Of a stretch of DNA of 64,000 nt, positions 1 to 64,000 are shown piece after piece. Source of the DNA: Trichormus sp. ATA11-4-KO1 (GTDB lineage: Bacteria; Cyanobacteriota; Cyanobacteriia; Cyanobacteriales; Nostocaceae); assembly GCA_019358915.1 (NCBI GenBank), contig JAHHIM010000022.1, positions 1-64,000 on the forward strand, read 5' to 3'. Position 1 is the first letter of the stretch. Each line of letters starts with the position of its first letter. A model generated the notes under the pieces. The model made no database searches, had not been told where the DNA came from, and was given only the letters and a program-made list of their open reading frames with translations. A program made the translations under genes and the position numbers.

Positions 1-36
1 GGAGGAAGAGGCGAGCGTCGCTTGCCTCCTTCCTCC
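1..36. repeat. GC-rich imperfect palindrome (dispersed repeat-like hairpin)
   Basis: GGAGGAAGAGGCGAGCG...CGCTTGCCTCCTTCCTCC inverted repeat at the window edge. Confidence 0.45.
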
Positions 37-276
37 ACCCCCGCGCGCGATTATCATTCTTATTTAAATTATTTTAAGTATTTTAACTTATTGACAAAAT
101 TTACTTTATCTTAACCTCTCACGAATGCTCAGCACTGAGTAAGATCAACTTCAACTTATCTCCAGCCGTAGGATAAAAATACCTTATTGATTGACTAAGT
201 TACCCAAAAATGAACGATAAGATCAATCTTTTACTTTAATAATCCCCTACGATTACCAAATACCTCGCTTTTGGGT

Positions 277-311
277 AAAAAAAAGGCAAAAGATATAATT
301 CTCTTGCCTTT
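277..311 (-). terminator. Rho-independent terminator after rpoC2
   Basis: AAAGGCAAAAGA/TCTCTTGCCTTT stem; the A-run at 277-284 is a U-tract on the minus strand; lies ~25 nt past the stop codon. Confidence 0.65.
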
Positions 312-335
312 GATGTAAGTTTTTACTCTGAGAAA

Positions 336-3300
336 TTAAACTTCATAATCGTCCTCGTCATCATCGACTTCCTCGTAATCATCTTCATCTTCATCTTCTA
401 CGAGGTCGCTGACTTCATCAGCAATCAACTCATCTTCATCATCTAAGATTGACCTTTCGACGCGGCGGTTACCAAATCCAGGTTCCGCCAGCCCAGGAGA
501 ATCTAGATTGTAAGTGCGAGCTGTGCGGTCATCTAGCACCATATCTAGAGGGTCATCAACTTCATCCAGGACACCGTTGCTCTCCAGTGCAGCATATTCA
601 TCAATCGCACCGGGTTCTTCATAGGTATTGTAACCAGTACCAGCCGGAATCAATCGCCCGATAATCACGTTCTCCTTCAACCCACGCAACCAATCAGATT
701 TACCTTCAATGGCGGCTTCGGTTAGTACCCGTGTTGTCTCTTGGAATGATGCCGCAGAAATGAAGCTGTCGGTGTTCAAAGATGCTTTGGTGATACCCAA
801 CAATACTGGGGTGTACTGTGCCCTAGCACCACCAGTAATTGCCATCGCCTCGTTCACTTGCTCAACTTGGCGCAACTCTACCAACTCACCAGGAAGCATG
901 GTGGTGTCTCCACCATCATCAATCCGGACTTTATTGGTCATCTGGCGCACAATTACTTCAATGTGCTTATCGGCAATATCAATCCCCTGAGACTGATACA
1001 CCATTTGCACTTCATTCACCAAGAATGTTTGTACCTTCTGCAAAGCATGGCTGGCACAGGCATATACTCCTTCCTCAGAACCTAGGCTGAAGAAGACTTC
1101 CAAAATTTCGTGAGGGTTGGATGGGCCATCACTCAAAGGTTCTCCTGCTGATACCATTGCTCCATCTGGTACCATCAAATTTTGTCCTGGGCCTAGGGGA
1201 TAATCGGTGACTACGCCATTGGGTTCTACAACCTTAATAGCGATCGCTTCATCTCCATCTCCATAAACTACCTTGACTTCTCCAGAACGCCGTGCTAAAA
1301 TACATGCTTCTTTGGGTTTACGCGCTTCGAGTAGTTCTTCAATCCGAGGCAAACCTTGGATAATATCTCCAGTTTTGGCGCGTTCAAACACCAACAATAC
1401 CAAGTTATCGCCCCGTTGTACTAAATCGCCGTCTTCTATCTGTAGCACAGCACCGGGGCTGACTCGGTAGGGACGACCAACCCGGATGACGATGGAGTAC
1501 TGTTGTGTACTAAGAGCCGATTCACCAGTTGCAGAACCAGCAGTAGCATTGTTCACTGCTAATACTTGTCCTGATTCGTCAGCAAAGATTCCCGGAGCAA
1601 TTTCCGCACCTTCTACTAACAAGTCACCCTTTTTCACTGTGGGTTGGGCGCTAGTAGTCATGGTAATTTTGTCGGTATCGCGTAACACCAAGCAGCGTCG
1701 CACGGCTTCAGCGCCTTTGCGTACACCCCGCACAATACCCCCTTCTTTGCTCAAGATTTGGGTACGTGCCACCACAGCACCTGGGGCAATGGTATCTCCA
1801 TCCTCTACTTCCAGGCTTGTTTGGGTACTTCCTTGGGTGGCATCAGCAGTAATATCTCGACGAATTACCAAAGATTCCAAAATCACCAGTTGCAAGCGGT
1901 GAATTTCTGGGTCTTCAACATCTTGTACCAATTCAATATCTGCTGCAAGGGGAGAAGCAGTATGGTCTTGTTCACCATCTTGCTCAATTTCCAGCACTAA
2001 CTGGGTACGTAGTAGTTCTACACCTTCTACAGACTTGACACGTTCAGAATCTTTGTAGGGTAATCGTTGTACTGCCCGCAGTTGAATTGAACGTCCCGTT
2101 TGTTGACTAACAGATGTAGTTGATGGCACATCAGGATTACTGGGTACAGCGAACTCCACAACTGGACGGCTCAATAATGCTGGGCCTTCGGGAGATTCTA
2201 CGTACTGGATATAGCGTAATTCTGTAGCTACAACCCCTTGAAACTCTTCGCCTGGTTGGACAAAGGTATTATCTCGCCCAATCACTGCTTCTGGGTCATC
2301 CACCATCAGCAATTCGCCTGGCTTAACCACCACTTCCCGCAGGATGTCGTTTTTCTGGGTGACTTCTACCACACCACTGTTTTGGCAAAAGATATCCTTG
2401 ACAACTTCGGTACCAGCTTCGACAAATTGTCCGTCTTCCACCAATAGCAAGGAAATATCTTTATTAACTTCGTGGGTTTCTTCAGGAATCCACAGCAGTG
2501 TCCCTCCCTGTACCACTTCATAACCGAGTTTAGCTTTGCCTTTTTTCTGGACTTCTACGCCTGCGAATTTCAGGAATCCACCAGTATTGGTGCGATAGCG
2601 CTCATCAATCAACTCAGCTACAACCTGACCATTTTGAACTTTGGTACCTGGGGTAGCCCGGAGGTTAAATACCTGGTTATTACCAGTGGTGACTAAGTAG
2701 TGGTTGCGCCCTTGGGAACTTTCCACAGTGACCGTTGCTTGGTCTAAGACCACAGAAGCCGTAATAATTTCAATTTCCCGGGTACTCTTACCTGGAGTAG
2801 CTTCTGGTAAGCGCACCACACCACCGTGCAAAGTCGTTAACTTGGTTTCTGCTAGGACACCATTAGAGGCGATCGCATCACCATTTTTCACAACCAATTC
2901 TGCACCTGGGGGCAAGTTATAAACTTCTCCAGACAACACCCAAATCAAGCCACCCCGTGCGGCGGTGGTTGTGGTATTACCTTGACGGTCTGTTTTTTGT
3001 TCGGGGACAACTTCGGCAAACTGCACTTCCCCTGCCAAGTCAGATGCTACGTCTTTGACAGCTTTTTCTGTATTGGCACGAGTTGTGCGTCCACCCAAGG
3101 CAACTTCTGCCAGCAATTGACCAATTTTTACTTGTTGTCCATCTACTACATAGAGTGTGGAACCTTGAGTTACATGAATTTCTTGGGTAGCTTGGGTCTC
3201 AGAACCTTCTTTTTTCGGTTCCAAATGTATAATCCCGTTGACCTCAACATACAAAGCATCTTCGCCGTGGCGGGTGCGATATGGTCGAGTTCGCAATTTG

Positions 3301-4397
3301 CGTGGCAGACGAATGGTACCTTCTGTTTTAGAACGTACTTGCTGCGCTACTTCCCCAGTAAACACACCACCAGTGTGGAATGTCCGCATGGTCAACTGAG
3401 TTCCAGGTTCACCGATACTTTGGGCGGCAATAATCCCGACTGCTTCGCCCAAGTCCACCATCTTGGCGTGAGCCAGACTCCAGCCGTAACAGTGTTGACA
3501 AACGGAGCGAGCTGCTTCACAAGTTAGAGGCGATCGCACTACGACTTCAGTCACCCCGGCTTTGTGAATTTCTGTGGCTAAGTCATCAGAAACTGGGGTA
3601 TTACGTGCTGCAATTACTTCTTTTGTGGTGGGATGTACTACATCCTCGGCAATTACCCGCCCCAGTAAGCGCTGAGCTAGGGGAATCAAGATTTTGCCAC
3701 CTTCTGTCATCGCCCGCACAGGAATACCCCTGGTGGTACCACAGTCAAATTCCCGAATAATCACGTCCTGGGATACGTCCACCAGCCGACGGGTGAGATA
3801 ACCAGAGTCAGCAGTCCGTAAGGCGGTGTCTACCAATCCTTTTCTGGCACCGTAAGACGAAATAATGTATTCCGTCACCGTGAGTCCTTCACGGAAGTTG
3901 GTTTTGATGGGCAAGTCAATAATTTCCCCTTGAGGATCTGCCATCAACCCCCGCATTCCTACCAACTGCCGCACTTGGGAGATGTTACCCCGCGCCCCGG
4001 AGAATGCCATCATGTACACTGAGTTTAGGGGGTCAGTCTTCTTAAAGTGAACGACTACTTCATCTTTGAGGGCTTCACTAGTACCATTCCAAGTATCAAT
4101 TACTTTTTGGAAGCGTTCTACTTCAGTGATTTCGCCCCGTTGATAACGAGTTTCTGTAGCGCGAATTTCTTCTTCTGCGGCATCCAAGAGCGATCGCTTG
4201 GTGGGCGGAATCATCAAGTCATCTACACTGATGGAAACCCCGGCCTTGGTAGCATAGCGAAATCCCAAATCTTTCAATTTATCCGCCATGACTGCGGTTC
4301 GCGCTGTCCCATAATGCGTAAACGCCCAGGAAATTAATTTTCTCAGTTGACCTTTGTCAACTACACGATTGCGAAAAACTGCGTTTTCGTTAGTCAT
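336..4397 (-). CDS. rpoC2: RNA polymerase beta' C-terminal subunit (RpoC2)
   Basis: [16 protein letters not shown] trigger loop, large cyanobacterial SI3 insertion, ASFQETT motif, acidic tail. Confidence 0.99.
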
Positions 4398-4456
4398 TAG
4401 TCATTATTCCTTAGTCATTAGTCGTTAGTCATTAGGATTGGGCATTGGGCATCGGG
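4390..4456. repeat. STRR heptamer arrays (TTAGTCA)n and (TTGGGCA)n
   Basis: Visible tandem 7-mers between rpoC1 and rpoC2, overlapping the rpoC2 start codon. Confidence 0.8.
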
Positions 4457-4508
4457 AAAAGAAATATTTAGTAATCCCCTCTGCTCCCTACTCCCTAGGC
4501 CCTAGCCC

Positions 4509-6386
4509 TTAAACTGCTAGTGCTTCCTGAATAGCTTTGTTGTAAATAACACGACCAGGCGTTGTACGTACATACTGAGAAATCAAATTCCCTTGAGCGT
4601 CTTCTCTGACTCGGCGGAATTTATACAGCAAAGTCCGGGTACCATCACCATTTTCTGTGACTTCCAGGGGTTCTGCATCTGGTTGGTCTGACTCAACTTC
4701 TCCATCAAACCGGACGTAGATGTAAGCGTGTAAGTCAACTTGTTCTTGCTGGAAAGCCATAATTACGTCATCCAGGGAAGCAAAATACCTACCCGTACCC
4801 TTGGTAGCACCAGGATTTTCTGCTGTTAAGTAATATGCCCCCAATACCATGTCTTGGCTAGGCGTGATAATGGGTCTACCTGTAGCTGGTGACAAAATAT
4901 TGTTAGAAGCTAACATTAACAACCGCGCCTCAGCCTGACTTTCTAGAGACAGTGGCACGTGTACCGCCATTTGGTCACCGTCAAAGTCAGCGTTAAATGC
5001 TGGACAAACCAAAGGATGAAGTTGAATCGCCCGTCCTTCCACTAAAACAGGTTCAAAAGCTTGAATACCCAAGCGGTGCAATGTCGGCGCCCGGTTGAGC
5101 ATGACTGGGTGTCCTTCAATCACTTCTTCCAGCACATCCCAGACACTGGGGTCATTACGAGATATCAGCTTTTTGGCGGCTTTGATGTTATTCACCATGC
5201 CGCTACGAATCAGACGATTAATCACAAACGGCTGGAATAGCTCAATTGCCATTTCTCTAGGCAAACCGCACTGGTGAATTTTCAGCTTCGGACCCACCAC
5301 AATTACGGAACGTCCGGAGTAGTCAACTCGTTTACCTAACAAGTTTTGTCGGAAACGTCCTTGTTTACCTTCAATAATGTCAGATAAAGATTTCAGGGGT
5401 CGATTATTTGCGCCTACTACTGTGCGTCCTCGACGACCATTGTCAATCAAAGCATCCACTGCTTCTTGCAGCATCCGCTTTTCGTTCCGCACAATAATTT
5501 CTGGTGCTAAAATTTCTTGCAACCGTGCCAGACGATTGTTCCGGTTAATTACCCGGCGATACAAATCATTCAAGTCGCTGGTGGCAAACCTTCCACCATC
5601 GAGTTGTACCATTGGGCGCAAATCTGGGGGAATTACAGGAATGACTGCCATTACCATCCACTCTGGCTTAGAACCAGTCGCGATGAAGTTGTCAATTACC
5701 CGCAGCCGCTTAATTAACTTGGCTCGTTTTTGCCCTTTAGCATTACCAATCTCTTCGCGCAGGCTTTCGGCTTCTTGCTCTAAATTAATATCAGCCAGCA
5801 AGCGCAGCAATGCTTCGGCACCAATACCTACTTCTACGCCCTGTAAAGTAGAATCTTCACTATAAATTTGGTCTTCAATTTCCAACCACTGGTCTTCACT
5901 GAGTAGCTGTTTATAGGTTAATGTTTCCGCATTACCAGGACTCAGGACGACATAAGAGTTGAAATAGACAATCTGCTCCACATCCCGCAAAGGCATATCC
6001 AGCAGAATAGAAATGTAACTAGGAATACCTTTGAGATACCAAACGTGAGCTACTGGGGCAGCGAGTTTAATGTATCCCATGCGGTGGCGACGCACTCGTG
6101 ACTCGGTGACTTCTACACCACAGCGCTCACACACAATCCCACGGTGACGTACTCTTTTATACTTGCCGCAGTGGCATTCCCAATCTTTAGCGGGACCAAA
6201 GATGCGCTCACAAAATAAGCCATCCATCTCTGGTTTGAGAGTACGGTAATTAATCGTTTCTGGCTTGGTAACTTCACCAACTAGTTGGCCATTAGGTAGT
6301 GTTCGTTCACCCCACTGCCTGATGCGTTCCGGTGATGCTAAGCCGATTTTAACGTAGTCAAACTGATTAGTTTGGGCGGGTCTCAT
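4509..6386 (-). CDS. rpoC1: RNA polymerase gamma subunit (RpoC1)
   Basis: NADFDGDQM catalytic motif and N-terminal Zn finger; start set at MRPAQTNQF (6386), not the ORF-track start 6440. Confidence 0.99.
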
Positions 6387-6530
6387 CTCTTTAGTATTTA
6401 GTTCTAAGTTATGAGTTAGTAAGGGCACGAGGGTATGCACCCGTGCTAGGAGGAGTATTTAGTTTTGATTGGGGATGGAGTATCGGGGATGAGGAAAACT
6501 CTTTCCCAGTCCCCAATCCCTCTCTCCTCT

Positions 6531-9500
6531 CTACTCTTCTTCTTCTAGCGATTCGCGAGAGAGAGATTCGTAGGTTGGCCTTGGTGGTGTCCGTCGGGCT
6601 GATTGGTCTGCCATTAAATCGACTTCCACATCTAAGGAACTACCATCTGCCTGGGTTTCTACTTTGTGGACGGCAATGTCTAATCCTAATGATTGCAGTT
6701 CTCGCATTAGCACCTTAAAGGACTCTGGTGTCCCAGGTCGAGGAATTGACTTGCCTTTAACGATCGCATTTAACGCTTCATTGCGTCCCTGCATATCGTC
6801 AGATTTGACTGTCAGCAATTCCTGTAATGTATAAGCTGCACCAAAGGCTTCCAATGCCCACACTTCCATTTCTCCAAAGCGCTGGCCACCTTGCTGTGCT
6901 TTACCACCCAAGGGTTGCTGAGTCACCAAGGAGTATGGGCCTGTAGAACGGGCGTGGATCTTGTCATCCACCAAATGTACCAGCTTAAGAATGTAAGCTA
7001 CACCTACGGTGATTGGTCGGTCAAAGGGTTCGCCTGTGCGACCATCAAACACCATGATTTTGCCAGGATCATCTGGGTTATATACCCAGTCTTTGCCTGT
7101 TTCATCTCGTGCTTCTTGCAATTTGCCATGTACGATTCTGCGGGATGACTCTTCACCATACATTTCGTCAAAGGGAGTAATTTTAAACCTCACTCCCAAA
7201 GTATGAGCAGCCCAACCCAACATACACTCAAACACCTGTCCGACATTCATCCGACTAGGTACACCCAAGGGGTTGAGTACGATGTCCACTGGTGAACCAT
7301 CTGCTAAATATGGCATATCTTCCACTGGTAATATCCGAGAAATAATCCCTTTATTACCGTGGCGTCCTGCCATTTTGTCGCCTACTTGGATTTTGCGCTT
7401 CTGTGCCACATACACCCGGACTACCATATTGGCTCCCGGTGGCAGTTCATCGCCTTGTTCACGGGTAAACAGGCGCACGTCAACAACGCGTCCTTTTTCG
7501 CCGTTAGGAACTCGCAGAGAATTATCTCTCACATCCCGCGCTTTTTCACCAAATATGGCTCTTAAAAGTTTTTCTTCTGGTGGTTGGTCAGATTCACCTT
7601 TAGGTGTAACTTTTCCTACTAAGATATCTCCAGCTTCTACCCAAGCACCGATGCGGATAATACCTTGTTCATCTAGCTGACGTAAGGCATCTTCCCCGAC
7701 GTTGGGAATTTCTCTGGTGATTTCTTCTGGTCCCAGTTTCGTCTGGCGGGCTTCAATTTCATATTTTTCAATGTGAATTGAGGTGTAGACATCATCCTGT
7801 ACCAGTCTTTCGGAAATCAAAATCGCGTCTTCGTAGTTATAGCCTTCCCAAGGCATATAAGCGATAACGATATTTTGTCCCAATGCCAATTCACCACCTT
7901 CGGTGGATGAACCATCAGCTAATACCTGACCAGCCACAACCCGCTCACCAATCCGGACAAGGGGTTTTTGATTTAAACAGGTATCTTGGTTGGATCTTTG
8001 GTACTTAGAAAGTTTGTACTTAATTTCTGAGGTACCAGCTTTGGGACGGACGCGAATTTCTGTGGCATCTACATAAGTGACATCACCATCGGTACGGGAG
8101 ACAATCACCATCCCGGAGTCTCTGGCTCCCTGAGCTTCCAAACCCGTTCCTACCAAAGGACGTTCTGGTTTGAGTAGGGGTACAGCTTGCCGTTGCATGT
8201 TGGAACCCATCAGTGCTCGGTTGGCGTCGTCATGTTCCAGAAAGGGAATCATGCTGGTCGCCACGGACACGATTTGTACCGGAGATACAGCTACGTAGTC
8301 TACTTGTTCTGGTGTTGTGGTAGCCCAGTCTTGGCGATAGCGTACTGGTACTTGTGGCCCTTTGATGTAACCATTTTCATCTAAGGGAATATCACCTGTG
8401 GCAGTCCGCAGGTCGTCTTCTTCGTCGGCTGTCATGTACACTGGCGGTAAGTCAAACCGCACCAGCCCGTTTTCTACTGGTCTAAAGGGTGTTTCTAAAA
8501 ATCCGTACTGGTTAACTCGTGCGTGAGTTGCCAAGGAACCAATCAACCCAGCGTTGGGGCCTTCTGGTGTCTCAATGGGGCAAATACGTCCGTAGTGAGA
8601 GGGATGAATATCTCGTACGGCAAATCCGGCGCGTTCACGAGTTAAACCACCAGGGCCTAGGGCACTAAGACGGCGTTTGTGAGTCAGTTCTGCCAAGGGA
8701 TTGGTTTGATCCATGAACTGACTTAATTGGCTGGAACCAAAGAATTCTTTAATGGCTGCTACCAATGGTTTGGGGTTCACCAAGGATGCTGGGGTTAACA
8801 CTTCGGCATCCGATACGGTCATCCGTTCCCGGATAATTCTTTCTAGGCGATTTAATCCTACCCGCACCTGGTTTTGGAGTAGTTCCCCTACACTTCTCAC
8901 TCGCCGATTGCCTAAGTGGTCAATGTCATCGATGTTACCAATGTCATATTCCAGGTTGATCAGGTAATCCACTGCTGCCAAAATATCCCCAGGAGTCAGC
9001 ACACGCATAGTGTCGGGGACTGATAACCGTAATTTTTTGTTGAGTTTATACCGACCAACGCGACCTAGGTCATAACGTTTGGGGTCAAAGAACCGGGAAT
9101 CTAACAATTGTTGCCCACCTAACACTGTAGGTGGCTCACCAGGACGTAGTTTCCGATACAATTCCATCAGGGCTTCTTCTTCGGAAAACTGCCCTTCTTT
9201 TTCAATGGTTTTTTGGAAATATTCGGGGTGGCGCAGGGCATCAAAAATTTCGTTATCTGATAGGCCCAAGGCTTTTAATAGTACCTGTGCCGAGAGTTTA
9301 CGGGTTTTGTCAATGCGGACCCACACCAAATCGTTACGGTCTGTTTCAAATTTCAGCCAAGCTCCCCGGTTAGGAATTAAGCTAGCTGAATAGGTACGCC
9401 GCCCGTTTTTGTCGATTTCCGATTTGTAGTAAACTCCAGGCGATCGCACTATCTGGTTGACAATTACTCGCTCGGCTCCGTTAATAATAAACGTGCCGCG

Positions 9501-9830
9501 ATCTGTCATCAAAGGCAGATCGCCAATAAATACTTCTTGTTCTTTGATATCCCCTGTTTCTTTGTTTAACAGGCGTGTGGGTACATACATTTGGACAGCG
9601 TATGTACTATCCCGCCGTTTAGCTTCTTCAACGCTATACTTTGGCTCCTTGAGTTTGTAGTTCTGACCTAAAAAGTGCAGTTCTAGTTTGCCTGTGTAGT
9701 CTGTAATCGGACTAAAGGAGTTGAGTTCTTCTATCAGCCCTTCTTCCAAAAACCAGCGAAAGCTTGAACGCTGGATCTCAATTAAGTCGGGCAACAAAAA
9801 GGCGGATTCCATATATGTTTCTGTAGTCAT
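6531..9830 (-). CDS. rpoB: RNA polymerase beta subunit
   Basis: [22 protein letters not shown] and GGQRFGEME motifs. Confidence 0.99.
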
Positions 9831-10568
9831 GCCTCTACCTTCGTCAACCTGGTTAAACTTTATTTAGAAGACACTGCTTTTGGACGGTTTTAACCGCCAA
9901 GCTGTGTCCATACCTGTTGGGGAACTTCTCCTAATGCCACCTGTGATTTCCAGGTGTAGGTAAACGCAGCAATTTAAGCTGGAAAGAGAATTGTTGGCAA
10001 GGGGGGTAATCGCCCTTGCTGTCTATCAAGGGACGCTACAATCCAGCTATTAAGTTGATTCCTCAACAGCAGATGGCTGAAATATTTGTGAATTTGTTTC
10101 GCTTTCCTCACGTCCCCTCCCAAAAGCGCGTGAATTAGTCTACGCAAATCTAGACTAGTGTGCCCTCAATTCACCATTTATACTGCTGGTGGTCTCCTAA
10201 GACACAGGCAAAGAGCCGACTATGTACGCGGCTCTGATTCGGATTTTTTCCTTGATTTTGGTGGGTTTTACTCACAAGCTAATTTACGTTTAACAATTTT
10301 CTATAGGTTAAATACAGCACAGGTGATATTTTGCCAAAGTCTGGGTGACTGTTTTGCTAGCATCAGTCAGGTATTGAGAACATCCGCATGTAGAGATTAG
10401 GTGGATGGTCAAGTTGATAACAGTACAAAATTCAGCTTAAAAGTTTTCAATTCCTTCCTTTATCATTATGGCGCAATATAAATGTTTTGGAGGGATTAAT
10501 CTTAGCATACTTTTGTCCTCCAAGAGTTTTATTTTTTCACTACAACCTACGATATAAATAGGCAAGCT

Positions 10569-11354
10569 TTATAGTGTCAGCCCAAATAGTTCACAGGCAT
10601 TTTGGGTGGTTTGATTGGCGATCGCTTCTGCTGTTTCCCCACGCAAATGAGCTACTTGCTCCGCTACATAGCGGACATAGGCAGGCTCGTTGCGTTTTTC
10701 GCCCCGTTTGGGTACGGGAGCTAAAAAAGGGCAGTCTGTTTCAACTAGTAGGCGATCGCTACTCACCATGGCGGCTGAGGCTTGGATAGCTTTAGCGTTT
10801 TTGAATGTTACTGTCCCGCTAAAGCTGATATAAAAGCCTAAGTCCAGAAACCATTGGGTTTCTTCTGGTGTCCCACCCCAACAATGCATGACACCTCTAA
10901 TGCTTTCACCTTTGATATCCTGCCATTTTTGCAGTATTTCCCTGACTTCTTTGGCCGCATCACGACAATGGATAATCACTGGTAAATTGAGTTCAGAGGC
11001 GATCGCTAGTTGTGCTGCAAACACTAGGCACTGCTGCTCATAGTTTTCAGCTTTGTAAAAATCCAGTCCCATTTCGCCAATGGCTACGACTTTCGCTTCT
11101 GAACTAGCCAAAGATTGGATTTCGGCTGCTGACTCGCTGTGCCATTTATCGGCATCTAAAGGATGCAATCCCACAGCAAAACTCAATTCAGGAAATTGGT
11201 AGGCTATGGCTTGAATACTGGAAAACTCTGATGGTTCAACGCAGGAATGTACTAATCGCACTACACCCGCTTCTTGCCATCGCGATCGCACTGATGCTAA
11301 ATCTGGTTGAAAGGTATCAAAGTTGAGATGGACGTGGGTGTCAATCAGCTGCAT
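10569..11354 (-). CDS. tatD: TatD family hydrolase/DNase
   Basis: DTHVH, GLHP, GEMGLD, IIHCR, ETDCPFL motifs. Confidence 0.93.
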
Positions 11355-11435
11355 TGTTGTTTTTGGTCATGAGTTCAGTTGTCATCAGTCAGCGCACAGT
11401 AATTCAGTGATATTGACTAATTACTGACGACTGAA

Positions 11436-11735
11436 TTACTCAGCAGCTACCTGTGTAAAAGGCTTGAGTTTGTTAGCCAATCTCGATTTTTTTCTGGCAC
11501 CATTATTTGGGTGGAGAACACCCCGCTTTACGGCTTTGTCGATTTTGCTGTAAGCCTCGGACAGCCGCACCTGGACTTCTTGCTCTAATTCTAAGTTAGG
11601 ATTAGCTGCATAGACTTCTACTGCGCTAAAGTATTTTTTCATCAGCGTTTTTACTGCCGACTTGTAAGCTTTGTTACGCAGACGATTGCGTTCTCCGATT
11701 TGGGCGCGTTTAAGAGCAGACTTTGTATTCGCCAC
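11436..11735 (-). CDS. rpsT: 30S ribosomal protein S20
   Basis: [10 protein letters not shown]...[16 protein letters not shown] start at 11735. Confidence 0.97.
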
Positions 11736-12030
11736 AGTCAATTCCAAAAAGACTATTAATTATGTACACACACTACTAGACTTACTAATATAGCATCCAT
11801 ACTGCCAATGTCAGAAATTCTGAAAAAATTTTTGTCATTAGTCGTTGGTTACTTTCCCCAATCCCCACTCCCTACTTATGAAAAAATACGTTAAAATAAA
11901 TTACTTGCATAAAATAGTAATCCTAACTTCTCACCACTGACCAAAATGTATCTATCTCCAAGGGGGTAGACATTTAGAAGGCATAAATAAACTGTGAACG
12001 GTTGAAATTCAGGGGTTGAAATATCACAGT

Positions 12031-12058
12031 GTAGAGAACTGAAATATTGCGTCTCTAC
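12031..12058. repeat. Degenerate REP-like palindrome GTAGAGA...TCTCTAC
   Basis: GTAG...CTAC-ended inverted repeat, same architecture as 23173-23197. Confidence 0.5.
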
Positions 12059-12450
12059 AAATGTTAACTAATAAAGTAGAAAAATACGCAAAAATTATAC
12101 TCAGACTTTAACCTTCCTCCTGAACTTAAGGAAAACTGGATGTGCAAATATGCCACCAGTCAGTCCACAGGGAGTGCAGGGAGGAGTACAAGGGTAGTGG
12201 AATTGGCACATCCTCTCCCTGCCGTAAACCGAAGAGCTTGCCATTAAGGTGAGCTACCTAGGCACATCGGACTGAGCAATTTAGTTGCCTTCTCAAGCAA
12301 ACCATGTGCTGGCAGCCTTGGGAGTATCAAAAAAATCCAGGTTAAGCTAGAGAAGAGAATCAGGATTAGCTTGGCAACCCCGTGGGTCAAGAGCAAGACT
12401 GATTCTGAGGCGGAAGTATTCTAACTAAATTTTGGCATTCTCCTTACTCC

Positions 12451-13752
12451 ATGCTGCGAATCATTACTCAGCAGGCAGACGTTAGAGCCGAACTACAACG
12501 TATCTGCGATCGCACCCACGATGAACAGGTGCTTCACAAAGAAGCAACTGTGCGCGAAGTATTGCAAGCAGTGAAGCGCCAAGGCGATAAAGCTGTGTTG
12601 CATTATACAGCCGAATTTGACAACCAAACCCTAAGACTAGAAGAATTGCGGGTTACAGGCTCGGAACTGGATGCAGCTTATCAACAGGTGTCGAAGGAGT
12701 TGCTCCAGGCGATTCAGTTGGCTTGTCGCCAAATTGAAGCATTTCATCGTCAGCGTGTCCCCAAAAGCTGGGTACATTTTGGCGAAGATGATGTGGTACT
12801 GGGCAAACGCTATACCCCTGTAGACCGAGCAGGGTTGTATGTGCCTGGCGGTCGTGCTGCCTATCCCAGTACTGTACTTATGAATGCTATTCCAGCCAAA
12901 GTAGCTGGTGTACCTCGTGTAGTCATGGTAACACCACCAGGCGTAGGGAAAGCGATTAACTCAGCCGTCTTGGTGGCTGCTCAAGAAGCTGGATTACAAG
13001 AAATTTATCGTGTTGGCGGGGCACAAGCGATCGCGGCTTTAGCCTACGGTACAGAAACGATTCCTAAAGTTAATGTAATTACTGGCCCCGGTAATATTTA
13101 TGTCACCCTAGCGAAAAAACTTGTTTACGGCACTGTCGGGATTGATTCTTTGGCAGGGCCTAGCGAAGTGCTAATCATTGCTGATGAAACAGCCAATCCA
13201 GTAAATGTTGCAGCTGATTTGTTGGCGCAAGCCGAACACGATCCAATGGCGGCGGCTATTTTGTTGACTACAGATCCAGCTTTAGCTAAAAACGTGCAAG
13301 TAGCGGTGGAAAGACAGTTGGTGGATCACCCACGACGGATAGACACCGAAAAAGCGATCGCTCACTATGGCTTAATTGTGCTTGTGGAGTCACTAGAAGC
13401 AGCAGCCGAACTTTCCAATGAATTTGCTCCTGAACATTTAGAATTAGAAGTTAAAGATCCTTGGGCAGTCCTTCCTAACATTCGCCACGCCGGGGCAATT
13501 TTCTTAGGATACTCTACACCAGAAGCTGTAGGAGACTATTTAGCAGGGCCCAATCACACCTTGCCGACTTCCGGCGCTGCCCGCTACGCTTCACCTTTAG
13601 GAGTAGAAACTTTCCTCAAACACTCCAGTATCATTCAATATTCACAAACCGCACTGCAAAAAGTAGCTGGCGCAATTGACGTGCTGGCAACAGCCGAAGG
13701 CTTACCTTCCCACGCCGATTCAGTCCGACGCCGAATTCAGCAAGAAGAATGA
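12451..13752 (+). CDS. hisD: Histidinol dehydrogenase
   Basis: GLYVPGG, GPGNIYV, AGPSEV, QAEHD, APEHLE, GPNHTLPT motifs. Confidence 0.98.
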   Translation: MLRIITQQADVRAELQRICDRTHDEQVLHKEATVREVLQAVKRQGDKAVLHYTAEFDNQTLRLEELRVTGSELDAAYQQVSKELLQAIQLACRQIEAFHRQRVPKSWVHFGEDDVVLGKRYTPVDRAGLYVPGGRAAYPSTVLMNAIPAKVAGVPRVVMVTPPGVGKAINSAVLVAAQEAGLQEIYRVGGAQAIAALAYGTETIPKVNVITGPGNIYVTLAKKLVYGTVGIDSLAGPSEVLIIADETANPVNVAADLLAQAEHDPMAAAILLTTDPALAKNVQVAVERQLVDHPRRIDTEKAIAHYGLIVLVESLEAAAELSNEFAPEHLELEVKDPWAVLPNIRHAGAIFLGYSTPEAVGDYLAGPNHTLPTSGAARYASPLGVETFLKHSSIIQYSQTALQKVAGAIDVLATAEGLPSHADSVRRRIQQEE

Positions 13753-13787
13753 TTTGGAATGTTGAATTTTTTCCTATACTATCAAGC

Positions 13788-13819
13788 AGTGCTGAGTGCT
13801 GAGTGCTGAGTGCTGAGTA
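13788..13819 (+). repeat. STRR (AGTGCTG)x4
   Basis: Four perfect tandem heptamers downstream of hisD. Confidence 0.9.
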
Positions 13820-13971
13820 TAAATCAGTTGCTTCAGTGCTTTGAGTCATCAACAGCGTCTTTACATAATCTGACTACAGCTATATATTTAGAAGCTGACA
13901 CCAAGGCTGTAACTGCCAACAAACTGTATCAGGTAATTATATTAAGGGGTCTACCTTTTAGGAGATGAGCG

Positions 13972-14403
13972 GTGCTAAAAAATGTTTTGGTAGCTCTAGA
14001 CGGTTCGGAAATTGCAGAAAGAGTAATTCAAACTTTAAGTGATTTGGTATTTTCCCCCGATACCAAAGTCATTCTCTGTCATGTATTTCCGACCCCAGAA
14101 TCAGAGATGGAACTACCCGCAGATCGCCCTCATCCAGAGTCCCCAACACTTCCTTATTTCCAGATTGAAAAACAGCTACAATCCTACAAAGAAAATTTAT
14201 CAGTCAACTGTGAATTAGAGATGGTAACAGGCGAGCCGGCTGACGAAATTATTCGCCTGGCTAATATTTACAAAACTGACTTGATCCTAATTGGCAGTCG
14301 GGGGTTAACAGGGATGAAGCGAATCGTCCTGGGTTCTGTTAGCAGTCAAGTAGTAGAAGAGGCTAATTGTTCAGTATTAGTGGTTAAGCCGAGTAAAAAT
14401 TAA
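13972..14403 (+). CDS. Universal stress protein (Usp family)
   Basis: VLVALDGS N-terminus; GSRGLTG...LGSVSSQVV...CSVLVV C-terminus. Confidence 0.93.
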   Translation: MLKNVLVALDGSEIAERVIQTLSDLVFSPDTKVILCHVFPTPESEMELPADRPHPESPTLPYFQIEKQLQSYKENLSVNCELEMVTGEPADEIIRLANIYKTDLILIGSRGLTGMKRIVLGSVSSQVVEEANCSVLVVKPSKN

Positions 14404-14427
14404 GTAGCATCAGGTAAATAATTCAAA

Positions 14428-14489
14428 GTTTGTAGTCAGGACTTTAGTCCTAATAACCTGGAAGAAGCGATGAATCGCTTACTACGAAC
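14428..14489. repeat. Dispersed palindromic element with terminal inverted repeats and two internal hairpins
   Basis: GTTTGTAGT...ACTACGAAC ends; AGGACTTTAGTCCT and AAGCGATGAATCGCTT internal stems. Confidence 0.65.
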
Positions 14490-14544
14490 GAGAATTTTAT
14501 AGCCAAGCATGAAAGAGAGACTGAGGACTGGGGACTAGTATTTT

Positions 14545-14576
14545 TACTCAGCACTCAGCACTCAGCACTCAGCACT
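14545..14576 (-). repeat. STRR (ACTCAGC)x4, inverted relative to 13788-13819
   Basis: Four perfect tandem heptamers. Confidence 0.9.
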
Positions 14577-14578
14577 CT

Positions 14579-14956
14579 TTAATTTGTCAAAAACTGACGC
14601 AAACTCAACAAATTTAAGGTTTGACCCAAATTCAAGGGTAGAATAGAAACTCCTTCCAAACGTGACTGCACCCAACCTTCTCCCCAATACCATTCGTGAA
14701 AGCCATCAATGCCTCCACTAAGTAGCAAGCGTAAACAGTTGGGTTTTGCCACATCTACTTGATGATGGATGGGAACTGGCCCAGTCCAAGTTGTAAACTG
14801 AAATCCTGTGTGCAGTTCTTCTGGCATTCCTGGAGCAAAGCTTTGCCCTACAAGCCATTTATTTAGTTGGTCAGGATGCAGGAGACTGTCACGAATTGCA
14901 TTGGCGGATGCGGCGATTTCTATCCGTAGTTGGCTTTGTTGAAAATTACCCAGCAT
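14579..14956 (-). CDS. Hypothetical protein (possibly SRPBCC/polyketide-cyclase-like)
   Basis: 125-aa ORF with ATG start filling the gap; LLHPDQLNKWL segment is reminiscent of SRPBCC N-termini; fold is inference. Confidence 0.7.
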   Translation of the reverse strand: MLGNFQQSQLRIEIAASANAIRDSLLHPDQLNKWLVGQSFAPGMPEELHTGFQFTTWTGPVPIHHQVDVAKPNCLRLLLSGGIDGFHEWYWGEGWVQSRLEGVSILPLNLGQTLNLLSLRQFLTN

Positions 14957-15108
14957 TTTTCAGAATTGCTTAAACGTGAAAGATCACTCTTGATGAATTG
15001 TAGTTCTAATATTGCAAATACAATCACAGGTGACCACGGCATCACTTTTCTACTGAATGAGAATTTAGAATAGAGAAGATAGACTTGTTAAGAAATGTAA
15101 GGGTTTTC

Positions 15109-16014
15109 ATGGCAGATCAATTAATTCGTGCCACAGCAGCAGAAGGTGGGATTCGGGCTGTAGGAGTGATTACCACTCGTTTAACAGAAGAAGCAAGGCA
15201 ACGTCACAAGCTTTCCTATGTGGCAACAGCAGCACTGGGTCGGTCTATGGCAGCAGGCTTGTTGATGGCTTCTAGTATGAAGCGTACTGGTTCTAGGGTG
15301 AATGTCCGGGTCAAGGGCGATGGACCTTTGGGTGGTATATTGGTAGATGCAGGCTTAGATGGCACAGTACGCGGCTATGTCGGAAATCCATCTATAGAAT
15401 TGCCTCCTAATGCCAAAGGTAAGCTAGATGTTGGTGGTGCAGTAGGTGAAGGCTACCTCTATGTAGTGCGGGATATCGGTTACGGCTATCCTTACTCTAG
15501 TACAGTGGAACTAGTTTCGGGCGAAATAGGCGACGATGTGGCTCACTACCTAGTAAATTCTGAACAAACACCTTCAGCTTTGGTTTTAGGCGTGTTCGTG
15601 GGAGCAAGTGGAGTAACGGCTGCTGGAGGTTTGTTAGTGCAAGTTTTGCCTAAAGCTGCCAGAGATGAAGCCCTCGTAGAAACGTTGGAATCACGGGTAG
15701 CTAGTTTAGCTGGATTTACGCCGTTGTTACAAGCTGGTAAAACTTTGCCAGAAATCTTTAATGGCCTATTAGGAGACATGGGGCTGACAATCTTTCCTGA
15801 AAGTCAAATGCTGCGCTTCCATTGTGGTTGTTCTTTTGACCGTGTACTGGGAGCATTAAAAATTTTGGGAGAAGAAGAATTGCAAGACATGATTATTAAA
15901 GATGATGGTGCTGAGGCAACTTGTGACTTTTGCGGTCAAGTTTATCAGGCAAGTAGCGATCACCTGGCTCGGTTAATTGTGGACTTGCAAACAGAATCTT
16001 CAGTTTCTGGTTAA
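15109..16014 (+). CDS. hslO: Hsp33 redox-regulated chaperone
   Basis: SEQTPS, AAGGLLVQVLP, CGCS...CDFC zinc switch; start set at MADQL. Confidence 0.96.
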   Translation: MADQLIRATAAEGGIRAVGVITTRLTEEARQRHKLSYVATAALGRSMAAGLLMASSMKRTGSRVNVRVKGDGPLGGILVDAGLDGTVRGYVGNPSIELPPNAKGKLDVGGAVGEGYLYVVRDIGYGYPYSSTVELVSGEIGDDVAHYLVNSEQTPSALVLGVFVGASGVTAAGGLLVQVLPKAARDEALVETLESRVASLAGFTPLLQAGKTLPEIFNGLLGDMGLTIFPESQMLRFHCGCSFDRVLGALKILGEEELQDMIIKDDGAEATCDFCGQVYQASSDHLARLIVDLQTESSVSG

Positions 16015-16166
16015 GGTATAAAAGGGCACTTAAAAAACCAATTGTTAGTGGTATTTGTGGAAAAGACCATGTTAAAAGTAGCTTTTAAAATATGAGAAAG
16101 TTACCATAGCAACATCGGAATTATCAGCCTAAAACAGATCGCTATTCAACTATTTTGGTGTGAGAG

Positions 16167-18209
16167 ATGACAGAGCGGGATATTCCAGAAAGTTGGCCCC
16201 CATCTAGAGCAGGAGAGCCAGATGATATAAAAAGATTATCTCGAACGCCACAATTCGGTGAAACTCAAGCATTTGGTATCCCAGCTACTGGTTCTACCTC
16301 TAAGTCAGTGAAGCGACAAATACAAGACAATTCCGGATTACCTTTACAAGAGCAGTCAGCAGAAACTAGCTTACCCAGCAAAGGTGCTAGAAAATGGCCG
16401 CGCTGGATGAAAAGCTGGGTGTTGTGGGCAGTAACATTAACGTTGATTCCTGGCAGTGTGGGATTTTTAGCGATGGCAATGTTGCTAAAGCTACCAACTG
16501 CCCCCAGTTGCCCAGCGATTTTTTGGCCTTTGGCTAGTGCGTCAGTGCGGCTGCATTGCGCTCAGTTAGCAGCTTCTAAGCAAAATGTGAATGACTTATT
16601 GCAAGCGATCGCATTAGTTAAAGAATTGCCACAGGAACACCCATTGCGGGGAGAGATTGATCGTTTTTTAGAAGAATGGTCTAAGGAGATTTTGCAGTTA
16701 GCAGACCAAAGTTTCCAAGCAGGCAATTTAGAAGAAGCGATCGCGACTGCGCGGAAAATACCTGAAGACCTCTCGGCATATAAATTAGTAGACGAACAAA
16801 TTGCTAAATGGGAGTCAACTTGGTTGAAAGCAGAAGGTATATACAAGGACGCAGAAGCCGAACTACAGCAACGGCGTTGGCAATCAGCATTTATGCTATC
16901 CGCTAAACTACTGCGTGTAGATAATAAATACTGGGCAAGTACTAAGTACGACCAATTAAACAGCTTGATTGCCTCAGCTAGGGAAGATGGTGAGAAGTTA
17001 ACAAAAGCCGAAAGTTTAGCAAATAGCAAAGTAGTAAATAATTTACTAGAAGCGATCAAGCTAGCCGAGTCGATTAAGCAAGAAAGCTACCTTTATCAAA
17101 CAGCTCAAGAAATGATTCCCGCATTTGGTCGGAAAATGCTGGATTTAGCCCAGGCAAATCTGGATAAAAGGGATGCAGATACAGCTTTAGATATTGCTAG
17201 ACAAATTCCCGATAATACACGCTTGCAGACAGAAGTCGCAGACTTTATCGCTTTGGCTGATGCTCAGAGGAGTGCATGGATCGGTACGGTATCTAGTTTA
17301 GAAACAGCGATCGCCCAAGCGCAGCAAATTGACCCCTCCAGGTCAGTTTATGATCAAGCACAACAATTGATTGCCCGGTGGCAGTTGGAAATTGAAGATG
17401 TGGCCCGCCTAGAAAAAGCGCGGACACTTGCTAGCCAGGGAACGCTGGAATATTTATCAGCAGCGATCGCCGAAGTACAGCTGATCCCCAATAATAACCC
17501 CCGCGCCTCAGAAGCTAGGCAAGAGAGGAATCGTTGGCGTTCTCAGGTGGAGACTATCGAAGATAGACCTTATTTAGAACGCGCTGAACAACTTGCTTGG
17601 CTGAATGATATTAACTCCTTGCAAGCAGCGATCGCGGAAGCTAGTCAAATCCGTCGGGGTCGGGCGTTGTATCCAGAAGCACAGAGAAAAATTCGCACAT
17701 GGACAGCAAAGGTACAGCGAATCCAAGACCAGCCGTACTTAGATCAAGCCCGAATACTGGCGCAGAGTGGTGATCTTACGGGTGCTATTAATACAGCTCA
17801 ACCACTGGCATTGTCAGGGCGATCGCTTGCTGGTGAAGCAAAGTCAGCGATTGAGGATTGGCAAGGACAAATCCGCGCTAGAGAAAACTGGAATAGAGCA
17901 AAAGAAGTGGCAGTCACTGGCACACCAGAAGCTTTAGTTCAGGCAATAGGACTGGCTGATAGAGTGCCCAGAGCTAGCGTCTTGCGGATGGATGCGAATA
18001 TTGCAATTAACCAATGGAGTCAGCAATTATTGGATATTGCTCGTTTTCAGGGGAATTCTGATATTCCTAGGGCTATTGAGACTGCCAAGTTGATTCCTAG
18101 TAGTAGTACGGCTTACAGAGCGGCACAGGAGCAAATTAAGAATTGGCAACAGTTGCTTAATCCTGAACCTTTACAGTTTGAACCAATCACACCTATTCGT
18201 GAGCAGTAA
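16167..18209 (+). CDS. Membrane-anchored helical-repeat protein of unknown function
   Basis: 680 aa; disordered N-terminus, one TM segment, then recurring L..AIA.A..IP....Y..AQ..I..W units. Confidence 0.8.
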   Translation: MTERDIPESWPPSRAGEPDDIKRLSRTPQFGETQAFGIPATGSTSKSVKRQIQDNSGLPLQEQSAETSLPSKGARKWPRWMKSWVLWAVTLTLIPGSVGFLAMAMLLKLPTAPSCPAIFWPLASASVRLHCAQLAASKQNVNDLLQAIALVKELPQEHPLRGEIDRFLEEWSKEILQLADQSFQAGNLEEAIATARKIPEDLSAYKLVDEQIAKWESTWLKAEGIYKDAEAELQQRRWQSAFMLSAKLLRVDNKYWASTKYDQLNSLIASAREDGEKLTKAESLANSKVVNNLLEAIKLAESIKQESYLYQTAQEMIPAFGRKMLDLAQANLDKRDADTALDIARQIPDNTRLQTEVADFIALADAQRSAWIGTVSSLETAIAQAQQIDPSRSVYDQAQQLIARWQLEIEDVARLEKARTLASQGTLEYLSAAIAEVQLIPNNNPRASEARQERNRWRSQVETIEDRPYLERAEQLAWLNDINSLQAAIAEASQIRRGRALYPEAQRKIRTWTAKVQRIQDQPYLDQARILAQSGDLTGAINTAQPLALSGRSLAGEAKSAIEDWQGQIRARENWNRAKEVAVTGTPEALVQAIGLADRVPRASVLRMDANIAINQWSQQLLDIARFQGNSDIPRAIETAKLIPSSSTAYRAAQEQIKNWQQLLNPEPLQFEPITPIREQ

Positions 18210-18223
18210 TTTTTAATGCTTGT

Positions 18224-18269
18224 AAATCAACCTCTTGCAGAAGGCTCTTTTGCAGGAGGTTGATTTTTT
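18224..18269 (+). terminator. Rho-independent terminator
   Basis: AAATCAACCTCTTGCA/TGCAGGAGGTTGATTT stem followed by a T-run. Confidence 0.8.
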
Positions 18270-18660
18270 GTCCCAAATATTCATAACTTGGCAGCGATGG
18301 ATGACAAGTAATTTACCAAACATGATATTAACTTGATACTGTTAAAACATTGACCTACTCTGCGATCGCTGGATATTCTTGATTATTTATTCGTCGTAAA
18401 TTTACAAAGTGAGTGAATTAATAAAGTTTTGACTAAGTAGAGGACAGTAATTATTTACATACTTAAGTATGTTTTATATATTTAGTAACATAGATCCAGT
18501 TGTAATGAAAACCATAAAACTTACTAAAAGCCAATTGATTTAGTTAAGTATTCTGGCAAATACAAAAAACATCCTCTTAGTGTTTTGTAGTTAGGTAGCT
18601 TACCGATTAAAGCACTGATGATTTTGTAGTGCCAATTTGCACATAGAAATTGTAATCCCA

Positions 18661-19416
18661 ATGAAAACTGCCTTGTTGAATTTATTCAAGCCTTCTTTAT
18701 TAGCTGCTGGTATTGCGGCTGCATCTTTGGCTATGATGCCAAGTTCGGCTCAAGCCTTCAGTATATTGTTTGGCCCCGATAGTTTTTCTTCTAATCCCAC
18801 TCGCACTGGTTCGTCTGCAAAGGTAAACTTCAACTTCTCTCAGGTGGGAAGTGATGTTTTACTCGATTTGGCTCTGACAAACACTACTGGTCAAATTCCT
18901 ACTTTTGGAGATGGTGCAACTGAGTCAACTTTAGTTGGTTTTGGGTTTGATATTTTGGATGGATTGACATTCGCTTACAATCCACTGTCCAGTACTTTTA
19001 CACAGCTTTATGGTAATTCATCTTTAACTTCTCAGACTATATCGGGTCCAGCTACGCTCCAACCCTTTGGCACGTTTGATGTTGGTATTCGCTCCGCAGG
19101 CCCAGGAGACTTTAATGGTGGTAATCCCACGCAAGGTTTAACAGCAGGTCAATCTACTAATGTTAGCTTTACTTTAAGTGGTGCTAACCTGAATGCTGCT
19201 GATGTTGAAAGCGAATTTCTAAGTGGATTTCAGTCTGGCACACTACGGGTAAGCACTCGCTTTCAGAGTGTAAATGCTGGTGAAGGGAGTGACAAATTGC
19301 TAGGGGGTAATATTGTCAAAAGAAGAGTACCGGAACCAGCGACTTTGGCGGGTATCGGTTTGGTAGCTGGAGTAATGGTGATGTCACGCCGTCGCCAGGC
19401 TATCAAGTTTGCATAG
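18661..19416 (+). CDS. PEP-CTERM sorting-domain exported protein
   Basis: Signal peptide ending AQA; C-terminal VPEP + TM + RRR; start set at MKTAL. Confidence 0.92.
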   Translation: MKTALLNLFKPSLLAAGIAAASLAMMPSSAQAFSILFGPDSFSSNPTRTGSSAKVNFNFSQVGSDVLLDLALTNTTGQIPTFGDGATESTLVGFGFDILDGLTFAYNPLSSTFTQLYGNSSLTSQTISGPATLQPFGTFDVGIRSAGPGDFNGGNPTQGLTAGQSTNVSFTLSGANLNAADVESEFLSGFQSGTLRVSTRFQSVNAGEGSDKLLGGNIVKRRVPEPATLAGIGLVAGVMVMSRRRQAIKFA

Positions 19417-19424
19417 ATTTTAAC

Positions 19425-19447
19425 GTGAGTCTCCAACGGAGGCTCAC
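19425..19447 (+). terminator. 3' hairpin after the PEP-CTERM gene
   Basis: GTGAGTCTCC-AAC-GGAGGCTCAC stem; no U-tract. Confidence 0.4.
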
Positions 19448-19997
19448 AAGGAACCTTGCAAGGTCAGTGTCAAGAGGAATTACCTCCAGTCAAAACTGCT
19501 CAGATGCACATATCACAAAACAAATATTTTGTCTAGTCTATTTGCACACATAAAAACTTTTATTACATATTAATATCAATGACCAATGAGCTAATTGACG
19601 AACGCGGCTTAAGATAGCTTTAATATCAAATAAAATCGGCGTTTATGCTTATATAAATGAGAGGTGGTCTGATTTTTGCATGATTTGTACTTGAATGAGT
19701 ACTATTATGAGCAGCTGACACGGCATGGGATAATCCAACCTGAGGATTCCAGTTGATTCACAAAATAATAGAACTCGGAAAGCTGATTTTAATCTATATG
19801 CCGCCTTCTGACTTCTATGCTTCTACTGACTGTCTACCTTGTAGTTGATGCAGTAGAGCTGACAGGGCAATTATGGTTATAGGACACTAAACCCTATTGT
19901 GAGCCAAACTCAGTTGTACTGATGCCCTCATGCATTGCCTAATCAACAGCCTTTTGGTTGTAATTGTCCGGATTAGATAAACTCAACTGTTAAATTT

Positions 19998-20447
19998 ATG
20001 GGAGTGAAAATGCAAGAACCGGAATTCACAGAAACCAAGTCCAAAGAGGCAACAGTGCCAGATATCAACAACCAAACAGGAACCATTACTAAACTCCAGC
20101 CTCCTGTGCAGTCTCAAGAGCAATGGCAAAAATACGGTGAACAGATTTCTAGCTTTTTAGCAACACTGCCTGAATACCTGGGAAGCTTCTTTAATCAATA
20201 TAAGCAGCCCCTGGTTAGTATTGGTTTAATTGTGGCAGCAATTGTCTCGGTTAAGGTACTTTTGGCAATATTAGATGCTTTGAATGATATTCCTTTGGTA
20301 GCACCGTCTTTTGAATTGATTGGTATTGGTTACTCTGCCTGGTTTGTTTATCGCTATTTACTCAAAGCTTCAACCCGGCGAGAGTTAACTGATGAAATTA
20401 CAACCCTCAAATCACAAGTCGTCGGCAAAAATATTCCAGAAGCTTAA
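19998..20447 (+). CDS. CAAD-domain protein (CurT/CURT1-like thylakoid curvature protein)
   Basis: ILDALNDIPLVAPSFELIGIGYSAWFVYRYLL signature; start may be 20010. Confidence 0.88.
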   Translation: MGVKMQEPEFTETKSKEATVPDINNQTGTITKLQPPVQSQEQWQKYGEQISSFLATLPEYLGSFFNQYKQPLVSIGLIVAAIVSVKVLLAILDALNDIPLVAPSFELIGIGYSAWFVYRYLLKASTRRELTDEITTLKSQVVGKNIPEA

Positions 20448-20538
20448 CATTTAACCGTCGGTATACTCTTGTTCGGCGATCGCCAGGGCCTTCCCATTCG
20501 GCGATCGCCTTTGGCGTTTCTGTAGGGTAGCCATGACT

Positions 20539-21597
20539 TTAATTAGCTAATCGTGTGTAGTTTTGAGAAGGGATTTGTTTTAATCTCCCTGTTTGCACCA
20601 AAGCTTGATGAATCATCACTGCTACCTCAGCACGGGTAGCTTCTTGATTGGGAGCTAAGACATTTGGGTCTGGATAAGCAGCTACAAGACCATTAGCTGT
20701 AGCCGTCGCTATTTTTTTAGTAGCATATTCAGGAATATCTTGAGCATCTTTATAAACACTTAAGACCTGCAATGGATCGGATGGTTCTTGCAGATTTAAC
20801 CCACTGACAAGAGCCACTAAAACTTGCACTCGGGAAATTTTTTGTTCTGGTTGAAAGGTCTGATCAGGATAGCCTTTTAAAAATCCAGTGGTAATAGCTT
20901 GGTCAATTGCCGATGTTGCCCAGGATTTATCTGATACGTCTTTAAAAGACATGGTGTACTTAGCAAGCTTTTGGTCAAAAGCTTGTTGTAGTATGGTCGC
21001 AAATTCAGCGCGATTTACAGGCTGATTGGGTCTAAAGGAATAATCTGGAAAGCCCTTGATAATCCCACGGGATGAAAGAACATCAATAAAACGACCTGCC
21101 CAAAAGTCAGTCGGTACGTCGTTAAATGCAATTGGTGGCGGAATAATTGACTTCTTCTCCTTAGGAGTAACTAAAGGCAAAGGTGATGATTGAATTGACG
21201 ACTCAAAGTCTGTAGAGGAGAAAGGTGCTTGCCTGTGTGATGGCTTGATGGGAGCTACCTTAGCAGATGACATCATGAGGGGGAGAGTCGCTCTTTGTGT
21301 TGGGGATAGAGTAGTTCTAGGTTCAACAACGGTGATATCTCGAGGAGAAGGTAAGGTGTTGAGATTGGCATCTGCATTCGGTTCTAACCTAGATGATGCA
21401 GGATAGCGTTCAACCCCAGGAGATGGAGTCGGGGGTATGATTAGGTCATTCAAGTCCCAGCCTGTATGACTGCGAGACATTGACCAAAACAGAATTCCGC
21501 CAATAGTAGAGAAAGCAACCAAAATAGCGATAAATTCATCAAAGCCAAGGGAATTTTTTTGAGATGACTCCGGTTCAGAAGGAGGCAGATTTGTCAT
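20539..21597 (-). CDS. S-layer homology (SLH) domain protein
   Basis: N-terminal TM, Pro/Ser-rich linker, three SLH repeats (FNDVP..W, GFPDYSFRP..NRAE, TRAE). Confidence 0.92.
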   Translation of the reverse strand: MTNLPPSEPESSQKNSLGFDEFIAILVAFSTIGGILFWSMSRSHTGWDLNDLIIPPTPSPGVERYPASSRLEPNADANLNTLPSPRDITVVEPRTTLSPTQRATLPLMMSSAKVAPIKPSHRQAPFSSTDFESSIQSSPLPLVTPKEKKSIIPPPIAFNDVPTDFWAGRFIDVLSSRGIIKGFPDYSFRPNQPVNRAEFATILQQAFDQKLAKYTMSFKDVSDKSWATSAIDQAITTGFLKGYPDQTFQPEQKISRVQVLVALVSGLNLQEPSDPLQVLSVYKDAQDIPEYATKKIATATANGLVAAYPDPNVLAPNQEATRAEVAVMIHQALVQTGRLKQIPSQNYTRLAN

Positions 21598-21714
21598 CGT
21601 AATTACCCTGGTAACCGTAAAATTTGTTTTTACTTTACAACAATTAGGGAAGCACAGGGGAGTAGAGGAGATTATTAATATAAGTTCTTTCCCCTCTGCC
21701 TCTTTATTTCCCCT

Positions 21715-23001
21715 TCACAGCACCCGTAGTAAACTGGGAATACTGTCTATCGCTTCTAAATTACGAATTTCTGCTAGGGCTTGCCGAAAATCTCCTTCCC
21801 GCACATCGTGAGTCACAACTACAATCTCCGCGAGTCCTCCCTGAAAGCCTGTCTGCACAACTGACTCTAAACTGACGCCATAGTTGCCAAAGCAAGTACC
21901 CAATTTACCGATGACTCCGGGTTGGTCTTTGGTGAGGAACCGGGCATAAAATCGTGTTACTAGTTCTGTCATTGGAGAAATTTGACAGTAATCCTGATGT
22001 CCACAAGTTAAGAGTGGATTTGGTTTGGCTGTACTAGTTTTGAGGACAGCAACTAAATTCAAAATATCTGAGGTGACTGCACTGGCTGTAGCACCTGCAC
22101 CCGCACCAGGTCCGAAAAACATTACCTGCCCGATGGGTTCTCCTTCTACGAGAATGGCGTTATAAACACCGTTGATGCTAGCTAAAGGATGTACTTTAGG
22201 CACTAAGGTGGGATGAACTCTGACGGAAAGGGAAGATGCGGGAGTGTATTGTTTAGCGATCGCTAACAGTTTAATCACAAATCCCAATTTTTCAGCATAG
22301 GCTATATCTGTTTTGCTGACTTGCCGAATTCCTTCACAATAAACATCTTCTAGATTGATGCGTCCACCAAAGCCTAATGATGCCAAGATGGCAATTTTAT
22401 CTGCTGCATCCAAGCCGTCTACATCAGCTGTGGGGTCAGCTTCGGCGTAACCGAGTTTTTGGGCATCAGCTAAAACATCGCTGAAGTTGCTGCCTTCGGT
22501 TTGCATCCGTGTCAGAATGTAGTTAGTTGTACCGTTAACGATGCCAGTAACAGTATGAATACGGTTAACGCTTAAAGATTGTTTTAAGGGTTGAATCACG
22601 GGGATACCGCCACCAACAGCAGCTTCCAACATCACATATACGCCAGCTTGGTTGGCAGTTGTAAAAATTTCTGCCCCAAACCGGGCGATCGCGGCTTTGT
22701 TGGCGGTGACGACGTGCTTACCATGACTTAAGGCTTTGAGAATTAGCGATCGCGCTGGTTCCAGTCCACCCATCACCTCAACGACTATATCCACAGCCGG
22801 ATCACTGACAATGGCTGCTAAGTCTGTGGTTAATACGCCCGGAGGTAATTCTACTTGACGAATTTTATCAAGCGATCGTACTCCCACCCGATATATTTCT
22901 ATCTCCCTCAATAACGGGTTACGCCCTACTACATCTTGTAGTAATTGCACTGTACCTGTGCCGACAGTGCCTAATCCTAATATTCCTAATTTCACACCCA
23001 C
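21715..23001 (-). CDS. hom: Homoserine dehydrogenase with C-terminal ACT domain
   Basis: GLGTVG, VVTANK, EAAVGGGIP, NGTTNYIL, GYAEADP motifs. Confidence 0.96.
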   Translation of the reverse strand: MGVKLGILGLGTVGTGTVQLLQDVVGRNPLLREIEIYRVGVRSLDKIRQVELPPGVLTTDLAAIVSDPAVDIVVEVMGGLEPARSLILKALSHGKHVVTANKAAIARFGAEIFTTANQAGVYVMLEAAVGGGIPVIQPLKQSLSVNRIHTVTGIVNGTTNYILTRMQTEGSNFSDVLADAQKLGYAEADPTADVDGLDAADKIAILASLGFGGRINLEDVYCEGIRQVSKTDIAYAEKLGFVIKLLAIAKQYTPASSLSVRVHPTLVPKVHPLASINGVYNAILVEGEPIGQVMFFGPGAGAGATASAVTSDILNLVAVLKTSTAKPNPLLTCGHQDYCQISPMTELVTRFYARFLTKDQPGVIGKLGTCFGNYGVSLESVVQTGFQGGLAEIVVVTHDVREGDFRQALAEIRNLEAIDSIPSLLRVL

Positions 23002-23085
23002 AAATTTTGCACCCTATTTTCTGAGTGCTGAGTACTTCCTTCCTGAGTGCTGAATATTTATACTAACTAATTAGCCTGCTAATCA

Positions 23086-23123
23086 CGGCTTTGTTTGTAT
23101 AGCCACAGGCTAAAGCCTGCGGG
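23086..23123. repeat. Dispersed repeat with hairpin, related to 36257-36274
   Basis: Reverse complement GGCTATACAAACAAAGCC resembles GGCTACACAGACAAGGCG at 36257; CAGGCTAAAGCCTG stem. Confidence 0.5.
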
Positions 23124-23172
23124 TGAATCAAGCACTTAGAACTCTTTTCTCAGCTGTCCATATAAAACAATT

Positions 23173-23197
23173 GTAGGGTGGGCATTGCCCACCCTAC
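23173..23197. repeat. REP-like perfect palindrome GTAGGGTGGGCA-T-TGCCCACCCTAC
   Basis: 12-bp perfect inverted repeat with GTAG end; partial copy at 34320-34340. Confidence 0.8.
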
Positions 23198-23227
23198 TCA
23201 CCCATTCATAACTCAGAAAGGAAGCAT

Positions 23228-24637
<1,410 letters not shown>

Positions 24638-25760
24638 TTAGTTTATCGGATTTTTGGCTACCAAAACTGGTGCGATGGGAAAGCGGCATCATGAGCTAAT
24701 GCCGTACTCAGTACACTCACCTAAAGACATGCAAGCATAGCAAAAAACACACCTGTTCACCTTCTACGGTAAAGGATAAGCCTTTGGGAGAATGTTAATA
24801 ATGAGTCAATTTAATTTTTTTTTCGTGAACTACTACTCTGATCAGGGAGATAGCTCTCAACCACCCAAAGGGCAAGATGCAATGAAATATAGCATGAAAA
24901 GGCAACTTTGATTGGCACAAGCCATTGCTCATTTTGCCTCTAAGTGTTGACTTTTTTGAGGCATTTACACTAGATAGGACTAATCAAGAAAAATTTTTCT
25001 AATTGGTTCTAAATTCTCTGGCGTATTTACCTCCCAGTAATGTTTTTAGCCATATATTTCACTATCACAGCTAATGCCATGATCAGAATAGGTTTAGCTA
25101 CAAACAATTATGATTGAGGGAAAAGTTATATAAGCAACTACAATCAGTTTTACTTGATGTGAAACATCTGTCAACCTCTGTCAGTACCTTGTGATCACCC
25201 TCATGTTCATACATTTGAGCTTTTTAGACAATTACTGGCAAAAATTTTTATTGTGCAACTTACCTAATCATTCTGGAGATAGATTCTGGCTTTGAAGATG
25301 AAGAGCATTGCCAGACCCCAAATTAAAATTCGAGAAATAGATAAAATTTGCTGCCAAAGAAAATTATACCTTATAGACTTGAACAATAGAGGTACAGAGC
25401 AATATATGTGGTTGACACATCGTTTATAGGTGATGATGACAGGACTTTTAAAATCAACAACTAAATCATTAGGATGACTAGTAAAGCTCTAGATGATTCC
25501 TGACAGCAAACCTTGTTACAGAATACCCCATTCTGTTAAAATCTAATATACCACTAGGATTAAATACTTACCAGCAGTAAATTAAGGTTCGGTCAGACAA
25601 GTGACGACTATTACTTAGTTGTCTACTCGTCCAAATATTTCTTAGCCCTGCTGGGTAGCAAGAACGCAGGATAAACCAATGGGGTAAACTCCTGGCTTCA
25701 AAATCTGCTGTGTGAAAAAATATTGATTGACACATTTGATTTAGTATTTAGAGGAGATTT

Positions 25761-26765
25761 ATGACAAGTAAGCCGGAACGCGTGGTATTGATTGGAGTAG
25801 CCGGAGACTCCGGGTGCGGTAAATCTACGTTTTTGCGTCGTTTAATAGATTTATTTGGTGAAGAGTTCATGACAGTCATCTGTTTAGATGACTATCATTC
25901 CCTAGATCGCAAACAGCGTAAAGAGACTGGAATCACTGCACTTGACCCCAGGGCAAACAATTTTGACCTGATGTATGAGCAAATTAAAGCGCTCAAGGAA
26001 GGTCAAGCAATTGATAAGCCGATTTACAACCACGAAACCGGCATGATTGATCCGCCAGAGCGCGTGGAGCCAAATCACATTGTCGTAGTTGAAGGACTGC
26101 ATCCTTTATATGATGAGCGTGTGCGATCGCTGCTTGATTTCAGTGTCTATTTCGACATCAGCGATGAAGTTAAAATTGCCTGGAAAATCCAGCGAGACAT
26201 GGCAGAAAGAGGTCATCGCTATGAAGATGTCTTAGCTCAAATCAATTCTCGTAAACCTGATTTTGAAAAGTTCATTGAACCACAAAGAGAATTTGCTGAT
26301 GTAGTTCTCCAGGTATTGCCCACAAACTTAATCAAAAACGATACAGAGCGCAAAGTCCTGCGGGTACGTATGCTGCAACGTGAAGGTAAGGAAGGCTATG
26401 AACCAACTTACCTATTTGATGAAGGCTCGACAATTCACTGGACTCCTTGCGGGCGCAAATTAACCTGTTCTTACCCTGGTATGCAACTGTACTATGGTTC
26501 AGATGTCTACTACGGTCGCTACGTCTCAGTATTAGAGGTAGACGGTCAATTTGATAACCTGGAAGAAATTATTTACATCGAAACTCATCTCAGTAAAACA
26601 TCCACCAAATACGATGGTGAAATGACTCACTTGTTACTTCAACACCGTGAGTATCCAGGTTCCAACAATGGGACTGGTTTGTTCCAAGTGCTGACAGGTT
26701 TGAAAATGCGCGCTACTTACGAGCGGTTGACAGCAAAGGAAGCAAAATTAGCAGTTCAAGTTTAA
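25761..26765 (+). CDS. prk: Phosphoribulokinase
   Basis: GDSGCGKST P-loop, CLDDYHSLDR, DMAERGH. Confidence 0.98.
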   Translation: MTSKPERVVLIGVAGDSGCGKSTFLRRLIDLFGEEFMTVICLDDYHSLDRKQRKETGITALDPRANNFDLMYEQIKALKEGQAIDKPIYNHETGMIDPPERVEPNHIVVVEGLHPLYDERVRSLLDFSVYFDISDEVKIAWKIQRDMAERGHRYEDVLAQINSRKPDFEKFIEPQREFADVVLQVLPTNLIKNDTERKVLRVRMLQREGKEGYEPTYLFDEGSTIHWTPCGRKLTCSYPGMQLYYGSDVYYGRYVSVLEVDGQFDNLEEIIYIETHLSKTSTKYDGEMTHLLLQHREYPGSNNGTGLFQVLTGLKMRATYERLTAKEAKLAVQV

Positions 26766-26792
26766 GCAAACAGTGTTTGTGTCAAAGCTTTT

Positions 26793-26822
26793 GGGGGTGC
26801 TTCTGGGTGTCCCCCTTTTTTA
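26793..26822 (+). terminator. Rho-independent terminator after prk
   Basis: GGGGG...CCCCC stem followed by a T-run. Confidence 0.65.
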
Positions 26823-27012
26823 TACCAAAAATCATCATGCAACTCATTAAATCTTATTATTTTAACTGATTACTTAATTTCCATAAATGACTTTTTAAGA
26901 AATACTCACTACTGAGCATGTAAATATTGTTATGATTTCAGAAATTAGTAGCTGAACTAAATAAATATCCAAAATTTAGCCAGCGACAATACTTCAAAAG
27001 GAGGAAACCTCT

Positions 27013-28275
27013 TTGTCTCGTCGCTATTTATTTACCTCCGAATCAGTTACCGAAGGTCATCCAGATAAAATTTGCGATCAGATTTCTGATACTATTCTTG
27101 ATGCCTTACTGACAGAAGATCCCAGCAGTCGTGTGGCGGCTGAAGTAGTAGTTAATACTGGTTTGGTGCTAATTACTGGTGAAATTACCAGTAAAGCTAA
27201 TGTAAACTACGTCAACCTTGCGCGCAAAAAAATAGCGGAAATTGGCTATTTAGATGCTGTTAATGGATTTTCTGCGAGCAGTACCAGTGTTATCGTAGCT
27301 TTAGATGAACAATCACCCGATATCGCCCAAGGTGTTAACACCGCTCAAGAAACACGTCAGCAGAATAGTGATGAATTATTCGACGCAATTGGCGCGGGTG
27401 ATCAAGGTATAATGTTTGGCTTTGCTTGTAACGAAACACCAGAATTGATGCCTTTACCCATCAGTCTCGCCCACCGTATTGCTCGCAGACTGGCAGTAGT
27501 CCGCAAAACAGGCAAGTTGTCATACTTACGCCCCGATGGCAAAACTCAAGTAACTGTTGCCTACGAAGACGGGTATCCGGTAGGTATTGATACGATTCTG
27601 ATTTCTACTCAACACACAGAGAGTATTGGGGAAATCACTGATGAAGCTGCGGTACAGGCTAAAATTAAACAAGACCTTTGGTCAATGGTAGTCGAACCTG
27701 TATTTGGCGACATAGATATTAAACCGAGTCAAGAGACACGTTTTTTAGTTAACCCCACTGGCAAATTCGTCATTGGTGGACCCCAAGGAGACTCGGGATT
27801 GACAGGACGGAAAATTATTGTTGATACCTACGGTGGTTATTCACGGCATGGCGGCGGCGCTTTTTCCGGTAAAGATCCCACTAAGGTAGACCGTTCTGCC
27901 GCTTATGCTGCTCGCTATGTAGCCAAAAATATTGTCGCTGCGGGGTTAGCCCAAAAGTGTGAAGTTCAGCTAAGTTATGCCATTGGTGTAGCGCGTCCAG
28001 TGAGCATTTTCCTCGATACCTTTGGTACTGGCAAAGTAGATGATGAAACTTTACTGGAAGTAGTCAAACAGAACTTTGAACTACGTCCAGCAGGGATTAT
28101 CCATGTTTTCAATTTAAGCAACCTACCAAGTGAAAGAGGCGGACGTTTTTATCAGGACGTCGCGGCTTACGGTCATTTGGGGCGCAATGATTTAGATTTG
28201 CCCTGGGAACACACCGATAAGGCTGAATTGTTGAAAGAATTAGTCAATCAGTCGCTGGCGGCAGCGATCGCTTAG
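27013..28275 (+). CDS. metK: S-adenosylmethionine synthetase
   Basis: [36 protein letters not shown] start after GAGG RBS. Confidence 0.98.
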
Positions 28276-29021
28276 ATACTAAATTAAACCTCAGCCGATC
28301 AGGAACTGGGTAAAATTATTTCTCACACCCCATATCCAGTTCCACTGAATTGAAATATTCAGCAAAGAAGCTGCGATAGAAAGCTCCCTCTGCTTTTATG
28401 GTGTCAAAATAAATACTAGGCAGAGGGTTTTCATCAAAAGTTACTTAAATATCACCGTAAATATAAGTTTTGCTCTTTGATTTATTCAGCCTATGGGTTA
28501 ATTTCCAGAGAAGTCTATTCAAAAATCCGCTAACTGCCCAACATCAGGCGAATACTCAAAGGAAAATTATTTGAGCATCAGACCAATTGATGATAAAATC
28601 CCTATTGACCTAGGACGTATGTCAAAATATAGTGGCTTTCATGTTTCTAGCCCCAAGAAACTCAAAGATGTTATTATGTGAACCCTATGTGTAGATTCCT
28701 AAGACTAAGATTAGGATAGGTTAACATACAGCCAATGGTTAAAACATCACCATAATTAACTGGGCATAAGAATAGTGGTGAAAAAGACAAGCTTTTAAAA
28801 GACATTTGCTACTCAGGGTTTTGTGGCTTCTACTGTGCATCTGTGTAAACATTCATATCCAAAGTAACTAAATATTAAAGTACTCATGAAAATCATCTAG
28901 TCAGCAATTTTTTGAGTTTTTTATCAAAGAAGATAACGCTAAATGTTAATCATCAATCAATTTGATCGTACCAACAAGACTGATGCGATCATATTTGCGG
29001 GAGGGTAAGGAGGTTTGAGGA

Positions 29022-30746
29022 ATGCAAACTCAAAAGCCAGTCCCTGTTGAAAGCAGTCCAGACAGCAAAAAAGTGCCAACAGAAGAGCCTTCAATAGACG
29101 AACTCCCGACCATAGAATTTCCCTCACGAGGGAAACTCAAAGCCAGTTCCTGGCGCATACATCAAAAAATTGGCTATGGATATTTTGTGGCCATCGGGAT
29201 TGGCTTTTTTGGCTCGCTTACTGGGTTAGTAATCGCCAATTACTACCGAGGCAGAGAAATCAGGCAATTTAATCAAGCCCAGGAACAAAGACAACTACTC
29301 ACAAATTATAAAGATGCGGTATTGGGAGCGCAATTGCATAGCTCCAATTTAGTTGCAGTCTTGGAAAATTCACAACGACTGCCAAATAAAAAAGTTAAAT
29401 TTCTCCAGAGTGTGAACACAGCTAAAAATTTGGAGAAAGAAATTACCAAATATATAGACAGGAATCCTAGCCGATTAGCGGCAACAAGTGCTAATTTACA
29501 AGCTTTATTGCAAGATTATGGATTTAGTTTAAAATCATACGTTGACCAAATAGAAGCTGTTTTACAAGAAATCGACTCTCAGCAAGTGCAGCCAGAAAAG
29601 GTTGACATCGCTAGGGAGCAGTTACTTAAAATTATGCGTGGTGAAACAGCCATGCAACTAGACCAACTCTCGCAAAAATTGACAAATATCCTGCAAACTG
29701 CCGAACGTCAAGAAGAAGCAAGGCAACAAGATGTAGAACAGGCCAAAGGAGTTGAAAGATTTATTGTCATGATGAGTATGCTGGTGTCAGTAGCCATCGC
29801 CGCCATTGTCGCATGGCGAACCAGTCGCGCGATCGCTGAACCAGTAATTACTGTCACCCAAGTTGCTGAACAAGTCGCAAGAAAATCTAATTTTGATTTG
29901 CGCGCTCCTGTCACTACTGAAGATGAAATTGGCTTATTAGCAAAATCGCTTAATCGTCTGATTGAGCGGGTATCGGAGCGGACTAAAGAACTAGAACAAG
30001 CCAAAGAACTAGCAGAAGCAGCTAGCAAAGCAAAAAGTGTATTTCTGGCAAATGTCAGCCACGAGTTACGCACACCATTAAATGCGGTTATCGGCTTGAG
30101 TCAACTGCTACAAGACGACGCTACCGATTTAGATTTGTCGGGAGACTTCATCACTGACTTAGAAACCATCAACTCTGCTGGTAGACATCTACTGGAGTTG
30201 ATTAACGACATCCTCGACTTATCAAAAATTGAAGCGGGGAAAATGACTCTCTATCCAGAAACATTTGCGATCGCCACACTAATTAATAATGTAGTTTTAA
30301 CGGTCAAATCTGCTATAGACAAAAATGGCAACGTTCTAGAAGTTCATTGCGAAGAACAACTTGGTACAATGTATGCAGATCAAACTAGGATGCGGCAAGT
30401 GTTATTAAATTTACTCAGCAACGCCGCCAAGTTTACCACCAATGGCAAGATTAGCTTAACAGTGAAGAGTGAAAAGACAGACCTACTACCAAATGCGCCT
30501 TTGGGTGTAATTAGCTTCACCGTGGCTGACACAGGTATTGGTATGTCTATTAGCCAACAGCAACAGCTATTTAAACCCTTTACACAAGGTGATACATCAA
30601 CCACAAAACGATATGGTGGTACTGGGTTGGGGTTAGCAATTAGCCGCCACTTTTGCCAGATGATGGGTGGTGAAATTATGGTTAAAAGTCAGCTTGGAGT
30701 TGGGTCTACTTTTACTGTTCACTTGCCATTGACTGTGCAAGAGTGA
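29022..30746 (+). CDS. Sensor histidine kinase (2 TM, HAMP, HisKA, HATPase)
   Basis: SHELRTPL H-box, [23 protein letters not shown]; no receiver domain. Confidence 0.95.
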
Positions 30747-30875
30747 TGGGGAAACGGGGAGAAAATTTAATTCTTAATGCCCAATACCTAGTCGTTTTTA
30801 ATTAATCTAGAATTGTATTCGTTAATTGCGATACTCTCAAAGGAGCGATTATTTGCTCAGTCGCCTTGACTATCC

Positions 30876-33197
30876 ATGACAACCACCATTGATTTCCTCA
30901 GTCACCTTAACCCCAGCCAGCGTCAAGCCGTTGAACATTACTGCGGCCCTTTGTTAGTTGTTGCTGGCGCAGGTTCCGGTAAAACGCGAGCGCTGACTTA
31001 TCGCATTGCGAATTTAATTCTCACACACCGTGTTGATCCAGAAAATATCCTAGCGGTGACCTTCACCAACAAAGCCGCGCGGGAGATGAAGGAACGGATT
31101 CAAAAATTATTTGCGGAACAATTGGCCATGAAAGAACATGGTCAACGGTTTGATTTACTGACAGAATACCAACAAACGCAATTGAGATCGCAAGTCTACA
31201 AAAACACTATCAAAGACTTGTGGTGTGGCACTTTTCACAGTTTATTTTCGCGGATTCTCCGGTTTGATATTGAAAAATATCAAGATGAAAAAGGACGGCG
31301 GTGGAATCGCAATTTTTCTATTTTTGATGAATCGGATGTCCAAAGTTTAATTAAAGATATCGTCACCAAACAGTTAAATTTAGACGATAAAAAATTTGAT
31401 GCCCGTTCTGTGCGCTACGCTATCAGTAACGCTAAAAACCAAGGATTCTCGCCCCAAGACTTCGAGCGAGAACAACCCAATTATCGGGGAAGAGTAATAG
31501 CTAATGTTTATGACGTATATCAAGCTAGGTTAGCCGAAAATAATGCCCTCGACTTTGATGATTTGATTCTGGTTCCTACAAGATTATTTCAGCAAAACGA
31601 GCAGGTTTTAGGTTACTGGCATCGCAAATTTGGGCATATTCTTGTAGATGAATATCAAGATACCAACCGTACTCAATATGATTTAATTCGCTTGTTAGTA
31701 ACCAATGGCGAAGATAGAAAGAGTGAATGGGAATGGCGCAATCGTTCAGTTTTTGTTGTGGGTGATGCTGACCAGTCTATTTACAGTTTTAGGATGGCAG
31801 ACTTTACTATTTTGCTGGAATTTCAGCAAGACTTTGGCGATGGTTTGCCAGATGCAGACACCCGTACAATGGTGAAGCTAGAGGAAAATTATCGCTCTTG
31901 TGAAAATATTTTGCAAGCAGCTAATGAATTAATTGAAAATAACACCCAACGGATTGATAAAATCCTTAAACCCACACGGGGTGAGGGTGAACAGATTTAT
32001 TGTCACAAAGCAGATGATGAATTAGACGAAGCCGATTTTGTGATTCGGCAAATTAAGACTTTGGAACACCAAAACCCAGAGTTAGATTGGGGTAGTTTTG
32101 CCATACTTTATCGTACCAACGCCCAATCACGCCCTTTTGAAGAACTGTTGGTGAGGAATCAAATTCCTTATACAGTTGTAGGCGGAATGAAATTTTATGA
32201 TCGCAAAGAAATTAAAGATGTCATAGCTTATTTAAGAGCGATCGCTAATCCCTCAGATACAGTCAGTATATTACGAGTTATTAATACTCCTCGGCGAGGA
32301 ATAGGTAAAGCTACCATCGACAATTTGGTGAATGCTTCCCAGCAATTAAGCACAACGCTGTGGGAAATTATTAGCGATGAGACATCAGTAAATACATTAG
32401 CTGGACGTTCCGCAAAAGCTGTGAATAACTTTGCAGCCATGATTCGCAATTGCCAAGAACAAATTGCTACAGTTTCAGTTTCCGAGTTACTGATGGGACT
32501 TTTAGACGAATCTGGTTACATTCAAGACTTGCAAAATCAAGGTACAGATGAAGCCGAAGACCGCATCCAAAACGTCCAGGAACTTTACAACGCCACACTA
32601 CAATTTCAAGAAGAGAACGAAGATGTCTCCCTTCCCGCCTTTTTGCAAAGTACCGCCCTTAGTTCTGATTTAGATAACTTAAAAGAAGGACAAACAGCTG
32701 TATCTTTAATGACATTGCACTCTTCTAAAGGGTTAGAATTTCCCGTAGTGTTTTTGGTGGGGTTAGAACAGGGACTATTTCCCAATTACCGTTCTATGAA
32801 TGACCCAGCATCCTTGGAAGAAGAACGCCGTTTGTGTTACGTCGGTATTACTCGCGCCCAAGAAAGATTGTATTTATCTTTCGCCCGTGAACGTCGTTTA
32901 TATGGTTCTCGTGAACCCGCCATGCGATCGCAATTTCTCGACGAACTACCTGAAGAATTATTAAACACTCGAAAAGTCCGTCATCCACAGACCAAAACTG
33001 CGGCTAAAGCTGGCGGTAAGCCCTATACACCCCAAAACTGGCAAGTAGGCGATCGCGTCTTACATAAAGCTTTTGGTATCGGTGAAATTACGCACGTCTT
33101 TGGTGAAGGTAATAAAGTATCTGTAGCAATTAAATTTGCTAGTTTGGGGCAAAAAATTGTTGACCCCAGAGTAGCGCAGTTACAAAGAGTGGAGTAA
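30876..33197 (+). CDS. pcrA: ATP-dependent DNA helicase PcrA/UvrD
   Basis: AGAGSGKT, TFTNKAA, VDEYQD, GDADQSIY, EEERRLCYVGITRA. Confidence 0.97.
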   Translation: MTTTIDFLSHLNPSQRQAVEHYCGPLLVVAGAGSGKTRALTYRIANLILTHRVDPENILAVTFTNKAAREMKERIQKLFAEQLAMKEHGQRFDLLTEYQQTQLRSQVYKNTIKDLWCGTFHSLFSRILRFDIEKYQDEKGRRWNRNFSIFDESDVQSLIKDIVTKQLNLDDKKFDARSVRYAISNAKNQGFSPQDFEREQPNYRGRVIANVYDVYQARLAENNALDFDDLILVPTRLFQQNEQVLGYWHRKFGHILVDEYQDTNRTQYDLIRLLVTNGEDRKSEWEWRNRSVFVVGDADQSIYSFRMADFTILLEFQQDFGDGLPDADTRTMVKLEENYRSCENILQAANELIENNTQRIDKILKPTRGEGEQIYCHKADDELDEADFVIRQIKTLEHQNPELDWGSFAILYRTNAQSRPFEELLVRNQIPYTVVGGMKFYDRKEIKDVIAYLRAIANPSDTVSILRVINTPRRGIGKATIDNLVNASQQLSTTLWEIISDETSVNTLAGRSAKAVNNFAAMIRNCQEQIATVSVSELLMGLLDESGYIQDLQNQGTDEAEDRIQNVQELYNATLQFQEENEDVSLPAFLQSTALSSDLDNLKEGQTAVSLMTLHSSKGLEFPVVFLVGLEQGLFPNYRSMNDPASLEEERRLCYVGITRAQERLYLSFARERRLYGSREPAMRSQFLDELPEELLNTRKVRHPQTKTAAKAGGKPYTPQNWQVGDRVLHKAFGIGEITHVFGEGNKVSVAIKFASLGQKIVDPRVAQLQRVE

Positions 33198-33209
33198 TTG
33201 CTAAAAAAC

Positions 33210-33506
33210 TTAAGCTAATTCTACTTCTTCAAAGTGTTCAACAGTGGGAAATGGCTCATAGAAATGATGCAGCAATTTTTTCCACTCTTGATACTCAGCA
33301 GAGCCTCTAAATCCCACAGTATGAGCTTCTAAACTCTCCCATTTGACAAGTAACAAATATTTACTTTGAGCTTCTATGCATCGATGAAGTTCATGTGATA
33401 TATATCCGTTAGTTCTTGAGATAATACTAGAAGCTTTTTTAAAAGCAGATTCAAAATCATCTTCCAGTCCAGGTTTGATATTCAGCATCACTGCCTCTAA
33501 AATCAT
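33210..33506 (-). CDS. Antibiotic biosynthesis monooxygenase (ABM) family protein
   Basis: IKPG...FE, GYISHELHR, VKWESLEAH..GFRGS pattern. Confidence 0.88.
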   Translation of the reverse strand: MILEAVMLNIKPGLEDDFESAFKKASSIISRTNGYISHELHRCIEAQSKYLLLVKWESLEAHTVGFRGSAEYQEWKKLLHHFYEPFPTVEHFEEVELA

Positions 33507-33641
33507 AAACTTTTTCTTGAGTCCAGTTGATGTGATTTACTATAATGCGATCGCTGCTCTCTTAACTCAACTAAAAATAATTCTTGAGTAAATAGATAAT
33601 TACAGTACAAAATGGCGCAGTTCTGGATGAATACATCTGCT

Positions 33642-33672
33642 TTGACAAATTCTGAAGCAGGGGTTTTATAAT
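33642..33672 (+). promoter_or_regulatory. Sigma70-type promoter of the mini-array cassette
   Basis: Perfect TTGACA (33642-33647) and TATAAT (33667-33672) with 19-nt spacing; CTGCTT/AAGCAG dyad at 33637-33660 overlaps the -35 box. Confidence 0.65.
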
Positions 33673-33674
33673 GA

Positions 33675-33789
33675 AGATTGTCAAGATATAATCCCTATTA
33701 GGGATTGAAACTCCTAAAATTTGTAGAACGACTAACCAATTTCCACTAGGAAATTAACAAATTCAAAAATCCCCACAAGGGATTGAAAC
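33675..33789 (+). CRISPR. Orphan degenerate CRISPR mini-array (2 repeats, one 41-nt spacer)
   Basis: R1 ...AATCCCTATTAGGGATTGAAAC ends at 33711; R2 ATTAACAAATTCAAAAATCCCCACAAGGGATTGAAAC at 33753-33789; both keep the AATCCC/GGGATT stem and ATTGAAAC 3' end typical of 37-nt cyanobacterial (type I-D-associated) repeats; no cas genes in window. Confidence 0.8.
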
Positions 33790-33790
33790 T

Positions 33791-34099
33791 ATGCTAAGTG
33801 TCACAAAACCAAACTTTGGATTACGGATAAGGAACAGCATCGCCCCCAAAGAAAACGAGCAAATGAGGGCGATCGTTTATAGTATGGACTTGCTAATCCC
33901 TGGTTTATATGTGTGGCTCCCAGGATTTAATATTCGGATTGGCGGAAGTATTCCTGATGATTTACCTTACAAGTATCCTGGTAAAATTCACAGCCCGGCT
34001 GGCATTGCTTTAGTATTACCTGGATACAAGATATTGACTACGTATCAGGGAACCTATGACCCTAGAGAAGCACCAAATACAAGGAATACCTCAATTTAA
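33791..34099 (+). CDS. Hypothetical protein directly downstream of CRISPR-like repeat
   Basis: 102-aa ORF with ATG 1 nt after R2; alternative start at 33863; no recognised family. Confidence 0.65.
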   Translation: MLSVTKPNFGLRIRNSIAPKENEQMRAIVYSMDLLIPGLYVWLPGFNIRIGGSIPDDLPYKYPGKIHSPAGIALVLPGYKILTTYQGTYDPREAPNTRNTSI

Positions 34100-34283
34100 A
34101 TGTAAGGTCATAGACTCCAGTCAATTTGAAGAAATGATGCAAAAAGCTGGTTACTTCATAGCGGGAAGTGCTTCAGCACAAGGTAACAGGATTAAAGTTT
34201 GGTGGATGCATCTTGAATATCAAAGAGTTGAATCAATATACAGTCAAGACAAAACAAAAGTTATAACGGCGTATCACGTTTAG
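34056..34283 (+). CDS. Small hypothetical protein, possibly RNase-toxin-like
   Basis: 75-aa ORF overlapping the upstream ORF by 44 nt; helix then beta-strand pattern ending KVITAYHV; function is inference. Confidence 0.65.
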   Translation: MTLEKHQIQGIPQFKCKVIDSSQFEEMMQKAGYFIAGSASAQGNRIKVWWMHLEYQRVESIYSQDKTKVITAYHV

Positions 34284-34319
34284 TACTGCTTCAATCTTTT
34301 ATTTGAATGCAATGTATTT

Positions 34320-34340
34320 GGTGGGCAAATGCCCACCCTA
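34320..34340. repeat. Partial REP-like palindrome GGTGGGCAAATGCCCACC
   Basis: Matches the core of 23173-23197; lies between convergent genes. Confidence 0.7.
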
Positions 34341-34353
34341 GTTTTAACTAAAC

Positions 34354-35268
34354 TTAAACAGACTGAAACTTAATTACGCCTTTGTCGAAAATCTTTTTAT
34401 CAGTGCCCATTGTGCTGACTTCAATTCTATCGGGATATACTTCATAAGCAGCAAAAGCCAACCTTTCAGCAGCATGTTCTGTCCACTCAGAACGCCCCAC
34501 AGGACGAACACCTGCACCACTACCAGTTGTTAAATAAGTTGTGCCTTCAATAGCACGAGTACGCTCATAATTATGGTCATGGCCATTGATATAAAGTTGC
34601 ACATTGTACTTTTTAAATAAAGGTACAAAGCGTTTAATTAATGCTTGGCTAACTCCATAGTGTCCCGATGAATAAAACGGGTCATGTCCAAATACTACTT
34701 TCCACGGTGCATCACTGCGGCTTAATTCTTGGTCTAACCAAACTGCTTGTTTCTCCCAATCAGCATTACGGTTAGTATCTAAAGCAAAAAATTGTACTGC
34801 GTCACGGCGAAATGTGTAATAACGTCCCTTCATGTTAAAGCCGGGATATTTGACTTGTGGGTCACCATTCTCAGTGCGAATGTCATGATTTCCTAAACAA
34901 GCGTGAAATTTGACATTCTGAGACAGTAAATTTTCATAGGGACGCTCAAAAACGGCACCTATTTTTTCAATTTCGCCATCGTTGTAAATATTATCTCCAG
35001 CTAAAACTACTAAATCATAGGGATTTCGCTGGTGATGAAAATTCATCGCCTCAGCCACAGCATATTGTCCTTTAGCACCAGTTCCTGTATCTGCAACAGA
35101 AACAAAACGCAATAGCAAGTCATTTTTGGCTGGGGTGGCGGCTATAACTGCTGAATCAGCAACATTAGCAATTTGGCCATTTTGTCGAGTTAGTGTCCAA
35201 CCGAGAAGTCCTGTACCAAGAGTACCAAGACTACCTAAAAATAGAAATTGACGGCGTTTCAGGTTCAT
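34354..35268 (-). CDS. Tat-exported metallophosphoesterase (purple acid phosphatase-like)
   Basis: KRRQFL twin-arginine signal; ADTG, GDNIY, GNHD, GHDH motifs. Confidence 0.93.
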   Translation of the reverse strand: MNLKRRQFLFLGSLGTLGTGLLGWTLTRQNGQIANVADSAVIAATPAKNDLLLRFVSVADTGTGAKGQYAVAEAMNFHHQRNPYDLVVLAGDNIYNDGEIEKIGAVFERPYENLLSQNVKFHACLGNHDIRTENGDPQVKYPGFNMKGRYYTFRRDAVQFFALDTNRNADWEKQAVWLDQELSRSDAPWKVVFGHDPFYSSGHYGVSQALIKRFVPLFKKYNVQLYINGHDHNYERTRAIEGTTYLTTGSGAGVRPVGRSEWTEHAAERLAFAAYEVYPDRIEVSTMGTDKKIFDKGVIKFQSV

Positions 35269-35407
35269 AAACTCACCAAAACTCAATAACTAGTCAGTTT
35301 AGCCGAAGAAGCAATGAGCATTGAAATGATACATTAGGGCAAAAGAGGCAGCAGCAGCAAAAATGCTAGTTATTTGTCTTTGATTCGCTGCTTTTGGTGA
35401 AAGTTCC

Positions 35408-36241
35408 ATGTCACAAGACGATCCCAATTCACAACCCCCTTCCTCCCGTGAACCTGAAGCGAATCAGTCAGTGTCCACTGATTCCCGTCAACCACCTTTT
35501 TGGAAAGTCAAAATCATCCAAATTCTCCGAGGGATGATTGGAATTTTAGAAACTGCGGTGGTGAAACTGGAGACTGCACCCCCACCGGGTACTGAAGAAA
35601 CACCCAGTTTTTGGCAACGTTTGGCAACACAATGGAATAGATTTTTAAGACAAGTCCGTTTGTTTTTACCATCAAATGTATCTAACAACTTGTCAGATAC
35701 AGTGTTGACAGGAATTCTCGCGGTAATTACTGTAACTATATTTTGGTCAACTGCAACTGTGTTGACTAAAAAACCAACTGAAATAGCAACAGTTACCCCA
35801 GTTGAGGAGGTTCCTGTATCGACACCAACTCCCACAATTACTATTCCACCAGAGTTAACAGCACCAGAGCCACAGCCATTAGAAGAAATTACGCCGGAAC
35901 CAGAAGCAACACCAACACCGACCATCAAATTGACACCAGAACAAACCTTAATTGCAGCCATTGAAAATCAAGTTGCCGAAATTAGCGATCGCTTTGCCTC
36001 CGGCTTGATAGAATCCATTCAAGCTAACTTCCGCACTAGCAATCTAACTGTCAAAATTAATGATGATTGGTACAATCTTCCAGAATCCCAACAAAATCAA
36101 CTAGCCACAGAAATATTACAACGCTCTCAAGAACTTGATTTCACTCATCTAGAAATTATCGACTCTCAAGACAGGTTGGTAGCGCGTAATCCAGTTGTTG
36201 GTACTGAAATGATTATTTTCAAAAGGCAAACAACAAATTAA
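35408..36241 (+). CDS. Hypothetical membrane-anchored protein with Pro/Thr-rich linker
   Basis: 277-aa ORF with one TM segment, PT/PE linker and a small C-terminal domain. Confidence 0.75.
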   Translation: MSQDDPNSQPPSSREPEANQSVSTDSRQPPFWKVKIIQILRGMIGILETAVVKLETAPPPGTEETPSFWQRLATQWNRFLRQVRLFLPSNVSNNLSDTVLTGILAVITVTIFWSTATVLTKKPTEIATVTPVEEVPVSTPTPTITIPPELTAPEPQPLEEITPEPEATPTPTIKLTPEQTLIAAIENQVAEISDRFASGLIESIQANFRTSNLTVKINDDWYNLPESQQNQLATEILQRSQELDFTHLEIIDSQDRLVARNPVVGTEMIIFKRQTTN

Positions 36242-36327
36242 CAGAGGTGATACCGGGGCTACACAGACAAGGCGCGTACACCTGGTATTGTGAAAACAAA
36301 CACAGTATCAGAAATCAGCACTCAAAA

Positions 36328-37170
36328 TTACTGTTTAGTATCTCCGCTTGCTAAACTATTAGGACTAATATTGATCAATGGCAAAGAACCATTACCACTC
36401 ATGACTGTGGGAAAACGACCATCCCATTTTTCTATTGCTTGCTTTTGTAATAAATCTGGCGTTAAAGTTAGCCGTTGTAATCTTTGTGCTTCAGCCTGAC
36501 CTTTAGCCCGATTGATATCTGCTTGGGCTTCTTGAGTCGCTTTCTGAGCAATAAATTCTGCCTGTTTAGCCTCTTGTTCAGCTATTTGTTTAGATTCAAT
36601 TGCTCTACTAAACTCTGGAGAAAAGGCGAAATTTACCAGAGAAACATCATCTATAATAATGCCATAAGATGCTAAGCGATTTTTGAGATTACTGTCAATT
36701 TCTTGCTTTAATTCTGTTCTTTTAGTAATGACTTCTTCGGCTGTTTTTTTAGCAGTAGCTGCTTTCAAAACTTCGGATACCGCAGGGGTAATAATTCCAT
36801 CAATAATTAGTTTCTCATCTCCAACTTGTTGGAAAATTTTATTTACCTTTAGTGGGTCAATGTGCCAGTTAACTGCAAGTTCTGTGGTGATTGTTTGGAG
36901 GTCTTTAGAAGCCGCATCAGATTTAAAAGTATTTTGCTGAACGCGAACATTGAGTCTTTTAACTGATGTCACAATTGGCATAATAGGATGTAGACCTTCG
37001 TCTAAAACTTTATCTTGAACTTTGCCAAACTGCATAACTACACCTCGTTCCCCAGCATTAACAACGGCAAAGGGACGGATCATCATTGCCAAAATCAAAA
37101 AACTTATTCCTCCAGCAATGTAAACTCCGTATTGAAATTTATTATCAAGATTTCTGCTAATATTACGCAT
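36328..37170 (-). CDS. Prohibitin/SPFH (band 7) family protein
   Basis: GERGVVMQFG, EGLH, SKDLQ, FSPEFSRAIESKQIAEQEA. Confidence 0.93.
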   Translation of the reverse strand: MRNISRNLDNKFQYGVYIAGGISFLILAMMIRPFAVVNAGERGVVMQFGKVQDKVLDEGLHPIMPIVTSVKRLNVRVQQNTFKSDAASKDLQTITTELAVNWHIDPLKVNKIFQQVGDEKLIIDGIITPAVSEVLKAATAKKTAEEVITKRTELKQEIDSNLKNRLASYGIIIDDVSLVNFAFSPEFSRAIESKQIAEQEAKQAEFIAQKATQEAQADINRAKGQAEAQRLQRLTLTPDLLQKQAIEKWDGRFPTVMSGNGSLPLINISPNSLASGDTKQ

Positions 37171-37332
37171 ATTTTTTCAATTCAATAAAGTGCTATAGTT
37201 CATCAATTATTGATACACAAATGAATGTGATTTCCTCAAAGACTACAAAAATTTTAAAATTAGTGTCATCGGTAGATACACTATTGCCAATCAAAATTTC
37301 GGAAAAGCACACTTTTAATTTTGACTTTGATC

Positions 37333-38007
37333 ATGAAAATTTATCAACATCATCCTTGGTCTTTGACGTTGGCAGAAGCTATAAATATCCAAGAAAATTT
37401 GCAAAATCAGGTAATTCAATTAGATCAATTTAAACAACCTGTCCAGTACGTTGCTGGGGTAGATATGGGTTTTGAAGCCAATGGCACTATTAGTCGTGCA
37501 GCAGTAGCAGTGTTGAGTTTTCCCGATTTACAAGTAATAGAAACGACATTAGCACACCGTCCTACTTCGTTTCCGTATATTCCTGGTTTCCTTTCATTTC
37601 GGGAAATACCAGCAGTACTCGACGCGCTAGAAAAAATTAAAATTACACCAGATATCATTTTGTGTGATGGTCAAGGCATCGCTCATCCTCGAAGATTTGG
37701 CATAGCTAGCCATCTAGGAGTAATCTTGGATACACCCACAATTGGTGTAGCAAAATCCTTGTTAATTGGTAAGCATGACGAATTGCCAGATACTAAAGGT
37801 AACTGGCAACCTCTAATAGATAAAGGTGAAACTATTGGGGCAGTTTTAAGAACACGTAAAGGTGTAAAACCTGTGTATGTCTCCATCGGTCATAGAATCA
37901 GTTTACTTACAGCAATTGACTATGTATTACGCTGCACACCAAAATATCGGCTGCCAGAAACCACACGTGTTGCTGATAAATTAGCATCTGCCAGATCAAG
38001 CAAATGA
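37333..38007 (+). CDS. nfi: Endonuclease V
   Basis: AGVD, FPYIPGFLSFRE, CDGQGIAHPRRFGIA, RLPETTR; start set at MKIYQ. Confidence 0.97.
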   Translation: MKIYQHHPWSLTLAEAINIQENLQNQVIQLDQFKQPVQYVAGVDMGFEANGTISRAAVAVLSFPDLQVIETTLAHRPTSFPYIPGFLSFREIPAVLDALEKIKITPDIILCDGQGIAHPRRFGIASHLGVILDTPTIGVAKSLLIGKHDELPDTKGNWQPLIDKGETIGAVLRTRKGVKPVYVSIGHRISLLTAIDYVLRCTPKYRLPETTRVADKLASARSSK

Positions 38008-38125
38008 TCTCGATATCGTTTTGTTGAAGTTTGTGCTAAATACTTGCTTGCGTCTGCTCAATCGTGTTAGGAATCGCACAGGAAGAAGTTGAAGTAACTA
38101 AATACGAGTTACCTAAGTTAGAACA

Positions 38126-38695
38126 ATGAACGCACTAACTTTACAGTGGCACGATGCAGGCCAAGATAGAATTCAGCATATTTATGAACAACAGCCAAGT
38201 AAAAATCCTGGCAACGTCCGCATCGGTCGCGATCCACTCCGGTGTGACATTGTTCTAAGTAACCCAACTGTATCTGGTTTACATGTGGAAATATTTTTTC
38301 ACACCCAGCAGCAACGCTTTTATCTCAGAAATCTGCGATCGCCCAATCCTCCCCTCGTAGATGGACAGCAATTAGTCCAGGGTGAAATGCCTTTAAATGA
38401 GGGCAGTATTATCTATTTGGGTCAAATGAAACTCCAAGTTACGAGGATGGCGATCGCTAGTATTCCTGTAACAATTTTGACTCCACCACAACCACTAATA
38501 CCCCCACAACAGCCATTAGGACAACAGAAGCATCATCATCTACCCACACCCCCAGCACAGCCACAAGGAGTTTATGGACTAGAGTGTCCCAAATGTCATA
38601 AAGTGTCTCCTGCGGAGAATCTGCAAATTGGCTGTCCTTGGTGTGGGACATCTTTGGCTGCGGCAGTCAGTGTGTTGGTAGCACCCAATCATTAA
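38126..38695 (+). CDS. FHA domain protein with C-terminal zinc ribbon
   Basis: IGRDP..CD, VSGLH, NLRSPN FHA motifs; Pro/Gln linker; CPKC...CPWCG. Confidence 0.88.
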   Translation: MNALTLQWHDAGQDRIQHIYEQQPSKNPGNVRIGRDPLRCDIVLSNPTVSGLHVEIFFHTQQQRFYLRNLRSPNPPLVDGQQLVQGEMPLNEGSIIYLGQMKLQVTRMAIASIPVTILTPPQPLIPPQQPLGQQKHHHLPTPPAQPQGVYGLECPKCHKVSPAENLQIGCPWCGTSLAAAVSVLVAPNH

Positions 38696-38725
38696 GGAGA
38701 TGAGGGAGATGGGGGAGAATATTTA

Positions 38726-40681
38726 ATGAGTAATCCACAAATTCAATTAAGTTGGGAAGATCCAGCGACGGGGGAACGGCGAGAACCAACGTTGAGTACG
38801 CCTATAGCTTTTGGTCGTGAATTCACCCGTTTACCTGCTGAACTTCAGGGACAGCGCGTTGCGAGAATGCTGCTTAACAGTAATGAAGTTTCCCGCTTTC
38901 ATGCCCTCATTGATTGGGAACAAAACCAGCTAGTAGTAATTGATCAAGGCAGCGTTAACGGTGTATTTATTAACGGTCAACGACAAAACCGTGGTGTTTT
39001 AGCTAACGGTGATACGTTGCAAATTGGTCCCTACATGATGACGGTGATGTTTGGTGTCAACGCCACTACCCAAGCTACCAGCCCACCGTCAATGATTCGA
39101 TTTAACCACAATACTAATAACCCAGACCCTGGCTTGCCACCAGCCCCGCCGATGACACCTTTGGCAAGCAATTTTCCCCCACCAGCTTTTCAAGCGGAAA
39201 CAGTTGTTGTACAAGCACTTCACGCCACAGGCTTACCAGTAGATAAATGTGATTATTTGGCAATTGGGGCGGGATTAGGTAGTTTTGTTTGGGTTGACTT
39301 GTTGCGAATTAGTGGTGTAAGTGCCGACAAAATTGTTGCTTTGGGATTAGAAGCAGAACCATACGCGCGTTACAAGCGCCTTTGTTTGAATTCGCAAATT
39401 CCCTTACATGAAAGACTGCGATCCAATTCCGATTCTTGTCCTGATAATATTTGGGGTTGGCCCAGTTATGCTTTGCGGGAAGCTTGGCGTGACTTTAGCA
39501 AAGGTCAGCTGAATTCGGCATCGCGGTATTTATGGCAAGTGTTTGCTGAACCAACCTTTGCGGAAACTTATACACCCCGTGCAGGTAATGTCTTCGATTC
39601 CATAGACCGGGAAGTGAAGCGCATTGGCTGGAATCAAATTTATCGTTATGGGCGAGTGCGGGCAATTCGCAAAACAGATGATGGCAGATATTGTGTAGCT
39701 TATTCTCGCGGGCCGGGAAATTATGCTTTTATAGTTAGTCGTTATTTACATTTAGCTACTGGATATCCAGCAATTCAGTTTCTGCCAGATTTACAAGCTT
39801 ATAGAGAAAAATATCAAGACTTTAAGTCTGTGGTGAATGCCTATGAAGCACACGACCATATTTATCAGCAACTGGAACAACAGGGTGGTACAGTGTTAAT
39901 TCGGGGACGGGGGATAGTTGCGTCGCGAATTATCCAAAGAATTTATGAAGCTAGAAAGCAAAATCGCCAGATTACAGTTTTGCATTTGATGCGATCGCCT
40001 AAACCCCAAGGCAACAAATTCCAAAAAACTCAGCGTTTAGTCAAAAATCATTACGAATTTCAACCCTTTAACTGGCCAAAAGCCTGCTGGGGTGGTGAAC
40101 TCCGCGTCATGTTAGAAAAAGCGAGTCCTGATGAACGCCAGCGCTTACTAGCCGATTGGGGTGGCACTACTACAGCCGACCGTCACGACTGGCAGGATAT
40201 CACTGAACGAGGGCTAAGTGAAGGCTGGTATCAAATTACCTTCGGTGAAGTGAAAGCTGTAGAACGGGATACTCAAAACCGCACTATTACCCATATTCAG
40301 GAAAAAGGCTTTGGTGAAATGAAACTGGCCGCAGACTTTATTGTTGATGCTACCGGACTGGATGCCAAGGTGGATGCCAGCCCTTTACTAGAAGATTTAG
40401 TAAAACATTACAATTTGCCTCTAAATCATTTGGGGCGCTTAGTCGTGTCCAACAATTTTGAGTTACCAGAAATGCGGAATGGCAAAGGTCAGATGTATGC
40501 GGCTGGGGCAATTACTTTGGGTGGCCCGTATGCAGCCGTTGATAGTTTCCTCGGTTTGCAGTATTCCGCATTAGTCGCTGTTGATGGACTCGCCGCCGCT
40601 CGTGCGCCCGGAGTTCATCGTTTAAATACTGTCAGTTCTTCTAGGCAGTGGTTGAAGTGGGTATTTAATCAATCACCTTAA
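38726..40681 (+). CDS. FHA domain fused to FAD/NAD(P)-binding oxidoreductase-like domain
   Basis: FGRE, VSRFHA, SVNGVFING FHA motifs; IGAGLGS, LATGY, IRGRGIVA, DATG dinucleotide-binding motifs. Confidence 0.85.
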   Translation: MSNPQIQLSWEDPATGERREPTLSTPIAFGREFTRLPAELQGQRVARMLLNSNEVSRFHALIDWEQNQLVVIDQGSVNGVFINGQRQNRGVLANGDTLQIGPYMMTVMFGVNATTQATSPPSMIRFNHNTNNPDPGLPPAPPMTPLASNFPPPAFQAETVVVQALHATGLPVDKCDYLAIGAGLGSFVWVDLLRISGVSADKIVALGLEAEPYARYKRLCLNSQIPLHERLRSNSDSCPDNIWGWPSYALREAWRDFSKGQLNSASRYLWQVFAEPTFAETYTPRAGNVFDSIDREVKRIGWNQIYRYGRVRAIRKTDDGRYCVAYSRGPGNYAFIVSRYLHLATGYPAIQFLPDLQAYREKYQDFKSVVNAYEAHDHIYQQLEQQGGTVLIRGRGIVASRIIQRIYEARKQNRQITVLHLMRSPKPQGNKFQKTQRLVKNHYEFQPFNWPKACWGGELRVMLEKASPDERQRLLADWGGTTTADRHDWQDITERGLSEGWYQITFGEVKAVERDTQNRTITHIQEKGFGEMKLAADFIVDATGLDAKVDASPLLEDLVKHYNLPLNHLGRLVVSNNFELPEMRNGKGQMYAAGAITLGGPYAAVDSFLGLQYSALVAVDGLAAARAPGVHRLNTVSSSRQWLKWVFNQSP

Positions 40682-40691
40682 AACTACTTTC

Positions 40692-40903
40692 TGACTCAGC
40701 AGCGCTAGGTGCTGCCTCTTTTCCTGCGGAACGCTACGCGAACAGAGAAGCTATGTACCTTGAATGCTCACAAGTTGGCGAAGCCTTACACCTACGGCAC
40801 GCTACGCAAAAAGTGGTTTTTCTTTGGGGAAACCACCAAGATCCACCAATGTACTGACTCCACCATGCGGTCAACCGCAGCAGCGTCCATAACACTCAGC
40901 ACT
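40692..40903. repeat. Composite of nested small dispersed repeats
   Basis: CCTGCGGAACGCTACGC (40723), CCTACGGCACGCTACGC (40791), TTGGGGAAACCACCAAG (~40824), ACTCAGC units at both ends. Confidence 0.65.
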
Positions 40904-40904
40904 T

Positions 40905-41789
40905 ATGATCCATAATCTTGATAATCCATTCCACAAGCTCAAAGTTAGGAATTTGCTGTTGCAGGGTTCGCTCATCTCGTTGAGTCTCGGCATGGCATTA
41001 GGGTTGGTACAAGGGATTAGCAATTTAACATTCGACAATCAAGTCGTTACCCTGATTCTCTACATTTTCATATTTGGATTGCTTTGCCTTTGGGTACTGG
41101 CAGACTTTCATCGCTTGGGAATTAATCTCCGGTATGTTGTGGGCAGTGTTCCCAGCAACTATGGGTGGTTGCCGATAATAGGCTTAGTTCTCCTCCTGAT
41201 CTTGTGTTCACTCAGTGCCTATCTAGTATCATTTTCCCTATTGTCATGGATTGCCCCTTCCTTTGTAGAGGAAGTGATGCGCCAAGTTGCTAGCAATCCT
41301 TCTTTGCAAAATTCAGCACCTTTATTGAATAATTTGCTGAGTGCGATCGCAACTGTAGTGGTCGCACCCATCACAGAGGAATTCATCTTTCGCGGGGTGA
41401 TATTACAGCGCTGGGCTGCCAAATGGGGCATTCACACTGCTTTAATTATTTCTTCGCTGATATTCGGAATTTTACATGCTAATTTCTTAGGATTATCTTT
41501 GTTCGGAGTTGTGATGGGAGTTTTATACATCAAAACCCGGACATTGATTGTACCTATTGTCTGCCATGCGTTAAATAATTTACTAGCAGTAACAGTAGGA
41601 TTGCTTTCTCATGGGTCACAAACTACTACAAATGTGAACAATTTAGAACAATTGCGTTCTGGTTTGGGGACAGGAGTCATTTTAATGCTGATATCTCTGC
41701 CTTTGTTGATTCGCTTTCTCTGGCAGAATTGGCCTCGCAGGGATGCGCCAGTTCCTTACTTAGTCAACGCTTCCCAAGCAGATATGTAA
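40905..41789 (+). CDS. CPBP (CAAX/Abi) family intramembrane metalloprotease
   Basis: PITEEFIFRG, FGILH, CHALNN motifs; multiple TM segments. Confidence 0.92.
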   Translation: MIHNLDNPFHKLKVRNLLLQGSLISLSLGMALGLVQGISNLTFDNQVVTLILYIFIFGLLCLWVLADFHRLGINLRYVVGSVPSNYGWLPIIGLVLLLILCSLSAYLVSFSLLSWIAPSFVEEVMRQVASNPSLQNSAPLLNNLLSAIATVVVAPITEEFIFRGVILQRWAAKWGIHTALIISSLIFGILHANFLGLSLFGVVMGVLYIKTRTLIVPIVCHALNNLLAVTVGLLSHGSQTTTNVNNLEQLRSGLGTGVILMLISLPLLIRFLWQNWPRRDAPVPYLVNASQADM

Positions 41790-41878
41790 AGCTTACGGAA
41801 TTTAAAGACAAGAAAAATACGCTTTAATGGTGTAGAAATGTATAGAATCTTGTAAAGATATAAAATATAGTCTTTAAA

Positions 41879-42150
41879 ATGCAAACATTCGAGCTTTCTT
41901 CCTCAATGCAGCTGTCTGTACCACGAAACAAATGTCAGCCTTTGAAGATTGTCTCACTAGGGGATAGCTTAGTTTACGGATTTGGCAATCCAGAAAAAGG
42001 CGGTTGGGTTGAGCAACTGCGCCGATGGTGGATGTTACCGGATAGTTCTGGTCATGTCCTATATAATTTGGGAGTACGGGGCGATACCTACGGTAAGCTA
42101 CGCTAACGCACACAGCAATTAGCGAAAAGGCTATCAGCGAAAAGGCTATC
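41879..42150 (+). pseudogene. Truncated GDSL/SGNH hydrolase
   Basis: LGDSLVYG block I and YNLGVRGD block II; 21-nt insertion creates TAA at 42104-42106; 15-nt tandem duplication at 42121-42150; later blocks absent. Confidence 0.85.
42081..42109 (+). mobile_element. 21-nt small dispersed repeat (SDR5-like) inserted in a HIP1 site
   Basis: GCGAT-[ACCTACGGTAAGCTACGCTAA]-CGC; removal restores GCGATCGC and the frame GVRGDRTQQ. Confidence 0.85.
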
Positions 42151-42305
42151 AAGCTTTGTTAGAAGATGTAATTAATTGGGAACCATTGGCAGCTTATCAT
42201 TCTCAATATGATTACCATTTGACATCATTACAGAAATAGAATTGCTTTTACCTATTTCCCTGCTTTAGGCGGAAAATATTTTTTACTCAGCAAGGAAGCA
42301 TTCAG

Positions 42306-42740
42306 ATGACACCAACTTTATTTGGTCGCTGGCAAACTCGATTATTACTACTTGCAAGTGTAGGCGTATTAGTATCTTTGCCTTTTGCAATGGGCTTAAT
42401 TGGCCCTGGTGCTAACTCGGTTTATTTCTGGATACTTGCTTATGTTGCCATCTTTGGCTTAGGTTGGGATGTGCTTTATAACTATTTTCAAAACTTTCGC
42501 TGGGATAGGGACTGGCCAGCTGCTTATCAATTATTCGCTGGTATGTGGGAATTAGTATTTGTCTTTTGTGGGGTAAAAATTTTTGGGTTTTTACCAATAC
42601 CTATACCCAAAGAAGCACTACCAATAGGAGCTTTTTTACTGCACTATAGCTTTGTTTGGCTAGCAGTTTTTACCGCCTCCCAAAGCCTGATGCGAATTAT
42701 TTTTCCCCGTTGGCGTTTCCGAGGCGGAGAGTGGTTATAA
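42306..42740 (+). CDS. Hypothetical 4-TM membrane protein
   Basis: 144 aa, hydrophobic; MTPTLFGRWQTR...RWDRDWP...FPRWRFRGGEWL. Confidence 0.78.
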   Translation: MTPTLFGRWQTRLLLLASVGVLVSLPFAMGLIGPGANSVYFWILAYVAIFGLGWDVLYNYFQNFRWDRDWPAAYQLFAGMWELVFVFCGVKIFGFLPIPIPKEALPIGAFLLHYSFVWLAVFTASQSLMRIIFPRWRFRGGEWL

Positions 42741-42856
42741 TTCTCAAGTCACTCAAGACTACGTTTCTCCTGATTCAATTGACTTTTTCGCAGATCAAAC
42801 TCAAATTTCATATACTCAGACAAATAATCTCAACTAGCAACGCCTAAAAAGAAAAT

Positions 42857-43111
42857 TTAGTGCCGAGATTTTGCCGATTGCGATGATCTACGACGGCTGA
42901 TGTATTGACCGTGAATATTCACAAAATAGGGAACTATGTATGTTAGTCCCGCAGAAATCCAGCGATCGCGGCTCATTTTTCCTTGCCACACAGCACTTCC
43001 ATGATTGATGGTAAATAAAATAGAACCAACTATCAAAGCAACTTTTACAGCCGTTGGCACAAATTTTGGTTCAATTAAACTAGCAAAATATCCTTTAATT
43101 AACTTATTCAT
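42857..43111 (-). CDS. nrtS: NrtS-family small nitrate/nitrite transporter
   Basis: 84 aa, 2 TM, TAVKVALIVGSILFTINHG...TYIVPY; starts 2 nt downstream of the Nrt-type binding protein gene. Confidence 0.75.
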   Translation of the reverse strand: MNKLIKGYFASLIEPKFVPTAVKVALIVGSILFTINHGSAVWQGKMSRDRWISAGLTYIVPYFVNIHGQYISRRRSSQSAKSRH

Positions 43112-43113
43112 TG

Positions 43114-44412
43114 TTACCTAATTTTGGGAGCTTGCAAATAAGCGTAGGGATTTTCTGGGTCAAATTCTAAGCCATTAAAGAACTTTTCTACTCCGCGTGA
43201 GGTACTAGCTGGAATAGCTGCCTCCTGACCAATTAATTTAGCAGCTTCTCGCCACAAATCTTCACGGTTGACCGCATCAATTAAGGGTTTTGTCTCAAAA
43301 TCAGGTGACCGATTACCCCAGCGCATGTCTTCAATTAAAAACCACAGGTCATGACTTTTGAAAGGGTAAGAAGCATTCTCACGCCAGTATTTTATTGCAT
43401 GGGGATTATTTTCTACTACACGCCCATTGCCGTAATCCATTTTACCTAACAAGCGATCGCCAATCAAATCACTTTTCACACCAATCCACTGGCGTTGTGA
43501 CATGATCTGAAACAGTTCTGCTTTATTTTCTGGTTGGTCACACCAAATTTGCGCCTCCATGACTGCTGCTAAAATTGCCTTAGCTGCTTTAGGGTACTTA
43601 TCCACCCATGTAGCTCTCACTACTAGTGCTTTTTCTGGGTGATTATTCCATAGTTCTCCACTAGTAACAGTCGAATAACCCAGTCCTTGTTTAATTAGCC
43701 GGTGATGCCAAGGATCAACCACACAAAAAGCTTCCATACTTCCACTCCGCATACTTGCCACCATCTGGGGCGGAGGAACCACAATCACTGATGTATCTTG
43801 ATCTGGATCAATACCACCATAAGCCAACCACCAGCGCATGAAAAAATCGCCTGTGACTCGACGATAGGGAACTGCACAACGTACAGTTTCTCCGGCTGAT
43901 GTCTTTTGAGCATAAATTGATTTTAGTGGCGAACTATCTAGACCCAGGTTTAACTCTTTATAGGTATTAGCAACATATATCCCCTGTCCATTCACATTTA
44001 GTCTAGCCAGGATATGCATGGGGATTTTCCGCCCATAGGTAATTTCTCCTGTAGCCATCAAATAAGTCATGGGAAACAGCAGATGACCTCCATCCAAACC
44101 ATCGTCAGCAGCACCTAACATCAGTTTGTCGCGCATGACAGCCCACGAAGGCTGCTTGACAACCCGGACATCAGGCATCCCATACTTAGCAAAAAATCCC
44201 TTAACTTTGGCAATAATTAAAGGACAGCAACTCGTTACGGGCACAAAGCCTAGGGTTGCGGTGGTTATTTCAGGTGTATCTGTATGCGCAACATAAACAC
44301 TTTGGCTTAACTGATTGGTAGCAACCTTAAAAGTTAATTGATGGGCGCAACTGTGAGTTAATGCAGCTGCGCCAGCAGTGGCTAGAAATTGTCGTCTGTC
44401 AAGTTTTGCCAT
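43114..44412 (-). CDS. NrtA/CmpA/CynA family ABC substrate-binding protein
   Basis: RRQFL Tat signal with Cys; KQPSWAVMRD, WLAYGGIDP, PPPQMVA, ELWNNHPEK, SYPFKSHDLWFL. Confidence 0.93.
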   Translation of the reverse strand: MAKLDRRQFLATAGAAALTHSCAHQLTFKVATNQLSQSVYVAHTDTPEITTATLGFVPVTSCCPLIIAKVKGFFAKYGMPDVRVVKQPSWAVMRDKLMLGAADDGLDGGHLLFPMTYLMATGEITYGRKIPMHILARLNVNGQGIYVANTYKELNLGLDSSPLKSIYAQKTSAGETVRCAVPYRRVTGDFFMRWWLAYGGIDPDQDTSVIVVPPPQMVASMRSGSMEAFCVVDPWHHRLIKQGLGYSTVTSGELWNNHPEKALVVRATWVDKYPKAAKAILAAVMEAQIWCDQPENKAELFQIMSQRQWIGVKSDLIGDRLLGKMDYGNGRVVENNPHAIKYWRENASYPFKSHDLWFLIEDMRWGNRSPDFETKPLIDAVNREDLWREAAKLIGQEAAIPASTSRGVEKFFNGLEFDPENPYAYLQAPKIR

Positions 44413-44421
44413 ATCATTACC

Positions 44422-45216
44422 CTAAATTGTTAGGCGTTTAGCTTGTTCTTGGTTGTGCAAGAACTGCATCAGTTCGTGGCGTAGGTGATGATATTCGGAG
44501 CAATCCTTAATTTCTAAAGAACGAGGATGTCCAAAGGGTATATCCAAAATTTGACCAACGGTTGCAGCAGGCCCATTTTTCAACATGACCACTTGATCAG
44601 ACAGTAATAGCGCTTCATCTACATCATGAGTCACCATAATTGTTGTGATGTGGTAGATATCGCAGATACGCATTAACTCTACTTGCAAAGATCCCCGAGT
44701 CAAGGCATCTAATGCACCAAATGGCTCATCTAGTAACAATAATTTTGGCTGAATTGCTAAAGCCCGCGCTAAAGCTACTCGCTGTTTCATCCCTCCAGAA
44801 AGTTGTCCTGGTTTTTTATGTGCTGCATCCTTTAAACCAACCATTTCTAAATGAGAGGCAATAATTTGATGACGCTCATTTTGAGACTTGTGAGGCATGG
44901 CTTTATCAACAAACAGAGCGACATTATCCCAAGCAGTTAGCCAAGGTAACAGAGAATAATTCTGAAATACTACCATGCGATCGCGATCGGGTCTTTTTAC
45001 CAATTGACCATCAACTTGCACCTGACCTCGTGTAGGTTTTTCCAAACCTGCCACTATATTCAGTAATGTAGACTTGCCACAACCAGAATGACCAATTAGG
45101 GAGACAAAACATCCCTGTCTAATTTCTAAATTTATGTCTTTGAGAACAATATTTCGATTGCCATTTTTAAAAGTAAATTCTTTTTCGATGCCCCTGATTT
45201 CGACAAAGATAGACAC
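44422..45216 (-). CDS. NrtD/CmpD-like ABC ATP-binding protein
   Basis: GHSGCGKST, VVFQNYSLLPW, LSGGMKQRV, DEPFGALDALTR. Confidence 0.94.
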   Translation of the reverse strand: MSIFVEIRGIEKEFTFKNGNRNIVLKDINLEIRQGCFVSLIGHSGCGKSTLLNIVAGLEKPTRGQVQVDGQLVKRPDRDRMVVFQNYSLLPWLTAWDNVALFVDKAMPHKSQNERHQIIASHLEMVGLKDAAHKKPGQLSGGMKQRVALARALAIQPKLLLLDEPFGALDALTRGSLQVELMRICDIYHITTIMVTHDVDEALLLSDQVVMLKNGPAATVGQILDIPFGHPRSLEIKDCSEYHHLRHELMQFLHNQEQAKRLTI

Positions 45217-45256
45217 ATTATTTCCTTTATTTCTGAAGTGGATGCTTTAGAAAAAA

Positions 45257-46078
45257 TTATTCCTGAGGAGTAACTTTGATAGAAATATAAGCCATTATTT
45301 TATCTAGTACTAAACCAACTGTACCCAAATAAAGAATAGCTAAAATAATTTCATGAATATTAGCATTATTGTAAGCATCAACAATAAAAAAGCCGATTCC
45401 ATCATCAGAAAGCAGCATTTCGGCAGCTACAACTGCTAACCATGATAAACCAATTGCAATTCTCAGCCCGGTAAATATATAAGGTAAAGTTGCAGGTAAC
45501 AGGATTTTAAAAAAATTTTCAAATAGTGATAAACCTAAAATTTTAGAAACATTAATATAATCTTTGGGTACAAGCTGTACACCCAAAGCCGTATTCAAAA
45601 TTATTGGCCAAATAGCAGTTATAAAAATTACAAAAATCGCTGAAGGATTGGGTTTGAGAAAGACTGCTTGTGCCAGAGGTAGCCAAGCCAAAGGAGCTAC
45701 AGGACGCAACAGTTGAATCATCGGGTCTATTGCTTTTCTACAGAAGCTATTTAAACTGACCATAAAACCAACTGGAACACCCACTATTGCAGCTAGAAAA
45801 TAGCCAACAGCAACTCTTTTCAAACTAGCGAGAATTAACCAAAAAAATCCTTTATTGTGTCCTCCATGATTAAAAAATGGGTTTTTAATTAAATCCCCAG
45901 TATTAATCACAACCTCCAAGGGAGAAGGCAATAATGTCTCAGACCTTAAACTTAACAATTGCCATAACATTAATAAAAATAAAATACCAGAAACAGATGG
46001 TAAAGATTGTCTGATTTTCTGGTATATTACTTGGAAAAATTGCCTAGCAAAACTTTTATTTATAATTTGTATATGCAT
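45257..46078 (-). CDS. NrtB/CmpB-like ABC permease
   Basis: SLKRVAVGY, LRPVAPLAWLP, WPIILNTALG, YIFTGLRI, AAEML. Confidence 0.93.
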   Translation of the reverse strand: MHIQIINKSFARQFFQVIYQKIRQSLPSVSGILFLLMLWQLLSLRSETLLPSPLEVVINTGDLIKNPFFNHGGHNKGFFWLILASLKRVAVGYFLAAIVGVPVGFMVSLNSFCRKAIDPMIQLLRPVAPLAWLPLAQAVFLKPNPSAIFVIFITAIWPIILNTALGVQLVPKDYINVSKILGLSLFENFFKILLPATLPYIFTGLRIAIGLSWLAVVAAEMLLSDDGIGFFIVDAYNNANIHEIILAILYLGTVGLVLDKIMAYISIKVTPQE

Positions 46079-46516
46079 TAATAATGAACCTTAGCTCAAG
46101 CATGTTTCATGACTGATGAATAAACGTATAGATGACCAGAATATATGTTTGACAGTTATTAGATTGATAGCTGCTGAATTCATTTGAAGTAGAACTATAA
46201 CTAAGATGAATTTAGTGTCTACTCAGCAACACTATAATAACTATAACCAGAGATTTTTAGATGTCAATATAAATCTTTACACAACTTGGTAAGCCAACCT
46301 TGTTATGAGGCAATTTCTAGGTTATGCTTTGCTTTACTGCAATATTTCATAATCTTCTTTATTCGATAATTTTAGCTTTTTTGTTAATATATGCCTGGAA
46401 TCTAGAAAAGATTACGAAAAAAATTAGTAATCATTCATTGCTCATAGTAGAAAAACTATTACCTATTAGTCCTAAAAAAAATGCCTAATGGCTCAAAATA
46501 CAAGGAATAAAAATCA

Positions 46517-47290
46517 ATGTACAAGGAACTAACGATTAGGCAATCTTTGCAATGGGGTAAACGGCTGTTTGGGTTGTACGCAGTCATTGTCCTCCAAACT
46601 GGCAGTAGTACCGCCGCACCAGTAGCAAGACTAGAGAATTGGCGCTTTTATCCAGAGGCTGTGCAACTAGAAATTACCCTCTCAGCAGGCACAACTCCCC
46701 AGTATTTTTATCTCCCCGAACCACCTCGTCTGGTTGTGGATCTGCCAGATACTAAGTTGGGTTATGTTCCCACAACACAAAATTATGTTGGCGCAATTCA
46801 AAGAATTCGTGTTGCCCAATTAAATGACACTGTAACTCGCATTGTTCTAGATTTGGCATCTGGAAATTTTGTAGATACCAACAAAGTGCAACTGCAACCA
46901 GCTTCCCGACAAAACCCCACGCGCTGGGTATTACGTCCGACAATTACTAGTGATAATCCCCTGACACAACTGGGAAATTTTCCATCTTTACTCAATAATC
47001 TAGCGCCAAGTGACTATCTCCAGTTACCCAGTACCTTAACACCAACGACTACTAACCCACAGCAACCCTTTGTAACTGTACCACCTCTCACTCCTACTCC
47101 TAGCAATTCATCTCAACTACCCGGTTCTATCCTTCCTCCAGCCACTTTTCCCAATCAACCTAGTAATCTTAATCACATTCCTCCTGTCACAAGTCCTGAT
47201 TTCTCCGTACCTGCAATCCCCAACAATCCACCTAATCTGCCGCATATAGAAGTGATTGAGTTTGGTCAACCCCTTCCCAAACCCAACTGA
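46517..47290 (+). CDS. AMIN domain protein with Pro-rich tail
   Basis: Signal peptide; PPRLVVDLP...IRVAQ...TRIVLDL AMIN pattern. Confidence 0.85.
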   Translation: MYKELTIRQSLQWGKRLFGLYAVIVLQTGSSTAAPVARLENWRFYPEAVQLEITLSAGTTPQYFYLPEPPRLVVDLPDTKLGYVPTTQNYVGAIQRIRVAQLNDTVTRIVLDLASGNFVDTNKVQLQPASRQNPTRWVLRPTITSDNPLTQLGNFPSLLNNLAPSDYLQLPSTLTPTTTNPQQPFVTVPPLTPTPSNSSQLPGSILPPATFPNQPSNLNHIPPVTSPDFSVPAIPNNPPNLPHIEVIEFGQPLPKPN

Positions 47291-47372
47291 CTTAAAAGTG
47301 CTTCCTTCCTGAGTTTTGAATAAGAAAACTACTCCCTATTCCCCTACTCCCCACCTCCTTTTTCATCCAAAT

Positions 47373-47912
47373 CTAAAATCTATCTGTTTCTTGAGGTTGT
47401 GAGACTGCACCTGGTTGAGACGTAAAGAAGTTTTGCGCTGCTTCATTCTGGTAGATACATCTAATATCAGGTTTTTCGCTTTCCAAGTTACCTGTAAAGC
47501 CAAAAGTGTTCAGGCGATTTTTACATTCTCTTACCTGACTAGATGATACAAGTTTGCGTTGCTCTAAAATTGCCCAGTTATTTTGGCGGAGAACGCACCC
47601 AGGACGCATACTTGGTTGGGCAACATAGACATTAAAAGGGTTGAGAGTTACGAACAGTCTAGCGTCCATCACCATTGCACTAGCTCCATACTGTACGCAA
47701 ATCTCCGGATTTGGTGCTTTAGTGTCAATGAATTCACGGGAAGCTACATTGGATGGAGTTAAAGTGGTGGTAGAGCTAAAAGCAATACCAATTCCAATTC
47801 CCAAAATCAGCACCCCCGCCAAAATTGCGATGGTCGAGAAGTTAAATAAAGGAGATTGGAAAGCAGAGGATTTAGAAGTAGTAGCCGATCTACCAGTAGA
47901 TTTACGTCTCAT
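47373..47912 (-). CDS. Conserved cyanobacterial protein (DUF3172-like)
   Basis: One TM then CVQYGASAMV, PGCVLR, CKNRLNTFGF. Confidence 0.75.
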   Translation of the reverse strand: MRRKSTGRSATTSKSSAFQSPLFNFSTIAILAGVLILGIGIGIAFSSTTTLTPSNVASREFIDTKAPNPEICVQYGASAMVMDARLFVTLNPFNVYVAQPSMRPGCVLRQNNWAILEQRKLVSSSQVRECKNRLNTFGFTGNLESEKPDIRCIYQNEAAQNFFTSQPGAVSQPQETDRF

Positions 47913-48067
47913 TTTCGCTTGATCACCTTCACGCTTGAGAAAGTAGGGAGTAGTTTAAGCTGCTCTCCCTTTTACAGTATGCCGATTCTTAACTATAATT
48001 GTCCGCAATATGAGCGATCGCACCTCAAATAAGTTTTGGTAGTAGCGATCGCCCACATGCTAACTGA

Positions 48068-48556
48068 TTACACAGCCTGATAACTAGCAGAGTATGTGTC
48101 TTTAAGCGGTTGCCAACGGAAAGCGCGATCGCCTCCCCTCTCAATCACTACTTTTACTCTTGGTTCCCAGCTAGGCAAAGTTGCTAAAAACTCAACTTCT
48201 TGATCGGAAAGAATATTTCCTTCAATCATCCACAACACTAAACCTTTAGACTTTGGTGGTAGCTGTTCTAAGTGATATGTGACAATTGGTGGTACATAGT
48301 ACACATATCCTACCGCCGCACCACTACCAGTACTTTTTTTACCAAGGTGAGGTGGTCTGACTCCATGAACTCCTGTGAGATAGGCCGCTACGTCGCCTAG
48401 TCCCCTAGCAGTCATATGCAGAGCGACATAGCCAACCGCACGCAGTCGGCGTCGATATCGACCTTCAAAACCTCCCTCTAAAGGTACATAAACACCAAGG
48501 GAACCAAATTTTTCCAGATCGCGGATGAAAGCGTTGCCAGTGGTAATTAGTGCCAT
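48068..48556 (-). CDS. ndhN: NAD(P)H-quinone oxidoreductase subunit N
   Basis: MALITTG, PLEGGFEGRYRRRLR, HGVRPPHLGK; divergent from rplC. Confidence 0.96.
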   Translation of the reverse strand: MALITTGNAFIRDLEKFGSLGVYVPLEGGFEGRYRRRLRAVGYVALHMTARGLGDVAAYLTGVHGVRPPHLGKKSTGSGAAVGYVYYVPPIVTYHLEQLPPKSKGLVLWMIEGNILSDQEVEFLATLPSWEPRVKVVIERGGDRAFRWQPLKDTYSASYQAV

Positions 48557-48678
48557 AAATTTCCGTTCTATCCCACTTAGATATCTCTATTATTTACCCT
48601 GAACCCAGATTAGGTTGAAGTATCTGCTCAAGAAAGCCCATCTTGAAACAACCAAGTAAAAACTCTCAGCCAGAATTA

Positions 48679-48707
48679 TGGACAAACCTAAATTTATAGT
48701 TTATGAT
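48679..48707 (+). promoter_or_regulatory. Putative promoter of the rplC operon
   Basis: TGGACA-17 nt-TATGAT, ~740 nt upstream of rplC. Confidence 0.5.
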
Positions 48708-49445
48708 GTTAGATTGTGACCAATTGGCTAAATCAGTCTACATTTTTCTGCTATTTTACAAATAGCAGATCACTCCAAGCCAGTAACTCATTTCATGAGT
48801 ATTAATCTGGCTAAAAGTTATCAGAGACTGGTAAACTAGAAAAGCTTTAAGGTTAATCGAATTTAGTCTGAAAGCTTACGGCTGAATCACCAAAGTTCAC
48901 AAATATATCTAGACTGCATTCACTCCTGTAGTCCTGAAGAACTAAGCAAAATCTTGAACTATAGTTTAAGGTTAGTGTGTCTAGTGAAGTCAAAGCTGAG
49001 CAGCAGTGTTGATTTCATCACATAGCGTCAGCCTTAATTAATGGATACTGAGTGGTAAACAACCACTTAAGTCCCACTACACACGGCAGTAGCATGTCAT
49101 GGCGGGAAACCTACCTACAGCACTGCCTCCAGAAAGTGCCTAAGCAATTGCTCGGACGAAAGCATTGCTGCACAAAGAGCAAAGCTCTAAAGCATTGCCC
49201 TGATCCAGAAGTTATTTCTTCCTCACAGGAAGACACTTGTGGCTGTTCTGGTGACCAAGTGAGTGAAATTAAACGGATTCACCAAGCAGTGAGTACACGG
49301 CTTTTTTGTCCCGCAAGAAATGGAACGGCGTCAGTTGCTCCCAAATTCTGAGGCTCGTCTAACCTCAATCAGTGGCACTAAAAGTGTAAAAGTGTGCTCT
49401 AGAGTCCGATTCCCAACCAGCAAGTATAAAGGAGAACCAGTAACT

Positions 49446-50081
49446 GTGTCTGTAGGTATTCTCGGCACCAAGCTGGGCATGACCCAAGTATTTGACGATG
49501 CAGGAGTATCGATTCCTGTCACCGTTGTGCAAGCAGGTCCATGCACCGTTACACAAGTTAAAACAAAACAGACCGACGGTTACGCCGCCATCCAAGTTGG
49601 TTACGGCGAAGTCAAACCAAAGGCTCTAAATAGACCTCTGCTGGGTCACTTGGCAAAATCATCTGCCCCAGCATTACGACATCTAAATGAGTATCACACA
49701 GATACTCCTAGTGATTATGCGTTAGGTCAAGAAATTAAGGCAGATATTTTTAGTGCAGGTCAACTTGTAGATGTAGTTGGTACAAGTATCGGTCGCGGTT
49801 TTGCGGGTAACCAGAAACGCAACAACTTTGGTCGCGGACCCATGTCACATGGTTCCAAAAATCACAGAGCGCCCGGTTCCATTGGTGCTGGTACAACACC
49901 AGGTCGTGTTTATCCGGGTAAACGGATGGCAGGGCGCTTAGGTGGAACCCGCGTAACAATTCGCAAGTTGACTGTGGTGCGAGTAGACCCGGAACGCAAC
50001 TTATTGCTAATTAAAGGAGCCATTCCTGGTAAGCCGGGGTCCTTAATAAATATTCTGCCTGCAAAGAAAGTTGGGAAGTAG
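49446..50081 (+). CDS. rplC: 50S ribosomal protein L3
   Basis: [25 protein letters not shown] start after GGAG. Confidence 0.97.
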
Positions 50082-50160
50082 TCATTAGTCATCATTAGTC
50101 ATTAGCTAAGGACAAATGATTAAAAAAAAAGACAAATGACAACTGACAAAGGACACAAAA

Positions 50161-50799
50161 ATGGTTGAAAGTGTAGTTAAAAATTGGCAAGGGGAACAAG
50201 TCGGCGAGACAACCTTCGAGTTGCGAGTCGCGAAAGAATCAACAGCGTCTCATATTGTGCATCGAGCTTTGGTAAGGCAAATGACCAATTCTCGCCAAGG
50301 AACCGCCAGTACAAAAACTCGTGCCGAAGTTCGAGGTGGTGGGCGCAAACCTTGGCGGCAAAAAGGTACTGGTCGCGCTCGTGCAGGGTCTATTCGTTCA
50401 CCACTGTGGCGTGGTGGCGGTGTGATCTTTGGTCCAAAACCCAGAGACTTTAACCTGAAATTAAACCGCAAAGAACGGCGTTTAGCATTGCGAACCGCAC
50501 TAGTTAGTCGCGCTGACGATTTAACTGTGGTAGAAGAATTTAGCAACGAACTATCGCGCCCCAAAACCAAAGAACTAGTAGCAGCGCTAGCTCGTTGGGG
50601 AGCAGCACCAGAAAACAAGACATTGTTAATTTTGTCTGAAATTGTCACGGCGGATAACGTTTATTTGTCAGCCCGCAATATCGAGAATTTAAAGCTGATT
50701 GCAGCCGACCAGCTGAATGTTTACGACTTGCTACACGCTGACAAAATTATAGTTACGGCATCAGCCCTAGAAAAAATTCAGGAGGTCTACAGTGCCTAA
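50161..50799 (+). CDS. rplD: 50S ribosomal protein L4
   Basis: [15 protein letters not shown]. Confidence 0.98.
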
Positions 50800-51106
50800 C
50801 TTTGACCCCCGTAACCTTGCTGACTTAGTGCGTCGCCCAATTGTCACCGAAAAGGCGACCATCCTCATGGAGCAAAACAAATACACTTTTGAAGTAACTC
50901 CAAAGGCCAGTAAGCCGGAAATAAAAGCAGCAATTGAAGACTTATTTCAAGTCAAAGTTGTCCAAGTAAATACCATGTTACCACCGCGCAAAAAGCGGCG
51001 TGTTGGTAAATTTATTGGTTACAAGCCCCAATACAAGCGAGCAATTGTTACCGTTGCACCTGGGGACGTAGACAAGATTAGACAAGTTCTATTCCCAGAG
51101 CTTTAG
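50792..51106 (+). CDS. rplW: 50S ribosomal protein L23
   Basis: PIVTEKA, YTFEV, KRAIVT. Confidence 0.97.
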
Positions 51107-51133
51107 TTATTTGATAACTTCAGCCTCTTGATT

Positions 51134-51170
51134 CAGCACGGGCTAAACGCCCCGCTACCGCTAACAGCAC
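51134..51170 (+). mobile_element. 25-nt small dispersed repeat flanked by CAGCAC direct repeats
   Basis: CAGCAC-[GGGCTAAACGCCCCGCTACCGCTAA]-CAGCAC. Confidence 0.65.
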
Positions 51171-51185
51171 TTTGAATTTAAAACT

Positions 51186-52049
51186 ATGGGTACTCGTTCT
51201 TATCGCCCTTATACCCCCAGTACTCGCCAAGTAACGATCTCCGACTTTGCCGAAATTACCAAAACGGAGCCGGAAAAGTCCTTAACGATGTACAAACATC
51301 GTGCCAAAGGCCGTAATAATCAAGGGCGGATAACCAGCCGTCGTCGGGGTGGCGGACATAAAAAACTTTACCGGATCATTGACTTTAAAAGGGATAAGCG
51401 TAATATTACTGCCCAAATCACAGCAATTGAATACGATCCTAATCGCAATGCGCGAATTGCCCTTGTGCTGTATGAAGATGGCGAAAAGCGCTATATTCTT
51501 CACCCCAATGGCTTAAAAGTGGGAACAACAATTATTGCTGGGACTGATGCTCCTTTTGAGGATGGCAATGCTTTGCCACTCTCGAATATCCCCTTAGGTA
51601 CTAGTGTTCACAACGTCGAATTGACTCCTGGTAAAGGTGGTCAAATCGTACGTGCTGCTGGTGCTAGCGCCCAAGTAGTAGCAAAAGAAGGTAATTATGT
51701 AACTCTCAAGTTACCTTCAGGGGAAGTGCGGATGATTCGCCGGGAATGCTACGCCACCATTGGACAAGTAGGTAACACCGACGCCAGAAACTTGAGTGCA
51801 GGTAAAGCTGGACGTAATCGTTGGAAAGGTCGTCGTCCTAAAGTCAGAGGTAGTGTGATGAACCCTGTGGATCACCCTCATGGTGGTGGTGAAGGTAGAG
51901 CACCCATTGGTAGACCCGGACCTGTAACGCCTTGGGGTAAACCAACTTTGGGTGCGAAAACACGCAAACCCAAGAAAGCCAGCAGCAAATTGATTGTGCG
52001 TCGCCGCCGCAAATCTTCTAAACGGGGTCGTGGTGGTCGTCAGTCTTAG
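51186..52049 (+). CDS. rplB: 50S ribosomal protein L2
   Basis: [21 protein letters not shown]. Confidence 0.99.
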
Positions 52050-52149
52050 AATTTGAGATTTTAAATTTGGGATTTTAGATTAGGGTTACTTATAAAATCC
52101 CAAATTTGTCAACCTAAATTAATCAAAATCCAAAATCCAAAATCAACCT

Positions 52150-52428
52150 ATGGGTCGTTCTCTAAAAAAAGGTCCTTTCGTTGCTGACCATTTGCTCAGC
52201 AAAATTGAAAAGCTGAACGCTAAAAACGAAAAACAAGTTATTAAAACTTGGTCAAGAGCCTCGACGATTTTACCCCTCATGGTAGGTCATACCATAGCTG
52301 TACACAACGGACGCCAACACGTTCCAGTTTTTGTAAATGAGCAAATGGTAGGTCATAAGTTGGGAGAATTTGCTCCCACACGCACCTACAGAGGTCATGG
52401 CAAGAGTGACAAAAAAGCAGGGAGATAG
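52150..52428 (+). CDS. rpsS: 30S ribosomal protein S19
   Basis: [19 protein letters not shown]. Confidence 0.99.
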
Positions 52429-52485
52429 TGATTAGTCATTAGTCATCAGCTAAAGACTAATGATCAATGACTAAAGAAGAAAATT

Positions 52486-52845
52486 ATGGCTATTGATACT
52501 ACTGAAGTGAAGGCGATCGCCCGTTATATACGCATTTCTCCTTATAAAGTGCGTCGTGTACTCGATCAGATCCGGGGGCGTTCCTACCGAGAAGCGCTGA
52601 TTATCCTGGAATTCATGCCTTATCGAGCCTGTGAACCAGTATTAAAACTGCTCAGAAGCGCAGCAGCTAATGCCGAGCATAACGCTGGGTTAGACCGGAC
52701 GCAACTGGTGATTACTCAGGCATATGCCGACCAAGGTCCAGTGCTAAAACGGTTTCAACCAAGAGCGCAGGGTCGAGCTTACCAAATTCGCAAGCCGACG
52801 TGTCATATCACTTTAGCTGTAGCTGCTGACGCCTCTGCTGAATAA
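52486..52845 (+). CDS. rplV: 50S ribosomal protein L22
   Basis: [16 protein letters not shown]. Confidence 0.98.
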
Positions 52846-52895
52846 TTATCAGACACAAAAATTGCGTAAAGTCAGAAATTTTAGAGGAAGCATTT

Positions 52896-53651
52896 GTGGG
52901 ACAGAAGATTCATCCAGTTGGTTTTCGCCTGGGTATTACACAAGAGCATCAATCCCGTTGGTTTGCTGTTCCTGATCGCTATCCAGAACTTCTCCAAGAA
53001 GACCACAAACTCCGTCAATACATAGAACAAAAGTTGGGCAGACTGGCTCAAAACAACGCCGGGATTTCCGAGGTGCGGATTGAGCGCAAAGCTGACCAAA
53101 TTGACCTAGAGGTACGCACGGCTAGACCCGGTGTAGTAGTAGGTCGCGGTGGGCAAGGGATTGAATCACTACGCACCGGACTACAAGAACTGCTGGGTAG
53201 CAATCGGCAAATTCGCATTAACGTAGTCGAAGTGCAAAGAGTTGATGCTGATGCCTACTTAATTGGTGAATATATTGCTCAACAATTGGAACGACGTGTT
53301 TCGTTTCGACGAGTAGTGCGGCAAGCCATTCAGCGCGCTCAACGTGCTGGTGTCCAAGGCATCAAAATTCAAGTCAGCGGCCGACTCAACGGTGCAGAAA
53401 TTGCCCGGACAGAGTGGACTCGCGAAGGTAGAGTACCTCTACATACCTTACGGGCTGACATTGACTACGCTTACTGCACAGCCAAAACGATTTACGGGAT
53501 TTTAGGTATCAAAGTATGGGTGTTTAAAGGAGAAATTATTCCTGGACAGGAAGAAACTCCCGCCCCACCCACAACACGCGATCGCGAACCTCGTCGCCGT
53601 CAACAACAACGTCGTCGCCAGCAATTTGAAGACCGATCTAATGAAGGATAA
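52896..53651 (+). CDS. rpsC: 30S ribosomal protein S3
   Basis: [23 protein letters not shown]. Confidence 0.99.
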
Positions 53652-53704
53652 ATGGAGATGGGGCATGGTGCATGGGGCAGAGGAAATTGACAATGCCCCA
53701 TGAC

Positions 53705-53747
53705 GGCAGTTGCTCCACTTGGGGAGACCCCAAGTGGAGCAACTGCC
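53705..53747. repeat. Perfect 20-bp inverted repeat with 3-nt loop
   Basis: GGCAGTTGCTCCACTTGGGG-AGA-CCCCAAGTGGAGCAACTGCC, inside STRR arrays. Confidence 0.9.
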
Positions 53748-53798
53748 TCCCCAATGCCCGATACCCAATGCCTGATACCCAGTACATAGTACCTAGTC

Positions 53799-54224
53799 AT
53801 GTTAAGTCCTAGAAGAACTAAATTCCGCAAACAACAGCGCGGACGGATGGAAGGTCTAGCCCACCGTGGCAGCAACATTAACTTCGGTGATTTTGCTCTC
53901 CAAGCTCAAGAACCAGCCTGGATTACCTCCCGGCAAATTGAAGCCTCTCGGCGGGCCATGACTCGTTATATTCGCCGGGGTGGCAAAATCTGGATTCGGA
54001 TTTTCCCCGATAAGCCAGTAACCATGCGTCCCGCAGAAACCCGGATGGGTTCTGGTAAAGGTTCGCCAGAGTTTTGGGTAGCCGTAGTCAAACCAGGTCG
54101 CATTATGTTTGAAATCGCTGGCGTTTCTGAAGAAATCGCCCGTGAAGCTATGCGCTTGGCTGCAAATAAACTGCCCATTAAAACCAAGTTTATTGTGCGT
54201 TCTCAACCACAGGAGCAGGAGTAG
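53799..54224 (+). CDS. rplP: 50S ribosomal protein L16
   Basis: RMGSGKG, RIFPDKP. Confidence 0.99.
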
Positions 54225-54227
54225 GTT

Positions 54228-54455
54228 ATGCCTCTTCCCAAAATTTCAGAAGCTAGAGAATTAAGTGACGAGAAACTGGCTGCGGAAATTGTCGCTGTTA
54301 AAAGACAACTGTTTCAGTTGCGCTTGCAAAAAGCCACAAGACAAATGGAAAAACCTCACCAATTCCGCCATGCTAAACATCGCCTAGCTCAGTTGCTGAC
54401 TGTAGAGACTGAGCGGAAACGGGTAGCAAATCAACCGGCTAAACAAGAATCATAG
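54228..54455 (+). CDS. rpmC: 50S ribosomal protein L29
   Basis: LFQLRLQKAT..KPHQF; operon position. Confidence 0.96.
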   Translation: MPLPKISEARELSDEKLAAEIVAVKRQLFQLRLQKATRQMEKPHQFRHAKHRLAQLLTVETERKRVANQPAKQES

Positions 54456-54461
54456 GAGATT

Positions 54462-54713
54462 ATGGCAATCAAAGAACGAGTCGGCTTGGTAGTGAGCGAC
54501 AAAATGCAAAAAACGGTGGTAGTTGCTGTGGAAAACCGCGCCCCCCATCCTAAATACGGCAAAATTGTAGTTCAAACCCGGCGTTATAAAGCTCACGATG
54601 CAGAAAGTAAATGCAAAGTAGGCGATCGCGTGCGGATTCAAGAAACTAGACCGTTGAGCAAAACTAAGCGCTGGCAAGTCAAAGAAATCTTGAACACCAA
54701 AGCGACAACGTAA
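54462..54713 (+). CDS. rpsQ: 30S ribosomal protein S17
   Basis: [18 protein letters not shown]. Confidence 0.98.
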
Positions 54714-54754
54714 TAGTTGTATAACGACTAACAACTCCAAAAAGGAGATAAATT

Positions 54755-55123
54755 GTGATTCAACCCCAGACTTTCCTGAATGTTGCCGATAATAGCGGTG
54801 CCAAAAAACTCATGTGCATCCGTGTATTAGGTGCCGGCAACAGACGTTATGGTTTCATCGGCGACAAAATTATTGCGGTTGTCAAAGATGCTATTCCTAA
54901 TATGGCTGTGAAAAAATCCGATGTCGTTGAGGCAGTGATTGTCCGCACCCGTCACAACATCCGCCGGGATAGTGGTATGACCATTCGCTTTGACGATAAC
55001 GCAGCCGTCATCATCAACAAAGATGGTAATCCCAGAGGTACAAGGGTTTTTGGCCCAGTTGCCCGGGAATTACGCGATAAAAACTTCACCAAAATTGTTT
55101 CTCTGGCTCCGGAGGTGCTGTAA
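54755..55123 (+). CDS. rplN: 50S ribosomal protein L14
   Basis: [16 protein letters not shown]. Confidence 0.99.
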
Positions 55124-55476
55124 TGGCAAGCCGCAAGGAAAAGCCCAAAGTATTCTACAAGATGCACGTCAAAACTGGTGATACTGTGCAAGTAATTGCT
55201 GGCAAAGACAAAGGTAAAGTTGGCGAAGTGGTTAAAGCACTGCCCCAACTGAGTAAAGTCGTTGTCAAAGGTGTCAATATTAAAACTAAACACATGAAAC
55301 CCCAACAAGAAGGGGAATCAGGCCGGATCGTCACCCAGGAAGCTCCAATTCATAGTTCCAACGTGATGCTCTACTCCACCAAGCAAAACGTCACCAGTCG
55401 TGTTTGCTACACTTTCACCGCAGAAGGTAAAAAGGTGAGAATGCTGAAGAAAACAGGTGAAATTCTCGATAAATAA
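55123..55476 (+). CDS. rplX: 50S ribosomal protein L24
   Basis: [17 protein letters not shown] motif. Confidence 0.98.
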
Positions 55477-55582
55477 AGAATTAGCCAATAGATGTGCCAC
55501 AGTAGCTTCTTGACTAAGCATTCAGCACTCAGCATTTAAAAAAGTTTCCCTGACCAAGACCAGGGAGAAGGACAAAAAAACT

Positions 55583-56131
55583 ATGGCGACAACAAGACTC
55601 AAAACCTTATACCAAGAGACAATTGTCCCCAAACTGACGAATCAGTTTCAATACACTAACGTTCATCAAGTACCGAAGTTAGTCAAGATTACGATTAACC
55701 GAGGTTTGGGGGAAGCGGCTCAAAATGCGAAGGCGCTAGAAGCGTCTTTAAATGAAATTGCGCTGATCACTGGGCAAAAACCAGTAGTAACGCGGGCGAA
55801 AAAGGCGATCGCTGGCTTTAAAATTCGTCAGGGTATGCCTGTTGGCATTATGGTGACCCTCAGAAGCGAACGGATGTATGCTTTTCTCGACAGACTAATT
55901 AGTTTGTCACTACCTAGAATTCGCGACTTTCGGGGCATTAGTCCTAAAAGCTTCGACGGTCGCGGTAACTATACTCTGGGTGTGAGAGAACAACTCATTT
56001 TTCCAGAGGTCGAGTACGACAGTATCGACCAAATCCGTGGTCTGGATATTTCTATCATCACTACAGCGAAAACCGACGAAGAAGGCCGCGCCTTACTTAA
56101 AGAAATGGGAATGCCTTTTCGCGATCAATAA
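55583..56131 (+). CDS. rplE: 50S ribosomal protein L5
   Basis: [22 protein letters not shown]. Confidence 0.99.
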
Positions 56132-56151
56132 GTTCATCTAAAGAGGGAACG

Positions 56152-56553
56152 ATGGCGGCTAACGACACAGTTGCAGATATGCTGACGCGCATCCGCAATG
56201 CCAACCTGGCAAGGCATCAAACTACAAACGTGCCAGCCACAAAAATGACTCGTAGTATTGCAAAAGTACTACAAGAGGAAGGCTTTATTGCTGAATTTTC
56301 CGAAGCAGAAGAAGGGGTGAAACGTAACCTAGTTATTTCCCTGAAATACAAAGGTAAGAATCGTCAGCCTTTAATTACTGCCTTGAAGCGAGTGAGTAAA
56401 CCAGGTTTGCGTGTTTACTCCAATAGAAAAGACTTACCCAGGGTACTAGGTGGCATCGGCATTGCCATTATTTCCACATCCAGTGGCATCATGACTGACC
56501 GTGAAGCACGGCGTCAAAGCTTGGGTGGTGAAGTACTTTGCTATGTTTGGTAG
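56152..56553 (+). CDS. rpsH: 30S ribosomal protein S8
   Basis: [17 protein letters not shown]. Confidence 0.99.
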
Positions 56554-56587
56554 TCTGCTCAGGACTCAAGATAAAGGACAAAAAGTC

Positions 56588-57136
56588 ATGTCTCGTATTG
56601 GTAAACGTCCAATTACTATCCCCGCCAAAGTGCAAGTGACAATTGATGGCACAAAGGTAATGGTGAAAGGCCCTAAAGGTGAACTTTCTCGTGACCTACC
56701 TGCCAATGTCATTGTCTCCCAAGAAGGAGAAATCTTACAGGTAAACCGTCGAGATGACACCCGTGTTTCTCGACAAATGCACGGTTTGAGCCGTACCTTG
56801 GTCGCCAATATGGTCGAGGGAGTTTCCCAAGGCTTTCAACGTCGTTTGGAAATCCAAGGCGTAGGTTATCGGGCACAAGTTCAAGGGCGGAATCTAGTTT
56901 TGAACATGGGTTTCAGCCACCAAGTGCAAATTGTTCCCCCAGAAGGCGTGCAATTTGCCGTGGAAAATAACACTAACGTCATCGTTACTGGCTACGACAA
57001 AGAAATAGTAGGCAACACAGCAGCCAAAATTCGTGCCGTACGTCCACCAGAACCTTACAAAGGTAAAGGTATTCGCTATGCCGGTGAAGTAGTCAGACGC
57101 AAAGCTGGTAAGACTGGTAAGAGTGGTAAGAAGTAA
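56588..57136 (+). CDS. rplF: 50S ribosomal protein L6
   Basis: MSRIGK start at 56588; [11 protein letters not shown]. Confidence 0.98.
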
Positions 57137-57138
57137 AA

Positions 57139-57501
57139 ATGAAACTTACTCGTAGAGAATCAAAACAGCGTCGCCATCGACGCGTTCGTGGGAAAGTTAA
57201 CGGCTCTCCAGAACGTCCCCGTTTAGCTGTATTTCGTTCCAACGAACACATTTATGCCCAGGTAATCGATGATACACAGCAACACACCTTAGTAGCAGCT
57301 TCAACTATTGAACCAGAGTTGAAGTCTAGTTTAGCTACAGGCGCTACTTGTGAAGCATCAGCGCAAGTTGGCAAGTTGATAGCCGTACGATTGCTAGAAA
57401 AAGGAATCACCAAAGTAGTCTTTGATCGTGGTGGTAACTTATATCATGGTCGTGTCAAAGCCTTAGCTGATGCCGCACGCGAGGCTGGTTTAGATTTCTA
57501 A
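57139..57501 (+). CDS. rplR: 50S ribosomal protein L18
   Basis: [21 protein letters not shown]. Confidence 0.98.
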
Positions 57502-57502
57502 A

Positions 57503-57610
57503 GTCATTAGTCATTAGCCCTTCGGCTACGCTCAGGGTAAATCATTGGTCATTAGTCATTGGCTAAAGACAAAAGACGAATGACAAAAGACAAAAGACAA
57601 CTGACTAATA
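57503..57610. repeat. STRR array (TCATTAG)n carrying a 24-nt inserted repeat at 57518-57541
   Basis: TCATTAG|CCCTTCGGCTACGCTCAGGGTAAA|TCATTGG, then GACAAAA units. Confidence 0.75.
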
Positions 57611-57624
57611 GAGAGCATTTGATT

Positions 57625-58149
57625 ATGGCAACTGGTCGTCGTAAAGCTAACCGCACAAAAAAAGAAGAAACCAACTGGCAAGAGCGCGTCATCCAAATCC
57701 GCCGGGTAAGTAAGGTCGTTAAAGGAGGTAAAAAACTCAGCTTCCGTGCGATCGTGGTCGTCGGTAATGAACGTGGCCAAGTTGGTGTAGGAGTAGGCAA
57801 AGCCTCAGATGTTATTGGTGCTGTGAAAAAAGGCGTAGCCGATGGGAAAAAACATCTGATTGATATCCCCATGACTAAATCCAACTCCATCCCCCATCCC
57901 ATTGATGGTATCGGTGGTGGTGCTAAGGTAATTATGCGTCCAGCCGCACCTGGTACTGGGGTAATTGCAGGTGGTGCTGTTCGGACTGTACTGGAATTAG
58001 CAGGAGTGCGTAACGTCTTGGCTAAGCAACTTGGCTCCAACAACCCCCTAAACAATGCTAGAGCCGCAGTTAATGCTTTATCTACATTACGGACTCTTTC
58101 TGAAGTGGCCGAAGATCGAGGTATTCCTATTGAAAGACTCTACATCTAG
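57625..58149 (+). CDS. rpsE: 30S ribosomal protein S5
   Basis: [17 protein letters not shown]; start set at MATGRR. Confidence 0.98.
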
Positions 58150-58226
58150 TAGCTGTGGTGAACTGCGTACACCAAATAACGCATGAAAAAAGGATTAGGG
58201 CTAGAGGCTAGTCTTATTACTCAGCA

Positions 58227-58273
58227 ACGCCAGATGCTTCACTTGGGGAGACCCCAAGACCGCACTGGCTCCT
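58227..58273 (+). repeat. Dispersed repeat related to the 53705 palindrome
   Basis: GCCAGATGCTTCACTTGGGGAGACCCCAAGACCGCACTGGC shares the CACTTGGGGAGACCCCAAG core. Confidence 0.75.
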
Positions 58274-58321
58274 CAGCAATTTTAAGTCAGAGCTTTTGTG
58301 TAAACAAGTACTAATTACATC

Positions 58322-58768
58322 ATGAGACTCAACGATGTTAAGCCCCAAAAAGGCTCAAAAAAACGCCGTCGCCGTGTAGCCAGGGGTATTTCCGCAGGTC
58401 AGGGCGCTAGCGCTGGTCTAGGTATGAGAGGTCAAAAATCTCGTTCTGGTAGCAGTACCAGACCTGGTTTTGAAGGAGGTCAACAACCTTTGTATCGTCG
58501 TGTACCAAAGCTTAAGGGCTTTCCGATTGTGAATCGGAAAATTTACACTACGATTAATGTAGAGAAGCTAGCCTCCCTTCCTGCCAATACAGAAGTAACT
58601 TTGACCTCCCTCAAAAATGCAGGTATCATTACTGCTGCCAAAGGTCCATTGAAAATTTTGGGCAATGGGGAATTGAGCATTCCGCTCAAGGTACAAGCGG
58701 CAGCTTTCACAAGACAAGCTCAAAGCAAAATTGAGGCAGCTGGTGGCAGTTGCGAAGTCTTAGAGTGA
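58322..58768 (+). CDS. rplO: 50S ribosomal protein L15
   Basis: [18 protein letters not shown]. Confidence 0.98.
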
Positions 58769-58835
58769 GCCAGAAAAGCGCACTTTGCAAGCCCACTCGC
58801 TGCCAGCGCCTGGTTCACTATAAAGGTAGCATTCT

Positions 58836-60149
58836 ATGATCAGTCGAGAAAAAGCCCCCACGGCTCAAGAAACTTTTATGCAGATGGCGCAAGCAGCTGG
58901 ACTGAGAGGTAGGCTGCTTGTCACCGTCGGTATTTTAATTTTGGTTCGCCTAGGCATATTTTTGCCAGTACCAGGAATTGATAGAGCGAGGTTTGCCGAA
59001 GCTATATCGGGAAATAATGCTGTTTTCGGTTTATTGGATATATTTTCTGGACGTGGACTTTCGACTTTGGGAGTCTTTGCTTTGGGAATTTTGCCCTTTA
59101 TTAATGCGTCCATTATCATCCAGTTGCTGACTGCGGCAATTCCATCTTTAGAAAATTTACAGAAAAATGAAGGTGAAGCAGGTCGGCGGAAAATTTCGCA
59201 AATCACCCGCTATGTCACTGTTGTTTGGGCGACTATTCAAAGTGTGGCTTTTTCGGCATTCTTTCTCCAGCAATTTGCCTTAAACCCAGGTTTAGTATTT
59301 GTAGCTGAAACAGCCATCGCTCTGACAGCTGGTTCCATGTTCGTGATGTGGGCATCAGAACTGATTACAGAGCGGGGAATCGGTAATGGCGCATCATTGC
59401 TGATTTTTGTCAATATCGTAGCTTCATTACCTAAAGCCTTAGGCGATACCATTGACTTGGTGCAAGTTGGTGGTAGAGAAATCGTTGGTCGCGTGATCGT
59501 TCTCATCTTGGTATTCTTAGCCACAATTGTGGGTATTGTTTTTGTTCAAGAAGGCATCCGCCGCATCCCAATTATTTCAGCACGTCGCCAAGTAGGTCGC
59601 AGAGTTTTGGCAGAGCAACGCAGTTATTTACCCCTGCGTCTAAATTCTGGTGGTGTCATGCCGATTATTTTTGCAGCTGCCATTTTGAGTTTGCCACTGT
59701 TAATTGCCAATTTCACCAGAAATCCGGAAATAGCTAACATTGTCAACACTTATCTCAGTCCTGGGGGATCTGGGGCTTGGGTTTATGCTCTGGTCTACTT
59801 AGTCTCAATTATTTTCTTTAGTTACTTCTATTCTTCATTGATTGTCAATCCAGTTGATGTAGCGCAAAACTTGAAGAAAATGGGATCTAGTATTCCTGGT
59901 ATACGTCCAGGAAAGGCTACAAGCGAGTATATCGAGCGTGTGATCAATCGACTCACTTTTTTGGGTGCGATCTTTTTGGGTTTTGTCGCTATTATCCCTA
60001 CAGCTGTGGAAAGTGCTTTAGGCGTACCAACCTTTAGAGGATTGGGTGCTACCTCTTTGCTGATTTTGGTAGGTGTGGCGATTGATACAGCTAAACAAGT
60101 CCAGACTTATGTTATCTCTCAGCGCTATGAAGGAATGGTGAAGCAATAG
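58836..60149 (+). CDS. secY: Preprotein translocase SecY
   Basis: [30 protein letters not shown]. Confidence 0.99.
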
Positions 60150-60727
60150 TGACACGTTTAATCTTCTTGGGACCACCTGGATCTGGTAAAGGAACTCAAG
60201 CTCAAATTTTGGCTCAAGACTTGAATATTCCCCATATTTCTACAGGGGAAATATTAAGGCAAGCTATGAAAGAGCAAACCCCTTTGGGAATTAAAGCTCA
60301 ACATTATGTCAATAGCGGCGAATTAGTTCCCGATGAGCTAGTACAGGATTTGGTACAAGAGCGCCTTAGTCAACCAGATACTCAATCTGGCTGGATTCTC
60401 GATGGTTTTCCCCGCAAAGTAACACAAGCAGTTTTTCTGGAGAAGTTGCTGGAAAAGTTACATCAGAACGGTGAAAAGGTAGTTAATCTAGATGCTCCAG
60501 ATAAAGTTGTAGTAGAGCGGTTGTTAGCTAGAGGGCGAAAAGATGATACCGAAGAGGTAATTCGGCGTCGCCTAGAAGTTTACCGCGCGGAAACTGCACC
60601 TTTGATTGACTATTACCGCGATAGCGCCAGCGCTGACTTGTCAGTTGGCCAAAAACTGCTGACGGTCAATGGTGATCAGTCTCAGGAAGAAGTCACTAAT
60701 GAACTGAGAAATTTAATTGCTTCATAG
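60149..60727 (+). CDS. adk: Adenylate kinase (short form) with an 8-aa insertion
   Basis: [24 protein letters not shown]; extra SASADLSV near the C-terminus. Confidence 0.97.
60618..60649 (+). mobile_element. 24-nt small dispersed repeat inserted in frame at a HIP1-like site in adk
   Basis: GCGAT-[AGCGCCAGCGCTGACTTGTCAGTT]-GGC; internal CTGAC-TT-GTCAG hairpin. Confidence 0.72.
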
Positions 60728-60911
60728 ATTGAACAACGGGAGTAGAAAATTCACCACTGACTACTCCCCACTCCTCCTCCCAGTAGGATGAAGTCCAATT
60801 TTAGCTAAGATATATTAAGAAACTGTTGATATATTGCGCAAATTGTGTTTTTTGCAGATGAAGTGCTGCAACTGACCAAATAAGAGATTGTTGAGTTGAG
60901 GAAAATACAAA

Positions 60912-61136
60912 TTGTCTAAGCAAGATTTGATTGAAATGGAAGGCACTGTTACAGAGTCCTTGCCCAATGCGATGTTTCGCGTTGACCTAGATAATGGCTT
61001 TAATGTCTTAGCACATATTTCTGGCAAGATTCGCCGTAATTACATTAAGATTTTACCTGGCGATCGCGTCAAAGTGGAGTTAACCCCTTATGACCTGACA
61101 AAAGGTAGAATTACTTATCGACTGCGGAAAAAATAG
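60912..61136 (+). CDS. infA: Translation initiation factor IF-1
   Basis: [27 protein letters not shown]. Confidence 0.99.
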
Positions 61137-61194
61137 TTATATGCAGAGAATATTAACATAAAACCATTTTTTTAGGTTCTACCAAGTTACTTAA

Positions 61195-61224
61195 TTGAAT
61201 TAATTTCCCTAAAAATGCTATAAT
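61195..61224 (+). promoter_or_regulatory. Putative internal promoter for rpmJ-rpsM-rpsK-rpoA
   Basis: TTGAAT-18 nt-TATAAT with extended TGn -10. Confidence 0.5.
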
Positions 61225-61252
61225 TTACTATTTGGAGTCAATTGAAAAAGGC

Positions 61253-61366
61253 ATGAAAGTCCGAGCCTCAGTCAAGAAAATTTGTGAAAAGTGTAACGTG
61301 ATCCGCCGTCGCGGTCGCGTCATGGTGATATGTGTCAATCCTAAGCACAAACAACGTCAAGGATAG
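61253..61366 (+). CDS. rpmJ: 50S ribosomal protein L36 (not in ORF track)
   Basis: Manual translation [37 protein letters not shown]. Confidence 0.98.
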
Positions 61367-61470
61367 TAATCTGACACATCCAAGAGTGAGTTGTCACCAT
61401 CAAACGCTACAAAGGCGATTAATCACGCTTTTCTCACAGCAATTGCGATAACAATAGGGAGAAATTCATT

Positions 61471-61851
61471 GTGGCACGTATTTCCGGAGTAGACCTTCCA
61501 CGCGATAAGCGTGTTGAAATCGGTCTGACTTATATTTACGGAATTGGGTTAACAAGGTCGCTGGAAATATTAGCAGCTACAGGTGTCAACCCAGATACCC
61601 GCGTTAAAGATTTAAGTGATGCTGATATTGCCGCCCTACGCGGCGAAATAGAAAGCAACTACCAAGTTGAAGGTGACTTACGGCGCTTAGAAGCCATGAA
61701 CATCAAGCGCTTGGTTGACATTGGTTGCTACCGAGGTCGGCGTCACCGCATGGGCTTACCAGTCAGAGGTCAAAGAACTCGTACTAATGCTAGAACCCGC
61801 CGTGGGAGAAGGCAGACAGTGGCTGGTAAGAAGAAGGCTCCAGGCAAATAA
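61471..61851 (+). CDS. rpsM: 30S ribosomal protein S13
   Basis: [12 protein letters not shown]. Confidence 0.99.
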
Positions 61852-61905
61852 ACTTTCAACACTTGCTCGTGTGGGCAAGTTTAACCTGAAATTAACTAAA
61901 CAAAT

Positions 61906-62301
61906 ATGGCGAGACAACCAACTAAAAAGGGCGGGAGCAAAAAGCAGAAGCGGAATGTACCCAACGGGATGGCTTACATCCAGTCTACTTTCAACAATAG
62001 CATTGTCACCATTACCGATCAAAATGGTGATGTGATCTCCTGGGCTAGTGCAGGCTCTAGCGGTTTTAAAGGAGCAAAAAAGGGAACTCCCTTTGCCGCC
62101 CAAACCGCCGCCGAAAGTGCCGCCCGCCGAGCAATTGACCAAGGAATGCGGCAAATTGAGGTGATGGTAAGTGGCCCGGGAGCAGGTAGAGAAACCGCTA
62201 TCCGCGCACTCCAAGGAGCAGGACTGGAAATTACACTGATTCGGGACATCACCCCAATTCCTCATAATGGTTGCCGTCCACCCAAGCGCCGCCGAGTCTA
62301 G
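61906..62301 (+). CDS. rpsK: 30S ribosomal protein S11
   Basis: [16 protein letters not shown]. Confidence 0.99.
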
Positions 62302-62567
62302 ATGCAACCTGTTAAGTGTTTGATCTACGAACTGTTTATGATAACTTGAGCGACTAAAAGCCAGTCAGCTCTTCCTGTCGGGAGGGCTGCTAAACTCAGA
62401 CCACCCAAATTAAATAATGATGTCCGCTTCTGAATAGGGATATCAAACCATACTGCCATTAAATGCTGGCAGTTTAATCTACCTAGAGAAACCTAGGAAA
62501 CCAAAAGTAAATTCGGGAGGCAATTGATTTGCCTGCTAGCAGCACCTTAAAGAAGGGAGGCTAATCC

Positions 62568-63515
62568 GTGGCGCAGTTTCAAATTGAATGTGTAGAGTCT
62601 AATACTGAAGAAAGTCGGAGCCATTACAGTAAATTTGTGCTGGAACCTCTAGAGCGTGGTCAAGGAACAACAGTTGGCAACGCGCTGCGGCGGGTTTTAC
62701 TGTCGAATCTAGAGGGGACAGCAGTTACAGCAGTAAGAATTGCAGGCGTTACACACGAGTTTGCTACAGTTCCGGGTGTGCGAGAAGACGTACTGGAAAT
62801 CCTCATGAAAATGAAGGAAGTCATCCTCAGAAGCTATTCTGCTCAACCCCAGATCGGTAGATTACTCGTTAACGGGCCAGCAACAGTTACGGTGGCACAT
62901 TTTGATTTGCCCAGTGAAGTAGAAGTCATCGATCCGACCCAGTATGTAGCCACCCTAGCTGAAGGTGGAAAACTGGAAATGGAATTTCGGATTGAGAAAG
63001 GCAAAGGGTATCGCACCGTAGAGCGAGGACGTGAGGAAGCCACATCTTTGGACTTTCTGCAAATCGACTCAGTATTTATGCCAGTGCGGAAAGTTAACTA
63101 TAGTGTCGAGGAAGCTCGCGGGGATGGCTCAATTACCAAAGACCGACTGCTGTTAGAAGTTTGGACAAATGGCAGTATCTCCCCCCAAGAAGCACTATCT
63201 TCAGCTGCTGGTATTCTGGTAGATTTGTTCAATCCGTTGAAAGATATCTCACTGGAGCCAACGGACACAGGTGCGGAAATTCCAGATGACCCCACCGCTC
63301 AAATCCCCATTGAAGAGTTGCAACTTTCTGTGCGGGCTTATAACTGTCTCAAACGCGCACAAGTTAACTCTGTCGCCGACTTATTGGATTTTACCCAAGA
63401 AGACCTGTTAGAAATTAAAAACTTTGGACAGAAGTCAGCAGAAGAGGTAGTTGAAGCTTTACAACGCCGCTTAGGTATTACTTTGCCCCAAGAACGAGGC
63501 TCTAAACACCCATAA
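62568..63515 (+). CDS. rpoA: RNA polymerase alpha subunit
   Basis: PLERGQGTTVGNALRR, LSVRAYNCLKR. Confidence 0.99.
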   Translation: MAQFQIECVESNTEESRSHYSKFVLEPLERGQGTTVGNALRRVLLSNLEGTAVTAVRIAGVTHEFATVPGVREDVLEILMKMKEVILRSYSAQPQIGRLLVNGPATVTVAHFDLPSEVEVIDPTQYVATLAEGGKLEMEFRIEKGKGYRTVERGREEATSLDFLQIDSVFMPVRKVNYSVEEARGDGSITKDRLLLEVWTNGSISPQEALSSAAGILVDLFNPLKDISLEPTDTGAEIPDDPTAQIPIEELQLSVRAYNCLKRAQVNSVADLLDFTQEDLLEIKNFGQKSAEEVVEALQRRLGITLPQERGSKHP

Positions 63516-63547
63516 GCCAATTTTTACTAAATTCATAGTGCATTATT

Positions 63548-63898
63548 ATGCGTCACCGTTGTCGAGTTAAAAAACTCAGTAAACCAGCTGACCAGCGTCG
63601 CGCCCTCTTGCGTGCGCTGACCACAGAGCTGATCCGTCATGGTCGGATTACTACCACTTTAATCAGAGCTAAGGTAGTGCGCAGCGAAGTAGATAAAATG
63701 ATTACCCTAGCCAAAGATGGTTCTTTATCAGCCCGTCGGGAAGCTTTGGGCTATATCTACGATAAGCAACTAGTTCATGCTTTATTTGAGCAAGCTCCTA
63801 ATCGGTATGCTAATCGCCAAGGTGGTTATACCCGCATCCTGCATACTGTCCCTCGTCGGGGAGATAAGGCGGAAATGGCAATAATTGAGCTGGTTTAA
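63548..63898 (+). CDS. rplQ: 50S ribosomal protein L17
   Basis: MRHR, GGYTRI, RRGD. Confidence 0.98.
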
Positions 63899-63950
63899 AT
63901 TTAGTCATTAGTCATTGGTCATTAGACTAATGGCAAAAGACAAAATCTGT

Positions 63951-64000
63951 ATGTTAGAAAGCCACCAGCCTCCACAAACCCATCGAGTAGCCCTAGTAAT
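63951..64000 (+). CDS. truA: tRNA pseudouridine synthase A, 5' fragment cut by window end
   Basis: MLESHQPPQTHRVALV...; usual position after rplQ in cyanobacteria. Confidence 0.65.
   Translation, partial: MLESHQPPQTHRVALV

Follow-up and report, generated by a model that had tools for sequence, protein, structure and literature searches.

The operon formed by two small genes in Trichormus sp. ATA11-4-KO1 is very probably preceded by an mRNA leader that derives from CRISPR repeats and has been kept by selection. This reading comes from comparing the window, the whole stretch of 64,000 nucleotides that was analysed (contig JAHHIM010000022.1, positions 1 to 64,000), with the rest of the genome and with its relatives. 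The fuller proposal, that such a leader is kept by selection and that Cas6 probably binds or cuts it just ahead of the AUG, may well be right and receives about even credence from us as a whole.

Layout of the locus

The operon lies on the plus strand between two minus-strand genes, an ABM-domain gene (33210-33506) and a metallophosphoesterase gene (34354-35286). Two degenerate CRISPR repeats, also on the plus strand, stand ahead of it: R1 (33675-33711), with a hairpin at 33690-33706 and the handle ATTGAAAC at 33704-33711, and the terminal repeat R2 (33753-33789), with a hairpin at 33768-33784 and its handle at 33782-33789. R2 is followed by a single T (33790) and by the ATG of ORF1 (33791), which leaves a gap of 1 nt. 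ORF1 (33791..34099, plus strand, 102 aa) encodes a conserved cyanobacterial protein, and ORF2 (34056..34283, plus strand, 75 aa) overlaps it by 44 nt. The original prediction, made from the letters of the window, had described two repeat-like units with a shared stem and end and differing 5′ halves, separated by 41 nt and placed 1 nt before the 102-aa ORF and its overlapping 75-aa partner, between an ABM gene and a phosphoesterase, and each of these elements was found again.

In both repeats an AATCCC/GGGATT hairpin is followed by ATTGAAAC. The stem has 7 bp in R1 and 6 bp in R2, so that each unit presents the hairpin and 8-nt tag of a Nostocales Cas6 substrate; passages of a preprint on these cyanobacteria give stems of 6-8 pairs and 8-nt tags for their repeats (preprint 10.1101/2020.04.14.041012). 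Over 23 nt (33690-33712 and 33768-33790) the two copies are 87% alike, at a distance of 78 nt, and the pattern AATCCC-N5-GGGATTGAAAC matched the genome 56 times, compared with 0 matches for its backwards control. The last 22 nt of R1 are letter-identical to 35 repeats elsewhere in the genome, of which 14, 9 and 11 stand in the arrays on C11, C18 and C73, respectively, and one is a solo copy on C14. With the Rfam model CRISPR-DR5, plus-strand scores were 36.3 bits for R1 (E 0.0016) and 27.4 bits for R2 (E 0.16), both below the gathering value of 40. The 5′ halves of R1 and R2 showed no kinship to any array repeat of the genome, nor to each other. Letter by letter, the comparison with the genome's arrays shows R1 and R2 to be derived from the host's own CRISPR repeats. 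Other repeat stubs are present in the genome on C14 and C1.

Judged by its letters, the unit formed by R1 and R2 is not an adaptive CRISPR array. Its repeats are not near-identical over their full length, sharing only the 23 nt (87%), and the 41 nt between them (33712..33752, plus strand), originally taken for a spacer, do not vary between strains: they are kept in L061-L063 and L066/L067, and folding together with comparison to L062 and L066 makes them a conserved linker. A third hairpin was predicted by folding inside this linker, at 33738-33755, reaching into R2. The R2/ATG region also matches the 3′ end of ORF2 in inverted orientation over 17 nt; as this is conserved only in L031 and L061, it was dropped as a candidate feature.

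Selection on the leader

The 116-nt leader from R1 to R2 is identical at 105 of 116 positions between G000 and L066, at an ORF1 dS of 1.17, where synonymous sites are saturated. Only 114 of the next 200 nt upstream are identical in this pair, and the flanks cannot be aligned. Conservation spans the whole leader, including the middle hairpin and the non-repeat 5′ half of R1. In R2, the stem and the handle are unchanged and four of the five loop bases have been replaced. Across 46 distinct sequences of the R2 unit, 84.8% of the stem cells are paired and 11 cells have changed on both sides, counts that are inflated by the relatedness of the sequences; this level was reached by 0 of 500 shuffles, and sliding the partner by 1-3 columns left 23-69% of cells paired.

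The fusion of repeat and gene extends well beyond the window. A hairpin with its handle stands 1-8 nt ahead of the ATG in 62 of 77 rows from four ORF1 clades, as against 0 of 37 rows from the remaining clades; the clades come from a quick tree whose backbone is unresolved, so that the tree neither supports nor rules out a single origin of the repeat leader. The other 15 of the 77 rows failed the strict test for hairpin plus handle. The expectation that homologues would keep upstream repeats was borne out in these four clades, and the fusion is under selection. In three large clades, at 60-75% ORF1 identity, the hairpin has stayed together with a ATTGAAAC-like tail. The handle is relaxed at many loci: it reads ATTGAAAT in most Nostoc-type loci, carries an extra A in others and is ATTTAGAC or ATCCAAAC at a few. 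Up to four tandem repeat-like hairpins were seen (L033). The clades without repeats have another conserved upstream sequence, which contains a palindrome.

At 18 of the 46 loci of the Nostoc-type clade, ordinary spacers lie directly upstream, which places the cassette at the far end of an array. These 18 loci show spacings of 65-80 nt, spacers that differ, and typical leaders directly upstream in the same orientation. In sister clades the last two units are only about 12-20 nt apart. The cassette is spread patchily, with several copies in some genomes, and its context varies: one copy adjoins the end of a tRNA gene, two are on plasmids, and in most genomes it is chromosomal. A search of the phage collection gave 0 cassette matches, and no paralogue of the cassette was found in the host's own genome.

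Transcription of the operon

The promoter originally proposed, TTGACA at 33642-33647 and TATAAT at 33667-33672 (33642..33672, plus strand), leaves 19 nt between its two boxes and was passed over by a scan that allowed spacers of 16-18 nt; its sequence is not conserved in L062/L063. The scan returned instead a candidate at 33665..33692 on the plus strand (TTTATA-16-TATAAT, 10 of 12 matches), whose -10 element at 33687-33692 falls within the 5′ half of R1 and is conserved, with its flank, in L061-L063 and L066/L067. Promoter-like sites were not in excess, with 4 found and 4.3 expected from shuffles. The predicted start of this candidate is near 33699, and transcription is likely to start from a promoter at or inside R1. 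If the start does lie near 33699, R1 would serve as a piece of the promoter and would form no RNA hairpin. A terminator-like hairpin with a T-run (34320..34347, plus strand; 7 pairs, 6 of them G-C) would close the operon.

RNA libraries of a relative of about 94% identity carried R2, ORF1 and ORF2 on single contigs in four metatranscriptome runs from three studies, a match that concerns the relative's contigs only, covers 0.04-0.05 of words, allows no exact ends, strand or level to be read and may include DNA carry-over. The 5′ stops of these contigs fall at approximately 33699-33716, one contig ending at about 33699, and their 3′ ends extend 81-481 nt past ORF2. R2 is uncut in them; therefore any cleavage would be incomplete. 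Of the single transcript that was predicted to yield both a guide-like RNA and an mRNA, these contigs agree with the joint RNA, and the single-spacer guide was not supported.

The ORF1 and ORF2 proteins

Of 389 genomes of the family, 160 contain ORF1, as do 90 of 401 genomes of the order; its dN/dS is 0.10-0.14. ORF2 comes next after ORF1 at 25 of 30 loci, and the 44-nt overlap is conserved. Neither protein matched a family in Pfam, NCBIfam, PHROGs or PADLOC, and their profiles, searched against PDB sequences, returned no informative match (best E-value 0.16). The AlphaFold2 model of ORF1 (pLDDT 65.7) has one helix and four strands. That of ORF2 (pLDDT 94.8) has a helix and a four-strand meander resembling a single WD40 blade, and the family profile of ORF2 matches WD40 proteins through residues 41-72, in 4-6 stretches per protein. 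With Foldseek, neither model had a match at E <= 0.001, and the Hfq rows for ORF1 were weak (TM about 0.2). The VIA wide fold search gave a best Z of 5.6 for ORF2, a weak hit to generic beta-blades, and of 2.6 for ORF1; the blade-like matches of ORF2 have a Z of about 5. In the ESM Atlas, ORF2 had only leads under 0.9 (DUF4258 in 19% of one cluster, and DUF3781) and ORF1 had no match. Kinship to HicB, suggested by the C-terminal extension of P0117, was dropped after Pfam gave no match.

The two products are probably partners. A prediction of their complex was weak, with a median of 0.41 (runs 0.41, 0.68 and 0.00) and a best control of 0.00; at least 3% of contacts agree between runs and the partners have a pLDDT of at least 67, and this prediction was not counted as evidence. 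The pair is toxin-antitoxin-like in layout only, and the toxin-like character first ascribed to the cassette reduces to this architecture.

CRISPR machinery in the host

The genome contains two cas6 genes, on C1 and C34, together with a type I-D operon and a type III RAMP cluster, all on other contigs, as the idea of a CRISPR machinery acting in trans had supposed. Family searches placed Cas6, Cas1 and RAMP matches on C1, C34, C52, C68 and C10 and none on C22, with the window ORFs scanned in part; the claim that the 64 kb hold no cas genes stands for these families and, as regards the window ORFs, for the part that was scanned. One mini-array of the known kind lies between cas3' and cas10d. 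In Nostocales, free-standing and fragmented arrays are normal and are processed in trans by two Cas6 enzymes, as passages of the same preprint describe, and in Anabaena 7120 the Cas6 enzymes process remote orphan arrays and crRNAs begin with 8-nt tags (preprint 10.1101/2020.04.14.041012). It is because of these tags that the cut in R2 is predicted at 33781/33782.

Carriers of the cassette are not enriched in Cas6 (71 of 78, against 359 of 389): the TIGR01877 Cas6 match is missing from 7 of the 78 genomes with the repeat-type cassette (9%) and from 30 of 389 overall (7.7%). A second look at five of the seven found no PF01881 match and no repeats of this type. Cassette and hairpin therefore persist in genomes with no detectable Cas6, and these seven genomes weaken the prediction that expression depends strictly on Cas6 or is addicted to it. 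The carriers that lack Cas6 have close, Cas6-bearing kin with the same unit, and their loss of Cas6 may be recent.

Alternative explanations

These genomes also bear on the possibility, which we find doubtful without dismissing it, that the leader is independent of Cas6. The repeat hairpins would then have been co-opted as an ordinary 5′ UTR element in which Cas6 has no present role, acting perhaps as a 5′ stabiliser, as a structure that tunes translation at the start region or as a site to which the products of the operon bind. Such a leader would account for the intact cassette and hairpin in genomes where neither Cas6 nor matching repeats were detected, for handles that are relaxed with respect to real repeats, for conservation that goes beyond the Cas6-type parts to the middle hairpin and the non-repeat 5′ half of R1, and for the other conserved, palindrome-bearing sequence upstream of the repeat-free clades. 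It sits less well with the joint retention of hairpin and ATTGAAAC-like tail in the three large clades at 60-75% ORF1 identity and with a cassette that is still attached to live arrays at 18 of 46 loci; moreover, the Cas6-less genomes have close kin with Cas6 and the same unit, so their loss may be recent.

The presence of Cas6 and effector genes, and a 41-nt stretch between two degenerate repeats that keep the 3′ handle, also recall guides of the CreA/CreR type, in which R1, the 41 nt and R2 would be processed into a guide that leads a complex of type I-D or type III to a target matched in part. Mini-arrays of this sort are known (preprint 10.1101/2023.03.03.530964; PMC8501985), and the genome has one between cas3' and cas10d. 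This reading, which was part of the original prediction, is unlikely here: the 41 nt match the genome over 14 nt at most, as expected by chance (E 0.5), in a search that a weak seed-only match could escape, the conserved stretch folds into its own hairpin, the gap of 12-20 nt in sister clades is too short, and the locus is outside the cas operon, with the Cas6, Cas1, RAMP and I-D genes on other contigs. Tandem repeat-like hairpins, up to four in L033, and a genomic context that varies, with one copy by a tRNA gene end and two on plasmids, would suit a decoy RNA carried by a mobile cassette that binds Cas6 or effector proteins and dampens the host's CRISPR activity; the Racrs mimic repeats as solitary units (PMC10651486). 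Against this very improbable explanation, no copy turned up in the phage collection, the units are associated with the host's arrays and with the start codon of a protein-coding operon, and the cassette is chromosomal in most genomes, the window copy included. As for repeats of a decayed array that came to lie beside an unrelated gene pair by chance, array fragmentation is common in multicellular cyanobacteria according to preprint 10.1101/2020.04.14.041012, the genome has further stubs (C14, C1), and relatives have ordinary arrays at the equivalent place. A long ordinary array in relatives, found at 18 of 46 loci of a sister clade, was to have marked the unit as a decayed remnant; the array is there, but the leader is no mere remnant because it is conserved (105/116 at an ORF1 dS of 1.17, beside flanks that cannot be aligned). 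Together with the stem covariation and the distance of 1-8 nt to the ATG fixed across 62 rows, this leaves the inert remnant largely refuted and hardly credible.

Proposed mechanism

The repeat-derived leader most probably arose from the far-end, or trailer, repeats of a CRISPR array and was later retained by selection. Transcription would start at or inside R1 here, and from the true array leader in relatives, to give a single RNA in which hairpin units are followed by the mRNA. R2 keeps both elements by which Cas6 of these cyanobacteria recognises real repeats, namely the hairpin and its ATTGAAAC tail. The host Cas6 would most likely bind R2 or cut it at 33781/33782; a cut there would leave only 9 nt before the AUG, and the operon's translation or stability would become coupled to the processing of CRISPR RNA. 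The position of the operon at the far end of real arrays in relatives suggests that expression of ORF1 and ORF2 is tied to the CRISPR RNA pathway. More tentatively, the module may represent a new class of genes associated with arrays and not with cas genes: a two-protein cargo at the trailer end of arrays in heterocyst-forming cyanobacteria, whose mRNA would be released or tuned when Cas6 cuts the last repeat 9 nt ahead of the AUG, and whose level would report array transcription and Cas6 activity, as a safeguard or a helper of the CRISPR pathway.

Comparison with known systems

The reports on CreTA and CreR (PMC8501985; PMC9458426; preprint 10.1101/2023.03.03.530964) describe two degenerate repeats that keep the 3′ part relevant for processing, a unit beside a small cassette and the idea of gene expression coupled to the CRISPR machinery, all of which recur here. 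Those elements are located within cas loci and serve as trans-acting guides whose target matches them in part, and their toxin is a small RNA, whereas the present unit is far from cas genes, has no target that we could find, carries its last repeat in the leader of a protein-coding mRNA and would act in cis. The orphan arrays of Nostocales share the hairpin and 8-nt tag and the setting of type I-D, type III and two cas6 genes; they are true arrays with variable spacers, and the abstract and passages of the preprint mention no protein cargo at the trailer end (preprint 10.1101/2020.04.14.041012). RNA anti-CRISPRs are likewise repeat mimics outside arrays with degenerate flanks, but they are phage-borne non-coding decoys (PMC10651486), unlike the present unit, which lies on the chromosome as part of an operon and has no match in the phage collection.

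With type II toxin-antitoxin systems the cassette shares two small overlapping genes, a patchy spread, multiple copies in some genomes and plasmid copies; it differs in that ORF1 and ORF2 match no toxin, antitoxin or defence family in Pfam, NCBIfam, PHROGs or PADLOC. In synthetic biology, engineered Cas6/Csy4 sites in 5′ UTRs cut away the upstream RNA. The resemblance lies in a Cas6-type hairpin just before the coding region and in cleavage, predicted in our case, that resets the 5′ end of the mRNA; the engineered sites are laboratory designs, whereas the present leader is natural and conserved. Our literature searches returned no report of a trailer-end gene or of a natural, conserved mRNA cut by Cas6.

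Implications

Until now, CRISPR repeats outside their arrays have been known either to give rise to guide-like RNAs (CreA, CreR) or to act as decoys (Racr). In the present case a repeat has apparently been retained to serve a protein operon as its cis-acting leader, and many genomes have the same operon at the trailer end of live arrays. With one leader, two cas6 genes and a reporter, the locus offers an easy test system. If Cas6 cuts or binds the leader, CRISPR RNA processing would be able to control ordinary genes, the leader would be a natural counterpart of the engineered Cas6/Csy4 insulators, and the gene family would likely have a function linked to array biology. If the cargo reading is true, these cyanobacteria would show that Cas6 can mature a protein-coding mRNA in nature.

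A CRISPR-derived leader joined to a conserved gene pair

Re-reading of the window sequence bore out the layout first proposed for this locus: the degenerate repeats R1 (33675-33711) and R2 (33753-33789) lie on the forward strand, and R2 is followed by a single T (33790) and the start of ORF1. The window repeat comparison gave 23 nt common to R1 and R2, with 87% identity and 78 nt apart, and each unit consists of a hairpin and then the handle ATTGAAAC. The likeness of these units to CRISPR repeats is far beyond chance, because the pattern of hairpin arm, N5 and arm plus handle occurs 56 times in the genome against none for a backwards control, because the last 22 nt of R1 are identical to the array repeats on contigs C11 (n=14), C18 (n=9) and C73 (n=11), and because both units match Rfam CRISPR-DR5 on the coding strand (R1, 36.3 bits; R2, 27.4 bits; both below the gathering score of 40). 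One copy on contig C14 is identical over the same 22 nt. In their 5′ halves, R1 and R2 show no likeness to any array repeat of the genome. Directly 5′ of the stem, units linked to the gene pair carry TATAAT (33687-33692 in R1), GATAAT, TAAAAT or TACAAT, and true repeats have AATAAT (C11 and C73 arrays) or TAAAAT (C60 array) at the equivalent position; a weak −10-like box may be a feature of this repeat family.

On sequence grounds, ORF1 (33791-34099, forward strand, a conserved reading frame of 102 aa) and ORF2 (34056-34283, forward strand, 75 aa, overlapping ORF1 by 44 nt) are real, conserved genes. Of the 401 genomes of the order, 90 carry a relative of ORF1, as do 160 of the 389 of the family; the carriers include Nostoc, Anabaena, Dolichospermum, Aphanizomenon, Scytonema, Calothrix, Fischerella, Chlorogloeopsis and others. 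All the relatives are annotated at source as 'hypothetical protein', and in 25 of the 30 loci looked at first, ORF2 comes after ORF1. The dN/dS ratio is 0.10-0.14 for ORF1 and 0.34 to 1.16 for ORF2, the latter being noisier at short distance (11-20 differences). Neither protein matched a family in Pfam, NCBIfam, PHROG or PADLOC, and no solved structure stands out against their AlphaFold2 models, a confident helix plus four-strand meander for ORF2 (pLDDT 94.8) and a weaker helix plus four strands for ORF1 (pLDDT 65.7). The ORF2-family profile matches long NTPase-WD40 proteins via residues 41-72, at several stretches per protein, and many of the weak fold matches of ORF2 are propeller blades, so that ORF2 resembles one blade of the WD40 type, a lead rather than a family assignment. 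The cassette, that is, the gene pair with its upstream region, has two plasmid copies, no phage copy was found, and its genomic surroundings vary between genomes. In one related locus (L063) the unit comes directly after an apparent tRNA-gene 3′ end, a candidate tRNA seen in the sequence some 100-200 nt upstream of R1. Mobile DNA commonly lands at the ends of tRNA genes.

The question of whether homologues keep the upstream repeats was addressed in 119 cassette loci (L031-L089, L097-L156), two of which had no callable start, leaving 117 to be scored. The strict automatic test demanded a perfect stem (at least four pairs, at least two of them G-C) ending 6-20 nt before the start, and a word at most two changes from ATTGAAAC in the last 20 nt; it was passed by 63 of the 117 loci. 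On an ORF1 tree of 114 distinct rows, built by a quick search and with a backbone lacking resolution, all rows that pass belong to one of four clades (8/11, 12/18, 2/3 and 40/45), which gives 62 of 77 rows, against 0 of 37 in the other clades. By eye, the 15 failing rows of the four clades mostly hold imperfect forms of the same hairpin and handle. The unit stops 1 nt short of the ATG in the clade of the window; in a second clade the distance is 2-4 nt, and in the Nostoc-type clade 7-8 nt. In an alignment of 46 distinct sequences, 84.8% of the stem cells form pairs and 11 carry changes on both sides, counts that are inflated by relatedness; this level was reached by none of 500 shuffles, and sliding the partner by 1-3 columns left 23-69% paired. 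The fusion of repeat to gene is conserved at the sequence level.

The number of units varies, and both the terminal unit and its spacing from the ATG are fixed. A 59-nt insertion in the leader of L066 and L067 duplicates an R1-type unit, giving three units, and L033 carries four in tandem with gaps of 12-20 nt. Six cassettes from other families of the order (L048, L049, L055, L057, L059 and L060) are without repeats and have another conserved upstream block in common, containing a −10-like TAAAAT and the palindrome GGTTAC...GTAACC some 70 nt upstream of the ATG; this block may be an autoregulation operator.

Selection on the leader and competing readings

The original prediction had held that an ordinary array at this place in relatives would make the unit a decayed remnant. 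Such arrays exist in a sister clade, the Nostoc-type one, where the leader is followed by one or more full-length repeats, a fixed 16-nt stretch, a terminal short unit and the ATG. In 18 of 46 loci, upstream units were spaced 65-80 nt apart at least once, as with an ordinary spacer, and up to five such spacings occurred per locus within the 750-1450 nt of upstream DNA examined; the arrays have the same orientation as the genes, and their spacers differ between close genomes. In these relatives the cassette thus sits, by sequence, at the far end of real arrays, whereas members of the clade to which the window belongs (L061-L067) showed just 1-3 repeat-like units. An inert remnant is nevertheless very unlikely, because the 116-nt leader running from R1 to R2 is 105/116 identical between this genome and L066 at an ORF1 synonymous divergence of 1.17, while the next 200 nt upstream keep 114/200. 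In R2, stem, handle and linker are unchanged and four of the five loop bases differ, and conservation extends to the linker, a third hairpin (33738-33755) and the non-repeat 5′ half of R1, TATAAT included. This evidence of conservation is solid and indicates that the leader is under strong selection.

The observation behind the original prediction stands, and its interpretation does so in part: the conserved repeat-gene fusion is supported, the guide-RNA reading is not, and the addiction reading is weakened. No target above chance level was found in the genome for the 41-nt linker (33712-33752) that had been read as a spacer, the linker has a hairpin of its own, and the corresponding gaps in sister clades are only 12-20 nt. 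A module that kills on loss of Cas6 is not favoured either, since 7 of 78 genomes with a repeat-type cassette are without a TIGR01877 match, compared with 30 of 389 overall. Five of the seven were re-checked and had neither a PF01881 match nor a repeat of this type; the unit is intact in four, and that of the fifth (L141) has lost its 5′ hairpin arm. Because these carriers have close kin with Cas6, the loss may be recent.

Transcripts and the possible role of Cas6

RNA evidence came from contigs assembled in metatranscriptomes, which belong to a relative with about 94% identity. In each of four runs from three studies, one contig spans R2, ORF1, ORF2 and 81-481 nt past ORF2, and uncut R2 is present on these molecules. 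The contigs stop 5′ at about 33713-33716 in three runs and about 33699 in one; contigs cannot give exact ends, and these stops fit a transcript boundary at R1, with DNA carry-over possible. Such a boundary might reflect transcription starting some 7 nt downstream of the TATAAT, or Cas6 cutting at 33703/33704.

Most likely, the leader is repeat-derived and R2, its terminal unit, is a predicted Cas6 site. Cleavage there would leave 9 nt before the AUG and remove the upstream hairpins. Judging from sequence and fold, the G-rich 3′ stem arm, where a ribosome-binding stretch would be, would be base-paired as long as R2 is uncut and lost once it is cut, and therefore either form could be the one translated.

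CRISPR machinery and other repeat elements of the genome

No cas6, cas1, RAMP or I-D family matched on the window's contig, and the host carries CRISPR machinery in trans to the cassette, as gene content indicates: contig C1 has a type I-D operon (cas3′, cas10d, csc2, csc1, cas6) with a 4-repeat array, C34 a second cas6, C10 a five-gene RAMP cluster, and cas1 pieces lie at contig ends. A second mini-array (C1:127862-127962, minus strand, locus L090) is located in the I-D operon between cas3′ and the MntA/HepT-cas10d genes, where a TTGACA-type promoter precedes two half-degenerate repeats (3′ 22 nt intact) flanking a 27-nt stretch, in antisense orientation toward cas3′. Known I-D mini-arrays lie between cas3 and cas10d and are proposed to repress cas10d, and the position of the C1 mini-array agrees with theirs. 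Its first 11 nt recur at C1:128033-128043, immediately 5′ of the promoter of this mini-array, a match no better than chance. The MntA/HepT pair, a type VII toxin-antitoxin (C1:128680-129569; L090:11680-12569), is inserted between cas3′ and cas10d. An array stub at C14:28280-28377 (minus strand) begins with a typical leader, after which come a full repeat, 22 nt of spacer and another repeat, whose handle is mutated. Small non-coding elements dispersed at C24:17499, C36:245668, C7:22034, C73:251817, C73:110201 and C21:24651 consist of a hairpin, then GGGATTGAAAC, then a T-run, GC-box and A-run, with short tandem heptamer-like repeats on their flanks; their appearance is that of a family of miniature mobile elements or dispersed repeats in which the CRISPR handle word is shared. 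In Anabaena 7120, according to a preprint (10.1101/2020.04.14.041012), remote orphan arrays are processed by two Cas6 enzymes and 8-nt tags begin mature crRNAs.

Relation to known systems

A literature search for such a module or for a natural Cas6-cut mRNA found none, one review of CRISPR in multicellular cyanobacteria falling outside its scope. Among described systems, the CreTA/CreR mini-arrays and the other repeat-like regulators found within cas loci come nearest (preprint 10.1101/2023.03.03.530964; PMC8501985), and RNA anti-CRISPRs are also close (PMC10651486). In contrast to CreTA/CreR and RNA anti-CRISPRs, the unit in the window is linked in cis to a protein operon and lies outside cas loci, and its cassette is tied to array trailers. 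In conclusion, the unit belongs among the ectopic CRISPR repeats with a non-defence role.
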